Positions 1-40,880 of a stretch of 40,880 nt of DNA are shown here, in pieces. Both the position numbers and the translations under genes were made by a program. Each line of letters opens with the position of its first letter. Position 1 is the first letter of the stretch. Location of the stretch: IMG/VR virus record IMGVR_UViG_2563366819_000005. One strand, given 5' to 3'. This stretch comes from a virus (Duplodnaviria > Heunggongvirae > Uroviricota > Caudoviricetes). The notes below the pieces were generated by a model, which made no database searches, was not told where the DNA came from, and saw only the letters and a program-made list of their open reading frames with translations.

Positions 1-1236
1 CTATGATAACCGCGCATTCAACATGGCTATCTGTTCGTCGTTCATGTCATCAATCCACATACCGTAAATTTCATACACCATCTGCGCAGTTTCATGCCCC
101 ATTTGGCTGGCTATAAATGCCGGGTTCGCTCCTGCCGTCAACAGCCAGCAGGCAAAAGTATGCCGCGTATGGTACGGATTACGGCGGCGAATACCAGCAC
201 GTTTTACTGCTGCATTCCACCTTGCCCCCAAACTGCTTACCGAGTAATAAGGTTTTTGTTTTCCGTTACACACCCTGGGCATGAAAACAAAATGCAGTTT
301 TTGCTTTTCGGTTCTGCCGTACTCCCGATGATAAAAGGTGATTTCGCTTTTGCGATGATGCCCGGTCAGTTTGTATTGCTCCTTCAGTGCTTCAAGAGCA
401 GGCTGCAGTAGTGTTACTGTCCGGATCCCGGCATTTGTTTTTGGGGGACCGAACATATCAAGTATCGTCAGGTTTCTTCTGACATTCACTATTCCCTTTT
501 CGAGATCCACATCCTCCCACGCCAGAGCTGCCAGTTCCCCGTGACGAAGTCCTGAGTAAACTGCAAATTTCCACATGTTCTGGCTCTGTCCTTTTTCACT
601 TTCCATTAATGCATTGAATTCTGTTTTAGATAACGGATCAGGCTTTATTCTGTTTCGCTGTAATTTTTTTACTCCTTCAAATGGTTTGGTTGATATAAAT
701 CCCGACTGATACGCAAAACGTAACAGCGAACAGAGCAGGGCGATATAGTTATCAACTGTGCGCACGGTTCTTCCTTTTTTGTTGGATCTTGGATTATCCA
801 GGTAAAGCGTTTCTCCATGCAGCAGTTCATTCCGGTAGTTTAAGATATCGCTATAACGAATATGTGATATCAGGGTACTTTCACAAATTATTATTCTGAG
901 TGTTTTTAATTGTGATTTCGTTTTCTTCATTGTGTTTGTTGTTAACTCTGTCTCTTTAATTTTTGTCCAGATATCACAAAGCTCTCCGAACGTTTTTATG
1001 ACTCTCGTTGTCACCATTTTTGCCCCAGTGCTGGACTGGGGAAAACGTCTTAAATACTCAAATTCACCGGAGTTTATTTCATGAACTATCAGCGCTCTTA
1101 AATTTCCGGCCTTTTTAATATTACTGTTTGTAATCTCCCAGCCTTTTAATGTTTCCCGACATCGTTTTCCTCGAAACATGAACCAGATGCGAATGTATCT
1201 ACCTCTAATCTCGACACCTGTTGGTAATTTAGACAT
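1..1236 (-). CDS. intR: Tyrosine recombinase / prophage integrase (IntR-like, 411 aa)
   Basis: 411-aa ORF with C-terminal catalytic region HTRHTFACWLLTAGANP...MGHETAQMVYEIYGMW (R-H-R-Y type). Sits at the prophage end next to an excisionase-like gene. Stop codon is at positions 1-3, so the gene is complete. Confidence 0.9.
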   Translation of the reverse strand: MSKLPTGVEIRGRYIRIWFMFRGKRCRETLKGWEITNSNIKKAGNLRALIVHEINSGEFEYLRRFPQSSTGAKMVTTRVIKTFGELCDIWTKIKETELTTNTMKKTKSQLKTLRIIICESTLISHIRYSDILNYRNELLHGETLYLDNPRSNKKGRTVRTVDNYIALLCSLLRFAYQSGFISTKPFEGVKKLQRNRIKPDPLSKTEFNALMESEKGQSQNMWKFAVYSGLRHGELAALAWEDVDLEKGIVNVRRNLTILDMFGPPKTNAGIRTVTLLQPALEALKEQYKLTGHHRKSEITFYHREYGRTEKQKLHFVFMPRVCNGKQKPYYSVSSLGARWNAAVKRAGIRRRNPYHTRHTFACWLLTAGANPAFIASQMGHETAQMVYEIYGMWIDDMNDEQIAMLNARLS

Positions 1237-1237
1237 A

Positions 1238-1453
1238 TCATGAGTCTTTGATAAACTGATTTATCTTTGGATAGTTGTACCAGATAATCCCTCGTTTGCT
1301 GTCTGGCTTACCTAAAGGAGATACTCGTTTGAAGTGGAAGCCCTCCACCCAACAGTTCTGGCGGTATGCTTCAATTTGTCTGGCCCCCAGACCAGTGCGA
1401 AGCATCAGGCCGTATTCAACCATCCACTCTTCATTAAAGATTACTTGTGCCAT
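1238..1453 (-). CDS. ydaQ: Excisionase-like protein (YdaQ/XisR-like, 71 aa)
   Basis: Small ORF immediately upstream of int on the same strand. Sequence [35 protein letters not shown]... matches my recollection of Rac YdaQ. The longest ORF has an 8-codon N-terminal extension. Confidence 0.7.
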
Positions 1454-1552
1454 CGCATCACCTCTGGCAGGCGCCAATGTTAGACTGAAATTGACGCCCG
1501 ATGTTGATTATTAATAATCAGCTATGAAGTTTTAATTTGAATACAATGCAAT

Positions 1553-1741
1553 TCACGAGGACTGAAGTTTCTCGCAATTAAAATTTATCAGTTTTACTTT
1601 CTGCTCTCTGGAAACGCCTGCTTCTTTTTTACCTGAGAGCATTTTTTCGCATTCTGATTTCGTTAGTTTAGATTTTGAATATCTTGTCCAGTTAGTAGGA
1701 GTGCCACCTTCCTTTTCAATAGTAGCGGTAATTTTATACAT
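1553..1741 (-). CDS. ydaC: YdaC-like small phage protein (start chosen at MYKITATIEKEGG)
   Basis: ORF in the Rac position between xis and lar. Start is uncertain: the longest ORF begins at 1813 and would overlap lar. Confidence 0.5.
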   Translation of the reverse strand: MYKITATIEKEGGTPTNWTRYSKSKLTKSECEKMLSGKKEAGVSREQKVKLINFNCEKLQSS

Positions 1742-1928
1742 GAACACCTCCGTTATTATTTCCAGTGGTTCGTTTATTCCATCTTTCGAGTGCTTCTCTT
1801 TCACTTCCACCATAACCGGTTCGGGATTCGCATCCGTTACACTTCGCTCGGTAATATCCTGAAATGACTTTCACCGTTACTGATGGACAACCACAAAATG
1901 GACATGGTTTAACATTGTCATATCTCAT
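1734..1928 (-). CDS. ralR: Lar/RalR restriction-alleviation protein (type I toxin RalR in K-12), 64 aa
   Basis: MRYDNVKPCPFCGCPSVTVKVISGYYRAKCNGCESRTGYGGSEREALERWNKR: Cys-rich Lar-family fold, immediately upstream of recT as in Rac. Confidence 0.85.
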   Translation of the reverse strand: MRYDNVKPCPFCGCPSVTVKVISGYYRAKCNGCESRTGYGGSEREALERWNKRTTGNNNGGVHV

Positions 1929-1984
1929 AATTTTTCTCATAAAAAATATTTCAAGTTGGCGGTGCATTACACCGCCAGGCTGAA

Positions 1985-2794
1985 TTATTCCTCTGAATTA
2001 TCGATTACACTGTATTCCCCGGTTAATACAGAGGAATCTGCAGGATCGATTGTCAGTGGTTCCTTTTCATCCATTGATACTGCACGCTGGATCTCAATTG
2101 ATACGGGCAGATATTTGAACAGGCGACGAATAGCCGTTTTCTTTGCCATTTCTTCCCAGTGAGTTACCCACGGCCCGTTATTACCAGCTTTACTCAGGCT
2201 GCGCACCAGCTCAATCTGTTTGCGCGTCATAACTTCAAACTGAGTACCTCCGTCTTTCAGTCTTGCGACAGCATAGACGTGGGTAACCGGGGCATCTTCG
2301 TTTTCTCCCGGGCGGTGTATTAACTTTTCATCAAGGCCAAATTCGAAGCTAAACTCGTCACCTTCACGGACAACACGGGCTGACAGGCTGGCGATTTGAC
2401 CAGAACGGCGAGCCAGATCAATCATGCCGCGATAGCCAATGATTAGCTGAACGTTCTTTTTACCGCTCTTTTCGTTTTTATTACCAAAAGGCAGTAAATA
2501 TGCATGACCGAGGGCGCTACCTGGCTCAAGTCCGAGCTGTGAACACTGTACGATCGCACTGACAAAACTCATAGTGTCACAGTTTCCTAACGCCGGAACT
2601 TTACGAATTTCTGTGGTGGCGATACGAATCATACGTTCAGCCGTCATATGGCGTGGAAGAGCTGCTGCCAGTTGCTCTTTCATTGATGGCTGGTTAATAA
2701 AACTAATCACGTCGCTATTTTTAACTGCTGCTGGTGCACGGTTTCCCTGAGTTTTTTGCAGATCGGCTTTTGCGATTGGTGGTTGCTTAGTCAT
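1985..2794 (-). CDS. recT: RecT single-strand annealing recombinase (269 aa)
   Basis: [50 protein letters not shown]... matches RecT. Overlaps the 3' end of recE by 8 nt. Confidence 0.95.
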
Positions 2795-5387
2795 TTGCAT
2801 ATTCCTTAGCCCAGCGGGGCAGTGATAATGTCTTAATAGCTGGCCATTCATCGGTATTCAGGCAGTCAGACAGGGTTCGCAGATTGCGGTGATATTCCTG
2901 TTGACCTGCCAGTTTTGCTTCTTCGCCCATCATGAAAATTTCAACCGGATAACGTCCGCATTCAATAGTTGTGCTGGCAACCAGAAAAACGAAAGTTGGC
3001 TGCACTCCAAACTGTGCTTCATAACCGTCACTGTAGAATGCATCCTGAACGTGATAGCGGTAGTCGTAATAAGCGGTTTTGAATCGTTGAATATCCGCCG
3101 TAGTTTTCACGTCCATGATCCAGTGAAATTCAGGGATAATTTTGTCCGGACGGCACCGACACAAAATTCCTGTTTCAGGATCTTCCCAGTAAATTGATGA
3201 TTCAGCGTGTCCGGCGCTTTCAACAAGCCATTGCCCCAGCGGCAAAGCCATAACGCTTTGATACATGAGTTCAATTTTCCGGCCTTCTTCCGCAGTGATA
3301 ACCGTTTTTCCTGTGCTTGCGCATTCCATCAGAAACGCTTTCTCTTCTTCTTTTCCGGCGTTTGTACGGCGGTTAAATTCAGGTGCTACGATAAAGCGGT
3401 TACTGAATTCTTCCGGTTCAAGTACCCGGCAGTGGAAAGCGGTTCCTAAATCGAGCGTTTTTGTCTTTGTGGTGTCCACGGGGGCATTTTTACGCCACAA
3501 ATATAGTGCCGGAGTATCAGCAATGTCATCGAGCTGAGACTTACTGACACCGGGACCCGCGTGGTAATTCTCATTCGAAATTCCGTAATAAATACCTGGC
3601 TCTATGTCTTCTACGATTACGGGATCTGCGACTTCGCCAGTTTCATCACTGCAATCGCGATGCGGATCGCTGCCAGCATTCTCATTGTGCGGATGTTCAG
3701 CGCCTTCCATTTCCTCCGGATCATTTTCCTTAGCTTCAACCTGACTCTCTTCATCGAATGTTTCCTGGTATGTTGCGTCGCCCATCACCGCACCACAGTC
3801 AGGGCAGTTATCCCCGCCAGTCTGGCCGCAGGCATTGCAGGCTATTTCCGGTTCCTGTTGCACTACTGGCTCAGGTTGATTCATATCTGGTCTGGTTTTT
3901 TCCGTTTCTGGCTGGTTCTGGTACACACAATCGCGAGTCTGGATCCCCTTTACCCATTTCGGATCGTTCGGGTCGCTAATTCCGTCAACAAATTCACCAC
4001 GTGATGCAGCAAGCAATTTATCGGCATCGACAGGATTTTTTGATGGAATGTTTTTCCGGGCTTCATGGAGTTCTGCCCGCAGTTCCTGATATTTCGCATC
4101 AACAGAATTTACCTGTGACTGAGCATCCAGCGGCTGCGTGTCCTGATGATGTTCAGTTGCGTCCGGTTCCATTGTTTCAGCCTCTCCCTGTTCAACTGCC
4201 GTTGTTCCAGATGGTTGCGGTTTTTCTTCATCATCCTGTTTTCCTTCTTCTGTTACTCGCTGCGGCATCGGGGCAGAGGAGCGACCGCAGGCAATATCCA
4301 CGATTTCCGGATCAGGGTTGGCATGATCGGTTTCAGTCAGTACTTTGTTCAGATATTCAGTGACGTGCGCGGGGATGACCTCGATCCCAATTGGTGCTTC
4401 TTTTACGGACGCAACCACGATGGCGCGGGAATAATCCAGCCCGCCAGGCATGGTGATGAATTTGTCGCGGAAAACAGAAAAGGGCGGTTTATTTTCAGCG
4501 ATAATTTCCTCAATGCGTTTAGCGTGTGCCGGATGAAGGTTATAGATGTCCAGATCCATTGAACGGGCCAGTACGCCAGTGGCTACGTCGCGCGCCAGTG
4601 ACGTCAGATCGTGTACGAAACCTTCGCCGCGATCGGTGAGGTTTCCGCCGCCAGCATTAGCACCGGAAGCCGTGCGAGTGATGTGTGAAACACGATTACC
4701 CTTCATCCACTCTTTTGTCAGCAGTCCTCGATCGGTGTAGTCAGCGTTCAGGTATGCTTCGAAAAAAGCAGTTATCAGTCCCAGGTTTGAATGACCAGGA
4801 TTAGGGAAAACTTTGTCAGTGTCACGAACCAGTTTGTGGAGATCGCGAATTTCCAGCGGGTCGAGCAGGCTGGTTTTGTGGGAAACAGCCAGGGCAGTAA
4901 CAGCCGGTAGTTCTTCAGCCCGAGCAATGTGTAATGCCTGGAGTCCGTCGCGTGAAACGTGCGTTACCGGTTTTTCGCTGCCGTGTTGAGCAAGCCAACG
5001 AATGGGCAGTTCCTGGCCAGAAATTGGGAGTAGCATATTCTCCTCAATCTCAGTCATGTCTTCGCCGTTGACGTTGGTATTGCCTTGATAGTGAGCGTTG
5101 TCTGGTGCTGCTCCCGGTTTTAGTTCCCATGTCATGGAGTCTTTGCTGAGTTGATAGCGTTCACTCCAGGTAAAATCGATCTCACCTTCAGCGGGCAGGT
5201 CATTAACGACAGGAAAATTCGTGGCAACAGCTTTAAAATAGCTGCTCAGTTTTTTACCTGACTTAACGATCAGGTAGTCCAGAGTGGCACAGGTCGATTC
5301 AAAATCGTTGCTTGCCCACAGGACGACGTCAGGTTCACCGGATGATTTTTTCGCTTTCCGTAACAGGAAGAGTGGTTTTGTGCTCAT
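2787..5387 (-). CDS. recE: RecE exonuclease VIII (866 aa)
   Basis: 866-aa ORF beginning [32 protein letters not shown], with a C-terminal nuclease region. Length and synteny with recT match Rac RecE. Confidence 0.95.
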
Positions 5388-5517
5388 TGTTTTTTAACCT
5401 CAACTCAGATTAAAATTCGTTTTGTTCAGTGAATGATCTTGCCGGATACACACTGTTCATAGCCTGCGCCATACGCAGGCTATTTCTTTCAGATTTCACC
5501 TTTTAATTTCATTGCAA

Positions 5518-5763
5518 TTAGAGTTGCCAGAAATTCGGCTTTTTTTCTGCGGGCAGATTCTTTCCGATATGCACCAGGCACATTTTTTTGACACCTTCAT
5601 CAAGTGTTTTTACGTTGCCTGATGGACCATCGATATCAACCACAGTGAATGGGGTTTCTTTATTTTCTGTTTTAATTACGTAGCCAATGCGCTTTCCTTC
5701 CAGATTCACCTCGTGAACAATGTCATCGGTAGTTACAACAGTGGCTTCATAATTGGTAATCAT
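5518..5763 (-). CDS. racC: RacC-like protein
   Basis: MITNYEATVVTTDDIVHEVNLEGKRIGYVIKTENKETPF... A strong SD (AAGGAGA) lies 7 nt upstream of the ATG at 5763. In-frame upstream ATGs at 5802 and 5811 have no SD. Confidence 0.7.
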   Translation of the reverse strand: MITNYEATVVTTDDIVHEVNLEGKRIGYVIKTENKETPFTVVDIDGPSGNVKTLDEGVKKMCLVHIGKNLPAEKKPNFWQL

Positions 5764-5837
5764 GTTTTTCTCCTTAATTAAGGTTGAGCGAATACCTGCC
5801 ATTTCTGGCATAAATTCAGTTTCGAATAGTCAATTAA

Positions 5838-6008
5838 TTAAAGTTCATGTGCCATCTGGTCTTTTTCGGCACAAGCTTCACTGCAATATTTTCTCGGTTC
5901 GTCTTTTGATAAAATCCCGTGCATGAAGTGAAGCATTCTTTCAATAGCTTTGCTTTCTTCAACGTCTTTTTTGCAAAGGTGGTAAGCACATTTTATTTTC
6001 TTAGTCAT
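5838..6008 (-). CDS. ydaE: YdaE-like zinc-binding protein (56 aa; below the ORF-track length cutoff)
   Basis: Hand-translated from the minus strand: [56 protein letters not shown]. Its ATG overlaps the kilR stop (TGATG). Confidence 0.75.
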   Translation of the reverse strand: MTKKIKCAYHLCKKDVEESKAIERMLHFMHGILSKDEPRKYCSEACAEKDQMAHEL

Positions 6009-6229
6009 CACCATGACTCCGCCTTTACAGGTAAACCATCACGACCGAGGAAGACTTTAATCATGCGGTCAGTAATGCATGTTTTTGTGGTCAGGTTACG
6101 AATATATAGTTTTCGCTTTTTAATATTGTTTGCCGAGGCAATATATGTCCGGCCTTCATGAAGAACATAATCGCCAGGAGTCACACACTGACGTGGTATT
6201 TCATCAGTTCCGAAGTGATGTGCAATCAT
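6008..6229 (-). CDS. kilR: KilR cell-division (FtsZ) inhibitor, 73 aa
   Basis: [77 protein letters not shown] lies 8 nt upstream of the ATG. Confidence 0.85.
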
Positions 6230-6670
6230 AATTATCTCCATTTTTACAAATGAACTTTGTTGATGCGGTGCCTGGTGCCTCCAGGTGACTGCAACCAGTT
6301 AACAATTACAGTCGGCTTTCCCACCCAAACCAATAAGGACTAACATGACTTTTAACTGTGCCACGTGCGCTTAGCCGCATTCACCGCATCACAAAATTCA
6401 CTTTAAAAAGGGCGGACATCAGCCGAACTTCAAGAAAAAAACTGATGCCGCCAGGACTACACACAGCAATGTCGTTATTTACAACCGGAGGCGCACTCCC
6501 ACCATTTAAATTTAACAGACAAGACCGACTCTTTATGGATATCGGAAATGCGCCTTCGTGTTGTGCCCGGTTTTATTTCACCACCTCCGGGCTTCGGTGG
6601 TCTCGGCTATACCCCTACAGCGAGAGCTTGTGTTAACATTTCAATACCCTTACAGTTGAGAGTTATTGAT

Positions 6671-7159
6671 ATGTTGGATGTATTTACTCCATTGTTGAAA
6701 CTTTTTGCTAACGAGCCACTCGAAAGACTTATGTATACGATTATCATTTTTGGTCTCACTCTCTGGCTGATACCGAAAGAGTTTACTGCCGCATTCAATG
6801 CTTATACTGAAATACCTTGGCTCTTTCAGATTATCGTTTTTGCCTTTTCTTTCGTGGTCGCCATTTCCTTCTCAAGATTGCGAGCACATATTCAAAAGCA
6901 TTATTCATTACTACCAGAGCAACGAGTATTGCTTCGTTTATCTGAGAAAGAAATCGCTGTATTTAAAGATTTCCTTAAAACAGGAAATCTTATTATCACT
7001 TCTCCTTGCCGTAACCCGGTTATGAAAAAATTAGAACGGAAGGGCATCATTCAACATCAGAGTGATAGCGCAAACTGTTCTTATTATCTCGTCACCGAAA
7101 AATACTCCCATTTTATGAAGTTATTCTGGAACAGCAGGAGTAGACGTTTTAATCGTTAG
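6671..7159 (+). CDS. sieB: SieB superinfection exclusion protein (162 aa, membrane)
   Basis: MLDVFTPLLKLFANEPLERLMYTIIIFGLTLWLIPKEF... with hydrophobic segments. Start chosen at the internal ATG of the longer ORF. Confidence 0.8.
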   Translation: MLDVFTPLLKLFANEPLERLMYTIIIFGLTLWLIPKEFTAAFNAYTEIPWLFQIIVFAFSFVVAISFSRLRAHIQKHYSLLPEQRVLLRLSEKEIAVFKDFLKTGNLIITSPCRNPVMKKLERKGIIQHQSDSANCSYYLVTEKYSHFMKLFWNSRSRRFNR

Positions 7160-7311
7160 CTTACTGTGTGCTTCTCCAACCATCGGCGCGCACCAGTTTC
7201 GGTTTTAAATGTTTTGCTTTTGGTATACGTCATGGCAGTGAACGTTCCATCCTGGTTGGGGAACACGCCGCACACCAGGGATTCGTTGTTGCCGAGGTCG
7301 ATTTTTTGCAT
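7156..7311 (-). CDS. ydaF: YdaF-like small protein (51 aa)
   Basis: Hand-translated: MQKIDLGNNESLVCGVFPNQDGTFTAMTYTKSKTFKTETGARRWLEKHTVS. Convergent with sieB. Confidence 0.55.
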   Translation of the reverse strand: MQKIDLGNNESLVCGVFPNQDGTFTAMTYTKSKTFKTETGARRWLEKHTVS

Positions 7312-7321
7312 TTTGCGAATC

Positions 7322-7456
7322 TCACATCTTGTTGCTACGTATAGCGACTTCTGCCTGCCAGAGATCCCAGTCGTTGCTGCGTAAAGCCTGCACAGCCTGG
7401 TTGTAAGTGATACCGCAACAATCCATCAAATACTGAACTACTTCGTAATGCACCAT
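7322..7456 (-). CDS. ydaG: YdaG-like small protein (44 aa)
   Basis: Hand-translated: MVHYEVVQYLMDCCGITYNQAVQALRSNDWDLWQAEVAIRSNKM. Lies immediately upstream of ydaF on the same strand. Confidence 0.5.
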   Translation of the reverse strand: MVHYEVVQYLMDCCGITYNQAVQALRSNDWDLWQAEVAIRSNKM

Positions 7457-7625
7457 CTTATCTATCCCCTTAACGCCGGGTGGCGGAACTAACTGCTGCA
7501 CTGCAAAATTTGAATCCCGCCGTCATGTTCATACGCCTCGGGCTGGCTACTTAACCCCTGACCACTGCCTGGTAACTCGAAGTATTGCCCGGCGTTCTGT
7601 GGGGCGGGGTGGGTTGGTAGGTATA

Positions 7626-7670
7626 TAATGTACTTTGTGTTCATTATTGTAAAGTACTTTAAGTACATTT
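7626..7670. promoter_or_regulatory. OL-like operator cluster: GTAC-core sites (aatGTACttt, perfect palindrome AAAGTACTTT, aaGTACatt) over a candidate leftward promoter
   Basis: Three related sites within 45 bp at roughly 24-bp spacing. On the minus strand TTTACA and a TATATA/CATTAT -10-like element fall in the same stretch. Located just past the 3' end of the repressor gene, upstream of ydaG. Confidence 0.4.
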
Positions 7671-7743
7671 TATGTATAAAAAAATGAGACGGGATAAAGT
7701 GAAGCACAAACCCGGAGGGGGACGCTACCGGATTTATGCTGGT

Positions 7744-8163
7744 TTAAGAGGCTTTTTGTTTTTTCTTTCGTGCTAACTCTTCGTAAATTGCATTGTACTT
7801 CTGTTTTTTCTCCTCAAGAGTTTTTAAAAGTTCATCTGTCTCACTGTCAGGGAGCTCGTCCAGAAGGTCAATGATGATTTTTTGTCTTGGATTTAACTCC
7901 TGATAGAAACGTATCTGTCCACTTTCTTCTGTATCCTCTCCCAAAAGATAGGTTGGTGTTGTTCCAATGAGTGTTGCTAATTCCCTTAATTTCTCTCGGC
8001 GAGGAATTGTTTCACCATTAAACCATTTGCTAACCGCTTTTGGTGTTAATTTCATTCGACGGGCAATTTCTGCCTGCCTTCCATGTTGTTCATAACCAGC
8101 GTTTTCACAGGCTAGCGCAAGCCTACTGGCGAACTCTTTACGCGCTTTATCTTCATGAACCAT
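7744..8163 (-). CDS. racR: CI-type prophage repressor (XRE-family HTH), RacR-like
   Basis: HTH segment GRQAEIARRMKLTPKAVSKWFNGETIPRREKLRELATLIGTTPTYLLG. Divergent from a Cro-like gene and syntenic with Rac racR. Exact identity to K-12 RacR not verified. Confidence 0.65.
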   Translation of the reverse strand: MVHEDKARKEFASRLALACENAGYEQHGRQAEIARRMKLTPKAVSKWFNGETIPRREKLRELATLIGTTPTYLLGEDTEESGQIRFYQELNPRQKIIIDLLDELPDSETDELLKTLEEKKQKYNAIYEELARKKKQKAS

Positions 8164-8184
8164 AAGTTCAATGATATTCGCTCT

Positions 8185-8220
8185 TGAATGTACTGTCAGT
8201 TCTGTTATAGCATGTACTCA
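8185..8220. promoter_or_regulatory. OR-like operators between divergent repressor and ydaS: two aTGTACt sites 24 bp apart
   Basis: gaATGTACTgt (8186-8196) and gcATGTACTca (8210-8220) share the GTAC core with the sites at 7626-7670, in the 79-bp divergent intergenic region. Confidence 0.4.
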
Positions 8221-8242
8221 AAGTTCACATTGTGAGGGTGAT

Positions 8243-8497
8243 ATGAACCAGAAAACACTTGAAGATGTAATCAAAACTGTTCGCGTTTCTGTTGTGGCCG
8301 ACGTTTGTGGTGTCAGCCAAAGAGCAATCTACAAATGGATGGATAACGGAAAATTGCCTCGCACAGAATATACCGGCGAAACAAATTACGCTGAAAAAAT
8401 CGCTCATGCATCAAACGGATTATTTTCTGCCGATGCAATTTTAACTATTGGCAGAAATAAAACTACTACGAAAAAGCTGATGGGAGTTGATTCATGA
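8243..8497 (+). CDS. ydaS: YdaS-like Cro/CI-family DNA-binding protein (putative toxin or antitoxin)
   Basis: Divergent from the repressor and translationally coupled (ATGA) to ydaT. GAGGGTG SD before the ATG at 8243. The longest ORF starts at 8171. Confidence 0.65.
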   Translation: MNQKTLEDVIKTVRVSVVADVCGVSQRAIYKWMDNGKLPRTEYTGETNYAEKIAHASNGLFSADAILTIGRNKTTTKKLMGVDS

Positions 8498-8916
8498 AAA
8501 TCAAGCATGAGCACATCGAATCAGTGTTGTTAGCCCTGGCAGCCGAAAAAGGGCAGGCGTGGGTCGCTAACGCAATTACTGAAGAATATCTGCGCCAGGG
8601 GGGCGGCGAATTGCCCCTGGTACCAGGCAAGGACTGGAACAATCAGCAGAATATCTATCATCGTTGGTTGAAAGGTGAAACGAATGCGCAAAGGGAAAAA
8701 ATTCAGAAACTGATCCCTGCGGTTCTGGCAATTCTTCCTCGCGAGCTGCGTCACCGACTCTGCATCTTCGATACCCTGGAACGCCGTGCATTACTGGCGG
8801 CACAGGATGCACTGAGTACGGCAATTGATGCGCATGATGATGCAGTCCAGGCCGTTTACCGTAAAGCACATTTCAGCGGCGGCGGTTCTCCTAGCGATTC
8901 TGTCGTAGTGCATTGA
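8494..8916 (+). CDS. ydaT: YdaT-like protein (140 aa)
   Basis: MKIKHEHIESVLLALAAEKGQAWVANAITEEYLRQGGGELPLVPGKDW... 140 aa, as for Rac YdaT. Confidence 0.8.
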   Translation: MKIKHEHIESVLLALAAEKGQAWVANAITEEYLRQGGGELPLVPGKDWNNQQNIYHRWLKGETNAQREKIQKLIPAVLAILPRELRHRLCIFDTLERRALLAAQDALSTAIDAHDDAVQAVYRKAHFSGGGSPSDSVVVH

Positions 8917-8960
8917 TTGAAATTAATCGTACCGAACTGTTTTGTTCGGTATCAGTTAAA

Positions 8961-9380
8961 TGTAACGCTGCGAGCGTTACAAGGTGAAAACAAATGGCTT
9001 CAAACTGGATAAAGCTCGAAGTTATTACGCCGGATAAGCCGGAAATATTCAGGCTTGCTGAGATTCTGAATATTGATCCAGATGCCGCATTAGGGAAAGT
9101 CATTCGCTTCTGGGCATGGGCGGATCAACAAATGATAGACGGTAACGCAGAGTGTAACGCTCGCGGCGTTACAAAAAGTGCAATAGATCGCATCACTTTT
9201 ATGGCTGGTTTTGCTGATGCGTTAATTCAGGTTGGATGGCTGGTCGAAACTAATGGTGTGTTGTCGCTTCCTAACTTTGAGCGCCATAACGGGAAAAGCT
9301 CTAAAAAACGGGCGGTTACAAACGAGAGAGTAACAAAAATACGAGAACTGAAACGAAAAGGTAACGCTGCCAGCGTTACA
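8961..9380. repeat. Three copies of the palindrome GTAACGC-N5-GCGTTAC (8961-8981, 9153-9173, 9360-9380) plus degenerate half-sites; candidate replication-origin iterons
   Basis: Exact 7-bp inverted arms with a 5-bp spacer, three times within 420 bp: one just upstream of ydaU and two inside its coding sequence. Followed by a purine-rich direct repeat (gaggaagagaaa) encoding EEEKEEEKEED. Confidence 0.5.
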
Positions 9381-9794
9381 AAAACGGATCAAAAAGCGTT
9401 ACCAGAGGAAGAGAAAGAGGAAGAGAAAGAGGAAGATATAAATACTTATCTCCCCCTAAATCCCCCTCGCCAAAAACGAGCGTCTAAAAAATTCGAACCG
9501 GAGGCTATCGAGCTGCCTGACTGGTTGCCGGAAACACTCTGGCATGAGTGGGTTCAGTTCAGGCAGGCATTGCGAAAACCGATTCGAACGGAGCAGGGCG
9601 CTAACGGGGCGATACGGGAGCTGGAAAAATTCCGCCAGCAGGGTTTTTCACCTGAGCAGGTGATTCGACACAGCATCGCCAACGAATACCAGGGCTTGTT
9701 CGCGCCGAAAGGTGTTCGACCTGAGACGTTACTCCGACAGGTTAACACCGTCTCGTTACCGGATAGTGCGATCCCGCCAGGCTTCAGGGGGTAA
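8994..9794 (+). CDS. ydaU: YdaU-like replication initiator / replisome organiser
   Basis: Upstream of a DnaC-like gene. N-terminal region followed by an acidic EEEKEEEKEE linker. Contains the iteron-like palindromes, analogous to lambda O. Confidence 0.75.
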   Translation: MASNWIKLEVITPDKPEIFRLAEILNIDPDAALGKVIRFWAWADQQMIDGNAECNARGVTKSAIDRITFMAGFADALIQVGWLVETNGVLSLPNFERHNGKSSKKRAVTNERVTKIRELKRKGNAASVTKTDQKALPEEEKEEEKEEDINTYLPLNPPRQKRASKKFEPEAIELPDWLPETLWHEWVQFRQALRKPIRTEQGANGAIRELEKFRQQGFSPEQVIRHSIANEYQGLFAPKGVRPETLLRQVNTVSLPDSAIPPGFRG

Positions 9795-9800
9795 CTGACC

Positions 9801-10547
9801 ATGAAAAATATTGCGACAGGCGACGTTCTTGAACGTATCCGCAGACTGGCCCCGTCACATGTAACCGCGCCATTCAGGACGGTAGCGGAGTGGCGCGAGT
9901 GGCAACTTTCCGAAGGCCAGAAACGTTGTGAGGAGATCAACCGTCAGAATCGTCAGTTGCGGGTGGAAAAAATTCTGAATCGCTCTGGCATCCAGCCATT
10001 GCACCGCAAATGCTCGTTTTCGAATTACCAGGTGCAGAACGAAGGGCAGCGATACGCGTTGAGTCAGGCGAAATCCATCGCTGATGAACTGATGACCGGG
10101 TGTACAAATTTTGCGTTCAGCGGAAAACCTGGTACCGGGAAGAACCACTTAGCGGCAGCTATCGGGAATCGCCTGCTGAAAGACGGTCAGACAGTGATTG
10201 TGGTTACCGTGGCTGATGTTATGAGTGCCCTGCACGCCAGCTATGACGACGGGCAGTCAGGCGAAAAATTTTTGCGGGAACTGTGCGAAGTGGATCTGCT
10301 GGTTCTTGATGAAATTGGCATTCAGCGCGAGACGAAAAACGAGCAGGTGGTACTGCACCAGATTGTTGATCGCCGGACAGCGTCGATGCGCAGCGTGGGG
10401 ATGCTGACAAACCTGAACTATGAGGCCATGAAAACATTGCTTGGCGAGCGGATTATGGATCGCATGACCATGAACGGCGGGCGATGGGTGAATTTCAACT
10501 GGGAGAGCTGGCGTCCGAATGTCGTCCAGCCAGGAATTGCGAAGTAA
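9801..10547 (+). CDS. ydaV: DnaC-like helicase loader (AAA+ ATPase), YdaV-like, 248 aa
   Basis: Walker [16 protein letters not shown] and Walker B LLVLDEIG. Adjacent to the initiator gene. Confidence 0.9.
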
Positions 10548-10569
10548 TTTTTACCGGGAGAAAAATTTA

Positions 10570-11331
10570 ATGGAGACTGTTTTTGACGTACTGAAAGCAA
10601 TGGGAAAAGCCACATCCATAGAACTTGCTGCGCGACTTGATATCAGTCGTGAAGAAGTGCTGAACGAACTATGGGAACTGAAAAAGGCTGGTTTCGTTGA
10701 TAAAAGCGCGTACACCTGGCGTGTGGCTGATAACAACGTTCAGCAGGAACAGCCAGCGCCGGCAGAACTGCCGGAAGAAACTACCACGGCAACAGTCGCG
10801 AAAATTTCAGAGAGCGATTTAACTGCGACGATTGAACAACGTGGACCACAAACGGCGGATGAGCTGGCTACATTGTTTGGTACCACATCACGCAAAGTGG
10901 CTTCAACGCTGGCAATGGCAATCAGCAAAGGTCGTCTGCTTCGCGTAAATCAGGGCGGTAAATTTCGTTACTGCATACCGGGCGATAATTTACCAGCAGA
11001 GCCGAAAGCAGCATCGGTAGCGGAAACTGCTGGTAAGGCCTTTCCTCAGCCCGCAGGTGTTGCGTTACCAGTACAGGAGGCTGCAACACAGGAAGATATT
11101 AAAACAGAAACTGTGGCGGACATTGTGCAGTCGCTGCCATCGTTTACTGAAACGCGAGCGGATGACCTGGTTTTACCATCACTGCATATGGCAAACCGCG
11201 AACTGCGTCGGGCGAAAAATCATGTCCAGAAGTGGGAGCGTGTCTGCGCCGCGCTGCGGGAGCTGAACAAGCACAGGGATATTGTACGACAGATTACTGA
11301 TTCTTCCCGCCATGTTGCATCGGAAAAGTGA
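10570..11331 (+). CDS. YdaW-like phage protein with winged-helix-like segments (full length here)
   Basis: [45 protein letters not shown]... GGGAG SD upstream of the ATG at 10570. Confidence 0.55.
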
Positions 11332-11346
11332 TTGCCGGAGGCACCT

Positions 11347-11778
11347 ATGGCAAAAGTATTTACACCAGAAGAGCGGGAAAAAATTAAAGGGCAGGTTGTT
11401 GAACTTGTACGTCTGAGCGGTCGCGAGACGTTACGGGCTCTGGAGGCTAAAACCGGTGCATCAAGGTATTACATAAGCACTCTCGCCAGAGAACTGGTCG
11501 CCAGTGGTGATGTTTACAATTCAGGCTACGGATTATTCCCGTCTGAGCAGGCTCGTAAGGACTGGCAAAACGCCCGCAAAAAACTATCCAGGGCAAAGGT
11601 GAAAAAAACGGTTGTGGTTGATCCTGACCTTATCTGGTCATTACCAGACGGAGAAATACGCCGCTACGACAGGCGCCTGAATATAATCTGTCGCGAGTGC
11701 CGGAAAAGCGAAGTTATGCAGCGTGTACTGGCATTTTACCAGAGTAATTTCAGGAGGTTGTCTGGTGAGCACGATTAA
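11347..11778 (+). CDS. Hypothetical phage protein (143 aa)
   Basis: ORF with GGAGG SD 6 nt upstream of the ATG at 11347. No family recognised. Confidence 0.45.
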   Translation: MAKVFTPEEREKIKGQVVELVRLSGRETLRALEAKTGASRYYISTLARELVASGDVYNSGYGLFPSEQARKDWQNARKKLSRAKVKKTVVVDPDLIWSLPDGEIRRYDRRLNIICRECRKSEVMQRVLAFYQSNFRRLSGEHD

Positions 11779-11803
11779 CTACTAGGGGGGATAACAATAA
11801 AAT

Positions 11804-11823
11804 AAAGCCTCCTAGGAGGCTTT
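11804..11823. terminator. 20-bp perfect palindrome AAAGCCTCCTAGGAGGCTTT; candidate bidirectional terminator between convergent genes
   Basis: Perfect inverted repeat flanked by A/T-rich sequence. Contains the stop codon of the methyltransferase gene. Confidence 0.4.
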
Positions 11824-12852
11824 GATTATATTAAGCAAATGTTTTCCAATCGTTTCAGACATCTTCGGAGGGACCGCATTTCCTATTTGACGAGCCCGAG
11901 ATTGCAAAGAACCAATAAATTTATAATCCAAAGGAAATGTTTGTAGACACGCTGCTTCACGAACCGATATTGCTCGATTTTGTGTTGGATGTCCAAAACG
12001 TCCATTTGAATAGCTAATACAACGAGTTGTTAGTCCGCTGGCTGGTTTGTCCCAACTCAAACGTCCATATACGTCTGTATGCCCTTTATGGTTACGATGG
12101 CATTCTAAAATCAATTCATCTGGCCAAAATTCTCGACTTCCACCTTCAGGAGTGCATTTTATTCTACGTAAATTAAGCTCTGATAAGCGTGCAGCTTCAT
12201 GATCAGGAATACTATTATGCTTTTCTCCTGCTTCTATCTTCGGTAAATTAGCGATCCAGTCCTTTACTGTTGAATAGGGAGTATTTCCAACCCCATGTGT
12301 AGGAGAAGGCAATGCGACATAAAAATCCTTGGATGCAATGAGCACTAATCTTTCTCGCGTCTGTGGTACACCGTACCACGCAGCTGGCATTACTTTATAA
12401 TCTACACTATATCCCTTTGATGAAAGCATTTCTAAAAACATCATGAATGTTCCTTCATTTTTGTTAAACTTTTGCATTCCTGGCACGTTTTCAACAAAAA
12501 TAAAATCAGGCATATAATGCTCTACAAAGCGACTGAATTCCTTTAATAGATCTAATCGTGGATCATCATTTTTCTTATTTGAGTTTTGCTTAGAGTACGG
12601 TTGACAAGGCGCACATCCTGAAAAAAGAATGTAATCATTACGATGTTTTTTTACTAACTTGTTTATGGCATTGTTGTCGATTAACCTAATGTCCGAGTTA
12701 ATAAAAGCAGCCTGCGGGAAATTTGCACGAAATGAACTGGCTGCATCAACGTCGAAATCGAGGCCAAAAACAATATCCATTCCAGCTTGATGGAAACCTT
12801 GGCTGGTTCCACCACAACCGGAAAAGAAGTCAAACACTTTGATTTTTTTCAT
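11812..12852 (-). CDS. DNA (cytosine-5)-methyltransferase (346 aa from ATG at 12852)
   Basis: C5-MTase motifs in order: FDFFSGCGG (motif I), GCAPCQPYS (motif IV PCQ, catalytic Cys), FVENVPGM (motif VI ENV), QTRERLVLIA (motif VIII), GNAVPP (motif X). GAGGG SD before the ATG. Confidence 0.85.
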   Translation of the reverse strand: MKKIKVFDFFSGCGGTSQGFHQAGMDIVFGLDFDVDAASSFRANFPQAAFINSDIRLIDNNAINKLVKKHRNDYILFSGCAPCQPYSKQNSNKKNDDPRLDLLKEFSRFVEHYMPDFIFVENVPGMQKFNKNEGTFMMFLEMLSSKGYSVDYKVMPAAWYGVPQTRERLVLIASKDFYVALPSPTHGVGNTPYSTVKDWIANLPKIEAGEKHNSIPDHEAARLSELNLRRIKCTPEGGSREFWPDELILECHRNHKGHTDVYGRLSWDKPASGLTTRCISYSNGRFGHPTQNRAISVREAACLQTFPLDYKFIGSLQSRARQIGNAVPPKMSETIGKHLLNIIKAS

Positions 12853-12875
12853 TTTTCCCTCTGCATCCAGAATCA

Positions 12876-14705
12876 CTACCTAATGATACCACGGTCAAGA
12901 GCCTGAGTAATTATTTTTCTTATTTTTATAAATTCAGGCAATTCATTTTTAAGTCTTGCGGTCATCATTTGTTGGAGGCAAAAAATTTCCTCTGCATTTA
13001 CTTCTTCTTTATCATACAGGTGTTGCGCTAATAATCTTATTTGATTCTTATACAGTTCTGGATCATTAGAACTCCAGGTCTGTGAATCAATTATTTCTTT
13101 TTCACTTGGCGTAATTGCCTTTTCAATGAGTAATTGTTCGGGAGTATCAAATGGTAAATACTGCACTTTATTGAATGCATACTCAAGCACTTGCCTTTTG
13201 AGTCTATTAGATTCTTGTTCATTTTTTTTGCCATTACTACCACTGGCATTGATAATTAACTCGCAACCATAATATTTGCACATTGTATTAACTAAATCAG
13301 CATCAGCAATTTCACTAATTCTTACTGGTTTTATTTTTTTGTTTTTATCACCATCAAGTAAAAACAAAATATCATTGCGTTCTACCACAGCGTAACTGGG
13401 AAGATGCTTGCTTAAAATGGTCTCCGAACCACCTGGTATATAACTTACACTAAATGATAAGCTTAATCTTTCATCATTTTTAATCGCTTTATCTATAATT
13501 GCTTTAGCTAATTTATCTTCTACAATTATTGTTTTCTTGTTAATATCATGCCCTAGCTCTATAAAAGCTTCATCCGGTGCTATATTTTGAACTATTTTAG
13601 CTGTTTCACTCTCTTCATCAAAAACAAATAATTTAATGGCATCTTTGGGAAGAGTGTTCACAATAACAGGAGAATGGGTTGATATTACCACTTGATGTTT
13701 TTTCTGCTCAACAATAGAGTACAGAACATCCATCATCCTTTTTTGTGCACCAGGGTGAAGTGAAACTTCTGGTTCGTCAAGAAGAATTAATGAATTAGGT
13801 TTGGCCGAATAAATATTGAGTATTAGTGAAACTATTGCAAATTCACCACTTCCAGCAAACGCTTCTGTATAGTTCAACTTATCAGTTGAAAGTAAAGCGG
13901 TTCCTCCTCTGGTTCCAAATAACCGATGCTCAAGAAATTTAATGACTTTATATTTTTTCCCTAATATAAATGAGACGTGCTCAACTAGTTCTGGCGCCAA
14001 GGTTATATTTTTAACAATGGTTTCCGCCCCCCAGAGTCTTAAATTACTTAGCTTTTCATCAAAAGCTTTCTTTATATATTTAGATTTGCTTCTGATATAG
14101 TCTTGCTTTGTAATTAATACACCACTCTTCTTCTTTCTTAATTTAAAATCAGAGTGATACATACATCTATCAAATGCACTTATTTCCGATCTGAAATCTA
14201 GGAAAACCAATCCCTTCTTGATTTTTTTCCATCTGGTTGCATTACTATTAGCACCCAGATCATCCGAAATACTCTCCATGTTATCACCAACAGATGGTCG
14301 ACTTGTTTCCCAATAATCGATTGTTTTCTTGGTAGCATTGATACGTGCTTGGAGTATTTCAACTAAACGGCCATCAGCATTTTTATATCCATATATATAT
14401 CTAGGTTTAAGAGAACTGCCATCAGCAAGTTTTAGGTCAGGAAACTCATCTGTTTCAGTTGTGAACCAATAACGAGTTATATTTTTACCATGTGGGCAAC
14501 CAAATAGCGCTTTGATAACAGAACTTTTATTAGTTCCATTTTTTCCTACTAAAGCCGTTATAGGGAACTGAAAATCGATCCTTGCATTCTGCTCTATATT
14601 TTTAAAGTATGGAAAACGGATATGTTGTATGAATGGTTCAAATTCACCGTTTTTTAACGCGCACTGGAGTGTTCGAATTTTGCTCTTGTATGCGGAAGTG
14701 CTCAT
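12876..14705 (-). CDS. OLD-family-like protein: N-terminal ABC-type ATPase plus putative C-terminal TOPRIM nuclease domain (609 aa)
   Basis: P-loop ALVGKNGTNKSS (GxNGxxKS type as in RecF/OLD), Walker B SLILLDEPEVSLHP, H-loop ISTHSP. C-terminal IIVEDKLAKAII followed about 55 aa later by LFLLDGDKN, resembling the TOPRIM Glu and DxD motifs. Visibly AT-rich. Confidence 0.65.
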   Translation of the reverse strand: MSTSAYKSKIRTLQCALKNGEFEPFIQHIRFPYFKNIEQNARIDFQFPITALVGKNGTNKSSVIKALFGCPHGKNITRYWFTTETDEFPDLKLADGSSLKPRYIYGYKNADGRLVEILQARINATKKTIDYWETSRPSVGDNMESISDDLGANSNATRWKKIKKGLVFLDFRSEISAFDRCMYHSDFKLRKKKSGVLITKQDYIRSKSKYIKKAFDEKLSNLRLWGAETIVKNITLAPELVEHVSFILGKKYKVIKFLEHRLFGTRGGTALLSTDKLNYTEAFAGSGEFAIVSLILNIYSAKPNSLILLDEPEVSLHPGAQKRMMDVLYSIVEQKKHQVVISTHSPVIVNTLPKDAIKLFVFDEESETAKIVQNIAPDEAFIELGHDINKKTIIVEDKLAKAIIDKAIKNDERLSLSFSVSYIPGGSETILSKHLPSYAVVERNDILFLLDGDKNKKIKPVRISEIADADLVNTMCKYYGCELIINASGSNGKKNEQESNRLKRQVLEYAFNKVQYLPFDTPEQLLIEKAITPSEKEIIDSQTWSSNDPELYKNQIRLLAQHLYDKEEVNAEEIFCLQQMMTARLKNELPEFIKIRKIITQALDRGIIR

Positions 14706-14853
14706 TGTTTACTAAAGTCCATAATAGGCTATTAACAGGTTGAGGATGACATGATAACGATTTTTAATGCAGATAAAAGAGGTTTGTTGGTTAGCACACA
14801 ACAGAAAAAGTGACCTTACCGCTTGAACGAAAGGTAAGGGTAAGTAGGCTGTG

Positions 14854-15006
14854 ATGCAGCAAAAGACGATGTTAATCGCCCTGATTGTCATCTGTATTAC
14901 CGTCGTTGTGATGGCACTGGTAACAAGGAAAGACTTCTGCGAGGTACAAATCCGAACCGGTCAGACGGAGGTCGCTGTCTTCACAGCTTACGAACCTGAG
15001 GAGTGA
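14854..15006 (+). CDS. Hok/Gef-family type I toxin (HokD/RelF-like, 50 aa)
   Basis: Hand-translated MQQKTMLIALIVICITVVVMALVTRKDFCEVQIRTGQTEVAVFTAYEPEE, closely resembling HokD/RelF as I recall it. Single transmembrane helix plus conserved C-terminus. Confidence 0.75.
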   Translation: MQQKTMLIALIVICITVVVMALVTRKDFCEVQIRTGQTEVAVFTAYEPEE

Positions 15007-15013
15007 GAGACCA

Positions 15014-15035
15014 GGCGAGGGAGAAATCCCTCGCC
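15014..15035 (+). other. Stem-loop GGCGAGGGA-GAAA-TCCCTCGCC just 3' of the hok-like ORF (hok mRNA 3' structure)
   Basis: Perfect 9-bp stem with a GNRA tetraloop 8 nt after the stop codon. No U-tract follows. Confidence 0.4.
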
Positions 15036-15471
15036 ACCTCTGATGAGTCAGGCATCCTCAACGCACCCGCACTTAACCAACTTTGGCGGGTATATTTTAT
15101 CTGTGAATATTTTTATAAAAATAATGCCCACGCACAGCATAAAACAAAAAGTATTATAGATAAAAAAGGAACGTAATGTGCAGATTTGTTGTTTTCCATA
15201 TTTACTCACCTTAATATGATTAACCCTAATAGGGTTGTTATTTCAGCGGTTTTCAAATGAGATATTATGGTGATCTGGCAGATTTGCATAACATTAAAAT
15301 TTAATTTGTTTAACCGCTTTTAATAATAAGCGTTGTTTGTATCCCAGCAATCTGTTGTTTGGTTTTTATTCCATTAAGGTGGGGCTTTACACTGGAGCCA
15401 GTTTATTTATACTTCATACGTCAGCCTGAACAACTGGCATCTGCTGCGCTGCGCCATCGAGAGATTAAGAA

Positions 15472-16071
15472 ATGGCGCATATACAACTGGTCAAACAAAC
15501 CTCTTCCGGATTACTTCTCCCGGCGACGCCGGAGAGTTGTGATTTTCTGCATCAAATCAAAATAGGCGAGTGGATACACGCAGACTTTAAGCGTGTGCGT
15601 AACAACGCATTCCACAAGCGTTTTTTCAAACTCCTGCAACTGGGATTCGATTACTGGACTCCGGTCGGTGGGGCGATCACGCCTCGCGAACGAGAACTGC
15701 TGTCTGGTTTCGTTGATTACCTGTGCGAATCAGTTGGTCGGGAACACACGCCAGCCCTGAGTGATGCCGCAGAGCAATATCTGAATACAGTTGCGACACG
15801 CAGAACCCGGGATACGGCATTGCTAAAGTCGTTTGAGGCTTTTCGCGAGTGGGTAACCATTCAGGCCGGATTTTACACCGAGCATATTTATCCGGACGGT
15901 AGCCGTGGGCGTCGGGCAAAATCCATCGCTTTTGCGAATATGGACGAAGTCGAGTTTCAGCAGGTTTATAAATCTGTACTGAATGTGCTGTGGAACTGGA
16001 TTCTGTTCCGTAAATTCTCCTCTCAGGAGGAAGTTGAAAATGTGGCCGCACAACTACTGGAGTTTGCGTAA
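15472..16071 (+). CDS. Nin-region-like phage protein (DUF1367-like), 199 aa
   Basis: Position and coupling (TAATG overlap with the next gene) typical of lambdoid nin-region genes. Family assignment from memory only. Confidence 0.5.
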   Translation: MAHIQLVKQTSSGLLLPATPESCDFLHQIKIGEWIHADFKRVRNNAFHKRFFKLLQLGFDYWTPVGGAITPRERELLSGFVDYLCESVGREHTPALSDAAEQYLNTVATRRTRDTALLKSFEAFREWVTIQAGFYTEHIYPDGSRGRRAKSIAFANMDEVEFQQVYKSVLNVLWNWILFRKFSSQEEVENVAAQLLEFA

Positions 16072-16361
16072 TGGTGAATTTACGTAAAGCGGCTAAAGGC
16101 CAGATGTGCCAGATCAGAATCCCTGGCTACTGCAATCACAATCCCGAAACCTCTGTGCTGGCGCATTACAGGCTGGCGGGGACGTGCGGAACAGCGACAA
16201 AACCACACGATATGCAGGCGGCGATAGCCTGTAGCTCATGCCACGATCTAATCGACGGGCGGGTAAAAACCAGCGATTACACCAAAGAAGAATTGCGCCT
16301 GATGCATGCTGAAGGGGTTTTTCGCACACAAGAAATCTGGAGAAAGAAAGGTCATTTATGA
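16071..16361 (+). CDS. YbcO-like (DUF1364) putative metal-binding nuclease, 96 aa
   Basis: MVNLRKAAKGQMCQIRIPGYCNHNPETSVLAHYRLAG...ACSSCHD: Cys/His-rich, same length and pattern as DLP12 YbcO. Confidence 0.6.
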   Translation: MVNLRKAAKGQMCQIRIPGYCNHNPETSVLAHYRLAGTCGTATKPHDMQAAIACSSCHDLIDGRVKTSDYTKEELRLMHAEGVFRTQEIWRKKGHL

Positions 16362-16900
16362 TTTACCCAACGAATACAGGAAAAAGCGGAGAACACCTTC
16401 GCCTCACCACGCTGGAAAGTGTCTGGATTCAGGGAAAACTACGTATGTGGGGGCGCTGGTCGTATATTGGCGGTGGCAGGTCAGGGAATATGTTCAATCA
16501 GTTGTTGGCATCCAAAAAACTGACGAAAACAGCCATTAATGAAGCCCTGCGCAGAATGAAAAAAGCGGGAATAGAGAAAGCTGAGCTGGAAGCGTTTTTG
16601 CGAGAGATGATCAACGGCAAGCAAAAGAGCTGGCTGGCGCATTGTACTGATGCAGAGGCGTTATGTATTGATCGAGTCATAAGTGAGGTGCTGGCAGAGC
16701 ATCCAGGATTGATTTGCATTCTCCGGCAACGCTATGAAGGGCGGGGGATGACTAAGCGCAAAATGGCTGAATTGCTAAATGATGCACACCCAGAGTGGTG
16801 TTTTAGCACATGCGAAAAACGGATTGCTAATTGGTTAGCTGTTGCTGAGTATGCCCTATATATTCCCATGCGTGAATCATTTGCTGAGAAAATGGCTTGA
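16358..16900 (+). CDS. Q-like late-gene antiterminator (180 aa)
   Basis: Last gene of the nin-like operon (ATGA-coupled), immediately upstream of a strong terminator and the lysis region. WGRW segment resembles small Q-family proteins. Confidence 0.55.
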   Translation: MIYPTNTGKSGEHLRLTTLESVWIQGKLRMWGRWSYIGGGRSGNMFNQLLASKKLTKTAINEALRRMKKAGIEKAELEAFLREMINGKQKSWLAHCTDAEALCIDRVISEVLAEHPGLICILRQRYEGRGMTKRKMAELLNDAHPEWCFSTCEKRIANWLAVAEYALYIPMRESFAEKMA

Positions 16901-16985
16901 TTTCTTACGTATAAACTGCTTCAATTTTGCTATGCTTCGCAAAGCTGTATCGCGAGGCGGATTGCAGACATGGACATCGTAAAAA

Positions 16986-17007
16986 AACCGCTTAATGCGG
17001 TTTTTTT
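16986..17007 (+). terminator. Intrinsic terminator (tR'-like): AACCGC-TTAAT-GCGGTT followed by T7
   Basis: GC-rich 6-bp stem with a run of 7 T after it (and an A-run before), about 85 nt downstream of the Q-like gene. Confidence 0.6.
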
Positions 17008-17328
17008 ACGTCAGGAAAGCAGGGGAGAATGCTGCTAGTTGGGCAACTGGTCTTTCTGCTCCAAATTATAACAGAGACCAGTTATAGTTTCGGTGCTGTG
17101 TTTTTTTTACAATATTGTGATAACACATTGCTGGCGGGAGTTTTGATATTTCTTGGCAGGGGCTGATGATGCGTTATCCTGATGTCGTCAACTCATATAA
17201 AATGAGATGAGAGATCATTGCAGGGTGGTTTGTAATTCGCTGTTTAGCGGGACAATATGTTGTCTGATACAAGACACCCGACGCCTCAGATTACTATAAT
17301 AAAGACGAAGCATCCTTTGTATTGACCA

Positions 17329-17353
17329 ACCGCCTGTTTAGGCGGTTCTTTTT
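17329..17353 (+). terminator. Intrinsic terminator ACCGCC-TGTTTA-GGCGGT followed by TCTTTTT; may end a short transcript
   Basis: Hairpin plus T-tract. A TATAAT hexamer lies at 17295-17300 upstream. Confidence 0.4.
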
Positions 17354-17944
17354 GGGCTGGTTTATTGTATGCCAAATGATTATTAAAAAGGTTGTGTTAA
17401 TAACAAAATCCGAAATAATATGCCTGCATATTTTTATCTTGCTTATATTCTGCATATTGTGCATAGCAGGCTCATCCCTGCAATCAAAACTGTATGATGA
17501 GTATTTTTTGTTTTCCTTTTTTCCAGTCATCTGATGATGACCTGCTTCTTTTTAATCCGGATCGACATCAGTTTTTTAAGATAATTCCTGCGAGTTATAT
17601 GCATAAATACCACAAACTCCGCATTTTATGTGGTTGGGAGTTGCCGGGCGCGCAGTGAGTTTGCTAAGAAAACTCCTGCATGGTGAATCCCCCTGTGCGG
17701 TGGGGTGATACCATTAACCTTTTCTGTCGCCGACAGGTATCACGAACATTTTGTTCACCGGGAGGCACCCGGCACCATGCACTTCAATAGATTCTCTCCA
17801 CATTATGGATATTCTTTCAGAATATCCCACGCAGACTTTGTGTAAATGTTAACAAATGTGCGTTTTATTTGATCTGATTCGCTGTTTGAGCGTCCAAAAC
17901 AACGGTATATATAATCCTTTACTATATGACATATGTGAGGAAAA

Positions 17945-18373
17945 ATGGGTTTTCGTAGCGCATCAATTCTTACGTTGATTATTAGTGGGATTATTATCGG
18001 GTGCACTGATGCTGTATCGACAAATTATCATGACCGTACATCATATTACTCCGATAAAGCAATAGAGACACAGTATGTGAGTTCATCTGAACGTACTTCT
18101 GATGTTAGGGAGGATATCCGTCTGTATGCCCATCAAATCAAGAGCGCCATCGAAAAACAGTTCGGGGATGCGAGTAAGTATTCAGGAAAAGAGTGTACAC
18201 TGAGAATGCATATGGCCCCGAATGGCCTTCTACTGGAGGTTAAAAGAGAAAGTGGAGACCTCGATTTATGTCGTGAAGCGATGAATGCGATAAAGAATGC
18301 TGATATACCTGCCCCCCCTTCGCCGGAAGTATATAAAGTATTTCAAAATGGGGTGCTGGATTTTAAACCCTGA
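17945..18373 (+). CDS. Putative lipoprotein moron 1 (142 aa)
   Basis: Signal peptide with lipobox (IIIGC). C-terminal domain is paralogous to the next gene. AT-rich. Confidence 0.6.
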   Translation: MGFRSASILTLIISGIIIGCTDAVSTNYHDRTSYYSDKAIETQYVSSSERTSDVREDIRLYAHQIKSAIEKQFGDASKYSGKECTLRMHMAPNGLLLEVKRESGDLDLCREAMNAIKNADIPAPPSPEVYKVFQNGVLDFKP

Positions 18374-18523
18374 TATTTATTGTTTTGTAATAAACGGTTT
18401 CGGCTTAGGTTTGTTCTGACACAGCTACGGCACTGAGCTAAATTTAGCGGATAGTCAGCTCTGAGCCAGTGGCGGACGTAACAACTACTATTGCTGAGAT
18501 TTTAATGGATTGAGGAGCAAGAA

Positions 18524-18919
18524 GTGGGATTAAAGAAAATCGTTATGTTGACTTTTTGGGTCGGTTTTGTTGCGGGATGCACACCTTTACACCCTTCAGA
18601 TTGCCACAAAACTACTGCTACAGGTAGTTGCAGTTCAGGACGCTGGGATGATCAGGATGAATGGGGGGCGCAAGCGCGGGGAATCAGAGCTGCAATTAAT
18701 GCCAAACTTGATGAGCCGCATAACTGGAAAGGGAAAAAATGCAGGTTGCATATGGAATTCTCTCAGGATGGCACGGCGTTAAAAATATCTACCAGTAACG
18801 GTGATAAAGCCTATTGCGAAGCGATAAAGTCCGCAGCTCATAAAGCCAAATTTCCGGCCTTCAACAATCCGGAAGTCTACAGAGATTTTCAGAAATCTGG
18901 CTTTGACATGCGAGGTTAG
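18524..18919 (+). CDS. Putative lipoprotein moron 2 (131 aa), paralogue of 17945-18373
   Basis: Lipobox FVAGC. C-terminus KKCRLHMEFSQDG...NNPEVYRDFQKSGFDM aligns with ECTLRMHMAPNG...PSPEVYKVFQNGVLDF of the upstream gene. Confidence 0.6.
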   Translation: MGLKKIVMLTFWVGFVAGCTPLHPSDCHKTTATGSCSSGRWDDQDEWGAQARGIRAAINAKLDEPHNWKGKKCRLHMEFSQDGTALKISTSNGDKAYCEAIKSAAHKAKFPAFNNPEVYRDFQKSGFDMRG

Positions 18920-19170
18920 CTCTTCAATTACTATATCTCATTCATAGCAAACTGACAGATTTGATGATGTTCTATATACGAAACCTGTGATGTCAAGTCT
19001 GAGCTAATACAAATAAACATAATATCAGAGAAATACATTTTATTAGCTCGCTACGGCGAGCTTTTTATATTGCATCGTCTCCAGCATATATATCAATTAA
19101 GGCTCTGATTGATGTGTCTGAAAGCCTACACATAATAACTATGCCATCCGTTCCGTGCGGAGGTGAGGCT

Positions 19171-19386
19171 ATGAAATCCATGGACAAAATTTCAACAGGC
19201 ATTGCCTACGGCACCTCCGCAGGCAGTGCTGGCTACTGGTTTTTACAGTTGCTCGATAGAGTAACTCCGTCACAGTGGGCTGCAATCGGTGTGCTGGGTA
19301 GTCTGGTATTTGGCCTGCTGACGTACCTGACAAACCTTTATTTCAAGATTAAAGAAGATAAGCGCAAGGCTGCGAGAGGTGAATAA
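19171..19386 (+). CDS. S21-type pinholin (dual-start MKSMDK motif), 71 aa
   Basis: [71 protein letters not shown] resembles phage 21 S / DLP12 EssD as I recall them. Confidence 0.85.
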
Positions 19387-19883
19387 TGCCTCCATCATTA
19401 CGAAAAGTCGTTGCTGCTGCTATTGGTGGCGGAGCAATTGCTATAGCATCAGTGTTAATCACTGGCCCAAGTGGTAACGATGGTCTGGAAGGTGTCAGCT
19501 ACATACCATACAAAGATATTGTTGGTGTATGGACTGTATGTCACGGGCATACAGGAAAAGACATCATGCTCGGTAAAACGTATACCAAAGCAGAATGCAA
19601 AACACTCTTGAATAAAGACCTTGCCACGGTCGCCAGACAAATTAACCCGTACATCAAAGTCGATATACCGGAAACAACGCGCGGCGCTCTTTACTCATTC
19701 GTTTACAACGTGGGTGCTGGCAATTTCAGAACATCGACGCTTCTTCGCAAAATAAACCAGGGCGATATCAAAGGCGCATGTGATCAGCTACGTCGCTGGA
19801 CATATGCTGGCGGTAAGCAATGGAAAGGTCTCATGACTCGTCGTGAGATTGAGCGTGAAATCTGTTTGTGGGGTCAGCAATGA
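19386..19883 (+). CDS. SAR endolysin (R21-like lysozyme), 165 aa
   Basis: N-terminal Gly/Ala-rich signal-anchor-release segment [16 protein letters not shown] followed by a lysozyme domain. TAATG-coupled to the holin. Confidence 0.85.
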
Positions 19884-20344
19884 ACAGAGTAACCGCGATT
19901 ATCTCCGCTCTGGTTATCTGCATCGTCGTCTGCCTGTCATGGGGTGTTAATCATTACCGTGATAACGCCATCGCCTACAAAGAACAGCGCGACAAAAATG
20001 CCAGAGAACTGAAGCTGGCGAACGCGGCAATTACTGACATGCAGATGCGTCAGCGTGATGTTGCTGCGCTCGATGCAAAATACACGAAGGAGTTAGCTGA
20101 TGCGAAAGCTGAAAATGATGTTCTGCGTGATGATGTTGCCGCTGGTCGTCGTCGGTTGCACATCAAAGCAGTCTGTCAGTCAGTGCGTGAAGCCACCACC
20201 GCCTCCGGCGTGGATAATGCAGCCTCCCCCCGACTGGCAGACACCGCTGAACGGGATTATTTCACCCTCCGGGAACGACTGGTAATGATGCAGGCCCAAC
20301 TTGAAGGTGCTCAGCAATACATAACCGAGCAGTGTTTAAAGTAA
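19880..20344 (+). CDS. Rz-like i-spanin
   Basis: N-terminal transmembrane helix and coiled-coil periplasmic domain, immediately after the endolysin. Confidence 0.8.
20100..20285 (+). CDS. Rz1-like o-spanin lipoprotein embedded in the +1 frame of Rz
   Basis: [23 protein letters not shown]... lipobox plus proline-rich mature region, entirely within the Rz gene. Confidence 0.8.
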
Positions 20345-20481
20345 AATCTTAACTACAATATGATTCATTTTGATGATTGTTTCATAAGGAACAGTGAAGT
20401 AAGATCTAAGAGGAGTTAAATTTTATACAGTATAATCATAATATTGCAGCAAGGTGGTTATAATTGAAAGAATATTTAGAT

Positions 20482-21939
20482 ATGAATACATCTCATGTAA
20501 GAGTTGTTACTCATATGTGTGGGTTCCTGGTTTGGCTCTATAGTCTTTCAATGTTGCCACCAATGGTTGTAGCATTGTTTTATAAAGAAAAAAGCCTGTT
20601 CGTTTTCTTTATAACTTTCGTTATATTTTTTTGCATTGGTGGCGGAGCGTGGTATACAACTAAGAAATCTGGCATTCAATTACGTACCCGTGATGGGTTT
20701 ATTATAATTGTAATGTTTTGGATTTTGTTTTCTGTTATTAGTGCATTCCCTTTATGGATTGACTCAGAACTTAATTTAACGTTCATTGATGCTCTGTTTG
20801 AAGGGGTTTCTGGAATAACAACAACAGGAGCAACTGTAATTGATGATGTTAGTTCATTACCTCGGGCATATTTGTACTATCGGTCACAGTTAAATTTTAT
20901 AGGTGGTTTAGGAGTTATTGTTCTGGCGGTTGCTGTATTGCCATTATTGGGTATTGGTGGTGCAAAGCTTTATCAGTCAGAAATGCCGGGGCCATTTAAG
21001 GATGACAAACTCACTCCCCGCCTGGCCGATACGTCACGGACACTGTGGATAACTTATTCTTTATTAGGTATTGCTTGTATTGTCTGTTATAGACTTGCAG
21101 GAATGCCTTTGTTTGATGCTATTTGTCACGGGATTTCCACAGTTTCGCTTGGTGGTTTCTCAACTCATAGCGAGAGTATCGGATATTTTAATAACTATTT
21201 GGTTGAGCTGGTGGCTGGTTCTTTTTCCCTGCTATCGGCTTTCAACTTCACTCTTTGGTATATTGTTATTAGCAGGAAAACGATAAAACCTTTAATCAGA
21301 GATATTGAACTTCGTTTCTTTCTGTTAATAGCCTTAGGGGTGATCATTGTTACCTCTTTCCAGGTCTGGCATATAGGTATGTATGACTTGCATGGAAGTT
21401 TTATTCATTCGTTTTTTCTTGCCAGCTCCATGCTCACTGATAATGGTTTAGCTACGCAGGATTATGCAAGTTGGCCCACGCACACGATAGTGTTTTTGCT
21501 GTTGTCAAGTTTCTTTGGGGGATGTATAGGTTCAACTTGTGGTGGAATTAAGTCACTTCGATTTCTTATACTTTTAAAACAAAGCAAACACGAGATAAAT
21601 CAGCTTTCTCATCCCAGAGCGTTGTTGAGTGTAAATGTAGGAGGGAAGATAGTTACAGATCGTGTAATGAGGTCTGTATGGAGTTTCTTTTTTCTTTATA
21701 CTCTCTTCACGGTGTTTTTTATACTGGTGTTAAATGGTATGGGATATGATTTTCTTACATCATTTGCAACAGTGGCTGCATGTATTAATAATATGGGATT
21801 AGGTTTTGGGGCTACTGCATCGTCATTCGGAGTGCTTAATGACATTGCAAAATGTTTAATGTGCATAGCTATGATTCTTGGTCGCCTTGAAATTTATCCT
21901 GTTATTATATTGTTTTCAGGTTTTTTTTGGCGCTCCTAA
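20482..21939 (+). CDS. trkG: TrkG potassium uptake protein (485 aa), prophage moron
   Basis: Multi-pass membrane protein beginning MNTSHVRVVTHMCGFLVWLYSLSMLPP. AT-rich, and immediately after the lysis genes as in Rac. Confidence 0.9.
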   Translation: MNTSHVRVVTHMCGFLVWLYSLSMLPPMVVALFYKEKSLFVFFITFVIFFCIGGGAWYTTKKSGIQLRTRDGFIIIVMFWILFSVISAFPLWIDSELNLTFIDALFEGVSGITTTGATVIDDVSSLPRAYLYYRSQLNFIGGLGVIVLAVAVLPLLGIGGAKLYQSEMPGPFKDDKLTPRLADTSRTLWITYSLLGIACIVCYRLAGMPLFDAICHGISTVSLGGFSTHSESIGYFNNYLVELVAGSFSLLSAFNFTLWYIVISRKTIKPLIRDIELRFFLLIALGVIIVTSFQVWHIGMYDLHGSFIHSFFLASSMLTDNGLATQDYASWPTHTIVFLLLSSFFGGCIGSTCGGIKSLRFLILLKQSKHEINQLSHPRALLSVNVGGKIVTDRVMRSVWSFFFLYTLFTVFFILVLNGMGYDFLTSFATVAACINNMGLGFGATASSFGVLNDIAKCLMCIAMILGRLEIYPVIILFSGFFWRS

Positions 21940-22025
21940 TATATGGCTGATTTATAATTGTGAGTTTAATATTATGTTGACTCACTCATTGATCCAATAC
22001 CTAACTTTACCAGCAACCCCTCCGT

Positions 22026-22058
22026 CCCCAGTAGCACTGGCTGCTGGGGTGCGTTTTA
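22026..22058 (+). terminator. Candidate intrinsic terminator downstream of trkG (CCCCAGTAGC-ACTG-GCTGCTGGGG, then T-rich)
   Basis: 10-bp stem with one G-U pair, followed by TGCGTTTTATT. Confidence 0.35.
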
Positions 22059-22076
22059 TTCATAAAGCAAGGCTGT

Positions 22077-22868
22077 ATGAGCGAGAAATTAAAGATAGTC
22101 TATCGCCCATTACAAGAATTGTCACCGTATGCGCACAACGCCAGGACGCACAGCCCTGAGCAGGTGGCACAACTGGTAGAAAGTATTAAGCAATTCGGCT
22201 GGACTAATCCGGTGCTGATTGACGAAAAGGGCGAAATTATTGCGGGTCACGGTCGTGTTATGGCGGCTGAAATGCTCAAAATGGATTCTGTTCCGGTCAT
22301 TGTTCTGTCTGGCCTGACGGATGAGCAGAAAAAGGCGTACCGCCTGGCAGATAATCGCCTGCCGATGAATGCTGGCTGGGATGAAGATCTGTTGCGGATG
22401 GAGCTGTCGGACCTAATCAATGCTGATTTTGATGTCTCCCTGACAGGCTTCATCCCGACAGAAATTGATGAACTGTTGACGGATGTTTTGCCCGGTACAG
22501 GAAATGAGGAGGAGCCGTATACGACGAAAATTGATACGCCTGTTTATGAGCCGTCGGGCGGTAAACCGGATATCAGTGAACTGTACGACGATACGAAAAC
22601 TCAGGAGCTGATCAGCCGGATACGTTCGGCGTCCCTTGAGCCTGATATTGAGAAATTCCTCCTGTGTGCGGCAGAACGTCACACGGTGTTTAATTTCAGC
22701 AGAATTGCGGACTATTACGCTCACGCCCCCTCTGAAATTCAGTGTTTTTTCGAGGAGTCGGCGCTGGTGATCATTGATTATCAGCAGGCTATTGAAAATG
22801 GATTTGTCCGGATGACGCAGCGCATGGTGGAGATCATGCATGGTGGTGAGGAGGAGGAATATGCGTGA
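22077..22868 (+). CDS. ParB N-terminal-domain (ParB/Srx-like) nuclease-domain protein, 263 aa
   Basis: Motif VLIDEKGEIIAGHGRVMAA matches the ParB/Srx signature (IAG-[EH]-[RG]-R). Located upstream of the packaging genes. Confidence 0.7.
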   Translation: MSEKLKIVYRPLQELSPYAHNARTHSPEQVAQLVESIKQFGWTNPVLIDEKGEIIAGHGRVMAAEMLKMDSVPVIVLSGLTDEQKKAYRLADNRLPMNAGWDEDLLRMELSDLINADFDVSLTGFIPTEIDELLTDVLPGTGNEEEPYTTKIDTPVYEPSGGKPDISELYDDTKTQELISRIRSASLEPDIEKFLLCAAERHTVFNFSRIADYYAHAPSEIQCFFEESALVIIDYQQAIENGFVRMTQRMVEIMHGGEEEEYA

Positions 22869-23793
22869 TGATTTTTGCGCCTTTATTCTGACTCACGGGC
22901 GACCGGACAAAGTTCTGACTTACCGGACGTTGCGTCGTGCTGGCTATACCGGGAAAATTTTTATCGTTGTTGATGATGAAGATAAGACACGGAATCAGTA
23001 CATGGCTGAATTTGGTGAACAGGTGCTGGTGTTTTCCAAAGCCGATATCGCCAGTCGTTTTGACGAAGCCGATAATTTCTGTGACCGCCGCTCAATTTTT
23101 TACGCCCGTAATGCCTGTTTCGACCTGGCAAAACTGGTCGGGTGTAAATACTTCATTCAGCTCGATGATGATTATCACGAGTTCCAGTTTCGGGTGGATC
23201 GCAACTATGACCAGGCCTATTTTCCGATAAGGAAACTGGATGCGATCCTTTCTGAAATGCTGGCGTACTACGAATCAATACCTGCTCTTTCCATCGCTAT
23301 GTCGCAGGGCGGGGATTTTCTTGGTGACAATGGCGGCCATGCTTCGTGGGTGAAACGCAAGGCAATGAACAGCTTTATCTGTTCGGTTGATCGACCGTTC
23401 TCATTCATGGGGCGCATTAACGAGGATGTGAATACGTACACGAATCTCGGTCGCTGTGGTGAATTGTTTATGACGATCGGTGCTGTCCAGTTAGGGCAGA
23501 AACAGACGCAGAAAAACAGCGGCGGAATGACCGAGCTGTATCTGGATTCCGGAACCTACGTTAAAAGTTTTTACTCCGTCATGTATGCGCCGTCGTGCGT
23601 AAAAATCTCACTGATGGGTGCCAGCCATAAACGCATTCACCATCAGGTCACCTGGAACAACGCTGCAGTAAAAATCCTTCACGAAAAATACAGGAAGAAG
23701 ACACCCTGCATATCAATGGGGGTGACAAATGATTCCGTATTCGAAAGTCGAGTCTCTGGCAGCGTGCCGGATGACTGCACAACAAATCGCTGA
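22861..23793 (+). CDS. Hypothetical protein with a DxD-type motif (FIQLDDDYHEF); possible GT-A-like transferase
   Basis: GGAGGAGG SD before the ATG at 22861. Overlaps the ParB-like gene by 8 nt. Function not recognised. Confidence 0.45.
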   Translation: MRDDFCAFILTHGRPDKVLTYRTLRRAGYTGKIFIVVDDEDKTRNQYMAEFGEQVLVFSKADIASRFDEADNFCDRRSIFYARNACFDLAKLVGCKYFIQLDDDYHEFQFRVDRNYDQAYFPIRKLDAILSEMLAYYESIPALSIAMSQGGDFLGDNGGHASWVKRKAMNSFICSVDRPFSFMGRINEDVNTYTNLGRCGELFMTIGAVQLGQKQTQKNSGGMTELYLDSGTYVKSFYSVMYAPSCVKISLMGASHKRIHHQVTWNNAAVKILHEKYRKKTPCISMGVTNDSVFESRVSGSVPDDCTTNR

Positions 23794-23980
23794 CGTTCTG
23801 GATGTTGATCTGAACCGACTGAAAGAAAATCGGGAAGCAATGACAGATTTTTATGCGGCCATCCGTAAGGGCAGAGCGAAAGGTGAAGCCGAGTTACGAG
23901 CGGCATTGTTTAAGCTTGCCAGAAAAGGGGATGCCTTTGCTCTGCGCGAACTACTCAGGGTGGATAAAAATCAGGACTAA
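23729..23980 (+). CDS. Small HTH-like protein upstream of terminase (83 aa)
   Basis: GGGGTG SD 5 nt before the ATG at 23729. Helix-rich; MTAQQIADVLDVDLNRL resembles an HTH. Confidence 0.4.
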   Translation: MIPYSKVESLAACRMTAQQIADVLDVDLNRLKENREAMTDFYAAIRKGRAKGEAELRAALFKLARKGDAFALRELLRVDKNQD

Positions 23981-23983
23981 CTG

Positions 23984-25078
23984 ATGAGCAGACCGGACTG
24001 GGGGGCGTTGCAGCAGGAGTATATTGCTGAATACACCCGCTCCGGTATATCTCCGGTGGCATGGTGTGAAGCAAGGGGACTGAATTACGCAACAGCCCGT
24101 CGTTACATCAAAAAAACTCCGAAAAATGCGCAGACAGAAATGTGCAAAACTGCGCAAAAAAGTGCGCAGAAAAAATCTGCGCAGACTGCACAAAAGCGGA
24201 ACGAAAAATCTCAGGAAAAAAAGCCAGTATTCGATGCGGGCCTGAATGAGGGCGACGCGGAGGAATTTTCGTTCTGTCCCGATGAATTCGGCATTTCTGA
24301 CCAGCAGGCTAAGTTTGCGATGCTTGTTGCTCAGGGTAAAAAGCCGACAGAGGCGTACCGACTAGCCGGTTATGAGGGGCAAGGTGCGACAGCTAACAGC
24401 AACGCCAGTCGTATGCTTAGAAATGCCAGGGTTTTTCGCGCTATCAGCTACTTCCGCAATCAGTACCAGAAACGCTATACCGCAGACCTGGATTTACTAG
24501 TGAGTCAGTTGATGGCTATTGTCCTGGCCGACCCCAATCAGCTTGCACAATTTCGCCGTGTTAACTGCCGTTATTGCTGGGGCGAGAATCATCTCTACCA
24601 GTGGCGCGATATAGCAGAATTCGACAAGGCAGCGGCGCAGGCTTCCAGAGATGGCAAACCCGAACCGGAATATGGAGGCCTCGGCTTTGTTGATAACGCC
24701 ATACCCAATCCGGACTGCCCGAAGTGCTGCGGTGAGGGAACGGGACAGCTTTATATGGCTGATACCACTCTGCTTGATGGGGATGCGCGGCAATTATATG
24801 CAGGGGCAAAATTCGGAAAATTCGGCGTTGAGATCCTGCTGGAGGATAAGGCTGCCGCCCGGCGTGAATTGTTGCGTTTGTTTTCTGCTGGCGGGGCTTT
24901 ATGTGCAGATAAACGGCTACAGGAACTGGAAATTGAACGGCGCAGAATGGAAAACCAGAAGCTGCGCAAAGAGATCGAAACGGTGGAAGATAATGAACAT
25001 CCCCAGCCTGTGGCGATCAATATTAATGTGGTTGATGCCAGAGTAAGGAGTGATGAAGATGATCTCTCCGACGCTTAA
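23984..25078 (+). CDS. Terminase small subunit (364 aa)
   Basis: Central segment AKFAMLVAQGKKPTEAYRLAGY...NASRMLRNARV is typical of TerS proteins. Cys-rich C-terminal region. Immediately upstream of TerL. Confidence 0.7.
   Translation: MSRPDWGALQQEYIAEYTRSGISPVAWCEARGLNYATARRYIKKTPKNAQTEMCKTAQKSAQKKSAQTAQKRNEKSQEKKPVFDAGLNEGDAEEFSFCPDEFGISDQQAKFAMLVAQGKKPTEAYRLAGYEGQGATANSNASRMLRNARVFRAISYFRNQYQKRYTADLDLLVSQLMAIVLADPNQLAQFRRVNCRYCWGENHLYQWRDIAEFDKAAAQASRDGKPEPEYGGLGFVDNAIPNPDCPKCCGEGTGQLYMADTTLLDGDARQLYAGAKFGKFGVEILLEDKAAARRELLRLFSAGGALCADKRLQELEIERRRMENQKLRKEIETVEDNEHPQPVAININVVDARVRSDEDDLSDA
24124..24197 (+). repeat. Six TG(C/T)GCA-centred direct repeats at 9-15 bp spacing inside terS; candidate pac/TerS recognition site
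   Basis: aaaTGCGCAgac, aaaTGTGCAaaac, aacTGCGCAaaaa, aagTGCGCAgaaa, atcTGCGCAgact, gacTGCACAaaag. Encodes the repetitive peptide AQKSAQKKSAQTAQK. Confidence 0.35.
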
Positions 25079-26360
25079 TGTGCCTCAGGCGCGATTTCTT
25101 TCAATGCCCCATAAATTTAAAGCCTATATTGCTGGTTTTGGCTCGGGCAAAACATGGGTTGGGTGTGGCGGCATATGCAAGGGGATTTGGGAGCATCCAG
25201 GTATAAATCAGGGATATTTTGCGCCAACGTATCCCCAAATTCGCGATATTTTTTACCCTACAGTGGAAGAAGTTGCTGCTGACTGGGGATTGAACGTAAA
25301 AATTAATGAGGGAAATAAAGAGGTTCACTTTTATTACGGACGCCAGTATCGGGGAACCACTATCTGCAGATCGATGGAGAAGCCACAAACGATCGTCGGT
25401 TTCAAAATTGGTAATGCGTTGGTGGATGAACTGGACATTTTGCCGAAGGAAAAAGCCAGAACGGCGTGGCGCAAGATAATTGCACGTATGCGTTATAAGA
25501 TTGATGGACTTCGCAACGGTATTGACGTTACAACCACGCCGGAAGGATTCAAATTTGTCTACGAGCAGTTTGTTAAAGCCGTGCGTGAAAAAACAGAGCT
25601 GGCCTCACTGTATGGTCTGGTGCAGGCATCTACTTTCGATAATGAAAAGAACCTGCCAGCAGATTACATTCCTTCGCTTCTTGAATCATACCCTCCAGAG
25701 CTGATTAAAGCCTATCTTCGAGGACAGTTTACTAACCTGACAAGTGGTACTGTTTACCATCAGTTTGACCGGAAACTGAATAATTGCGAAGAAGTGGAGC
25801 AGCCAGGGGAGCCGATTTATATTGGGATGGATTTTAACGTTGGAAAGATGGCGGGAATCGTCCATGTGCTGCGTTTGGGGCTTCCATGTGCGGTAACTGA
25901 AATCATCAATGCCTACGATACGCCGGATATGATCCGCATCATTAAAGAACGCTTCTGGCTGTATGATGGGAATGATTACCGGAAAGTGAGGGAAATTTAT
26001 ATTTATCCAGATGCTTCCGGGGATTCCAGAAAATCAAGTAACGCAAGTACGACGGATATAGCCCAGCTTAAGCAGGCTGGATTTAACGTTGTGGTGAACA
26101 GCTCGAACCCGCCAGTAAAAGATCGCGTTAACTCAATGAATGCAATGTTCTGCAATGCCAATGGTGAGCGTCGCTATAAAGTTAATGTGAAGCGTTGCCC
26201 GTTATATGCCGAATCTCTGGAGCAACAGGTCTGGGATGAGAAGGGGGAGCCTGATAAAAAATCTGGCAATGATCACCCGAATGATGCCGGAGGTTATTTC
26301 ATCGTTAAGCAATTCCCTATTGTCAAACCGACCGGAAGAGTCACATCACTTCGGATTTAA
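25053..26360 (+). CDS. Terminase large subunit (ATPase plus nuclease)
   Basis: Walker A YIAGFGSGKT near the N-terminus. AAGGAG SD upstream. Size and position follow TerS. Confidence 0.85.
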   Translation: MKMISPTLNVPQARFLSMPHKFKAYIAGFGSGKTWVGCGGICKGIWEHPGINQGYFAPTYPQIRDIFYPTVEEVAADWGLNVKINEGNKEVHFYYGRQYRGTTICRSMEKPQTIVGFKIGNALVDELDILPKEKARTAWRKIIARMRYKIDGLRNGIDVTTTPEGFKFVYEQFVKAVREKTELASLYGLVQASTFDNEKNLPADYIPSLLESYPPELIKAYLRGQFTNLTSGTVYHQFDRKLNNCEEVEQPGEPIYIGMDFNVGKMAGIVHVLRLGLPCAVTEIINAYDTPDMIRIIKERFWLYDGNDYRKVREIYIYPDASGDSRKSSNASTTDIAQLKQAGFNVVVNSSNPPVKDRVNSMNAMFCNANGERRYKVNVKRCPLYAESLEQQVWDEKGEPDKKSGNDHPNDAGGYFIVKQFPIVKPTGRVTSLRI

Positions 26361-26362
26361 TT

Positions 26363-27769
26363 ATGGCTGATATATCAACACCCAACCTCGACTATAACGA
26401 TATGCTGGAGGCGTGGGATATTAACGACGCACTGATGGGCGGTACGCTTGAAATGCGCAGGCAGGGGGAAAATTATCTCCCAAAATGGCCTAACGAAGAT
26501 GAAGACGCTTATAAAAAACGCCTGTCTGTGGCTACGCTACTTCCTGTGTATGAAGAAAGCATCAAGCAAAATATTGGGCGCATATTTGCAGAGCCGACAG
26601 TATTGAGTGAGGAAACGCCGGCAAAAATCAGGGAATATGCAGAAAATATCGACATGGAGGGGAGCCGACTGGATGTGTGGGCGCAGCAATTTTTCAGCCT
26701 CGCATTTCAGTATGGTGTGGCACATGCGCTGGTGGACTATCCACGAACGGATATGAAAGAGATTCGGACAAAAGCCGATGAAAACGCGACCGGTGGTCGT
26801 CCGTACGTTACGATGCTGAATCCACGCCAGGTTATTGGATGGAAATCGAAAGTTGAAAAAGGGAAAGTTGTTCTCACTGATTTGCGTATAAAAGAGGTCA
26901 TCATTATTGATGGTGATGATTTCGGGCAGAAGAAGGTGGAGCAGATCCGCCATATTATGCCCCGTCGAGTTGAAATTTATCGACGTAGCGAAGGCACTAA
27001 TGGCGAATCTGTCTGGACGCTTCATGAGTCATGGAATACCAGCCGTGATGATATTCCTCTGGTAACACTGTACACGAAGAAAACAGGATTTATGCGTGGT
27101 ACACCGCCATTGCTTAATCTTGGCTTGCTGAATATCAAGCACTGGCAAAGCCAGAGCGAGCAGGACAATATTCTTCATGTTGCCCGCGTTCCATTGCTGG
27201 TGGCCTACGGGCTGGACAGGAATGAAGAACTGACGGTTGGTGCATCCACCGCTACGATTTTTGAGGACAGAACAAAAAATGGCCTCGAATATGTTGAACA
27301 TAGTGGCGCAGCGATAGAATCTGGCGAAACATCACTTGAGAAGCTGGAAAATCAGATGCGTCATGCCGGCGCTAAACTTCTGCGTGCTGAAAATACATCC
27401 ACCAAATCTGTTGATCAGACTAATGAAGAGCGAATGCAGGAAAACTCGCCGCTTTATACAATGGCGAACTCCCTCGAAGATGCCCTCGATAATATTCTAC
27501 AGATAATGGCGGAATGGATCGGAGAGAGTTGCGGTGGCAATGTGGATGTGCGCACTGAACTGGATGTATCTGCCCAGGTGTTTGACTCATCCTCCGCGCT
27601 GGCTGTTCAGTCATTGCGTCAGGGCGGTGATATACGTCAGATTGATGCGGTTCGGGTGTTGCAGGCGTTGAAATTTATCGATCAGGATTCCCGTCCAGAG
27701 GAAGTGATCGATGAATTAAAAAATCAGAGTGTAATGCTGATGGAAATCAATGATGCAAACCGTGAATGA
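26363..27769 (+). CDS. Portal protein (468 aa)
   Basis: Position immediately after TerL and size. Assignment by synteny. Confidence 0.6.
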   Translation: MADISTPNLDYNDMLEAWDINDALMGGTLEMRRQGENYLPKWPNEDEDAYKKRLSVATLLPVYEESIKQNIGRIFAEPTVLSEETPAKIREYAENIDMEGSRLDVWAQQFFSLAFQYGVAHALVDYPRTDMKEIRTKADENATGGRPYVTMLNPRQVIGWKSKVEKGKVVLTDLRIKEVIIIDGDDFGQKKVEQIRHIMPRRVEIYRRSEGTNGESVWTLHESWNTSRDDIPLVTLYTKKTGFMRGTPPLLNLGLLNIKHWQSQSEQDNILHVARVPLLVAYGLDRNEELTVGASTATIFEDRTKNGLEYVEHSGAAIESGETSLEKLENQMRHAGAKLLRAENTSTKSVDQTNEERMQENSPLYTMANSLEDALDNILQIMAEWIGESCGGNVDVRTELDVSAQVFDSSSALAVQSLRQGGDIRQIDAVRVLQALKFIDQDSRPEEVIDELKNQSVMLMEINDANRE

Positions 27770-28865
27770 ACGGCTGCGTGATGAATCAATTGCTCATGCA
27801 GTCTGGATATCCCGCTATAGCACTGGCGTGGCTGCCAGAATGGTGAAAATACTGAATGACAGCGATGCGGAACTTACTGCTCGCCTGCTGATAGCACTGG
27901 ACAGCCTCGATCCAGGTAGTTTTACCGTTAAGCGCCTGGAGTCACTTCTGGCGAGCGTCAGAGAGGTTAACCGCACTGCTATTAACAGCATGTTTACCAG
28001 TCTCTCCAGAGAGCTGAACGAGCTGGCAATTTATGAGGCTGGTTATCAGTTAAGTCTGTTTGATTCTATGCTACCTGATTTTGTTGCTGATGTTCACCCT
28101 CTGGTTGGTATCTCTCCTGATGCACTTTATGCCGCTGCAATGGCGCGACCATTCCAGGGACGACTGCTCAGTGAGTGGGCCTCAGATCTTGAGGCGGATC
28201 GGCTCAGACGCATAACAAATACAGTGCGTCAGGGTTTTTTGCTGGGGGATACCAATGAGCAGATCGCAAGAAAAATTCGGGGACATGTCAGTAAGGGATT
28301 TCAGGATGGTGCATTGCAGATGAGCCGGGCTAATGCGGCCAGCATTGCAAAAACAGCGGTTGGACATCTTGCTGCTACTGCCCGTGAGAGTTTTGCCAGC
28401 GCGAATAATGATTTGATTAAGGGTAAGCAATGGTTATCAACGCTTGATAATCGTACTACGCCACAATGTCGAATCAGGGATCGCCTCAAATATACGCTGA
28501 ATAATAAACCTGTAGGTCACAGCGTGCCTTATTTGCAGGGGCCGGGAAAAATTCATTTCTGCTGCCGCTCAACGGAAACGTTCATTCTGAAATCAGCGAA
28601 GGAACTGGGTATTGATGTTCGCGATATTTCCCCGGCTGAGCGGGCCAGCATGGATGGAGTGGTGGCCGGAGATACAACCTACAGGGAATGGTTTTTGCGT
28701 CAGCCTTACACCAGACAAAAACAGATTGTGGGGGAAACCCGAGCAAAGCTGATTCGGGATGGTGGTATGTCGCCAGATGAATTTTACACCGATAAAGGCG
28801 AATGGCTGACGCTGAAGCAGCTCCGTGAGCGTGATGCACAGGTATTCAGAAAAGCAGGGATTTAA
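27750..28865 (+). CDS. Head morphogenesis protein (SPP1 gp7 / Mu F-like)
   Basis: Follows the portal gene; 371 aa. Family resemblance recalled from memory. Confidence 0.65.
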   Translation: MMQTVNERLRDESIAHAVWISRYSTGVAARMVKILNDSDAELTARLLIALDSLDPGSFTVKRLESLLASVREVNRTAINSMFTSLSRELNELAIYEAGYQLSLFDSMLPDFVADVHPLVGISPDALYAAAMARPFQGRLLSEWASDLEADRLRRITNTVRQGFLLGDTNEQIARKIRGHVSKGFQDGALQMSRANAASIAKTAVGHLAATARESFASANNDLIKGKQWLSTLDNRTTPQCRIRDRLKYTLNNKPVGHSVPYLQGPGKIHFCCRSTETFILKSAKELGIDVRDISPAERASMDGVVAGDTTYREWFLRQPYTRQKQIVGETRAKLIRDGGMSPDEFYTDKGEWLTLKQLRERDAQVFRKAGI

Positions 28866-28884
28866 ATAAATCATTTATTACAAC

Positions 28885-28909
28885 AGGCTACCTTCGGGTG
28901 GCCTTTTTT
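28885..28909 (+). terminator. Candidate intrinsic terminator (AGGCTACC-TTCG-GGTGGCCT followed by T6)
   Basis: Hairpin with a UUCG-type loop and a T-tract, between the head morphogenesis and scaffold genes. Confidence 0.4.
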
Positions 28910-28969
28910 ATTGCTGCGATCCGGATGGTGAGCAGCGTAACTGTCGGAAGAATTAAACCAGGTACTAAT

Positions 28970-29734
28970 ATGAAACTGAAAACGGTCGAGATTAACGGAA
29001 AACAATACGCAGAAATTGATACTGCTGGCCTGCCAGTTTATGTGCACGACGATGGTAAAGAAATTGGCTTCGATGCACCGCTGGCGACAAAAAAAATTAC
29101 AGAGCTTAATGGCGAGGCAAAAAATCATCGCCTGGCTAAAGAAGCTGCAGAGGAAAAACTGGCTAAGTTTGCCGCTATCGAAGACCCGAAGAAGGCGATC
29201 GAGGCACTGGAAATGCTGTCAAAAATCGACCAGAAAAAGCTGCTCGATGCGGGACAGGTTGACCAGGTTAAGGCAGAAATTACGAAAAATTTTCAGCAGC
29301 AATTAGATGAAGAAAAGCAACGCTCTCAGATGCTGGAGAAGCAGCTTTACGATTCTATGATTGGCGGTAGTTTTGCGGGTTCAAAATATATTGCCGATAA
29401 AATTGCGATCCCGGCAGATTTATTACAAGCCCGCTTCGGGCAGGCATTCAAAGTGGAAGAAGGGAGGATCGTTGCTTATGACGCTTCCGGCAACAAAATT
29501 TATTCCCGCGCGAAGCCTGGCGAACTGGCGCAGTTTGATGAGGCGCTGGAGTTCCTTGTCGAAAATTACCCTCAGAAAGACTACATCCTGAAAGCCAGTG
29601 GCAACAATGGCGGCGGCTCCCGTCCGACACAGCATGATATTGGTCAGAAAACGATGAAACGCTCTGCTTTTGATGCACTGGATGTTGCAGGTAAGCAAAA
29701 CGCATTGAAAGACGGTATCACAATCGTTGATTAA
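28970..29734 (+). CDS. Scaffolding protein (254 aa)
   Basis: Acidic, helix-rich protein immediately upstream of the major capsid gene. Confidence 0.55.
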   Translation: MKLKTVEINGKQYAEIDTAGLPVYVHDDGKEIGFDAPLATKKITELNGEAKNHRLAKEAAEEKLAKFAAIEDPKKAIEALEMLSKIDQKKLLDAGQVDQVKAEITKNFQQQLDEEKQRSQMLEKQLYDSMIGGSFAGSKYIADKIAIPADLLQARFGQAFKVEEGRIVAYDASGNKIYSRAKPGELAQFDEALEFLVENYPQKDYILKASGNNGGGSRPTQHDIGQKTMKRSAFDALDVAGKQNALKDGITIVD

Positions 29735-29832
29735 CACATTTGTCAGCTTCCGGATGGGAGCTGGTGTCAGGGCTGGATAGCTCATTACTCCATCTATTCA
29801 CAATTACGCAAATTTTTAAGGAATATTTAATT

Positions 29833-30972
29833 ATGGCTGGAAATACCCTGACCGGGTTGATCCCGACTATTTATACCGCCCTGGATGTTGTATCCCGTGA
29901 GCAGGTAGGTTTTATCCCTGCGGTAGCAAAAAACGCAAAAGCTGACGCCGCAGCAAAAGATCAGACGGTAACCGCGCCAGTTGCGCCTGAGGCGAAAACC
30001 GAAGATATCGTACCGGGGCCGTCAGCTCCGAATACCGGTGATCAAAATATTGGCACTGTTGATGTAAAAATTACTAAATCCAAAATGGCACCGGTTAAAT
30101 GGAATGGTGAAGAACAACTGGCTCTTGGCCCTTCAGGGACTTACAACACCATTCTGGCTGATCAGTTCAAGCAGGCTTTTCGCGCCCTTGCAAACGAGGT
30201 TGAGGCTGATCTTGGTGCGTTGTATTTCGGTGCTTCCCGCGCCGTGGGAACCGCAGGGACAACGCCGTTTGGTGTTAAAGATGATCTTTCTGATGCTGCT
30301 CTGGCTTGTCAGGTTCTGGAGGATAACGGCGCACCGACAACCGATCTGCAGATGGTGCTTGGCTCCACTGCCATTGCTAATTTGCGCGGAAAACAGTCTG
30401 TATTGTTTAAAGTGAATGAATCCGGCACTGAACAGCTACTGCGTGAGGGCGTGTTGGGGCGTCTGGAGGGATTCAATATTCACAGTTCGGCAGGTGTGAA
30501 ACGAGCGCCAAAGGTTGCTGCAACTGGTTATCTCGTGAATGGAGAGAAAAAAGAAGGCGATGTTCTTATTTCCATTGATACTGGTTCGGGGAGTATTTCT
30601 GCAGGTCAGATTGTTACGTTCGCTGGTGATCCGAATCAGTATGTTGTGGCAGCAGCGACCAGCAATCTGATTACTCTTGCAGCGCCCGGACTGCGTCAGG
30701 ATCTGGCCGATGATACTGCCATCACAGTTGTTGGGGCCTTTACTGCAAATATGGCGTTTGATCGCAACGCGTTTCTGCTGGCATCCCGTACTCCGGCAAT
30801 GCCGGAAGGTGGCGATAATGCTGATGATGTAATGAATGTTACGGACCCGATTTCAGGGATTACGTTCCAGATTGCACTGTATCGTCAGTATCGCCAGGTG
30901 CGCTATGAAGTTGGACTGGCATGGGGTGTTTCATCAGTGAAGCCGGCACATGGTTGTCTGATTCTTGGTTAA
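29833..30972 (+). CDS. Major capsid protein (379 aa)
   Basis: Follows the scaffold gene and is followed by a hairpin terminator, the typical arrangement. Confidence 0.7.
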   Translation: MAGNTLTGLIPTIYTALDVVSREQVGFIPAVAKNAKADAAAKDQTVTAPVAPEAKTEDIVPGPSAPNTGDQNIGTVDVKITKSKMAPVKWNGEEQLALGPSGTYNTILADQFKQAFRALANEVEADLGALYFGASRAVGTAGTTPFGVKDDLSDAALACQVLEDNGAPTTDLQMVLGSTAIANLRGKQSVLFKVNESGTEQLLREGVLGRLEGFNIHSSAGVKRAPKVAATGYLVNGEKKEGDVLISIDTGSGSISAGQIVTFAGDPNQYVVAAATSNLITLAAPGLRQDLADDTAITVVGAFTANMAFDRNAFLLASRTPAMPEGGDNADDVMNVTDPISGITFQIALYRQYRQVRYEVGLAWGVSSVKPAHGCLILG

Positions 30973-30982
30973 ACATTCAAAC

Positions 30983-31002
30983 GGGGCTTCGGCCCCATTT
31001 TT
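30983..31002 (+). terminator. Intrinsic terminator after the capsid gene (GGGGC-TTCG-GCCCC then ATTTTT)
   Basis: Perfect GC stem with a TTCG loop and a T-tract. Confidence 0.5.
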
Positions 31003-31014
31003 AATGGGGGGCAT

Positions 31015-31191
31015 ATGGCCGGATTAACTAAAGAGCAAAGAGCACAGCGTGAAGCCGCACAAAAAACGCAAATTGAGTTAGTGGTTATGGTGACCGATTA
31101 TCAGATGTTTCCCGGCGCACCAACTATCGCTAATGTTCATCCTGATGAAGTTGACAACTGGAAGGCTATGGGCTGGAAAACTCAGGAGTAA
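31015..31191 (+). CDS. Small hypothetical head-region protein (58 aa; below the ORF-track cutoff)
   Basis: Hand-translated MAGLTKEQRAQREAAQKTQIELVVMVTDYQMFPGAPTIANVHPDEVDNWKAMGWKTQE. Fills the gap between the capsid and connector genes. Confidence 0.4.
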   Translation: MAGLTKEQRAQREAAQKTQIELVVMVTDYQMFPGAPTIANVHPDEVDNWKAMGWKTQE

Positions 31192-31194
31192 CAC

Positions 31195-31590
31195 ATGATC
31201 ACTTACGTGACCTGTGATGACGTTGATAATGCGTTTGGGAACGCCTGGACGAGTGAGAACGCTAAAAATAAAGCTGTTTTAATGGCTAATGCCTGGCTTA
31301 ATGGCTTCAACCTGAAAATTAACCCATCCCGTATTCCGGAAGAGGTAAAACTTGCGGGAGCATATGCAGCCAGAATTGCCTCATTCGGTAAGTTGTTTCA
31401 GCAGAAAAATGATTCTGGCGTTGTTATCAGTAAAGCCGTGTCGGCTGACGGGGTCAGTGTATCGAAATCATTTTCTGAGTTGCCAGCAAACAGTACTGCA
31501 TTGCTTGAACCCGATTTACAGCTTGCGATAGCACTGCTGAAACCGTACGGACTTAGTCGCTCACAAGTCAGGGTTGTGAGGGGGGGATAA
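31195..31590 (+). CDS. Head-tail connector / head completion protein (131 aa)
   Basis: Synteny in a tightly packed head-tail joining block. Confidence 0.45.
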   Translation: MITYVTCDDVDNAFGNAWTSENAKNKAVLMANAWLNGFNLKINPSRIPEEVKLAGAYAARIASFGKLFQQKNDSGVVISKAVSADGVSVSKSFSELPANSTALLEPDLQLAIALLKPYGLSRSQVRVVRGG

Positions 31591-31973
31591 TGGGGCTTCG
31601 TGAAGAGATTCAGTCAGAGGTTGCCGCTGCTTTTGATGAGGATTTAGCAGACGCCGTGAGTGATTTTTCTGGTTCTTACGTTACGCACCGGCACTGGGAT
31701 CCTGTGACGGAAACTGGCGGCGAATCCACCGCAATCTATACCGGGCGAGGCGTGTTGACACGTTATAAGCTGGGCAGAATTGATGGGATTAATATTTTGC
31801 ATGGTGACCTTAAATTAACCGCTCTGGTATGCGAGGTTACGGATAAACCAGCTGTCGACCATATTATTGAGATTTATGATCCTGTATCAAGGCAGTTACA
31901 ACGATACGAGGTAATTACAGCAAGTGTAGATCCTTCCGCATCAGTTTACTCTATCCAGTTAAGGAGAGCGTAA
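31590..31973 (+). CDS. Head-tail adaptor / head closure protein (127 aa)
   Basis: Synteny; start overlaps the previous gene's stop. Confidence 0.45.
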   Translation: MGLREEIQSEVAAAFDEDLADAVSDFSGSYVTHRHWDPVTETGGESTAIYTGRGVLTRYKLGRIDGINILHGDLKLTALVCEVTDKPAVDHIIEIYDPVSRQLQRYEVITASVDPSASVYSIQLRRA

Positions 31974-32354
31974 ATGGCAAAGGCATGGGATATAGAACCG
32001 TCAATATTTGCCGGGATGATTGAGGAAGATGTGGGGCTGAAAATTCGCTACATCGCTATGCAGATTCTTACTGCTATTGATATTGCTGCTCCGGTTGATA
32101 CCGGACGTTTCAGAAATAACAACCTGGTGTCGTTACAGCATCCCGATTTTGGTATATCTGATAACGTGGATCCGAACGGTACGATTGCGGTTCAGCGTGG
32201 GATCGGGGTTATTTCGAAAGCTGCAAATTACGGAGTTATTTATATCCAGAATAACCTTCCTTATGCAGAGGCTCTTGAAAACGGTCATTCACAACAAGCG
32301 CCAACTGGCGTGTATGCCAACGCTTTTCATGGTGTTTTACAGGCTTACAAATGA
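31974..32354 (+). CDS. HK97 gp10-like tail component (126 aa)
   Basis: Synteny and size. Confidence 0.45.
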   Translation: MAKAWDIEPSIFAGMIEEDVGLKIRYIAMQILTAIDIAAPVDTGRFRNNNLVSLQHPDFGISDNVDPNGTIAVQRGIGVISKAANYGVIYIQNNLPYAEALENGHSQQAPTGVYANAFHGVLQAYK

Positions 32355-32743
32355 CGTTTACTGAAATCAGAAATACGGTTATTTCCAGAATGACGGCACA
32401 GACGATTATTGATGGAAAAGACGTATTGTATCCGAACGCGCCAACGTTCGATCCTTCCGGTAAGTTAATCTGGGCGCGGTTAAGTAATATTCCCGGGCAG
32501 GCTGGAGTTAATGAAATTGGCGCGGGGCCGATTGTTTATCGCACGGGGATAATCATTATTCAGTTATTTGTCCCCGCAGGTTCTGGTTCAAAACTCATTA
32601 CTGAGACAGCCGATAAATTGCGGGAACTGTTTGAGTTTCAGGATGACGATCGTCTCAGTTACCAGGCTGTTTCCTCAATAGCCGTTGGCGAAAAGAATGG
32701 CTGGTTCCAGCTTAATCTTCAAATTCCATATCGCGCGCTCTAG
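32351..32743 (+). CDS. Tail completion / tail terminator protein (130 aa)
   Basis: Synteny; ATGA-coupled to the previous gene. Confidence 0.45.
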   Translation: MTFTEIRNTVISRMTAQTIIDGKDVLYPNAPTFDPSGKLIWARLSNIPGQAGVNEIGAGPIVYRTGIIIIQLFVPAGSGSKLITETADKLRELFEFQDDDRLSYQAVSSIAVGEKNGWFQLNLQIPYRAL

Positions 32744-32769
32744 CGCAATTAATGACATAGGAGGCTCCT

Positions 32770-33732
32770 GTGAGTTCAGGTGCAAAGGTTATCTCGGCAT
32801 TTATCCGGGAGACGGTTGCAGGCACTACGCCAGCAAGTGGTGACTGGAGTTTATTAAAACGCACAAGCTGGGGAGTAAAACCCACCCAGAATAAAGGCGA
32901 AAATAATGAGATTGGTGGCTCCCGGATGGCTCAGGGGGCGACGCCTGGCACTGTGGATGTCGGCGGTGATGTTGGTACCAAATTTCGCTGGGGTCAACAT
33001 GATGATTTTCTTGCATCCTGTTTCGGCGCGGAATGGTCAGGCGATTCTCTGACAATGGGGAATGAGCGAATAACATTTTCTCTAGCGACCTATGCGTCCG
33101 ATGTCGGAATTGCCTCTGTCGTCAGAGGAGCGCAGGTTGGCTCATGGAAAATGCAGATCCCTAACGACGGCGATATTACAGCGACCGTAACCTTTGCCGG
33201 ACTGGACTGGGAATCAAAGGCCGATGATACGAATTTTATCAAAGGCGAACCTGTGGATAGTGCAGGAAAGCTACGTTATTCGTTTAAGGAGGTTTCAGCA
33301 GTAAGCCTGAATGGTGTTGCCGGAGGTAACGGTTTTTGTATCGACAGTTTTGATATTCAGTTCGATAACAAACTCCAGACACAGCGTTGTATCGGGACTG
33401 GCTCGCCTTATGCAGGAGCAAATATTCCGACTACTTTTACACCGTCCGGTACGGTGACGCTTTCATGGTCTAAAGCCGCGTGGGAAATCTGGAGTAAAAC
33501 ACTGACTGGAGAAACAGTTCCGTTCAGCTTTACGCTTTCGAATGGAGAGGGGGCATACACTTTCAGTTTCCCGAAGGTTCAGGTGTCAGGTGAATGGCCT
33601 GATGGGGGTAATAGCGACATTATCCAGGTTCAATTGAGCATTACCGCAGCAGATGAAGCACCTACGATAACCAGAAAAAAAAATTCCCCGGCTGCCGTGA
33701 TCGCAAAAGCCAGTGCTGAGGCGATTAGTTGA
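32770..33732 (+). CDS. Major tail (tube) protein (320 aa; GTG start)
   Basis: AGGAGG SD 5 nt before the GTG. Position immediately before the G/GT chaperone genes. Confidence 0.65.
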   Translation: MSSGAKVISAFIRETVAGTTPASGDWSLLKRTSWGVKPTQNKGENNEIGGSRMAQGATPGTVDVGGDVGTKFRWGQHDDFLASCFGAEWSGDSLTMGNERITFSLATYASDVGIASVVRGAQVGSWKMQIPNDGDITATVTFAGLDWESKADDTNFIKGEPVDSAGKLRYSFKEVSAVSLNGVAGGNGFCIDSFDIQFDNKLQTQRCIGTGSPYAGANIPTTFTPSGTVTLSWSKAAWEIWSKTLTGETVPFSFTLSNGEGAYTFSFPKVQVSGEWPDGGNSDIIQVQLSITAADEAPTITRKKNSPAAVIAKASAEAIS

Positions 33733-33780
33733 TTTTCCGTTATTCCTCCTGTGGTACTGCCCTACAGGGGGACGCATTGA

Positions 33781-34242
33781 ATGAGGTTATGGATGTTTAT
33801 TCTTAATCAGAAAATTATCATTGGTGGAGAACGCTGGTTTACGCCAATGAAGGACTTAAAACCTGTAGACGGGTTAAAACTGTTGGTGGCAAGCAGCGAT
33901 AACGATCAGTATCGCTCCCGTAATGCATTAATCCGTCGCCACATTGAGAAAATGGATGCCAGTTTGCACGTCGGAACGAAGGAGTTTGATATTTCAAAGG
34001 TTTCCGAGGTGGATTCTGTTGATGATTTACTCATTGATAATGCCGCTCGTTATCTGCTGAAAGACTGGAAAGGGGTTGGTGAACTGGTTAATGGTGTTGA
34101 GGTTGCACTGGAATATACGACAGAACGAGGGATCGCGCTGCTTAAGCAGAATCCAGAGTTGTACTGGCAGATCCTTGCAGAAGCAGCCAGCATCGCCCAG
34201 GGTAAAGAGCAGCAGAAGCAGGATACGATAAAAAAGCCATAG
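33781..34242 (+). CDS. Tail assembly chaperone (lambda gpG-like)
   Basis: Immediately upstream of the tape measure gene. Ends 2 codons after an A_AAA_AAG slippery heptamer. Confidence 0.6.
   Translation: MRLWMFILNQKIIIGGERWFTPMKDLKPVDGLKLLVASSDNDQYRSRNALIRRHIEKMDASLHVGTKEFDISKVSEVDSVDDLLIDNAARYLLKDWKGVGELVNGVEVALEYTTERGIALLKQNPELYWQILAEAASIAQGKEQQKQDTIKKP
34230..34236 (+). other. Slippery heptamer A_AAA_AAG for programmed -1 ribosomal frameshift (G to GT fusion)
   Basis: Heptamer lies in the G reading frame 2 codons before its stop. The -1 frame continues open to 34550. Confidence 0.55.
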
Positions 34243-34550
34243 CTGCCCAGCGGTGGTTATCGGAGTTCGGGGGAGAAAGGGGGGAAAAGGCAAGATGGAA
34301 GCGAGAAAAACTCAGGTTGCCACCGATACCGGAACCAGAAATAGACCCGGTGCTTAAGGAGTTGTTGTACGCCTATTCGGTAATATCCCGTGCCCGACGT
34401 TATGCTGGAATGGCTGGGGTGCCTTTGCCTTTATCTCTGACAGAGATAAATGAATATTTAGCCACTCATCCGGTATTGATTGAGCGCGATGAATTTGAAG
34501 CAGTGATCTTTGCACTGGATGACCAGTATTTTCAGGAGCAGTGTGTGTAG
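34230..34550 (+). CDS. C-terminal extension of the frameshifted tail assembly chaperone (gpGT-like)
   Basis: The -1 frame is open from the slip site through ...PPIPEPEIDPVLKELLYAYS... to a stop at 34550. Confidence 0.5.
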   Translation, partial: KKAIAAQRWLSEFGGERGEKARWKREKLRLPPIPEPEIDPVLKELLYAYSVISRARRYAGMAGVPLPLSLTEINEYLATHPVLIERDEFEAVIFALDDQYFQEQCV

Positions 34551-34715
34551 TTGTTAATTACGTACACTCTGTTACAGAGATGTGATGGTGTCTTTAATTA
34601 AATCGATGATGCTCCTGGAGAAAAGCATTGCGTGGCCTCGTAATCGCTATATCTACTATTATGTCGCCTGAAACCCACTTCGCGGTGGGTTTTTTGTTGT
34701 CAGGAGTTTTAATAA

Positions 34716-37700
34716 ATGGCAGAGCAAACCTCGCGTCTCGCAATAATTATTGATAGCACTGGAGCGAAAAATAATGCTGACAATCTGACCTCCTCATTAG
34801 TCAAAATGACGCAGGCTGGGGAAACTGCTGCAAATAGCGCAGGGAAAGTGACTAAGGCAACAGAAGATGAGAAGAACGCGCTCGCAAAATTAAAAGCAGC
34901 TATTGATCCAGTTGGTGCCGCAATTGATACTGTCGGTCGACGCTATTCTGAATTAAAGAAATTTTTCGATAAAGGGCTTATTGATAAAGAAGAATATGAA
35001 TTTCTTGTCCGTAAACTTAATGAAACCACAGAGGAATTGAGCGGGGTTGCGCAAGCGCAGAGAGAAGCCGAGAAGGCCGGAAAACTTGCTGCCGCCCAGC
35101 AGGAAGCGCAGGCTCAGGCCTTTCAAAGAATGCTGGACAAGATCGACCCTCTGGCTGCGGCGCTAAGAAATCTTGAACAACAGCATGATGAACTTAATGC
35201 TGCGTTTGCATCCGGGAAAATAAATGGTTCTCAGTTTGAGAATTATAGCCGAAAAATACAGGAAACACGGCGAGAGCTTATCGGAGAGGCTCAGGCAGAG
35301 CGAGAAGCAGCAAAAGCGCATGATGAACAGGTTGTTGCTTTGCAACGTCTGATTGCTCAACTTGATCCTGTCGGAACTGCTTTTAATCGTCTGGTAGAAC
35401 AACAGAAACAGCTCAATGAAGCAAAAGCTAAGGGGATGCTTTCTCCTGAAATGTATGAGGAGCTTTCTGGAAAACTTCGTGCTATGCGGAGTGAGCTTGA
35501 GGTTACTCAATCACAATTAAGCAAAACCGGAATGTCGGCAAAACAAACGGCTTTTGCTATGCGCATGTTGCCTGCACAAATGACGGATATTGTTGTTGGG
35601 TTGTCCACTGGTCAGTCGCCATTTATGGTGTTAATGCAGCAGGGCGGCCAGCTAAAAGATATGTTCGGTGGGATTGGCCCGGCGATCAAAGGTGTAGGTT
35701 CTTATGTGCTGGGATTAGTTAATCCTTTTACCCTGGCCGCAGCAGCCGTTGGGGTCTTAGGACTGGCTTACTATAAAGGCTCTCAGGAGCAGGACGAATT
35801 TAATAAATCTCTTATTCTTACCGGAAATCAGTTGGGGACAACCAGCGGGCAATTGGGCGATATAGCTCAACGTGCCGGGAATGCGGCTGATTCGACAACT
35901 GGTGCTGCGGCGGCAGTATTAAATCAGCTTGTGCGTTCGGGAAAGGTAGCGAGCAGTTCGCTGGAGCAAGTGACGACAGCGATAGTAAAAACGAGCGAAG
36001 TAACAGGAATATCAACCGAACAACTGGTTAATGACTTCAATGAAATTGCAAAGGATCCTGTCAGTGCCATATCAAAACTTAATGATCAGTACCATTTTCT
36101 GACACTTGCGACTTATAACCAGATTAAGGCGCTACAGGATGAAGGGAACCAGCAGGAGGCCGCCCGCATTGCGACAGAAGAATACTCATCCTCAATGATC
36201 CAGCGCACCAACCAGATTAAAGAAAATCTTGGTTATCTTGAGACTGCATGGAAAGCTGTCGCAGACTCCGCAAAATGGGCATGGGATTCCATGCTGGATA
36301 TTGGCCGTGAGACCTCCCTTGATCAAAAAATCTCAGATGTTCTCCGTCAAATTGATGAAATAGAAAAAAATACCCGACCCGGAGTTTTCGGGTTAGGTGG
36401 CATTGGAGATGGCGGAGCTCAAAATAAAAGGCTGGCACGATTAAAGCAGCAATTGGGCGTACTTCAAGCAGAAAAAATTGCTCAGGACGTACTAAATTCA
36501 TCAATAAACGATTACAACAAGCGACAACAGGAAGGAATTGAACTCAGACAGAGAGCAGATGCCTTTTCAAAACAATATCAGACCCGGGAGCAGCAGAGAG
36601 CTAGTGAACTTGCAAAACTGGAAAAGCTAAAGAATCAGTATTCAAAGGAAGAATATAATAATCTTATCGCTCAAATAAATGAGCGTTATAAAGATCCAAA
36701 GCAACCAAAGGCGAAAGGTTATTCTGATGATGCAGCCCAACGAATGATTGATCATCTGAATCAACAGAATGCGTTACTAAGTTCACAAGCTGAGTTGACC
36801 GTTAAATTAAGTTCCTCTGAACAGGAACTGGTTAAGTGGCGTCAGCGGATTGCCGACCTAGAGTCACGACCATCAACGAAATTAACCCAGGATCAGAAAT
36901 CGCTTCTCTTACACCGGGAAGAAATAACCGCGTTGATGGAGAAAAATGTTGCGATTGAAAAAAATAACAGGCTAATCAAGGAATCCGCCGAAATAACAGC
37001 ATGGCGTGATTCATTGCAGGCTTCGATTGATAATCGTCAGCAGGGGTATGATATTCAGATTGCTGGTTATGGGGTTGGCGATAAAAATCAGCAACGCCAG
37101 CAGGAATTACTGCGGATTGAACATGGATATAACAATCAGCGTCTGCAACTTGAACGTGACTATGCAGATAAATCCCGTGGAATGTCAGATCATGTTTTTC
37201 AAGAGAAAATGCAGGCTCTGAATGATGCTCTGGAACGGGAAAAAGAAATTGTCAGACAGAAAAACGAGCAGCTCGATATTCAGGCAGGAGACTGGGTTAG
37301 TGGTGCCTCCCAGGGATTCAATAACTGGCTGGATGACACTAAGGATATCAGTGAGCAGATAAAATCAACCACGACTCAGATGTTTGATGGGATGACCGAT
37401 GCGCTGGGTGATTTTGTCACGACAGGCAAGGCAAATTTTCGTTCTTTCGCTACTTCCGTGATTTCGGATCTTAGTCGAATAGCATTAAAGGCTTCAATTA
37501 CTGGGATTTTCGACAGCATTAGTAACAGTTCTTCTGGGGGGATTTTAGGAACTATCGGGAGTGCTATTAGTAAATTTATTCCGAATGCAAAGGGCGGTGT
37601 TTATGAGTCTCCGTCATTGAGCACGTATTCGAACGGTATTTATGATTCCCCGCAATTTTTTGCTTTTGCAAAAGGGGCTGGTGTTTTTGGTGAGGCTGGA

Positions 37701-37949
37701 CCGGAAGCTATTATGCCATTAACACGAACTTCCGATGGTTCTCTTGGTGTCAGAGCTATTAATAGTAAAAGTGGTAATGGAGGCGGAGATATTACCTATG
37801 CCCCTGTATACCAAATCACTATTCAAAATGACGGCCAGAATGGAGAGATTGGCCCTCAGGCAATAAAAGCACTTATGGGGATGGTTGATCAGCGGGTGCA
37901 GGGCAATCTGTTAAATATGCGACGTGATGGGGGAATGTTAAGTGGCTAA
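34716..37949 (+). CDS. Tail tape measure protein (1077 aa)
   Basis: Very long helix-rich ORF between the G/GT and M genes. Confidence 0.9.
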
Positions 37950-38280
37950 TACGGAAGAATTTCACTGGTTACCAGAGGATGGAATGAAAACAGAAAATAA
38001 ACCATCGATAAAAACTGTAAGATTTGGTGATGGTTATGAGCAACGAAGTCCAAATGGACTTAATCATTCTCTGCGCGTTTTCACCTGTGATTTCAAAGTT
38101 GAGGCGAATGAACGTGATTCATTTGAAAAATTTTTAGCCCGGCATGAAGGCTATAAATCTTTTTTTTGGCGCCCGCCGGGTATTAACAGAAAAATCAGAG
38201 TGGTGTGTCGAACGTGGTCAGCGACAGAACATATCACCTATACCGATTTTTCGTGTCAGTTTGACGAAGTGGTGATCTGA
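37942..38280 (+). CDS. Minor tail protein M (lambda gpM-like)
   Basis: [18 protein letters not shown]...[19 protein letters not shown]...[10 protein letters not shown] resembles lambda M. Confidence 0.85.
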
Positions 38281-38978
38281 TGCAGGACATACGACAGGAA
38301 ACACTGAATGAATGCATCTGTGTGGAGCAGACGGCCAGCGTGGTGCTCTGGGAAATTGATCTGACAGAGGTCGGTGGGGAGCGTTACTTTTTCTGCAATG
38401 AGCAGAATGAAAAAGGTGAACCGGTTACCTGGCAGGGGCGAAAGTATCAGGCGTACCCCATTCAGGGAAGCGGCTTTGAGATGAACGGTAAGGGCAGCAG
38501 CGCACGTCCCACACTTAAGGTATCTAACCTGTATGGCATGGTCACCGGGATGGCCGAAGACCTGCAGAGTCTGGTCGGCGGAACGGTGGTCAGGCGTAAG
38601 GTTTATGCCCGTTTTCTGGATGCGGTGAACTTCATCAACGGAAACAGCGAAGCCGATCTGGAGCAGGAGGTGATCAGCCGCTGGCGCATCGAGCAGTGCA
38701 GCGAACTGAGCGCGGTCAGTGCCTCTTTTGTACTGTCCACACCGACTGAAACGGATGGTGCCGTTTTTCCGGGGCGCATCATGCTGGCTAATACCTGCAC
38801 CTGGACCTATCGCGGTGATGAGTGCGGTTATAACGGTCCGGTTGTTGCGGATGAATATGACCAGCCGACGTCCGATATCATGAAGGATAAATGCAGCAAA
38901 TGCCTGAGCGGTTGTAAGTTTCGCAATAATGTCGGCAACTTTGGCGGCTTCCTTTCCATTAACAAACTTTCGCAGTAA
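38280..38978 (+). CDS. Minor tail protein L (lambda gpL-like, 232 aa)
   Basis: Same length as lambda L; C-terminal Cys cluster CSKCLSGCKF. Confidence 0.85.
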   Translation: MQDIRQETLNECICVEQTASVVLWEIDLTEVGGERYFFCNEQNEKGEPVTWQGRKYQAYPIQGSGFEMNGKGSSARPTLKVSNLYGMVTGMAEDLQSLVGGTVVRRKVYARFLDAVNFINGNSEADLEQEVISRWRIEQCSELSAVSASFVLSTPTETDGAVFPGRIMLANTCTWTYRGDECGYNGPVVADEYDQPTSDIMKDKCSKCLSGCKFRNNVGNFGGFLSINKLSQ

Positions 38979-38983
38979 ATCCC

Positions 38984-39727
38984 ATGACACAGACAGAATC
39001 AGCGATTCTGGCGCACGCCCGGCGATGTGCGCCAGCGGAGTCGTGCGGCTTCGTGGTGAGAGCGCCGGAGGGGGAAAGATATTTTCCCTGCGTGAATATT
39101 TCCGGTGAGCCGGAGGATTATTTCCGGATGGCTCCAGAGGACTGGCTGCAGGCAGAAATGCAGGGTGAGATTGTGGCGCTGGTCCACAGCCACCCCGGTG
39201 GTCTGCCCTGGCTGAGTGAGGCCGACCGGCGGCTGCAGGTGCAGAGTGATTTGCCGTGGTGGCTGGTCTGCCGGGGGACGATTCATAAGTTCCGCTGTGT
39301 GCCGCATCTCACCGGGCGGCGCTTTGAGCACGGGGTGACGGACTGTTACACGCTGTTCCGGGATGCTTATCATCTGGCGGGGATTGAGATGCCGGATTTT
39401 CATCGCGAGGATGACTGGTGGCGTCACGGTCAGAATCTCTATCTGGATAATCTGGAGGCCACAGGGCTGTATCAGGTGCCGTTGTCATCAGCACAACCGG
39501 GCGATGTGCTGCTGTGCTGTTTTGGTTCATCGGTGCCGAATCATGCCGCCATTTACTGTGGTGATGGCGAGCTGCTGCACCATATTCCTGAACAACTGAG
39601 CAAACGAGAGAGGTATACCGACAAATGGCAGCGACGCACACACTCCCTCTGGCGTCACCGGGCATGGCGCGCATCTGCCTTTACGGGGATTTGCAACGAT
39701 TTGGCCGCCGCATCGACCTTCGTGTGA
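38984..39727 (+). CDS. Tail assembly protein K (lambda gpK-like; JAB/MPN plus NlpC/P60)
   Basis: MTQTESAILAHARRCAPAESCGFVV... with HSHPGG (JAB) and a Cys/His peptidase region. The 3' end is uncertain because it overlaps I. Confidence 0.8.
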   Translation: MTQTESAILAHARRCAPAESCGFVVRAPEGERYFPCVNISGEPEDYFRMAPEDWLQAEMQGEIVALVHSHPGGLPWLSEADRRLQVQSDLPWWLVCRGTIHKFRCVPHLTGRRFEHGVTDCYTLFRDAYHLAGIEMPDFHREDDWWRHGQNLYLDNLEATGLYQVPLSSAQPGDVLLCCFGSSVPNHAAIYCGDGELLHHIPEQLSKRERYTDKWQRRTHSLWRHRAWRASAFTGICNDLAAASTFV

Positions 39728-40272
39728 AAACGGGGGCCGAAGCCATCCGGGCGCTGGCCACACAGCTCCCGGCGTTTCGTCAGAAACTGAATGAGGGCTG
39801 GTATCAGGTGCGCATTGTCGGGCGTGATGCAGGAGAAAATGAATTATCTGCCCGTCTTAATGAGCCGCTGGCAAATGGTGCCGTGATCCACATTGTGCCG
39901 CGTCTGGCGGGAGCTAAAAGTGGCGGTGTTTTTCAGGCAGTGCTGGGTGCGGCGCTGATTGCGGTGGCATGGTGGAACCCTGTGGGCTGGCTGGGTGCCG
40001 CGGCTGTATCGGGCATGTATGCGGCAGGGGCCAGTATGATCCTGGGCGGTGTGGCGCAGATGCTGGCACCGAAAGCCAGAACTCCCCGCACACAGACAAC
40101 GGATAACGGTAAGCAGAACACCTATTTCTCCTCACTGGATAACATGGTTGCCCAGGGCAATGTTCTGCCGGTTCTGTACGGTGAAATGCGCGTGGGGTCA
40201 CGGGTGATTTCTCAGGAGATCAGCACGGCAGATGAAGGAGATGGTGGTCAGGTTGTGGTGATTGGTCGCTGA
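39625..40272 (+). CDS. Tail assembly protein I (lambda gpI-like)
   Basis: MAATHTLPLASPGMARICLYGDLQRFGRRIDLRVKTGAEAIRALATQLPAFRQKL... and C-terminus ...SQEISTADEGDGGQVVVIGR. Confidence 0.85.
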   Translation: MAATHTLPLASPGMARICLYGDLQRFGRRIDLRVKTGAEAIRALATQLPAFRQKLNEGWYQVRIVGRDAGENELSARLNEPLANGAVIHIVPRLAGAKSGGVFQAVLGAALIAVAWWNPVGWLGAAAVSGMYAAGASMILGGVAQMLAPKARTPRTQTTDNGKQNTYFSSLDNMVAQGNVLPVLYGEMRVGSRVISQEISTADEGDGGQVVVIGR

Positions 40273-40291
40273 TGCAGAATGTTTTGTGTGA

Positions 40292-40313
40292 AACCGCCTG
40301 CGGGCGGTTTTGT
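40292..40313 (+). terminator. Hairpin AACCGCC-TGCG-GGCGGTT followed by T-rich sequence, between I and the J remnant
   Basis: Perfect 7-bp GC-rich stem followed by TTGTCGTTTAT. Confidence 0.35.
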
Positions 40314-40332
40314 CGTTTATGGAGCGTGAGGA

Positions 40333-40377
40333 ATGGGTAAAGGCAGCAGTAAGGGAGATTTAGGGTGTCACCAGTAG
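40333..40377 (+). pseudogene. 5' remnant of tail tip/fibre gene J (MGKGSSKG...), truncated after about 8 codons
   Basis: ATGGGTAAAGGCAGCAGTAAGGG encodes MGKGSSKG, as at the start of lambda J. The frame then diverges and stops after 14 codons. No J-sized ORF follows. Confidence 0.7.
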
Positions 40378-40439
40378 GGGCTTTCAACGGTACAATGCGG
40401 GTTTGAGCGGCATAAATTACCACTGAAAGCCCTTAAACG

Positions 40440-40880
40440 TTACTCTACTGTGGACACTGTGTGGACACTCTCGGCCTCAGTACCACCTCTTAGCGGATTA
40501 AGAGAAATGGCGTCCTGAAGGTACTCTGGCGCAAAATGAGCGTAAACCATAGTTTGCTCAATCCGCGTGTGACCTAGTATCCGTTGTAGCGTGATAATAC
40601 TTCCTCCATTAATCATGAAATGAGTGGCAAAGCTGTGCCTTAGTGCATGTGTGGCTTGCCCCATTGGCAAATCCGGTTTTATTGCTTTCATTGTTCGTCT
40701 GAAGCGAGGGTAATCAGCATCAGGGAATAAAAAACCTCGTTTGTTATCCGCGATCATTTTGGCAACAGCCTCTGAGATCGGGACGGTGCGTGGTTTGTTT
40801 GTTTTCGTTTTAACAAACGTGACGCGGTTATGGATGATATTTTCTGCTTTCAAACGAGCTGCTTCTCCCCAACGTGCTCC
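40440..40880 (-). CDS. P2-type tyrosine integrase, 3' portion (N-terminus lies beyond the window edge)
   Basis: C-terminal catalytic region HALRHSFATHFMINGGSIITLQRILGHTRIEQTMVYAHFAPEYLQDAISLNPL resembles P2 Int. The reading frame is open to position 40880. Confidence 0.85.
   Translation of the reverse strand, partial: GARWGEAARLKAENIIHNRVTFVKTKTNKPRTVPISEAVAKMIADNKRGFLFPDADYPRFRRTMKAIKPDLPMGQATHALRHSFATHFMINGGSIITLQRILGHTRIEQTMVYAHFAPEYLQDAISLNPLRGGTEAESVHTVSTVE

Follow-up and report, generated by a model that had tools for sequence, protein, structure and literature searches.

Described systems closest to the locus

A phage operon that joins a DNA-modifying enzyme to a ParB-like protein has been described in the 5mYOX176/ParB176 system (O'Toole et al. 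2026, PMC13229309), in which the dioxygenase depends on ParB to act on double-stranded DNA and the C-terminus of ParB176 has been modelled against a C-terminal extension of that enzyme. The gene pair studied here (genes A and B of the window, that is, of the whole stretch of 40,880 nucleotides of viral DNA that was analyzed) is probably such an operon as well. Set against the published description of architecture and boxes, gene A resembles the ParB176 type: in both, an NTP-binding domain is followed by a short helical segment, then a disordered linker and finally a C-terminal domain; neither has a DNA-binding domain, and both replace Gln with Asn in Box I and the catalytic Glu with His in Box II (the ParB176 type also with Asp). 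Terminase genes are frequent neighbors of both. In contrast to ParB176, which is partnered by a dioxygenase, gene A has a TAGT glycosyltransferase for its partner at all loci examined and no dioxygenase was found; the dioxygenase clade that is linked to glycosyltransferases is the one without ParB (PMC13229309). Furthermore, both domains are required in ParB176, whereas gene A-type proteins conserve a linear motif and the C-terminal domain and frequently have no ParB domain, and the linker described as non-conserved in the ParB176 type carries a nearly invariant motif in gene A.

Gene B falls within the TAGT/JGT family (PF20691), which includes the kinetoplastid base-J glucosyltransferase, the T6-type beta-glucosyl-HMC alpha-glucosyltransferase, and 5mYOX-associated phage GT-A enzymes. 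Like these members, it has a GT-A fold and an R...DDD...ED signature and is phage encoded among genes of DNA metabolism; unlike them, it has no hydroxymethyl-pyrimidine source or first glucosyltransferase found alongside, and it has an extra basic C-terminal extension and an obligate partner protein. In 2013, Iyer et al. reportedly defined TAGT and suggested a role for ParB in directing modification enzymes at the time of packaging. In ParB-methyltransferase fusions (phrog_498; PDLC03229; Kaljevic et al. 2025, PMC12704722), which are enriched in prophages, a ParB domain closely related to that of gene A ties the ParB fold to post-replicative DNA modification. In these fusions the methyltransferase is part of the same chain, whereas in gene A the ParB domain sits on a non-catalytic adaptor and the glycosyltransferase has a separate, overlapping gene. 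The animal O-GlcNAc transferase GREB1 also has a TAGT-type GT-A domain in common with gene B, but it is a large eukaryotic protein that acts on a nuclear receptor, and gene B bears no sign of a protein acceptor. Finally, gene A shares the ParB NTP-binding fold with the CTP-gated clamps KorB-KorA and chromosomal ParB/Noc, which are the source of the idea that a ParB clamp prolongs the stay of its partner on DNA. Unlike these clamps, it has no HTH, parS recognition, ParA-binding motif, or ParA gene, carries His in place of the Glu of GERR, and is acidic as a whole protein.

The gene pair in its late operon

The pair comes from a Rac-like Escherichia coli prophage, and both of its genes are late. 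The features of the locus are as follows.

22026..22049, + strand: terminator-like hairpin, then a T-run, 3' of the trkG-like moron; 10-pair stem with 7 GC pairs, followed by TGCGTTTTAT
22077..22868, + strand: gene A, partner protein (RefSeq ynaK), 263 aa; ParB/Srx N-terminal domain, disordered linker, conserved C-terminal domain
22077..22481, + strand: ParB/Srx NTP-binding fold and short helical segment of gene A, residues 1-135 (Pfam ParB_N, profile matches, Foldseek, AF2)
22518..22553, + strand: linear motif Y148-T-T-K151-I-D-T-P155-V-Y157-E-P159 of gene A, inside the linker predicted to be disordered
22572..22865, + strand: acidic helical C-terminal domain of gene A, residues 166-263, net charge -12
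22850..22857, + strand: Shine-Dalgarno-like GGAGGAGG within the 3' end of gene A
22861..23793, + strand: gene B, TAGT-family GT-A glycosyltransferase (RefSeq "GREB1-related protein"), 310 aa
23461..23715, + strand: basic, highly conserved C-terminal region of gene B, residues 201-285, pI 9.7
23729..23980, + strand: 83-aa ORF, part of a small-terminase PHROG (phrog_309, 8.3e-23); context, outside the module
23984-25078, + strand: small terminase gene, 364 aa, Terminase_2; downstream context
25050-26360, + strand: large terminase gene, Terminase_6N and Terminase_6C; downstream context

The hairpin is the upstream boundary of the module, and promoter-like sites between it and gene A do not exceed chance (4 found against 3.5 expected). 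Two details of the junction given in an earlier note on this DNA were confirmed: the end of gene A and the start of gene B overlap by 8 nt (22861-22868), and gene B has a Shine-Dalgarno. The latter ends 3 nt before the ATG at 22861. An in-frame ATG is also present further upstream, at 22840 in the ORF list; the start at 22861 is supported because the homologues all begin at MRDDFC. The position of the Shine-Dalgarno, together with the overlap, suggests that translation of gene B is coupled to that of gene A. The same note had placed the pair just before the small terminase gene. The pair does lie upstream of the terminase genes, but not directly adjacent to them, as the 83-aa ORF intervenes; this ORF shares 65 nt with the unconserved 3' tail of gene B, and Pantoea prophages have an 85-aa gene in the equivalent position. 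A search for parS-, pac-, or cos-like repeats at genes A and B returned short, chance-level repeats only. The single notable repeat of the region lies inside the small terminase gene.

Conservation of the pair and properties of its two proteins

All 247 loci that were found through the TAGT gene and had enough upstream sequence carry a same-strand ORF with the C-terminal domain directly upstream, and 13 loci first flagged as having no adjacent partner all proved to be distance-threshold artifacts or tandem TAGT genes. Conversely, every evaluable locus found through the C-terminal domain (78 of 78) has a same-strand TAGT gene within 2.5 kb, directly downstream in 70 cases. Overlap at the junction recurs in 150 of 164 non-redundant homologous pairs (about 91%), with 8 nt the commonest length. 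The suggestion that the pair might not be conserved as a unit therefore fails, as both genes occur in every evaluable related locus. Hosts of the pair span Proteobacteria, Firmicutes, Actinobacteria, Bacteroidota, and haloarchaea, and carriers include E. coli and Pantoea prophages, Lactobacillus phages c5 and phi jlb1, Nocardia phage NTR1, a Porphyromonas phage, and the haloarchaeal virus HHTV-2, whose TAGT proteins are 27 to 47% identical to gene B of the window. At least 80% of the pair is present at high identity in 889 complete E. coli genomes, roughly one in six. The isolated Lactobacillus phages LL-Ku, Ld17, and Ld25A have only fragments of the TAGT gene or have lost most of it, and our literature search found no DNA-modification data for isolated phages with the pair.

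The neighbors of the module at the examined loci are always packaging or replication genes. In temperate siphophages with unrelated terminase types, terminase genes follow the pair immediately. Many larger phages encode the linear motif and C-terminal domain alone, beside DNA polymerase and sliding-clamp genes; neighbors of these ParB-less versions include DNA polymerase A (12 ORFs) and the beta clamp (5), as well as clamp loader, primase, DnaB, RecA, DNA methylase, and large terminase genes. In the reciprocal survey through the C-terminal domain, the ParB domain was missing from 37 of 70 partners.

By its sequence, gene B is predicted to encode a GT-A nucleotide-sugar transferase that is intact, depends on a metal, and belongs to the TAGT/JGT family. 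Its product matches Pfam TAGT (PF20691, TET-associated glycosyltransferase) over residues 8-222 (121.1 bits against a cutoff of 27.5; E = 7.6e-35) and phrog_842 (1.1e-103), and it has the GT-A fold, a metal-binding DxD, and the R...DDD...ED active-site signature, a motif reported for DNA GT-A enzymes and JGT (bioRxiv 10.1101/2023.12.21.572611). The earlier note had allowed for an unrelated fold in this protein; the fold found is clear and related (GT-A, Pfam TAGT). It had also picked out a candidate DxD in FIQLDDDYHEF (residues 98-108). This motif is real and not due to chance, because all 44 homologues compared, which come from viruses of five host phyla, retain D102-D103-D104 (nt 23164-23172), as they do R14 (nt 22900-22902), K167, D189, and H260-H261; E188-D189 (nt 23422-23427) completes the catalytic signature. 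Residues 201-285 are modelled with low confidence when the chain is folded alone, and from about residue 223 they extend past the end of the Pfam domain. In the haloarchaeal virus homologue the equivalent region is still basic (pI 9.5), the rest of the protein having a pI of 4.2. This region may be the surface that contacts the acidic partner, DNA, or both. Searches for PDB sequence relatives of the TAGT protein and for matches in the PADLOC defense library found none, and the T-even enzyme is a distant structural match only (1.5e-5) that was not recovered by tblastn with TAGT.

The ParB/Srx signature IIAGHGR noted earlier in gene A (residues 54-60, nt 22236-22256) holds up, with Pfam ParB_N (PF02195) above its cutoff (28.9 bits against 26.3). 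Further support comes from PHROG 620, "ParB-like partition protein" (8.5e-91), from profile matches to Noc, ParB, and Spo0J (4e-12), and from Foldseek matches to ParB-CDP, Noc, KorB, and Srx (8qa9, 6sdk, and 7nfu among the structural matches). In the AF2 model, pLDDT is about 72 to 92 through residue 90, 59 to 87 beyond, and below 50 at residues 137-159, and the model contains no HTH or other DNA-binding domain. The boxes are N21 (Box I), G57-H58-G59-R60 (Box II; nt 22245-22256), and D92-N93 (Box III), all invariant in the enterobacterial set; across phyla, N21, G57, and N93 remain invariant and D92 nearly so, and Box II varies (GHGR, GHTR, GNxx), with GGNMR and GGNHR in divergent partners. 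The closest relatives of this domain are the N-termini of ParB-methyltransferase fusions (phrog_498, 1.2e-50; PDLC03229, 2.2e-38); gene A covers no more than positions 31-171 of the 633 in the former profile and 13-151 of the 436 in the latter. Pfam detects no methyltransferase domain in gene A, and in the PADLOC library gene A matches the ParB part of one methyltransferase model only. An identity as a chromosome- or plasmid-partition ParB was considered and rejected: TIGR00180 scores 38.5 bits, below its cutoff of 58.45, there is no HTH, His replaces the Glu of GERR, no parS-like repeats are present, and the N-terminus MSEKLKIVYRPL contains no LG[KR]GL (ParA-binding) motif. No ParA family match occurred among the scanned window ORFs.

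The remainder of gene A is the more constant part. Its linear motif is nearly invariant across host phyla and is kept in partners that have no ParB domain, and a phmmer search with residues 145-263 retrieved 1180 cluster representatives at E<=1e-3. For the C-terminal domain, Pfam returned sub-threshold noise only and the PDB no sequence match. Among the best 150 of the 1180 representatives there were no natural fusions of the C-terminal domain to TAGT, the longer proteins being tandem ParB domains or carrying unrelated tails. Judging by this conservation, the constant partner of this TAGT clade is the linear motif plus the acidic C-terminal domain, not the ParB domain, and together they are a previously undescribed partner element. 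The stress that the earlier note laid on ParB was therefore misplaced, because the obligate partner element is the C-terminal domain.

Acceptor and function of the pair

To our knowledge, sugar-decorated DNA always derives from a hydroxymethylated (recently also hydroxylated) pyrimidine, as in T-even phages, base J, and TET-linked phage pathways; all characterized TAGT-family members that we know of need a hydroxyl acceptor, and we know of no precedent for glycosylation of a canonical DNA base by a TAGT-type enzyme. Gene B showed no genomic association with an acceptor-making enzyme (TET/JBP, ThyS-like, or a first glucosyltransferase). No TET/JBP or thymidylate-synthase-like hydroxymethylase is present in the 40.9-kb window, the annotation of the complete phage c5 genome (31.8 kb) includes none, and in the flanks of related loci (about 5 kb in the large phage contigs with the ParB-less module) neither TET/JBP nor a hydroxymethylase appears in the Pfam calls or among the 25 top-ranked families in either of two scans, of 76 and of 105 ORFs. 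As no 5-hydroxymethyl-pyrimidine enzyme was found with the module, the sugar acceptor must therefore differ from the one usual for the family, a canonical base being one candidate. About 65% of the viral contigs that carry glycosyltransferases of this kind likewise have no adjoining acceptor-making enzyme, which was left unexplained, and contigs with no 5mYOX or ThyS neighbor were rated less obviously DNA-hypermodifying (bioRxiv 10.1101/2023.12.21.572611).

We put at about even the chance that genes A and B encode two subunits of one late-expressed glycosyltransferase, most likely acting on phage DNA. Gene A is, as far as gene order and sequence conservation indicate, the dedicated partner of the gene B enzyme. 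Its acidic C-terminal domain and motif may dock on the basic C-terminal region of gene B, whose final part is specific to the partner-linked TAGT subfamily. The charges of the two proteins are complementary (pI 4.5 for gene A and 4.0 to 4.8 for partners in all phyla, against about 9.5 for TAGT residues 201-285), the halophilic virus included, and the conserved regions of both proteins give low-confidence models when folded singly. The ParB domains would dimerize on NTP binding and either keep the enzyme on double-stranded DNA or activate it there, as a ParB-like protein does for a subclass of phage thymine dioxygenases. Newly replicated genomes could then be glycosylated before or during packaging, and the glycosylated phage DNA may be shielded from host nucleases in the next infection. 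A bolder proposal, which we advance only tentatively as a serious minority possibility, is that the sugar is put directly on a canonical base of double-stranded DNA as an N- or O-glycoside, with no hydroxymethyl handle, the C-terminal-domain protein being an obligatory activator and the ParB NTPase an optional loader.

Alternatively, the TAGT enzyme might transfer sugar to a protein hydroxyl, which we consider unlikely. The acceptor could be the Y-[T/S]-x-K...P-x-Y-E-P motif of the partner itself, in the manner of glycogenin or GREB1, or a co-made terminase, portal, or replisome component. The TAGT-family relative GREB1 does O-GlcNAcylate a protein (PMC7968844), a disordered linker that is kept with the C-terminal domain after loss of ParB contains the conserved residues Tyr148, Thr/Ser149, and Tyr157, and the failure to find a hydroxymethyl-base source also speaks for a protein. 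However, a docking peptide would be just as likely to show such conservation within a disordered linker, and ParB domains of the gene A type are otherwise fused to DNA methyltransferases. Moreover, the module always stands in a DNA replication or packaging context, and both proteins remain 38 to 47% identical across enterobacterial, lactobacillar, actinobacterial, and haloarchaeal viruses, which points to a universal substrate. It is improbable that hydroxymethyl-pyrimidine DNA is instead supplied from elsewhere, by a superinfecting T-even-like phage (with prophage defense or a sugar-extending activity as the role of the enzyme), by rare oxidized bases, or by distant genes in large phages, where only the 5-kb flank mentioned above was covered. 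Characterized TAGT members all use 5hmC, 5hmU, or a sugar already on them, and an anti-phage role of prophage glycosyltransferases has been suggested. But the genes belong to a late operon, a terminator-like hairpin precedes them, and promoter-like sites do not exceed chance, so that expression in the lysogen is not expected. The module also occurs in phages with no annotated integrase in the regions examined, such as c5, and in HHTV-2, which is reported to lack a replicase; E. coli itself, as far as we know, does not synthesize hydroxymethyl-pyrimidines.

DNA modification and packaging-site recognition had both been put forward for the pair in the earlier note. The former is now the better supported, through membership of gene B in TAGT/JGT, the ParB relatives in DNA-methyltransferase fusions, and the packaging and replication neighbors; the latter found no support. 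A packaging accessory, in which the ParB-like protein marks or recognizes the packaging start for terminase and the glycosyltransferase is secondary, would fit the terminase genes immediately 3' of the pair in hundreds of loci, the start of the pair 90 nt past the cos site in phage c5, and the lack of an annotated small-terminase gene between the pair and the large terminase gene in Nocardia phage NTR1. We nevertheless hold it to be highly improbable: the partner is acidic (pI 4.5) with no HTH or DNA-binding domain in its model, no parS- or pac-like repeats lie at the two genes, and where the ParB domain is absent (37 of 70 partners) the module stands beside DNA polymerase; the module is also met with far from terminase genes. 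The TAGT gene is broken or largely gone in isolated phages LL-Ku, Ld17, and Ld25A and is therefore not essential for packaging, and the invariant catalytic residues of gene B imply that transferase activity is what selection preserves. That the pair is decaying, non-functional prophage cargo has next to no probability. E. coli K-12 does retain only fragments (ynaK and ydaY), and truncated copies occur in many E. coli genomes, but both ORFs in the window are full length with all invariant residues present, most of the pair persists in the 889 genomes counted above, and conservation across host phyla indicates purifying selection.

Genes A and B thus offer a concrete and experimentally easy E. 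coli example of the unexplained class of glycosyltransferases with no acceptor-making neighbor, and the analysis pinpoints the actual coupling partner of the enzyme as an acidic domain with a linear motif, as opposed to the ParB fold. With a protein as its acceptor, the module would represent the equivalent of GREB1 in prokaryotic viruses. With DNA as its acceptor, the known chemistry of DNA modification would expand, ParB-like activators of DNA-modifying enzymes would extend to a second enzyme class, and temperate phages may possess a new anti-restriction mechanism. Direct glycosylation of canonical bases, if it occurs, would amount to a new class of DNA modification, carried by Rac-like prophages in about one-sixth of complete E. 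coli genomes and by viruses from five or more prokaryotic phyla, archaea included.

Prophage setting and gene layout

A Rac-like lambdoid prophage of Escherichia coli makes up the window. It encodes an integrase, RecT/RecE, SieB, and a DnaC-like loader and has a repressor region; its minus strand holds an insert with a C5-methylase and an ATPase. Then come, in order, a Q-like antiterminator, the lysis cassette, a transporter resembling trkG, and the gene pair (genes A and B), with terminase, portal, head, and tail genes behind it. The features concerned are as follows.

11812-14705 (-): C5-cytosine DNA methylase (354 aa) abutting an ABC/OLD-type ATPase (609 aa), both on the opposite strand as an insert in the early region
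17945-18373 and 18524-18919 (+): two adjoining ORFs, each containing the C-terminal domain of TolA (3.1e-23 and 1.3e-14), just 5' of the lysis genes
20464-22049 (+): TrkH/TrkG-type potassium transporter gene (491 aa, 1.5e-144), separating the lysis cassette from gene A
22077-22868 (+): gene A, 263 aa
22861-23793 (+): gene B, 310 aa
23729-23980 (+): 83-aa ORF, 65 nt of which are overlapped by the unconserved tail of gene B
24109-24185 (+): direct repeats in the small terminase gene, toward its 5' end

The potassium transporter gene, to which a terminator-like hairpin at 22026-22049 belongs, is a classic moron comparable to trkG of the K-12 Rac prophage. The methylase of the minus-strand insert matches DruM and type II methylase models, and the ATPase matches PADLOC HEC-04 (1.7e-34) as well as ATPase-Toprim, AriA, and PtuA models; the insert looks like a defense or restriction-like moron.

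E. coli carries many near-identical copies of the pair, among them the one in the window. At least 80% of the 1,717-nt pair stretch is present in 889 of 5,426 complete E. coli genomes, and several induced E. coli prophages carry it at 100% identity. RefSeq names gene A ynaK ("ParB/Srx family N-terminal domain-containing protein") and gene B a "GREB1-related protein" or "hypothetical protein." In E. coli K-12 the pair is reduced to two fragments, ynaK and ydaY, with the first ~254 nt of gene A (the K-12 ynaK, equivalent to window 22077-22330) joined to ydaY. Overexpression of this truncated ynaK raised the MIC for six unrelated antibiotics in a 2026 screen (PMC12924614).

The earlier note correctly described a ParB/Srx signature in gene A (IIAGHGR, residues 54 to 60), an 8-nt overlap with gene B, and a Shine-Dalgarno sequence, GGAGGAGG, ahead of the gene B start at 22861. 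This start, rather than an in-frame ATG further upstream at 22840, is supported by the homologues, which all begin at MRDDFC. The pair does lie upstream of the small terminase gene (364 aa), as had been claimed, but the 83-aa ORF intervenes. This ORF aligns with the central part of a small-terminase PHROG (8.3e-23), and Pantoea prophages have a free-standing 85-aa counterpart; two genes may therefore share the small terminase function. Within the small terminase gene, a direct repeat of ~15 nt (AAAAA..TGCGCAGA) occurs three times (24120, 24156, and 24171), inside a 31-nt duplicated unit in a lysine/glutamine-rich coding stretch. Packaging (pac) sites are often located in small terminase genes; these repeats could be such a site or merely a coding repeat.

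A glycosyltransferase and its acidic partner

Gene B encodes a member of the TET-associated glycosyltransferase family of Pfam (TAGT), at 121 bits against a cut-off of 27.5, and so lacks the unrelated fold that the earlier note had named as evidence against its reading. It also matches PHROG 842 (beta-glucosyl-HMC alpha-glucosyltransferase; 1.1e-103), and a search against viral models returned TAGT-domain proteins at 2e-24 and, distantly, the T-even-type second glucosyltransferase at 1.5e-5. Across 44 aligned sequences, including homologues from Lactobacillus, Nocardia, Porphyromonas, Vibrio, and Haloarcula viruses, the residues R14, R83, D102-D104, K167, D189, and H260-H261 are invariant. These residues correspond to the R...DDD...ED signature of phage GT-A DNA glycosyltransferases and trypanosome JGT (bioRxiv 10.1101/2023.12.21.572611). 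The candidate DxD motif noticed previously (FIQLDDDYHEF, residues 98 to 108) is therefore real, and, judged from its sequence, the enzyme looks catalytically intact. Residues ~223 to 285, beyond the Pfam domain, are as conserved as the core and were modeled with low confidence when folded alone. All lineages keep residues 201 to 285 basic, and the haloarchaeal virus is no exception: its equivalent region has a pI of 9.5 against 4.2 for the rest of the sequence.

Gene A begins with a ParB/Srx NTP-binding domain and a short helical segment (residues 1 to 135), which matched Pfam ParB_N, the Noc, ParB, and Spo0J profiles (4e-12), and, in Foldseek, ParB-CDP, Noc, KorB-KorA, PadC, and sulfiredoxin. 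Box I contains Asn21 and Box III Asp92-Asn93, while Box II reads GHGR, with His replacing the catalytic Glu of GERR. Gene A has neither an HTH domain nor a ParA-binding motif, and no ParA gene was found among the scanned ORFs of the window. Residues 137 to 165 are predicted to be disordered and hold a nearly invariant motif, Y-[T/S]-x-K-I-x-x-P-x-Y-E-P; residues 166 to 255 form a helical domain modeled with moderate confidence. The whole protein is acidic (pI 4.5, net charge -25), as are its homologues (pI 4.0 to 4.8). The closest relatives of its ParB domain are the N termini of ParB-DNA-methyltransferase fusions (phrog_498, 1.2e-50; PADLOC PDLC03229, 2.2e-38), an architecture typical of prophages (2025 survey, PMC12704722). 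One metagenomic homologue (P0268, 433 aa) has two tandem ParB domains ahead of the motif and C-terminal domain.

Conservation of the pair and the optional ParB domain

The two genes form an ancient, tightly coupled unit. In a survey of 254 TAGT loci from Pfam-annotated contigs, GenBank phages, and IMG/VR, a stringent script placed a same-strand partner ORF directly upstream of TAGT in 234; in 7 TAGT lay at a contig edge, and inspection of coordinates showed the remaining 13 to be threshold artifacts or tandem TAGT genes. The earlier note had held that a pair not conserved as a unit would count against it; the partner is present at 247 of 247 evaluable loci. A reciprocal survey, begun from the C-terminal domain of gene A (residues 166 to 263), retrieved 79 new loci, with TAGT directly downstream in 70, on the same strand directly upstream or 0.7 to 2.5 kb downstream in 8, and a contig edge in 1. 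Partner and TAGT genes overlap at 150 of 164 nonredundant junctions, most commonly by 8, 11, or 4 nt. Carriers include E. coli and Pantoea prophages, Lactobacillus phages c5 and phi jlb1, Nocardia phage NTR1, a Porphyromonas phage, and haloarchaeal virus HHTV-2 (TAGT identity to gene B, 27 to 47%; partner identity, 25 to 42%). The terminases downstream come from unrelated families (Terminase_2/6N, Terminase_4/TerL_ATPase, and others); the module therefore moves as a cassette. In the isolated Lactobacillus delbrueckii phages LL-Ku, Ld17, and Ld25A (search matches H54 to H61), the TAGT gene is split or largely missing and the ParB-like gene is kept, so the module seems dispensable for laboratory growth.

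The constant partner of TAGT is not the ParB domain. In Vibrio phage pv27 and many metagenomic contigs (up to ~190 kb), the gene upstream of TAGT comprises just the linear motif and C-terminal domain, in about 120 to 150 aa; such ParB-less proteins make up 37 of 70 partners in the reciprocal survey. Their modules adjoin DNA polymerase A (12 of 105 neighboring ORFs), the beta sliding clamp (5), and genes for clamp loader, primase, DnaB, RecA, DNA methylases, and large terminase. As a query, the C-terminal domain alone retrieved 1,180 cluster representatives at 50% identity, in which it almost always forms the C terminus of proteins of ~250 to 300 aa or stands alone; no Pfam family or PDB relative was found for it. 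Sixteen loci of the reciprocal survey have two TAGT ORFs, as in known two-sugar pathways, which suggests a two-sugar product. Two TAGT genes also occur in loci L184, L189, L190, and L194; at L190:1703-7961, DNA polymerase A is followed by a methyltransferase, a divergent TAGT, a protein made of the motif and C-terminal domain, a second TAGT, and the beta sliding clamp. The GmrSD N-terminal domain (DUF262) is related to the ParB/Srx fold, and a 275-aa ORF upstream of a ParB-less partner (L186:4238-5062), with a weak, subthreshold match to it (5.4e-4), may represent a ParB-like domain that has a gene of its own.

Acceptor and proposed mechanism

The acceptors used by characterized family members are 5hmC, 5hmU, or a sugar that these bases already bear (bioRxiv 10.1101/2023.12.21.572611). 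No TET/JBP dioxygenase or thymidylate-synthase-like hydroxymethylase was found within the 40.9-kb window. Neither enzyme was found in the Pfam-annotated flanks of related loci, among the 25 top-ranking families of 76 upstream ORFs from 24 loci, among the 25 top-ranking families of 105 ORFs around ParB-less modules, or in the annotation of the complete 31.8-kb phage c5 genome. The prophage C5-methylase (11812-12876) would yield 5mC, not a hydroxyl, and was not seen next to the pair in other annotated loci. The GT-A survey left unexplained ~65% of glycosyltransferase contigs, which had no acceptor-making neighbor (bioRxiv 10.1101/2023.12.21.572611). That the enzyme acts on hydroxymethylated DNA supplied from elsewhere appears very unlikely, and a canonical base as acceptor is a tentative proposal that we hold to be possible but doubtful.

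Context suggests DNA as the substrate, through the family chemistry, the methyltransferase-fused ParB relatives, the replisome and terminase neighbors, and the high conservation between bacterial and archaeal viruses, and we put the chance that the pair is a DNA-directed two-subunit glycosyltransferase at about even. The main alternative, improbable in our estimate, is protein glycosylation, for which GREB1 offers a precedent and whose target would be the conserved Tyr/Thr motif of the partner or another late protein. Of the two roles offered in the earlier note, DNA modification is favored, and packaging-site recognition is weakened to a very low probability: gene A is acidic and has no DNA-binding domain, the ParB domain is dispensable, and replisome-linked versions of the module exist. 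Least probable is that the pair is decaying cargo.

TAGT and ParB are described families, and the general idea of ParB acting with modification enzymes is already known; Iyer and colleagues reportedly proposed in 2013 that ParB directs such enzymes. In the literature searched, we found no account of this TAGT clade being obligately paired with a C-terminal-domain protein that is itself undescribed, of a ParB domain that is optional in the partner, or of the systematic absence of an acceptor-making enzyme beside the pair. The closest precedent for a mechanism comes from phage thymine dioxygenases, one subclass of which needs a ParB-like protein in order to act on double-stranded DNA (2026, PMC13229309). 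The C terminus of that protein was modeled against a C-terminal extension of the enzyme, and gene A shares its architecture and its Box I and Box II substitutions. For a DNA-directed glycosyltransferase, we propose that gene A, through its acidic motif and C-terminal domain, would bind the basic C-terminal region of TAGT, and that the ParB domain, where present, would keep the enzyme on DNA through NTP-gated dimerization. Acting late in infection, the complex could add sugars to replicated phage DNA ahead of packaging or while it proceeds, which may protect this DNA from host nucleases.

Follow-up and report, generated by a model that had tools for sequence, protein, structure and literature searches.

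The pac site of phage P1 is a 161-bp site within pacA that contains seven TGATCA/G hexamers, which carry Dam sites, along with an IHF site, and is cut centrally (PMC10028697; PMC11260489). Its hexamers form the HEX4 and HEX3 arms (Sternberg and Coulby 1987; Skorupski et al. 1994, as summarised in PMC10028697 and PMC11260489), and synonymous mutation of the hexamers lowered the titre about ninefold (PMC10028697). The annotated P1 cleavage sites lie 275–285 nt into pacA, and the TGATCA/G hexamers of the gene, in two frames, have their first bases at nt 193, 200, 212 and 227 and at nt 323, 335, 346 and 374; they persist in a 70%-identical relative with a differing peptide. In phage P22, the pac signal in gene 3 is a single 17-nt consensus motif (PMC11260489), while pacL and pacR of SPP1 have no common sequence and are read largely by DNA shape (PMC4856287).

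The window, that is, the whole 40,880-bp stretch of DNA analysed here, is a Rac-like lambdoid Escherichia coli prophage with a 100%-identical copy in ETEC H10407. The gene order in ETEC H10407 is trkG, a ParB/Srx-like gene, a hypothetical gene (TAGT-like by Pfam), a small ORF, terS, terL and a gene for a DUF4055 protein, followed by a minor head protein, a P22-type coat protein and lambda-like tail genes. The DUF4055 protein occupies the portal position and is annotated as portal in a Klebsiella relative. Prophages of this type were found in 906 of 5426 complete E. coli genomes, and relatives that carry this array occur widely among Klebsiella, Enterobacter, Citrobacter, Providencia and further genera. 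To our knowledge, no pac site has been defined in this prophage type or in its same-array relatives. A literature search revealed no experimental pac data for this phage family, including Rac-SA53, the Yersinia phages and the vB_EcoS records, which are computational prophage calls and not virion sequences.

The hexamer array within terS

An initial annotation of the window had pointed to six copies of a TG(C/T)GCA motif inside the small terminase gene as a candidate pac site. The copies do lie within terS, whose product matches Pfam Terminase_2 (Table 1). Five plus-strand matches to the motif were recovered, but the sixth copy (TGCACA) fits it only on the minus strand. Four of the six copies are exact TGCGCA hexamers and two carry one mismatch. 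Together they span 66 bp of terS, with start-to-start spacings of 14, 10, 12, 15 and 9 bp, in agreement with the 9–15 bp given in the initial annotation. Its description of the repeats as direct has no meaning at the hexamer level, since TGCGCA is palindromic. Nor does the term phased apply: spacing in relatives is irregular (7–16 bp), and strict helical phasing, judged from these spacings, is not a feature of the array. In the window allele, five of the six copies share one frame, NNT GCN CAR, encoding X-A-Q, and the peptide encoded across the array is ...NAQTEMCKTAQKSAQKKSAQTAQK... in the translation of terS.

Table 1. Coordinates of the array, its hexamers and the surrounding features in the window
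Feature	Position	Strand	Description
Small TerS-like ORF	23771-23980		TerS-fragment-like; directly upstream of terS
terS	23984-25078	+	364 aa; Pfam Terminase_2 (PF03592), E 3.7e-8; PHROG 51
Extra N-terminal three-helix HTH	23984..24115	+	TerS residues 1-44; related to the P1 PacA N-terminus; proposed hexamer reader
A-rich context of array	24110..24222	+	49% A; eight A4-7 tracts at roughly 12 bp or multiples
Linker bearing array	24116..24277	+	TerS residues ~45-98; low-confidence, poorly conserved
Array region	24124-24197		AAATGCGCAGACAGAAATGTGCAAAACTGCGCAAAAAAGTGCGCAGAAAAAATCTGCGCAGACTGCACAAAAG
Hexamer 1	24127..24132	.	TGCGCA; codons AAT GCG CAG (N-A-Q); invariant in 34 E. coli-type alleles
Hexamer 2	24141..24146	.	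TGTGCA here, TGCGCA in family consensus; other frame, NTG CGC AAA = M/L/V-R-K in relatives
Hexamer 3	24151..24156	.	TGCGCA; codons ACT GCG CAA
Hexamer 4	24163..24168	.	TGCGCA; codons AGT GCG CAG
Hexamer 5	24178..24183	.	TGCGCA; codons TCT GCG CAG; preceding codon TCT/CCT/ACT/TTT in relatives, third-position T kept
Hexamer 6	24187..24192	.	TGCACA here; TGCGCA in most relatives
terL	25050..26360	+	Terminase_6N/6C; overlaps terS by 29 nt; presumed nuclease/motor

TGCGCA occurs at 19 positions in the whole window. The Poisson expectation is about 6e-5 for four TGCGCA in 57 bp and about 3e-7 for six degenerate sites in 66 bp, and none of 1000 first-order Markov simulations reached four exact copies in 60 bp or five degenerate copies in 66 bp. 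The pattern of three hexamers has a single occurrence in the window and none in 100 shuffles. No second TGCGCA cluster was found within about 700 bp, the next TGCGCA being at 24963, and sites with at most one mismatch were not enriched in 24200–24700; extra downstream TGCGCA copies are present in a few relatives (L033, L040, L041 and L043). A similarity search, in which the low-complexity filter may have masked the query, revealed no array outside terS on plasmids.

The extended site has a consensus of approximately AAAAnTGCGCArA, with A-rich flanks on both sides on the coding strand. The A-tracts of the array are compatible with bending or wrapping of the DNA, as proposed for SPP1 pacL. A terminator-like hairpin on the minus strand (24183–24163) was rejected as a by-product of two palindromic hexamers and an A-tract, and it is not conserved in the Klebsiella-type spacing.

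Conservation of the hexamers in related terS genes

Relatives were collected as 122 loci (77 unique) whose TerS starts with a PDWG...TARRYIKK domain, from Escherichia, Klebsiella, Enterobacter, Citrobacter, Providencia, Pantoea, Erwinia, Serratia and other genera. Between 3 and 9 copies of TGCGCA are present in terS nt 100–330 in 76 of the 77 unique sequences. The density of the hexamer in this interval is 0.022 per bp, compared with 0.00052 per bp elsewhere in these loci (42x), and its copies are distributed over the three frames as 308, 70 and 12. Synonymous resampling of each protein gave an expectation of 42.9 hexamers against 390 observed, an excess of about ninefold; a resample (500 each) equalled the observed count in only three of the 76 hexamer-bearing sequences, once apiece. 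The same procedure applied to P1 as a positive control gave 2.6 expected and 8 observed. The compared sequences are phylogenetically related, so the counts are not independent and exaggerate the number of independent cases; the spread over three frames and the conservation of the wobble T, as seen in the alignments, hold regardless of counting.

Codon usage and variability distinguish the hexamers from the peptide that they help to encode. X-A-Q is encoded as NNT-GCG-CAR in 295 of 321 cases in the linker, compared with 58 of 216 in the remaining terS. Comparison of 34 E. coli-type alleles shows variation in 5 of 36 columns within the hexamers and in 35 of 92 columns elsewhere in the linker. 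In the linker outside the hexamers of these alleles, codon positions 1 and 2 are as variable as position 3, which indicates that the peptide is not what is conserved. In the E. coli allele consensus, all six copies are perfect TGCGCA, and the two degenerate copies of the window allele are, by alignment, variants of these. All six are TGCGCA in four of the six diverged E. coli alleles first examined (84–94% amino-acid identity), copy 2 being read in a separate frame as ATG/TTG/GTG CGC AAA in the diverged alleles. In Klebsiella phages, at about 42% amino-acid identity, six TGCGCA copies lie within 58 bp in three frames, with the codons ACT GCG CAA (T-A-Q), CTG CGC ACT (L-R-T) and AAG TGC GCA (C-A within). 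Taken as comparative evidence, these data show that the hexamers are kept by selection on the DNA itself.

Motif identity and the N-terminal domain of TerS

The order of domains in TerS is a PacA-like HTH, a linker, and an SF6/SPP1-type Terminase_2 DNA-binding domain with a core containing a CxxC...CxxC insert. Residues ~99–185 are homologous to SF6/SPP1 G1P, including its HTH DNA-binding domain, and the core matches PDB entries 3zqp (E 1.8e-9), 4zc3 and 2cmp (E range 1.8e-9 to 2e-6); the first ~98 residues are therefore an addition. The AlphaFold (AF2) model of TerS is modest (mean pLDDT 51) and usable for domain boundaries only. Its helices at residues 6–20, 24–30 and 35–42 form a three-helix bundle over residues 6–42 with pLDDT of ~70–80, followed by residues 44–93 with pLDDT <50 and then by the Terminase_2 domain. 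The hexamers coincide with the DNA coding for this low-confidence linker, and the array region of the protein is Lys-rich and predicted to be disordered.

Profile comparison of the N-terminal domain with phrog_1711, the PacA family of which P1 PacA is the archetype (E 4e-202), gave E 4e-5 for the full protein and E 1e-4 for residues 1–69. Alignment by hhalign placed TerS residues 6–44 on PacA residues 3–41 (probability 84%, E 8e-6, 39 columns), and BLASTP of the TerS N-terminus against P1 PacA gave E 0.001, with a common helix ...LN..TARRY(I/L).... These matches lend moderate support to a relationship between the TerS N-terminal HTH and P1 PacA, moderate since the domain comprises only ~40 residues. 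The remainder of TerS is SF6-like and not PacA-like; by domain homology, TerS is a chimera of a PacA-type HTH on a Terminase_2 body.

TerS relatives with other N-terminal domains carry another repeated short motif at the equivalent position. The 'PEDSGLERDYCAG...GWVR' class has 3–5 direct copies of GTACGCA in two frames and one inverted copy (TGCGTAC), an array seen in six loci from Enterobacter, Serratia, Rouxiella and viral contigs. In the 'DWGAIRREYETDG' class, GTTTCCAC occurs two or three times and is followed by its inverse GTGGAAAC; the peptides encoded in the two orientations, V-S-T and V-E, are unrelated. A TCCGTCC/GGACGGA array was found in one locus, and four copies of TGCGAAT in one Yersinia phage. 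The motifs of these other classes are top k-mers chosen post hoc, which makes their individual statistics optimistic.

TGCGCA carriers show 61–75% identity to the window TerS over residues 1–44 and 27–40% over the Terminase_2 DNA-binding domain. For carriers of unrelated motifs (GTACGCA, GTTTCCAC and CGAACC), the values are 18–27% in the HTH, 37–49% in the Terminase_2 domain and as high as 61% in the core. L008, whose motif is TGCGAAT, is an exception, with an HTH identity of 61% and a Terminase_2-domain identity of 52%. Across the sequences compared, motif identity tracks the N-terminal HTH and not the Terminase_2 domain or the core. A sequence-reading role of the N-terminal HTH would be expected to give such co-variation.

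Function of the array and comparison with known packaging systems

The repeat might be the mere footprint of a repetitive, basic AQK linker peptide generated by slippage or duplication, without function at the DNA level. The shared frame of five of the six window copies and the Lys-rich, disordered character of the encoded region would agree with such an origin, but among relatives the copies fall into three frames and encode the unrelated peptides T-A-Q, L/M/V-R-K/T and C-A. Moreover, the T at the third position before the hexamers is conserved while positions 1 and 2 vary, the copies exceed the synonymous expectation, the peptide between hexamers varies freely, and inverted motif copies in other classes encode different peptides. 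This frame-independent conservation largely refutes the peptide-repeat explanation, which is hardly tenable. The array might instead be a cis-regulatory site, either an operator through which TerS or another phage protein controls terS/terL or an mRNA structure of paired hexamers that tunes translation. An autoregulatory operator would also fit the DNA-level conservation and the HTH co-variation, and the RNA of 24100–24230 folds at -31.4 kcal/mol (z = -3.97 vs shuffles) with an 8-bp hairpin, TGCGCAGA/TCTGCGCA. However, palindromic hexamers yield a low folding energy automatically, spacings differ among subfamilies so that no single hairpin is conserved, and the non-palindromic direct motifs of other classes (for example, GTACGCA in 3–5 copies) cannot pair with one another. 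No promoter-like site was found in 23300–25300, and in P1 the homologous layout has been defined by experiment as a pac site; a regulatory role is considered unlikely.

The hexamers could instead be bound by a protein other than TerS, such as the upstream ParB/Srx-like protein, the product of the small TerS-like ORF, a host factor or a restriction-modification enzyme. ParB-like, TAGT-like and small TerS-fragment-like ORFs lie directly upstream, and TGCGCA, which contains GCGC, is the site of a type II restriction enzyme (FspI). Nevertheless, besides many other loci, the array is kept in three inspected Klebsiella/Yersinia records whose annotation gives no ParB- or TAGT-like gene within 1.5 kb upstream, and in all Klebsiella-type loci, where the small ORF is absent within 2 kb upstream. 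As a required reader, the small TerS-like ORF was rejected, being missing from most array-keeping loci. No gene other than terS is present wherever the array is, the motif follows the N-terminal domain of its product, and clustering of restriction targets within one gene would be disadvantageous rather than selected; binding of another protein is thus given little credence. A relic, in which a former pac site or repeat is now non-functional in a possibly defective prophage, would account for the two mutated hexamers of the window allele, and some carriers, such as ETEC H10407, have frameshifted replication and tail-tube genes, while Rac-SA53 has lost the TerS N-terminus. Against decay of the array, alleles with at least 99% identity across terS nt 1–417, array included, are found in about 549 of the 892 E. 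coli genomes that match, and in 17 retrieved loci the first 330 nt of terS do not differ from those of the window; four perfect copies remain, and relatives with only 3–4 copies are common. A relic is considered highly improbable.

The array is probably a pac recognition array, a one-armed P1-type variant without Dam sites on a chimeric TerS. The suggestion of a candidate pac site in the initial annotation thereby gains support from comparative inference, namely DNA-level conservation and motif–HTH co-variation, and from homology to the characterised P1 system. The gene context also speaks for it: terS is followed in order by terL, the DUF4055 gene in the portal position and the minor head protein gene, and the TerS core is homologous to SF6 G1P. 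In the proposed mechanism, the array would be the recognition part of the prophage pac site, and each TerS subunit would have an extra PacA-like HTH (residues 1–44) joined through a flexible linker to a TerS ring of the SF6/SPP1 type. Several TerS HTHs would bind the six hexamers in the very DNA that codes for the linker, and the A-tracts between the hexamers may allow the DNA to bend or wrap on the TerS oligomer. TerL would then be placed for a first cut near the array, and headful packaging would start from there, both the cut position and the direction being conjectural.

A broader reading, put forward tentatively and at somewhat less than even chance, is that the first ~250 nt of terS form a portable packaging-specificity cassette, a PacA-like HTH together with its own hexamers, which has been joined to unrelated bodies (P1 PacA and SF6-type Terminase_2) in at least five specificities (TGATCA, TGCGCA, TGCGAAT, GTACGCA and GTTTCCAC). 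If this is true, the packaging specificity, cross-packaging and lateral-transduction potential of enterobacterial prophages would be readable from sequence. A pac site that can be read from sequence would predict the start of headful packaging and the lateral transduction of adjacent chromosomal genes in lysogens. It would also serve as a handle for transducible plasmids and for packaging-deficient helpers made by synonymous recoding of the linker. The P1 paradigm of a hexamer array with a PacA-type HTH would extend to the large SF6-like small-terminase family, whose natural variants fit swap experiments.

The locus shares individual features with several described systems. As in P22, a headful enterobacterial phage, the candidate pac signal lies within the terS coding sequence, but P22 has one asymmetric 17-nt motif whereas the window has repeated hexamers, and P22 was not among the best 60 of 72 tblastn records for the window TerS. 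In lambda, the N-terminal HTH of the small subunit gpNu1 reads repeated sites in cosB beside its own gene, and the HTH and repeated sites travel together as a specificity unit, as they appear to do here. However, lambda packages by cos and its R-sites lie outside coding sequence, while the window array is coding and its TerL is of the Terminase_6 type. Terminase_6-type TerL proteins are usual in headful phages, and cohesive ends would not be expected in the window phage.

The window TerS and SPP1/SF6 G1P have a homologous core, including the HTH DNA-binding domain, and the A-tract-rich target suggests bending or wrapping round the TerS ring, as proposed for pacL (PMC4856287). Unlike pacL and pacR in the pacL-pacC-pacR arrangement of SPP1, the window has a sharply defined repeated hexamer. 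G1P has no extra N-terminal HTH, whereas the Terminase_2 domain of the window TerS is not N-terminal and starts at about residue 99.

The likeness to P1 extends to several features: in both systems, multiple palindromic hexamers with the outer bases TG..CA lie inside the small-terminase or pacase gene, directly after the HTH codons (nt 143 here and nt 193 in P1 pacA), in more than one frame and above the synonymous expectation, and the N-terminal domains are related. The differences are that the window has one array of six hexamers while P1 has arms of four and three flanking the cut, and that TGCGCA is without the GATC of the P1 TGATCA and its Dam-methylation control; since TGCGCA contains no GATC, Dam timing control cannot apply here, and the nearest GATC in terS is at 24832. 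An IHF site separates the P1 arms, whereas a consensus scan with WATCAANNNNTTR gave no IHF match near terS and the window array. The TerS body is an SF6-type Terminase_2 instead of PacA, and its partner is a Terminase_6 TerL instead of PacB. With these differences, the comparison shows that the layout at this locus equals that of the experimentally defined P1 pac, beside a related DNA-binding domain.

Motif arrays in terS

Other TerS classes carry motif arrays of their own at about nucleotides 125–210 of terS (retrieved loci L017, L053, L056, L150, L153, L154 and L156–L159). Orientation switches occur among them: in one case, three to five copies of GTACGCA are followed by a single TGCGTAC, and in the other, two to three copies of GTTTCCAC precede two to three copies of GTGGAAAC. 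Judged from sequence, such class-specific arrays with orientation switches point to a helix-turn-helix (HTH) domain plus array as a general organisation.

According to its annotation, the terS gene of Escherichia phage Rac-SA53 (KU052037; positions 1351–2379) arose as a gpO-terS fusion through a deletion. Its product is missing the N-terminal HTH, and homology with the window breaks within the array, at approximately window position 24136. No exact TGCGCA is left in this gene, which keeps two one-mismatch remnants of the hexamer, TGCGCT and TGCCCA. Within the window array, an intrinsic-terminator-like hairpin is built from hexamers 4 and 5 together with the A-tract that separates them, and this hairpin is not kept in relatives with other hexamer spacings.

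Features in and upstream of terS
Feature	Window position	Details
ParB/Srx-like protein	22077-22868	Pfam ParB_N
TET-associated glycosyltransferase homologue	22840-23793	PF20691, E 8e-35; phrog_842
Small terminase-like ORF	23771-23980 (longer ORF from 23729)	phrog_309, E 8e-23
Intrinsic-terminator-like hairpin	24163-24183	minus strand; TGCGCAGATTTTTTCTGCGCA then T-run
Invariant CRYCW...CPxCxGxG insert, Terminase_2 core	24566-24745	TerS residues 195-254

Upstream genes and state of the prophage

The ParB/Srx-like and glycosyltransferase genes lie between trkG and terS, and the phrog_842 family is annotated as 'beta-glucosyl-HMC-alpha-glucosyltransferase'. Neither a TET/JBP nor a cytosine methyltransferase gene adjoins the pair, which may constitute a DNA-modification or moron module. 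The small ORF lies immediately 5' of terS, and its match covers positions 145–218 of 319 in phrog_309, a central portion of another small-terminase family. Homologues are also located 5' of terS in several N-terminal classes (the E. coli type and loci L016, L153, L155 and L157-159), and none was found within 2 kb upstream of terS in Klebsiella-type loci; the ORF may encode an accessory packaging protein or represent a gene remnant. Some carriers probably harbor defective copies of the prophage, since the annotation of the ETEC H10407 copy (L001) marks frameshifts in its genes for the replication protein and the tail tube.

Cysteine insert in the TerS core

The insert in the TerS core contains four cysteines in a zinc ribbon-like arrangement. 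The aligned part of SF6 G1P lacks this insert.
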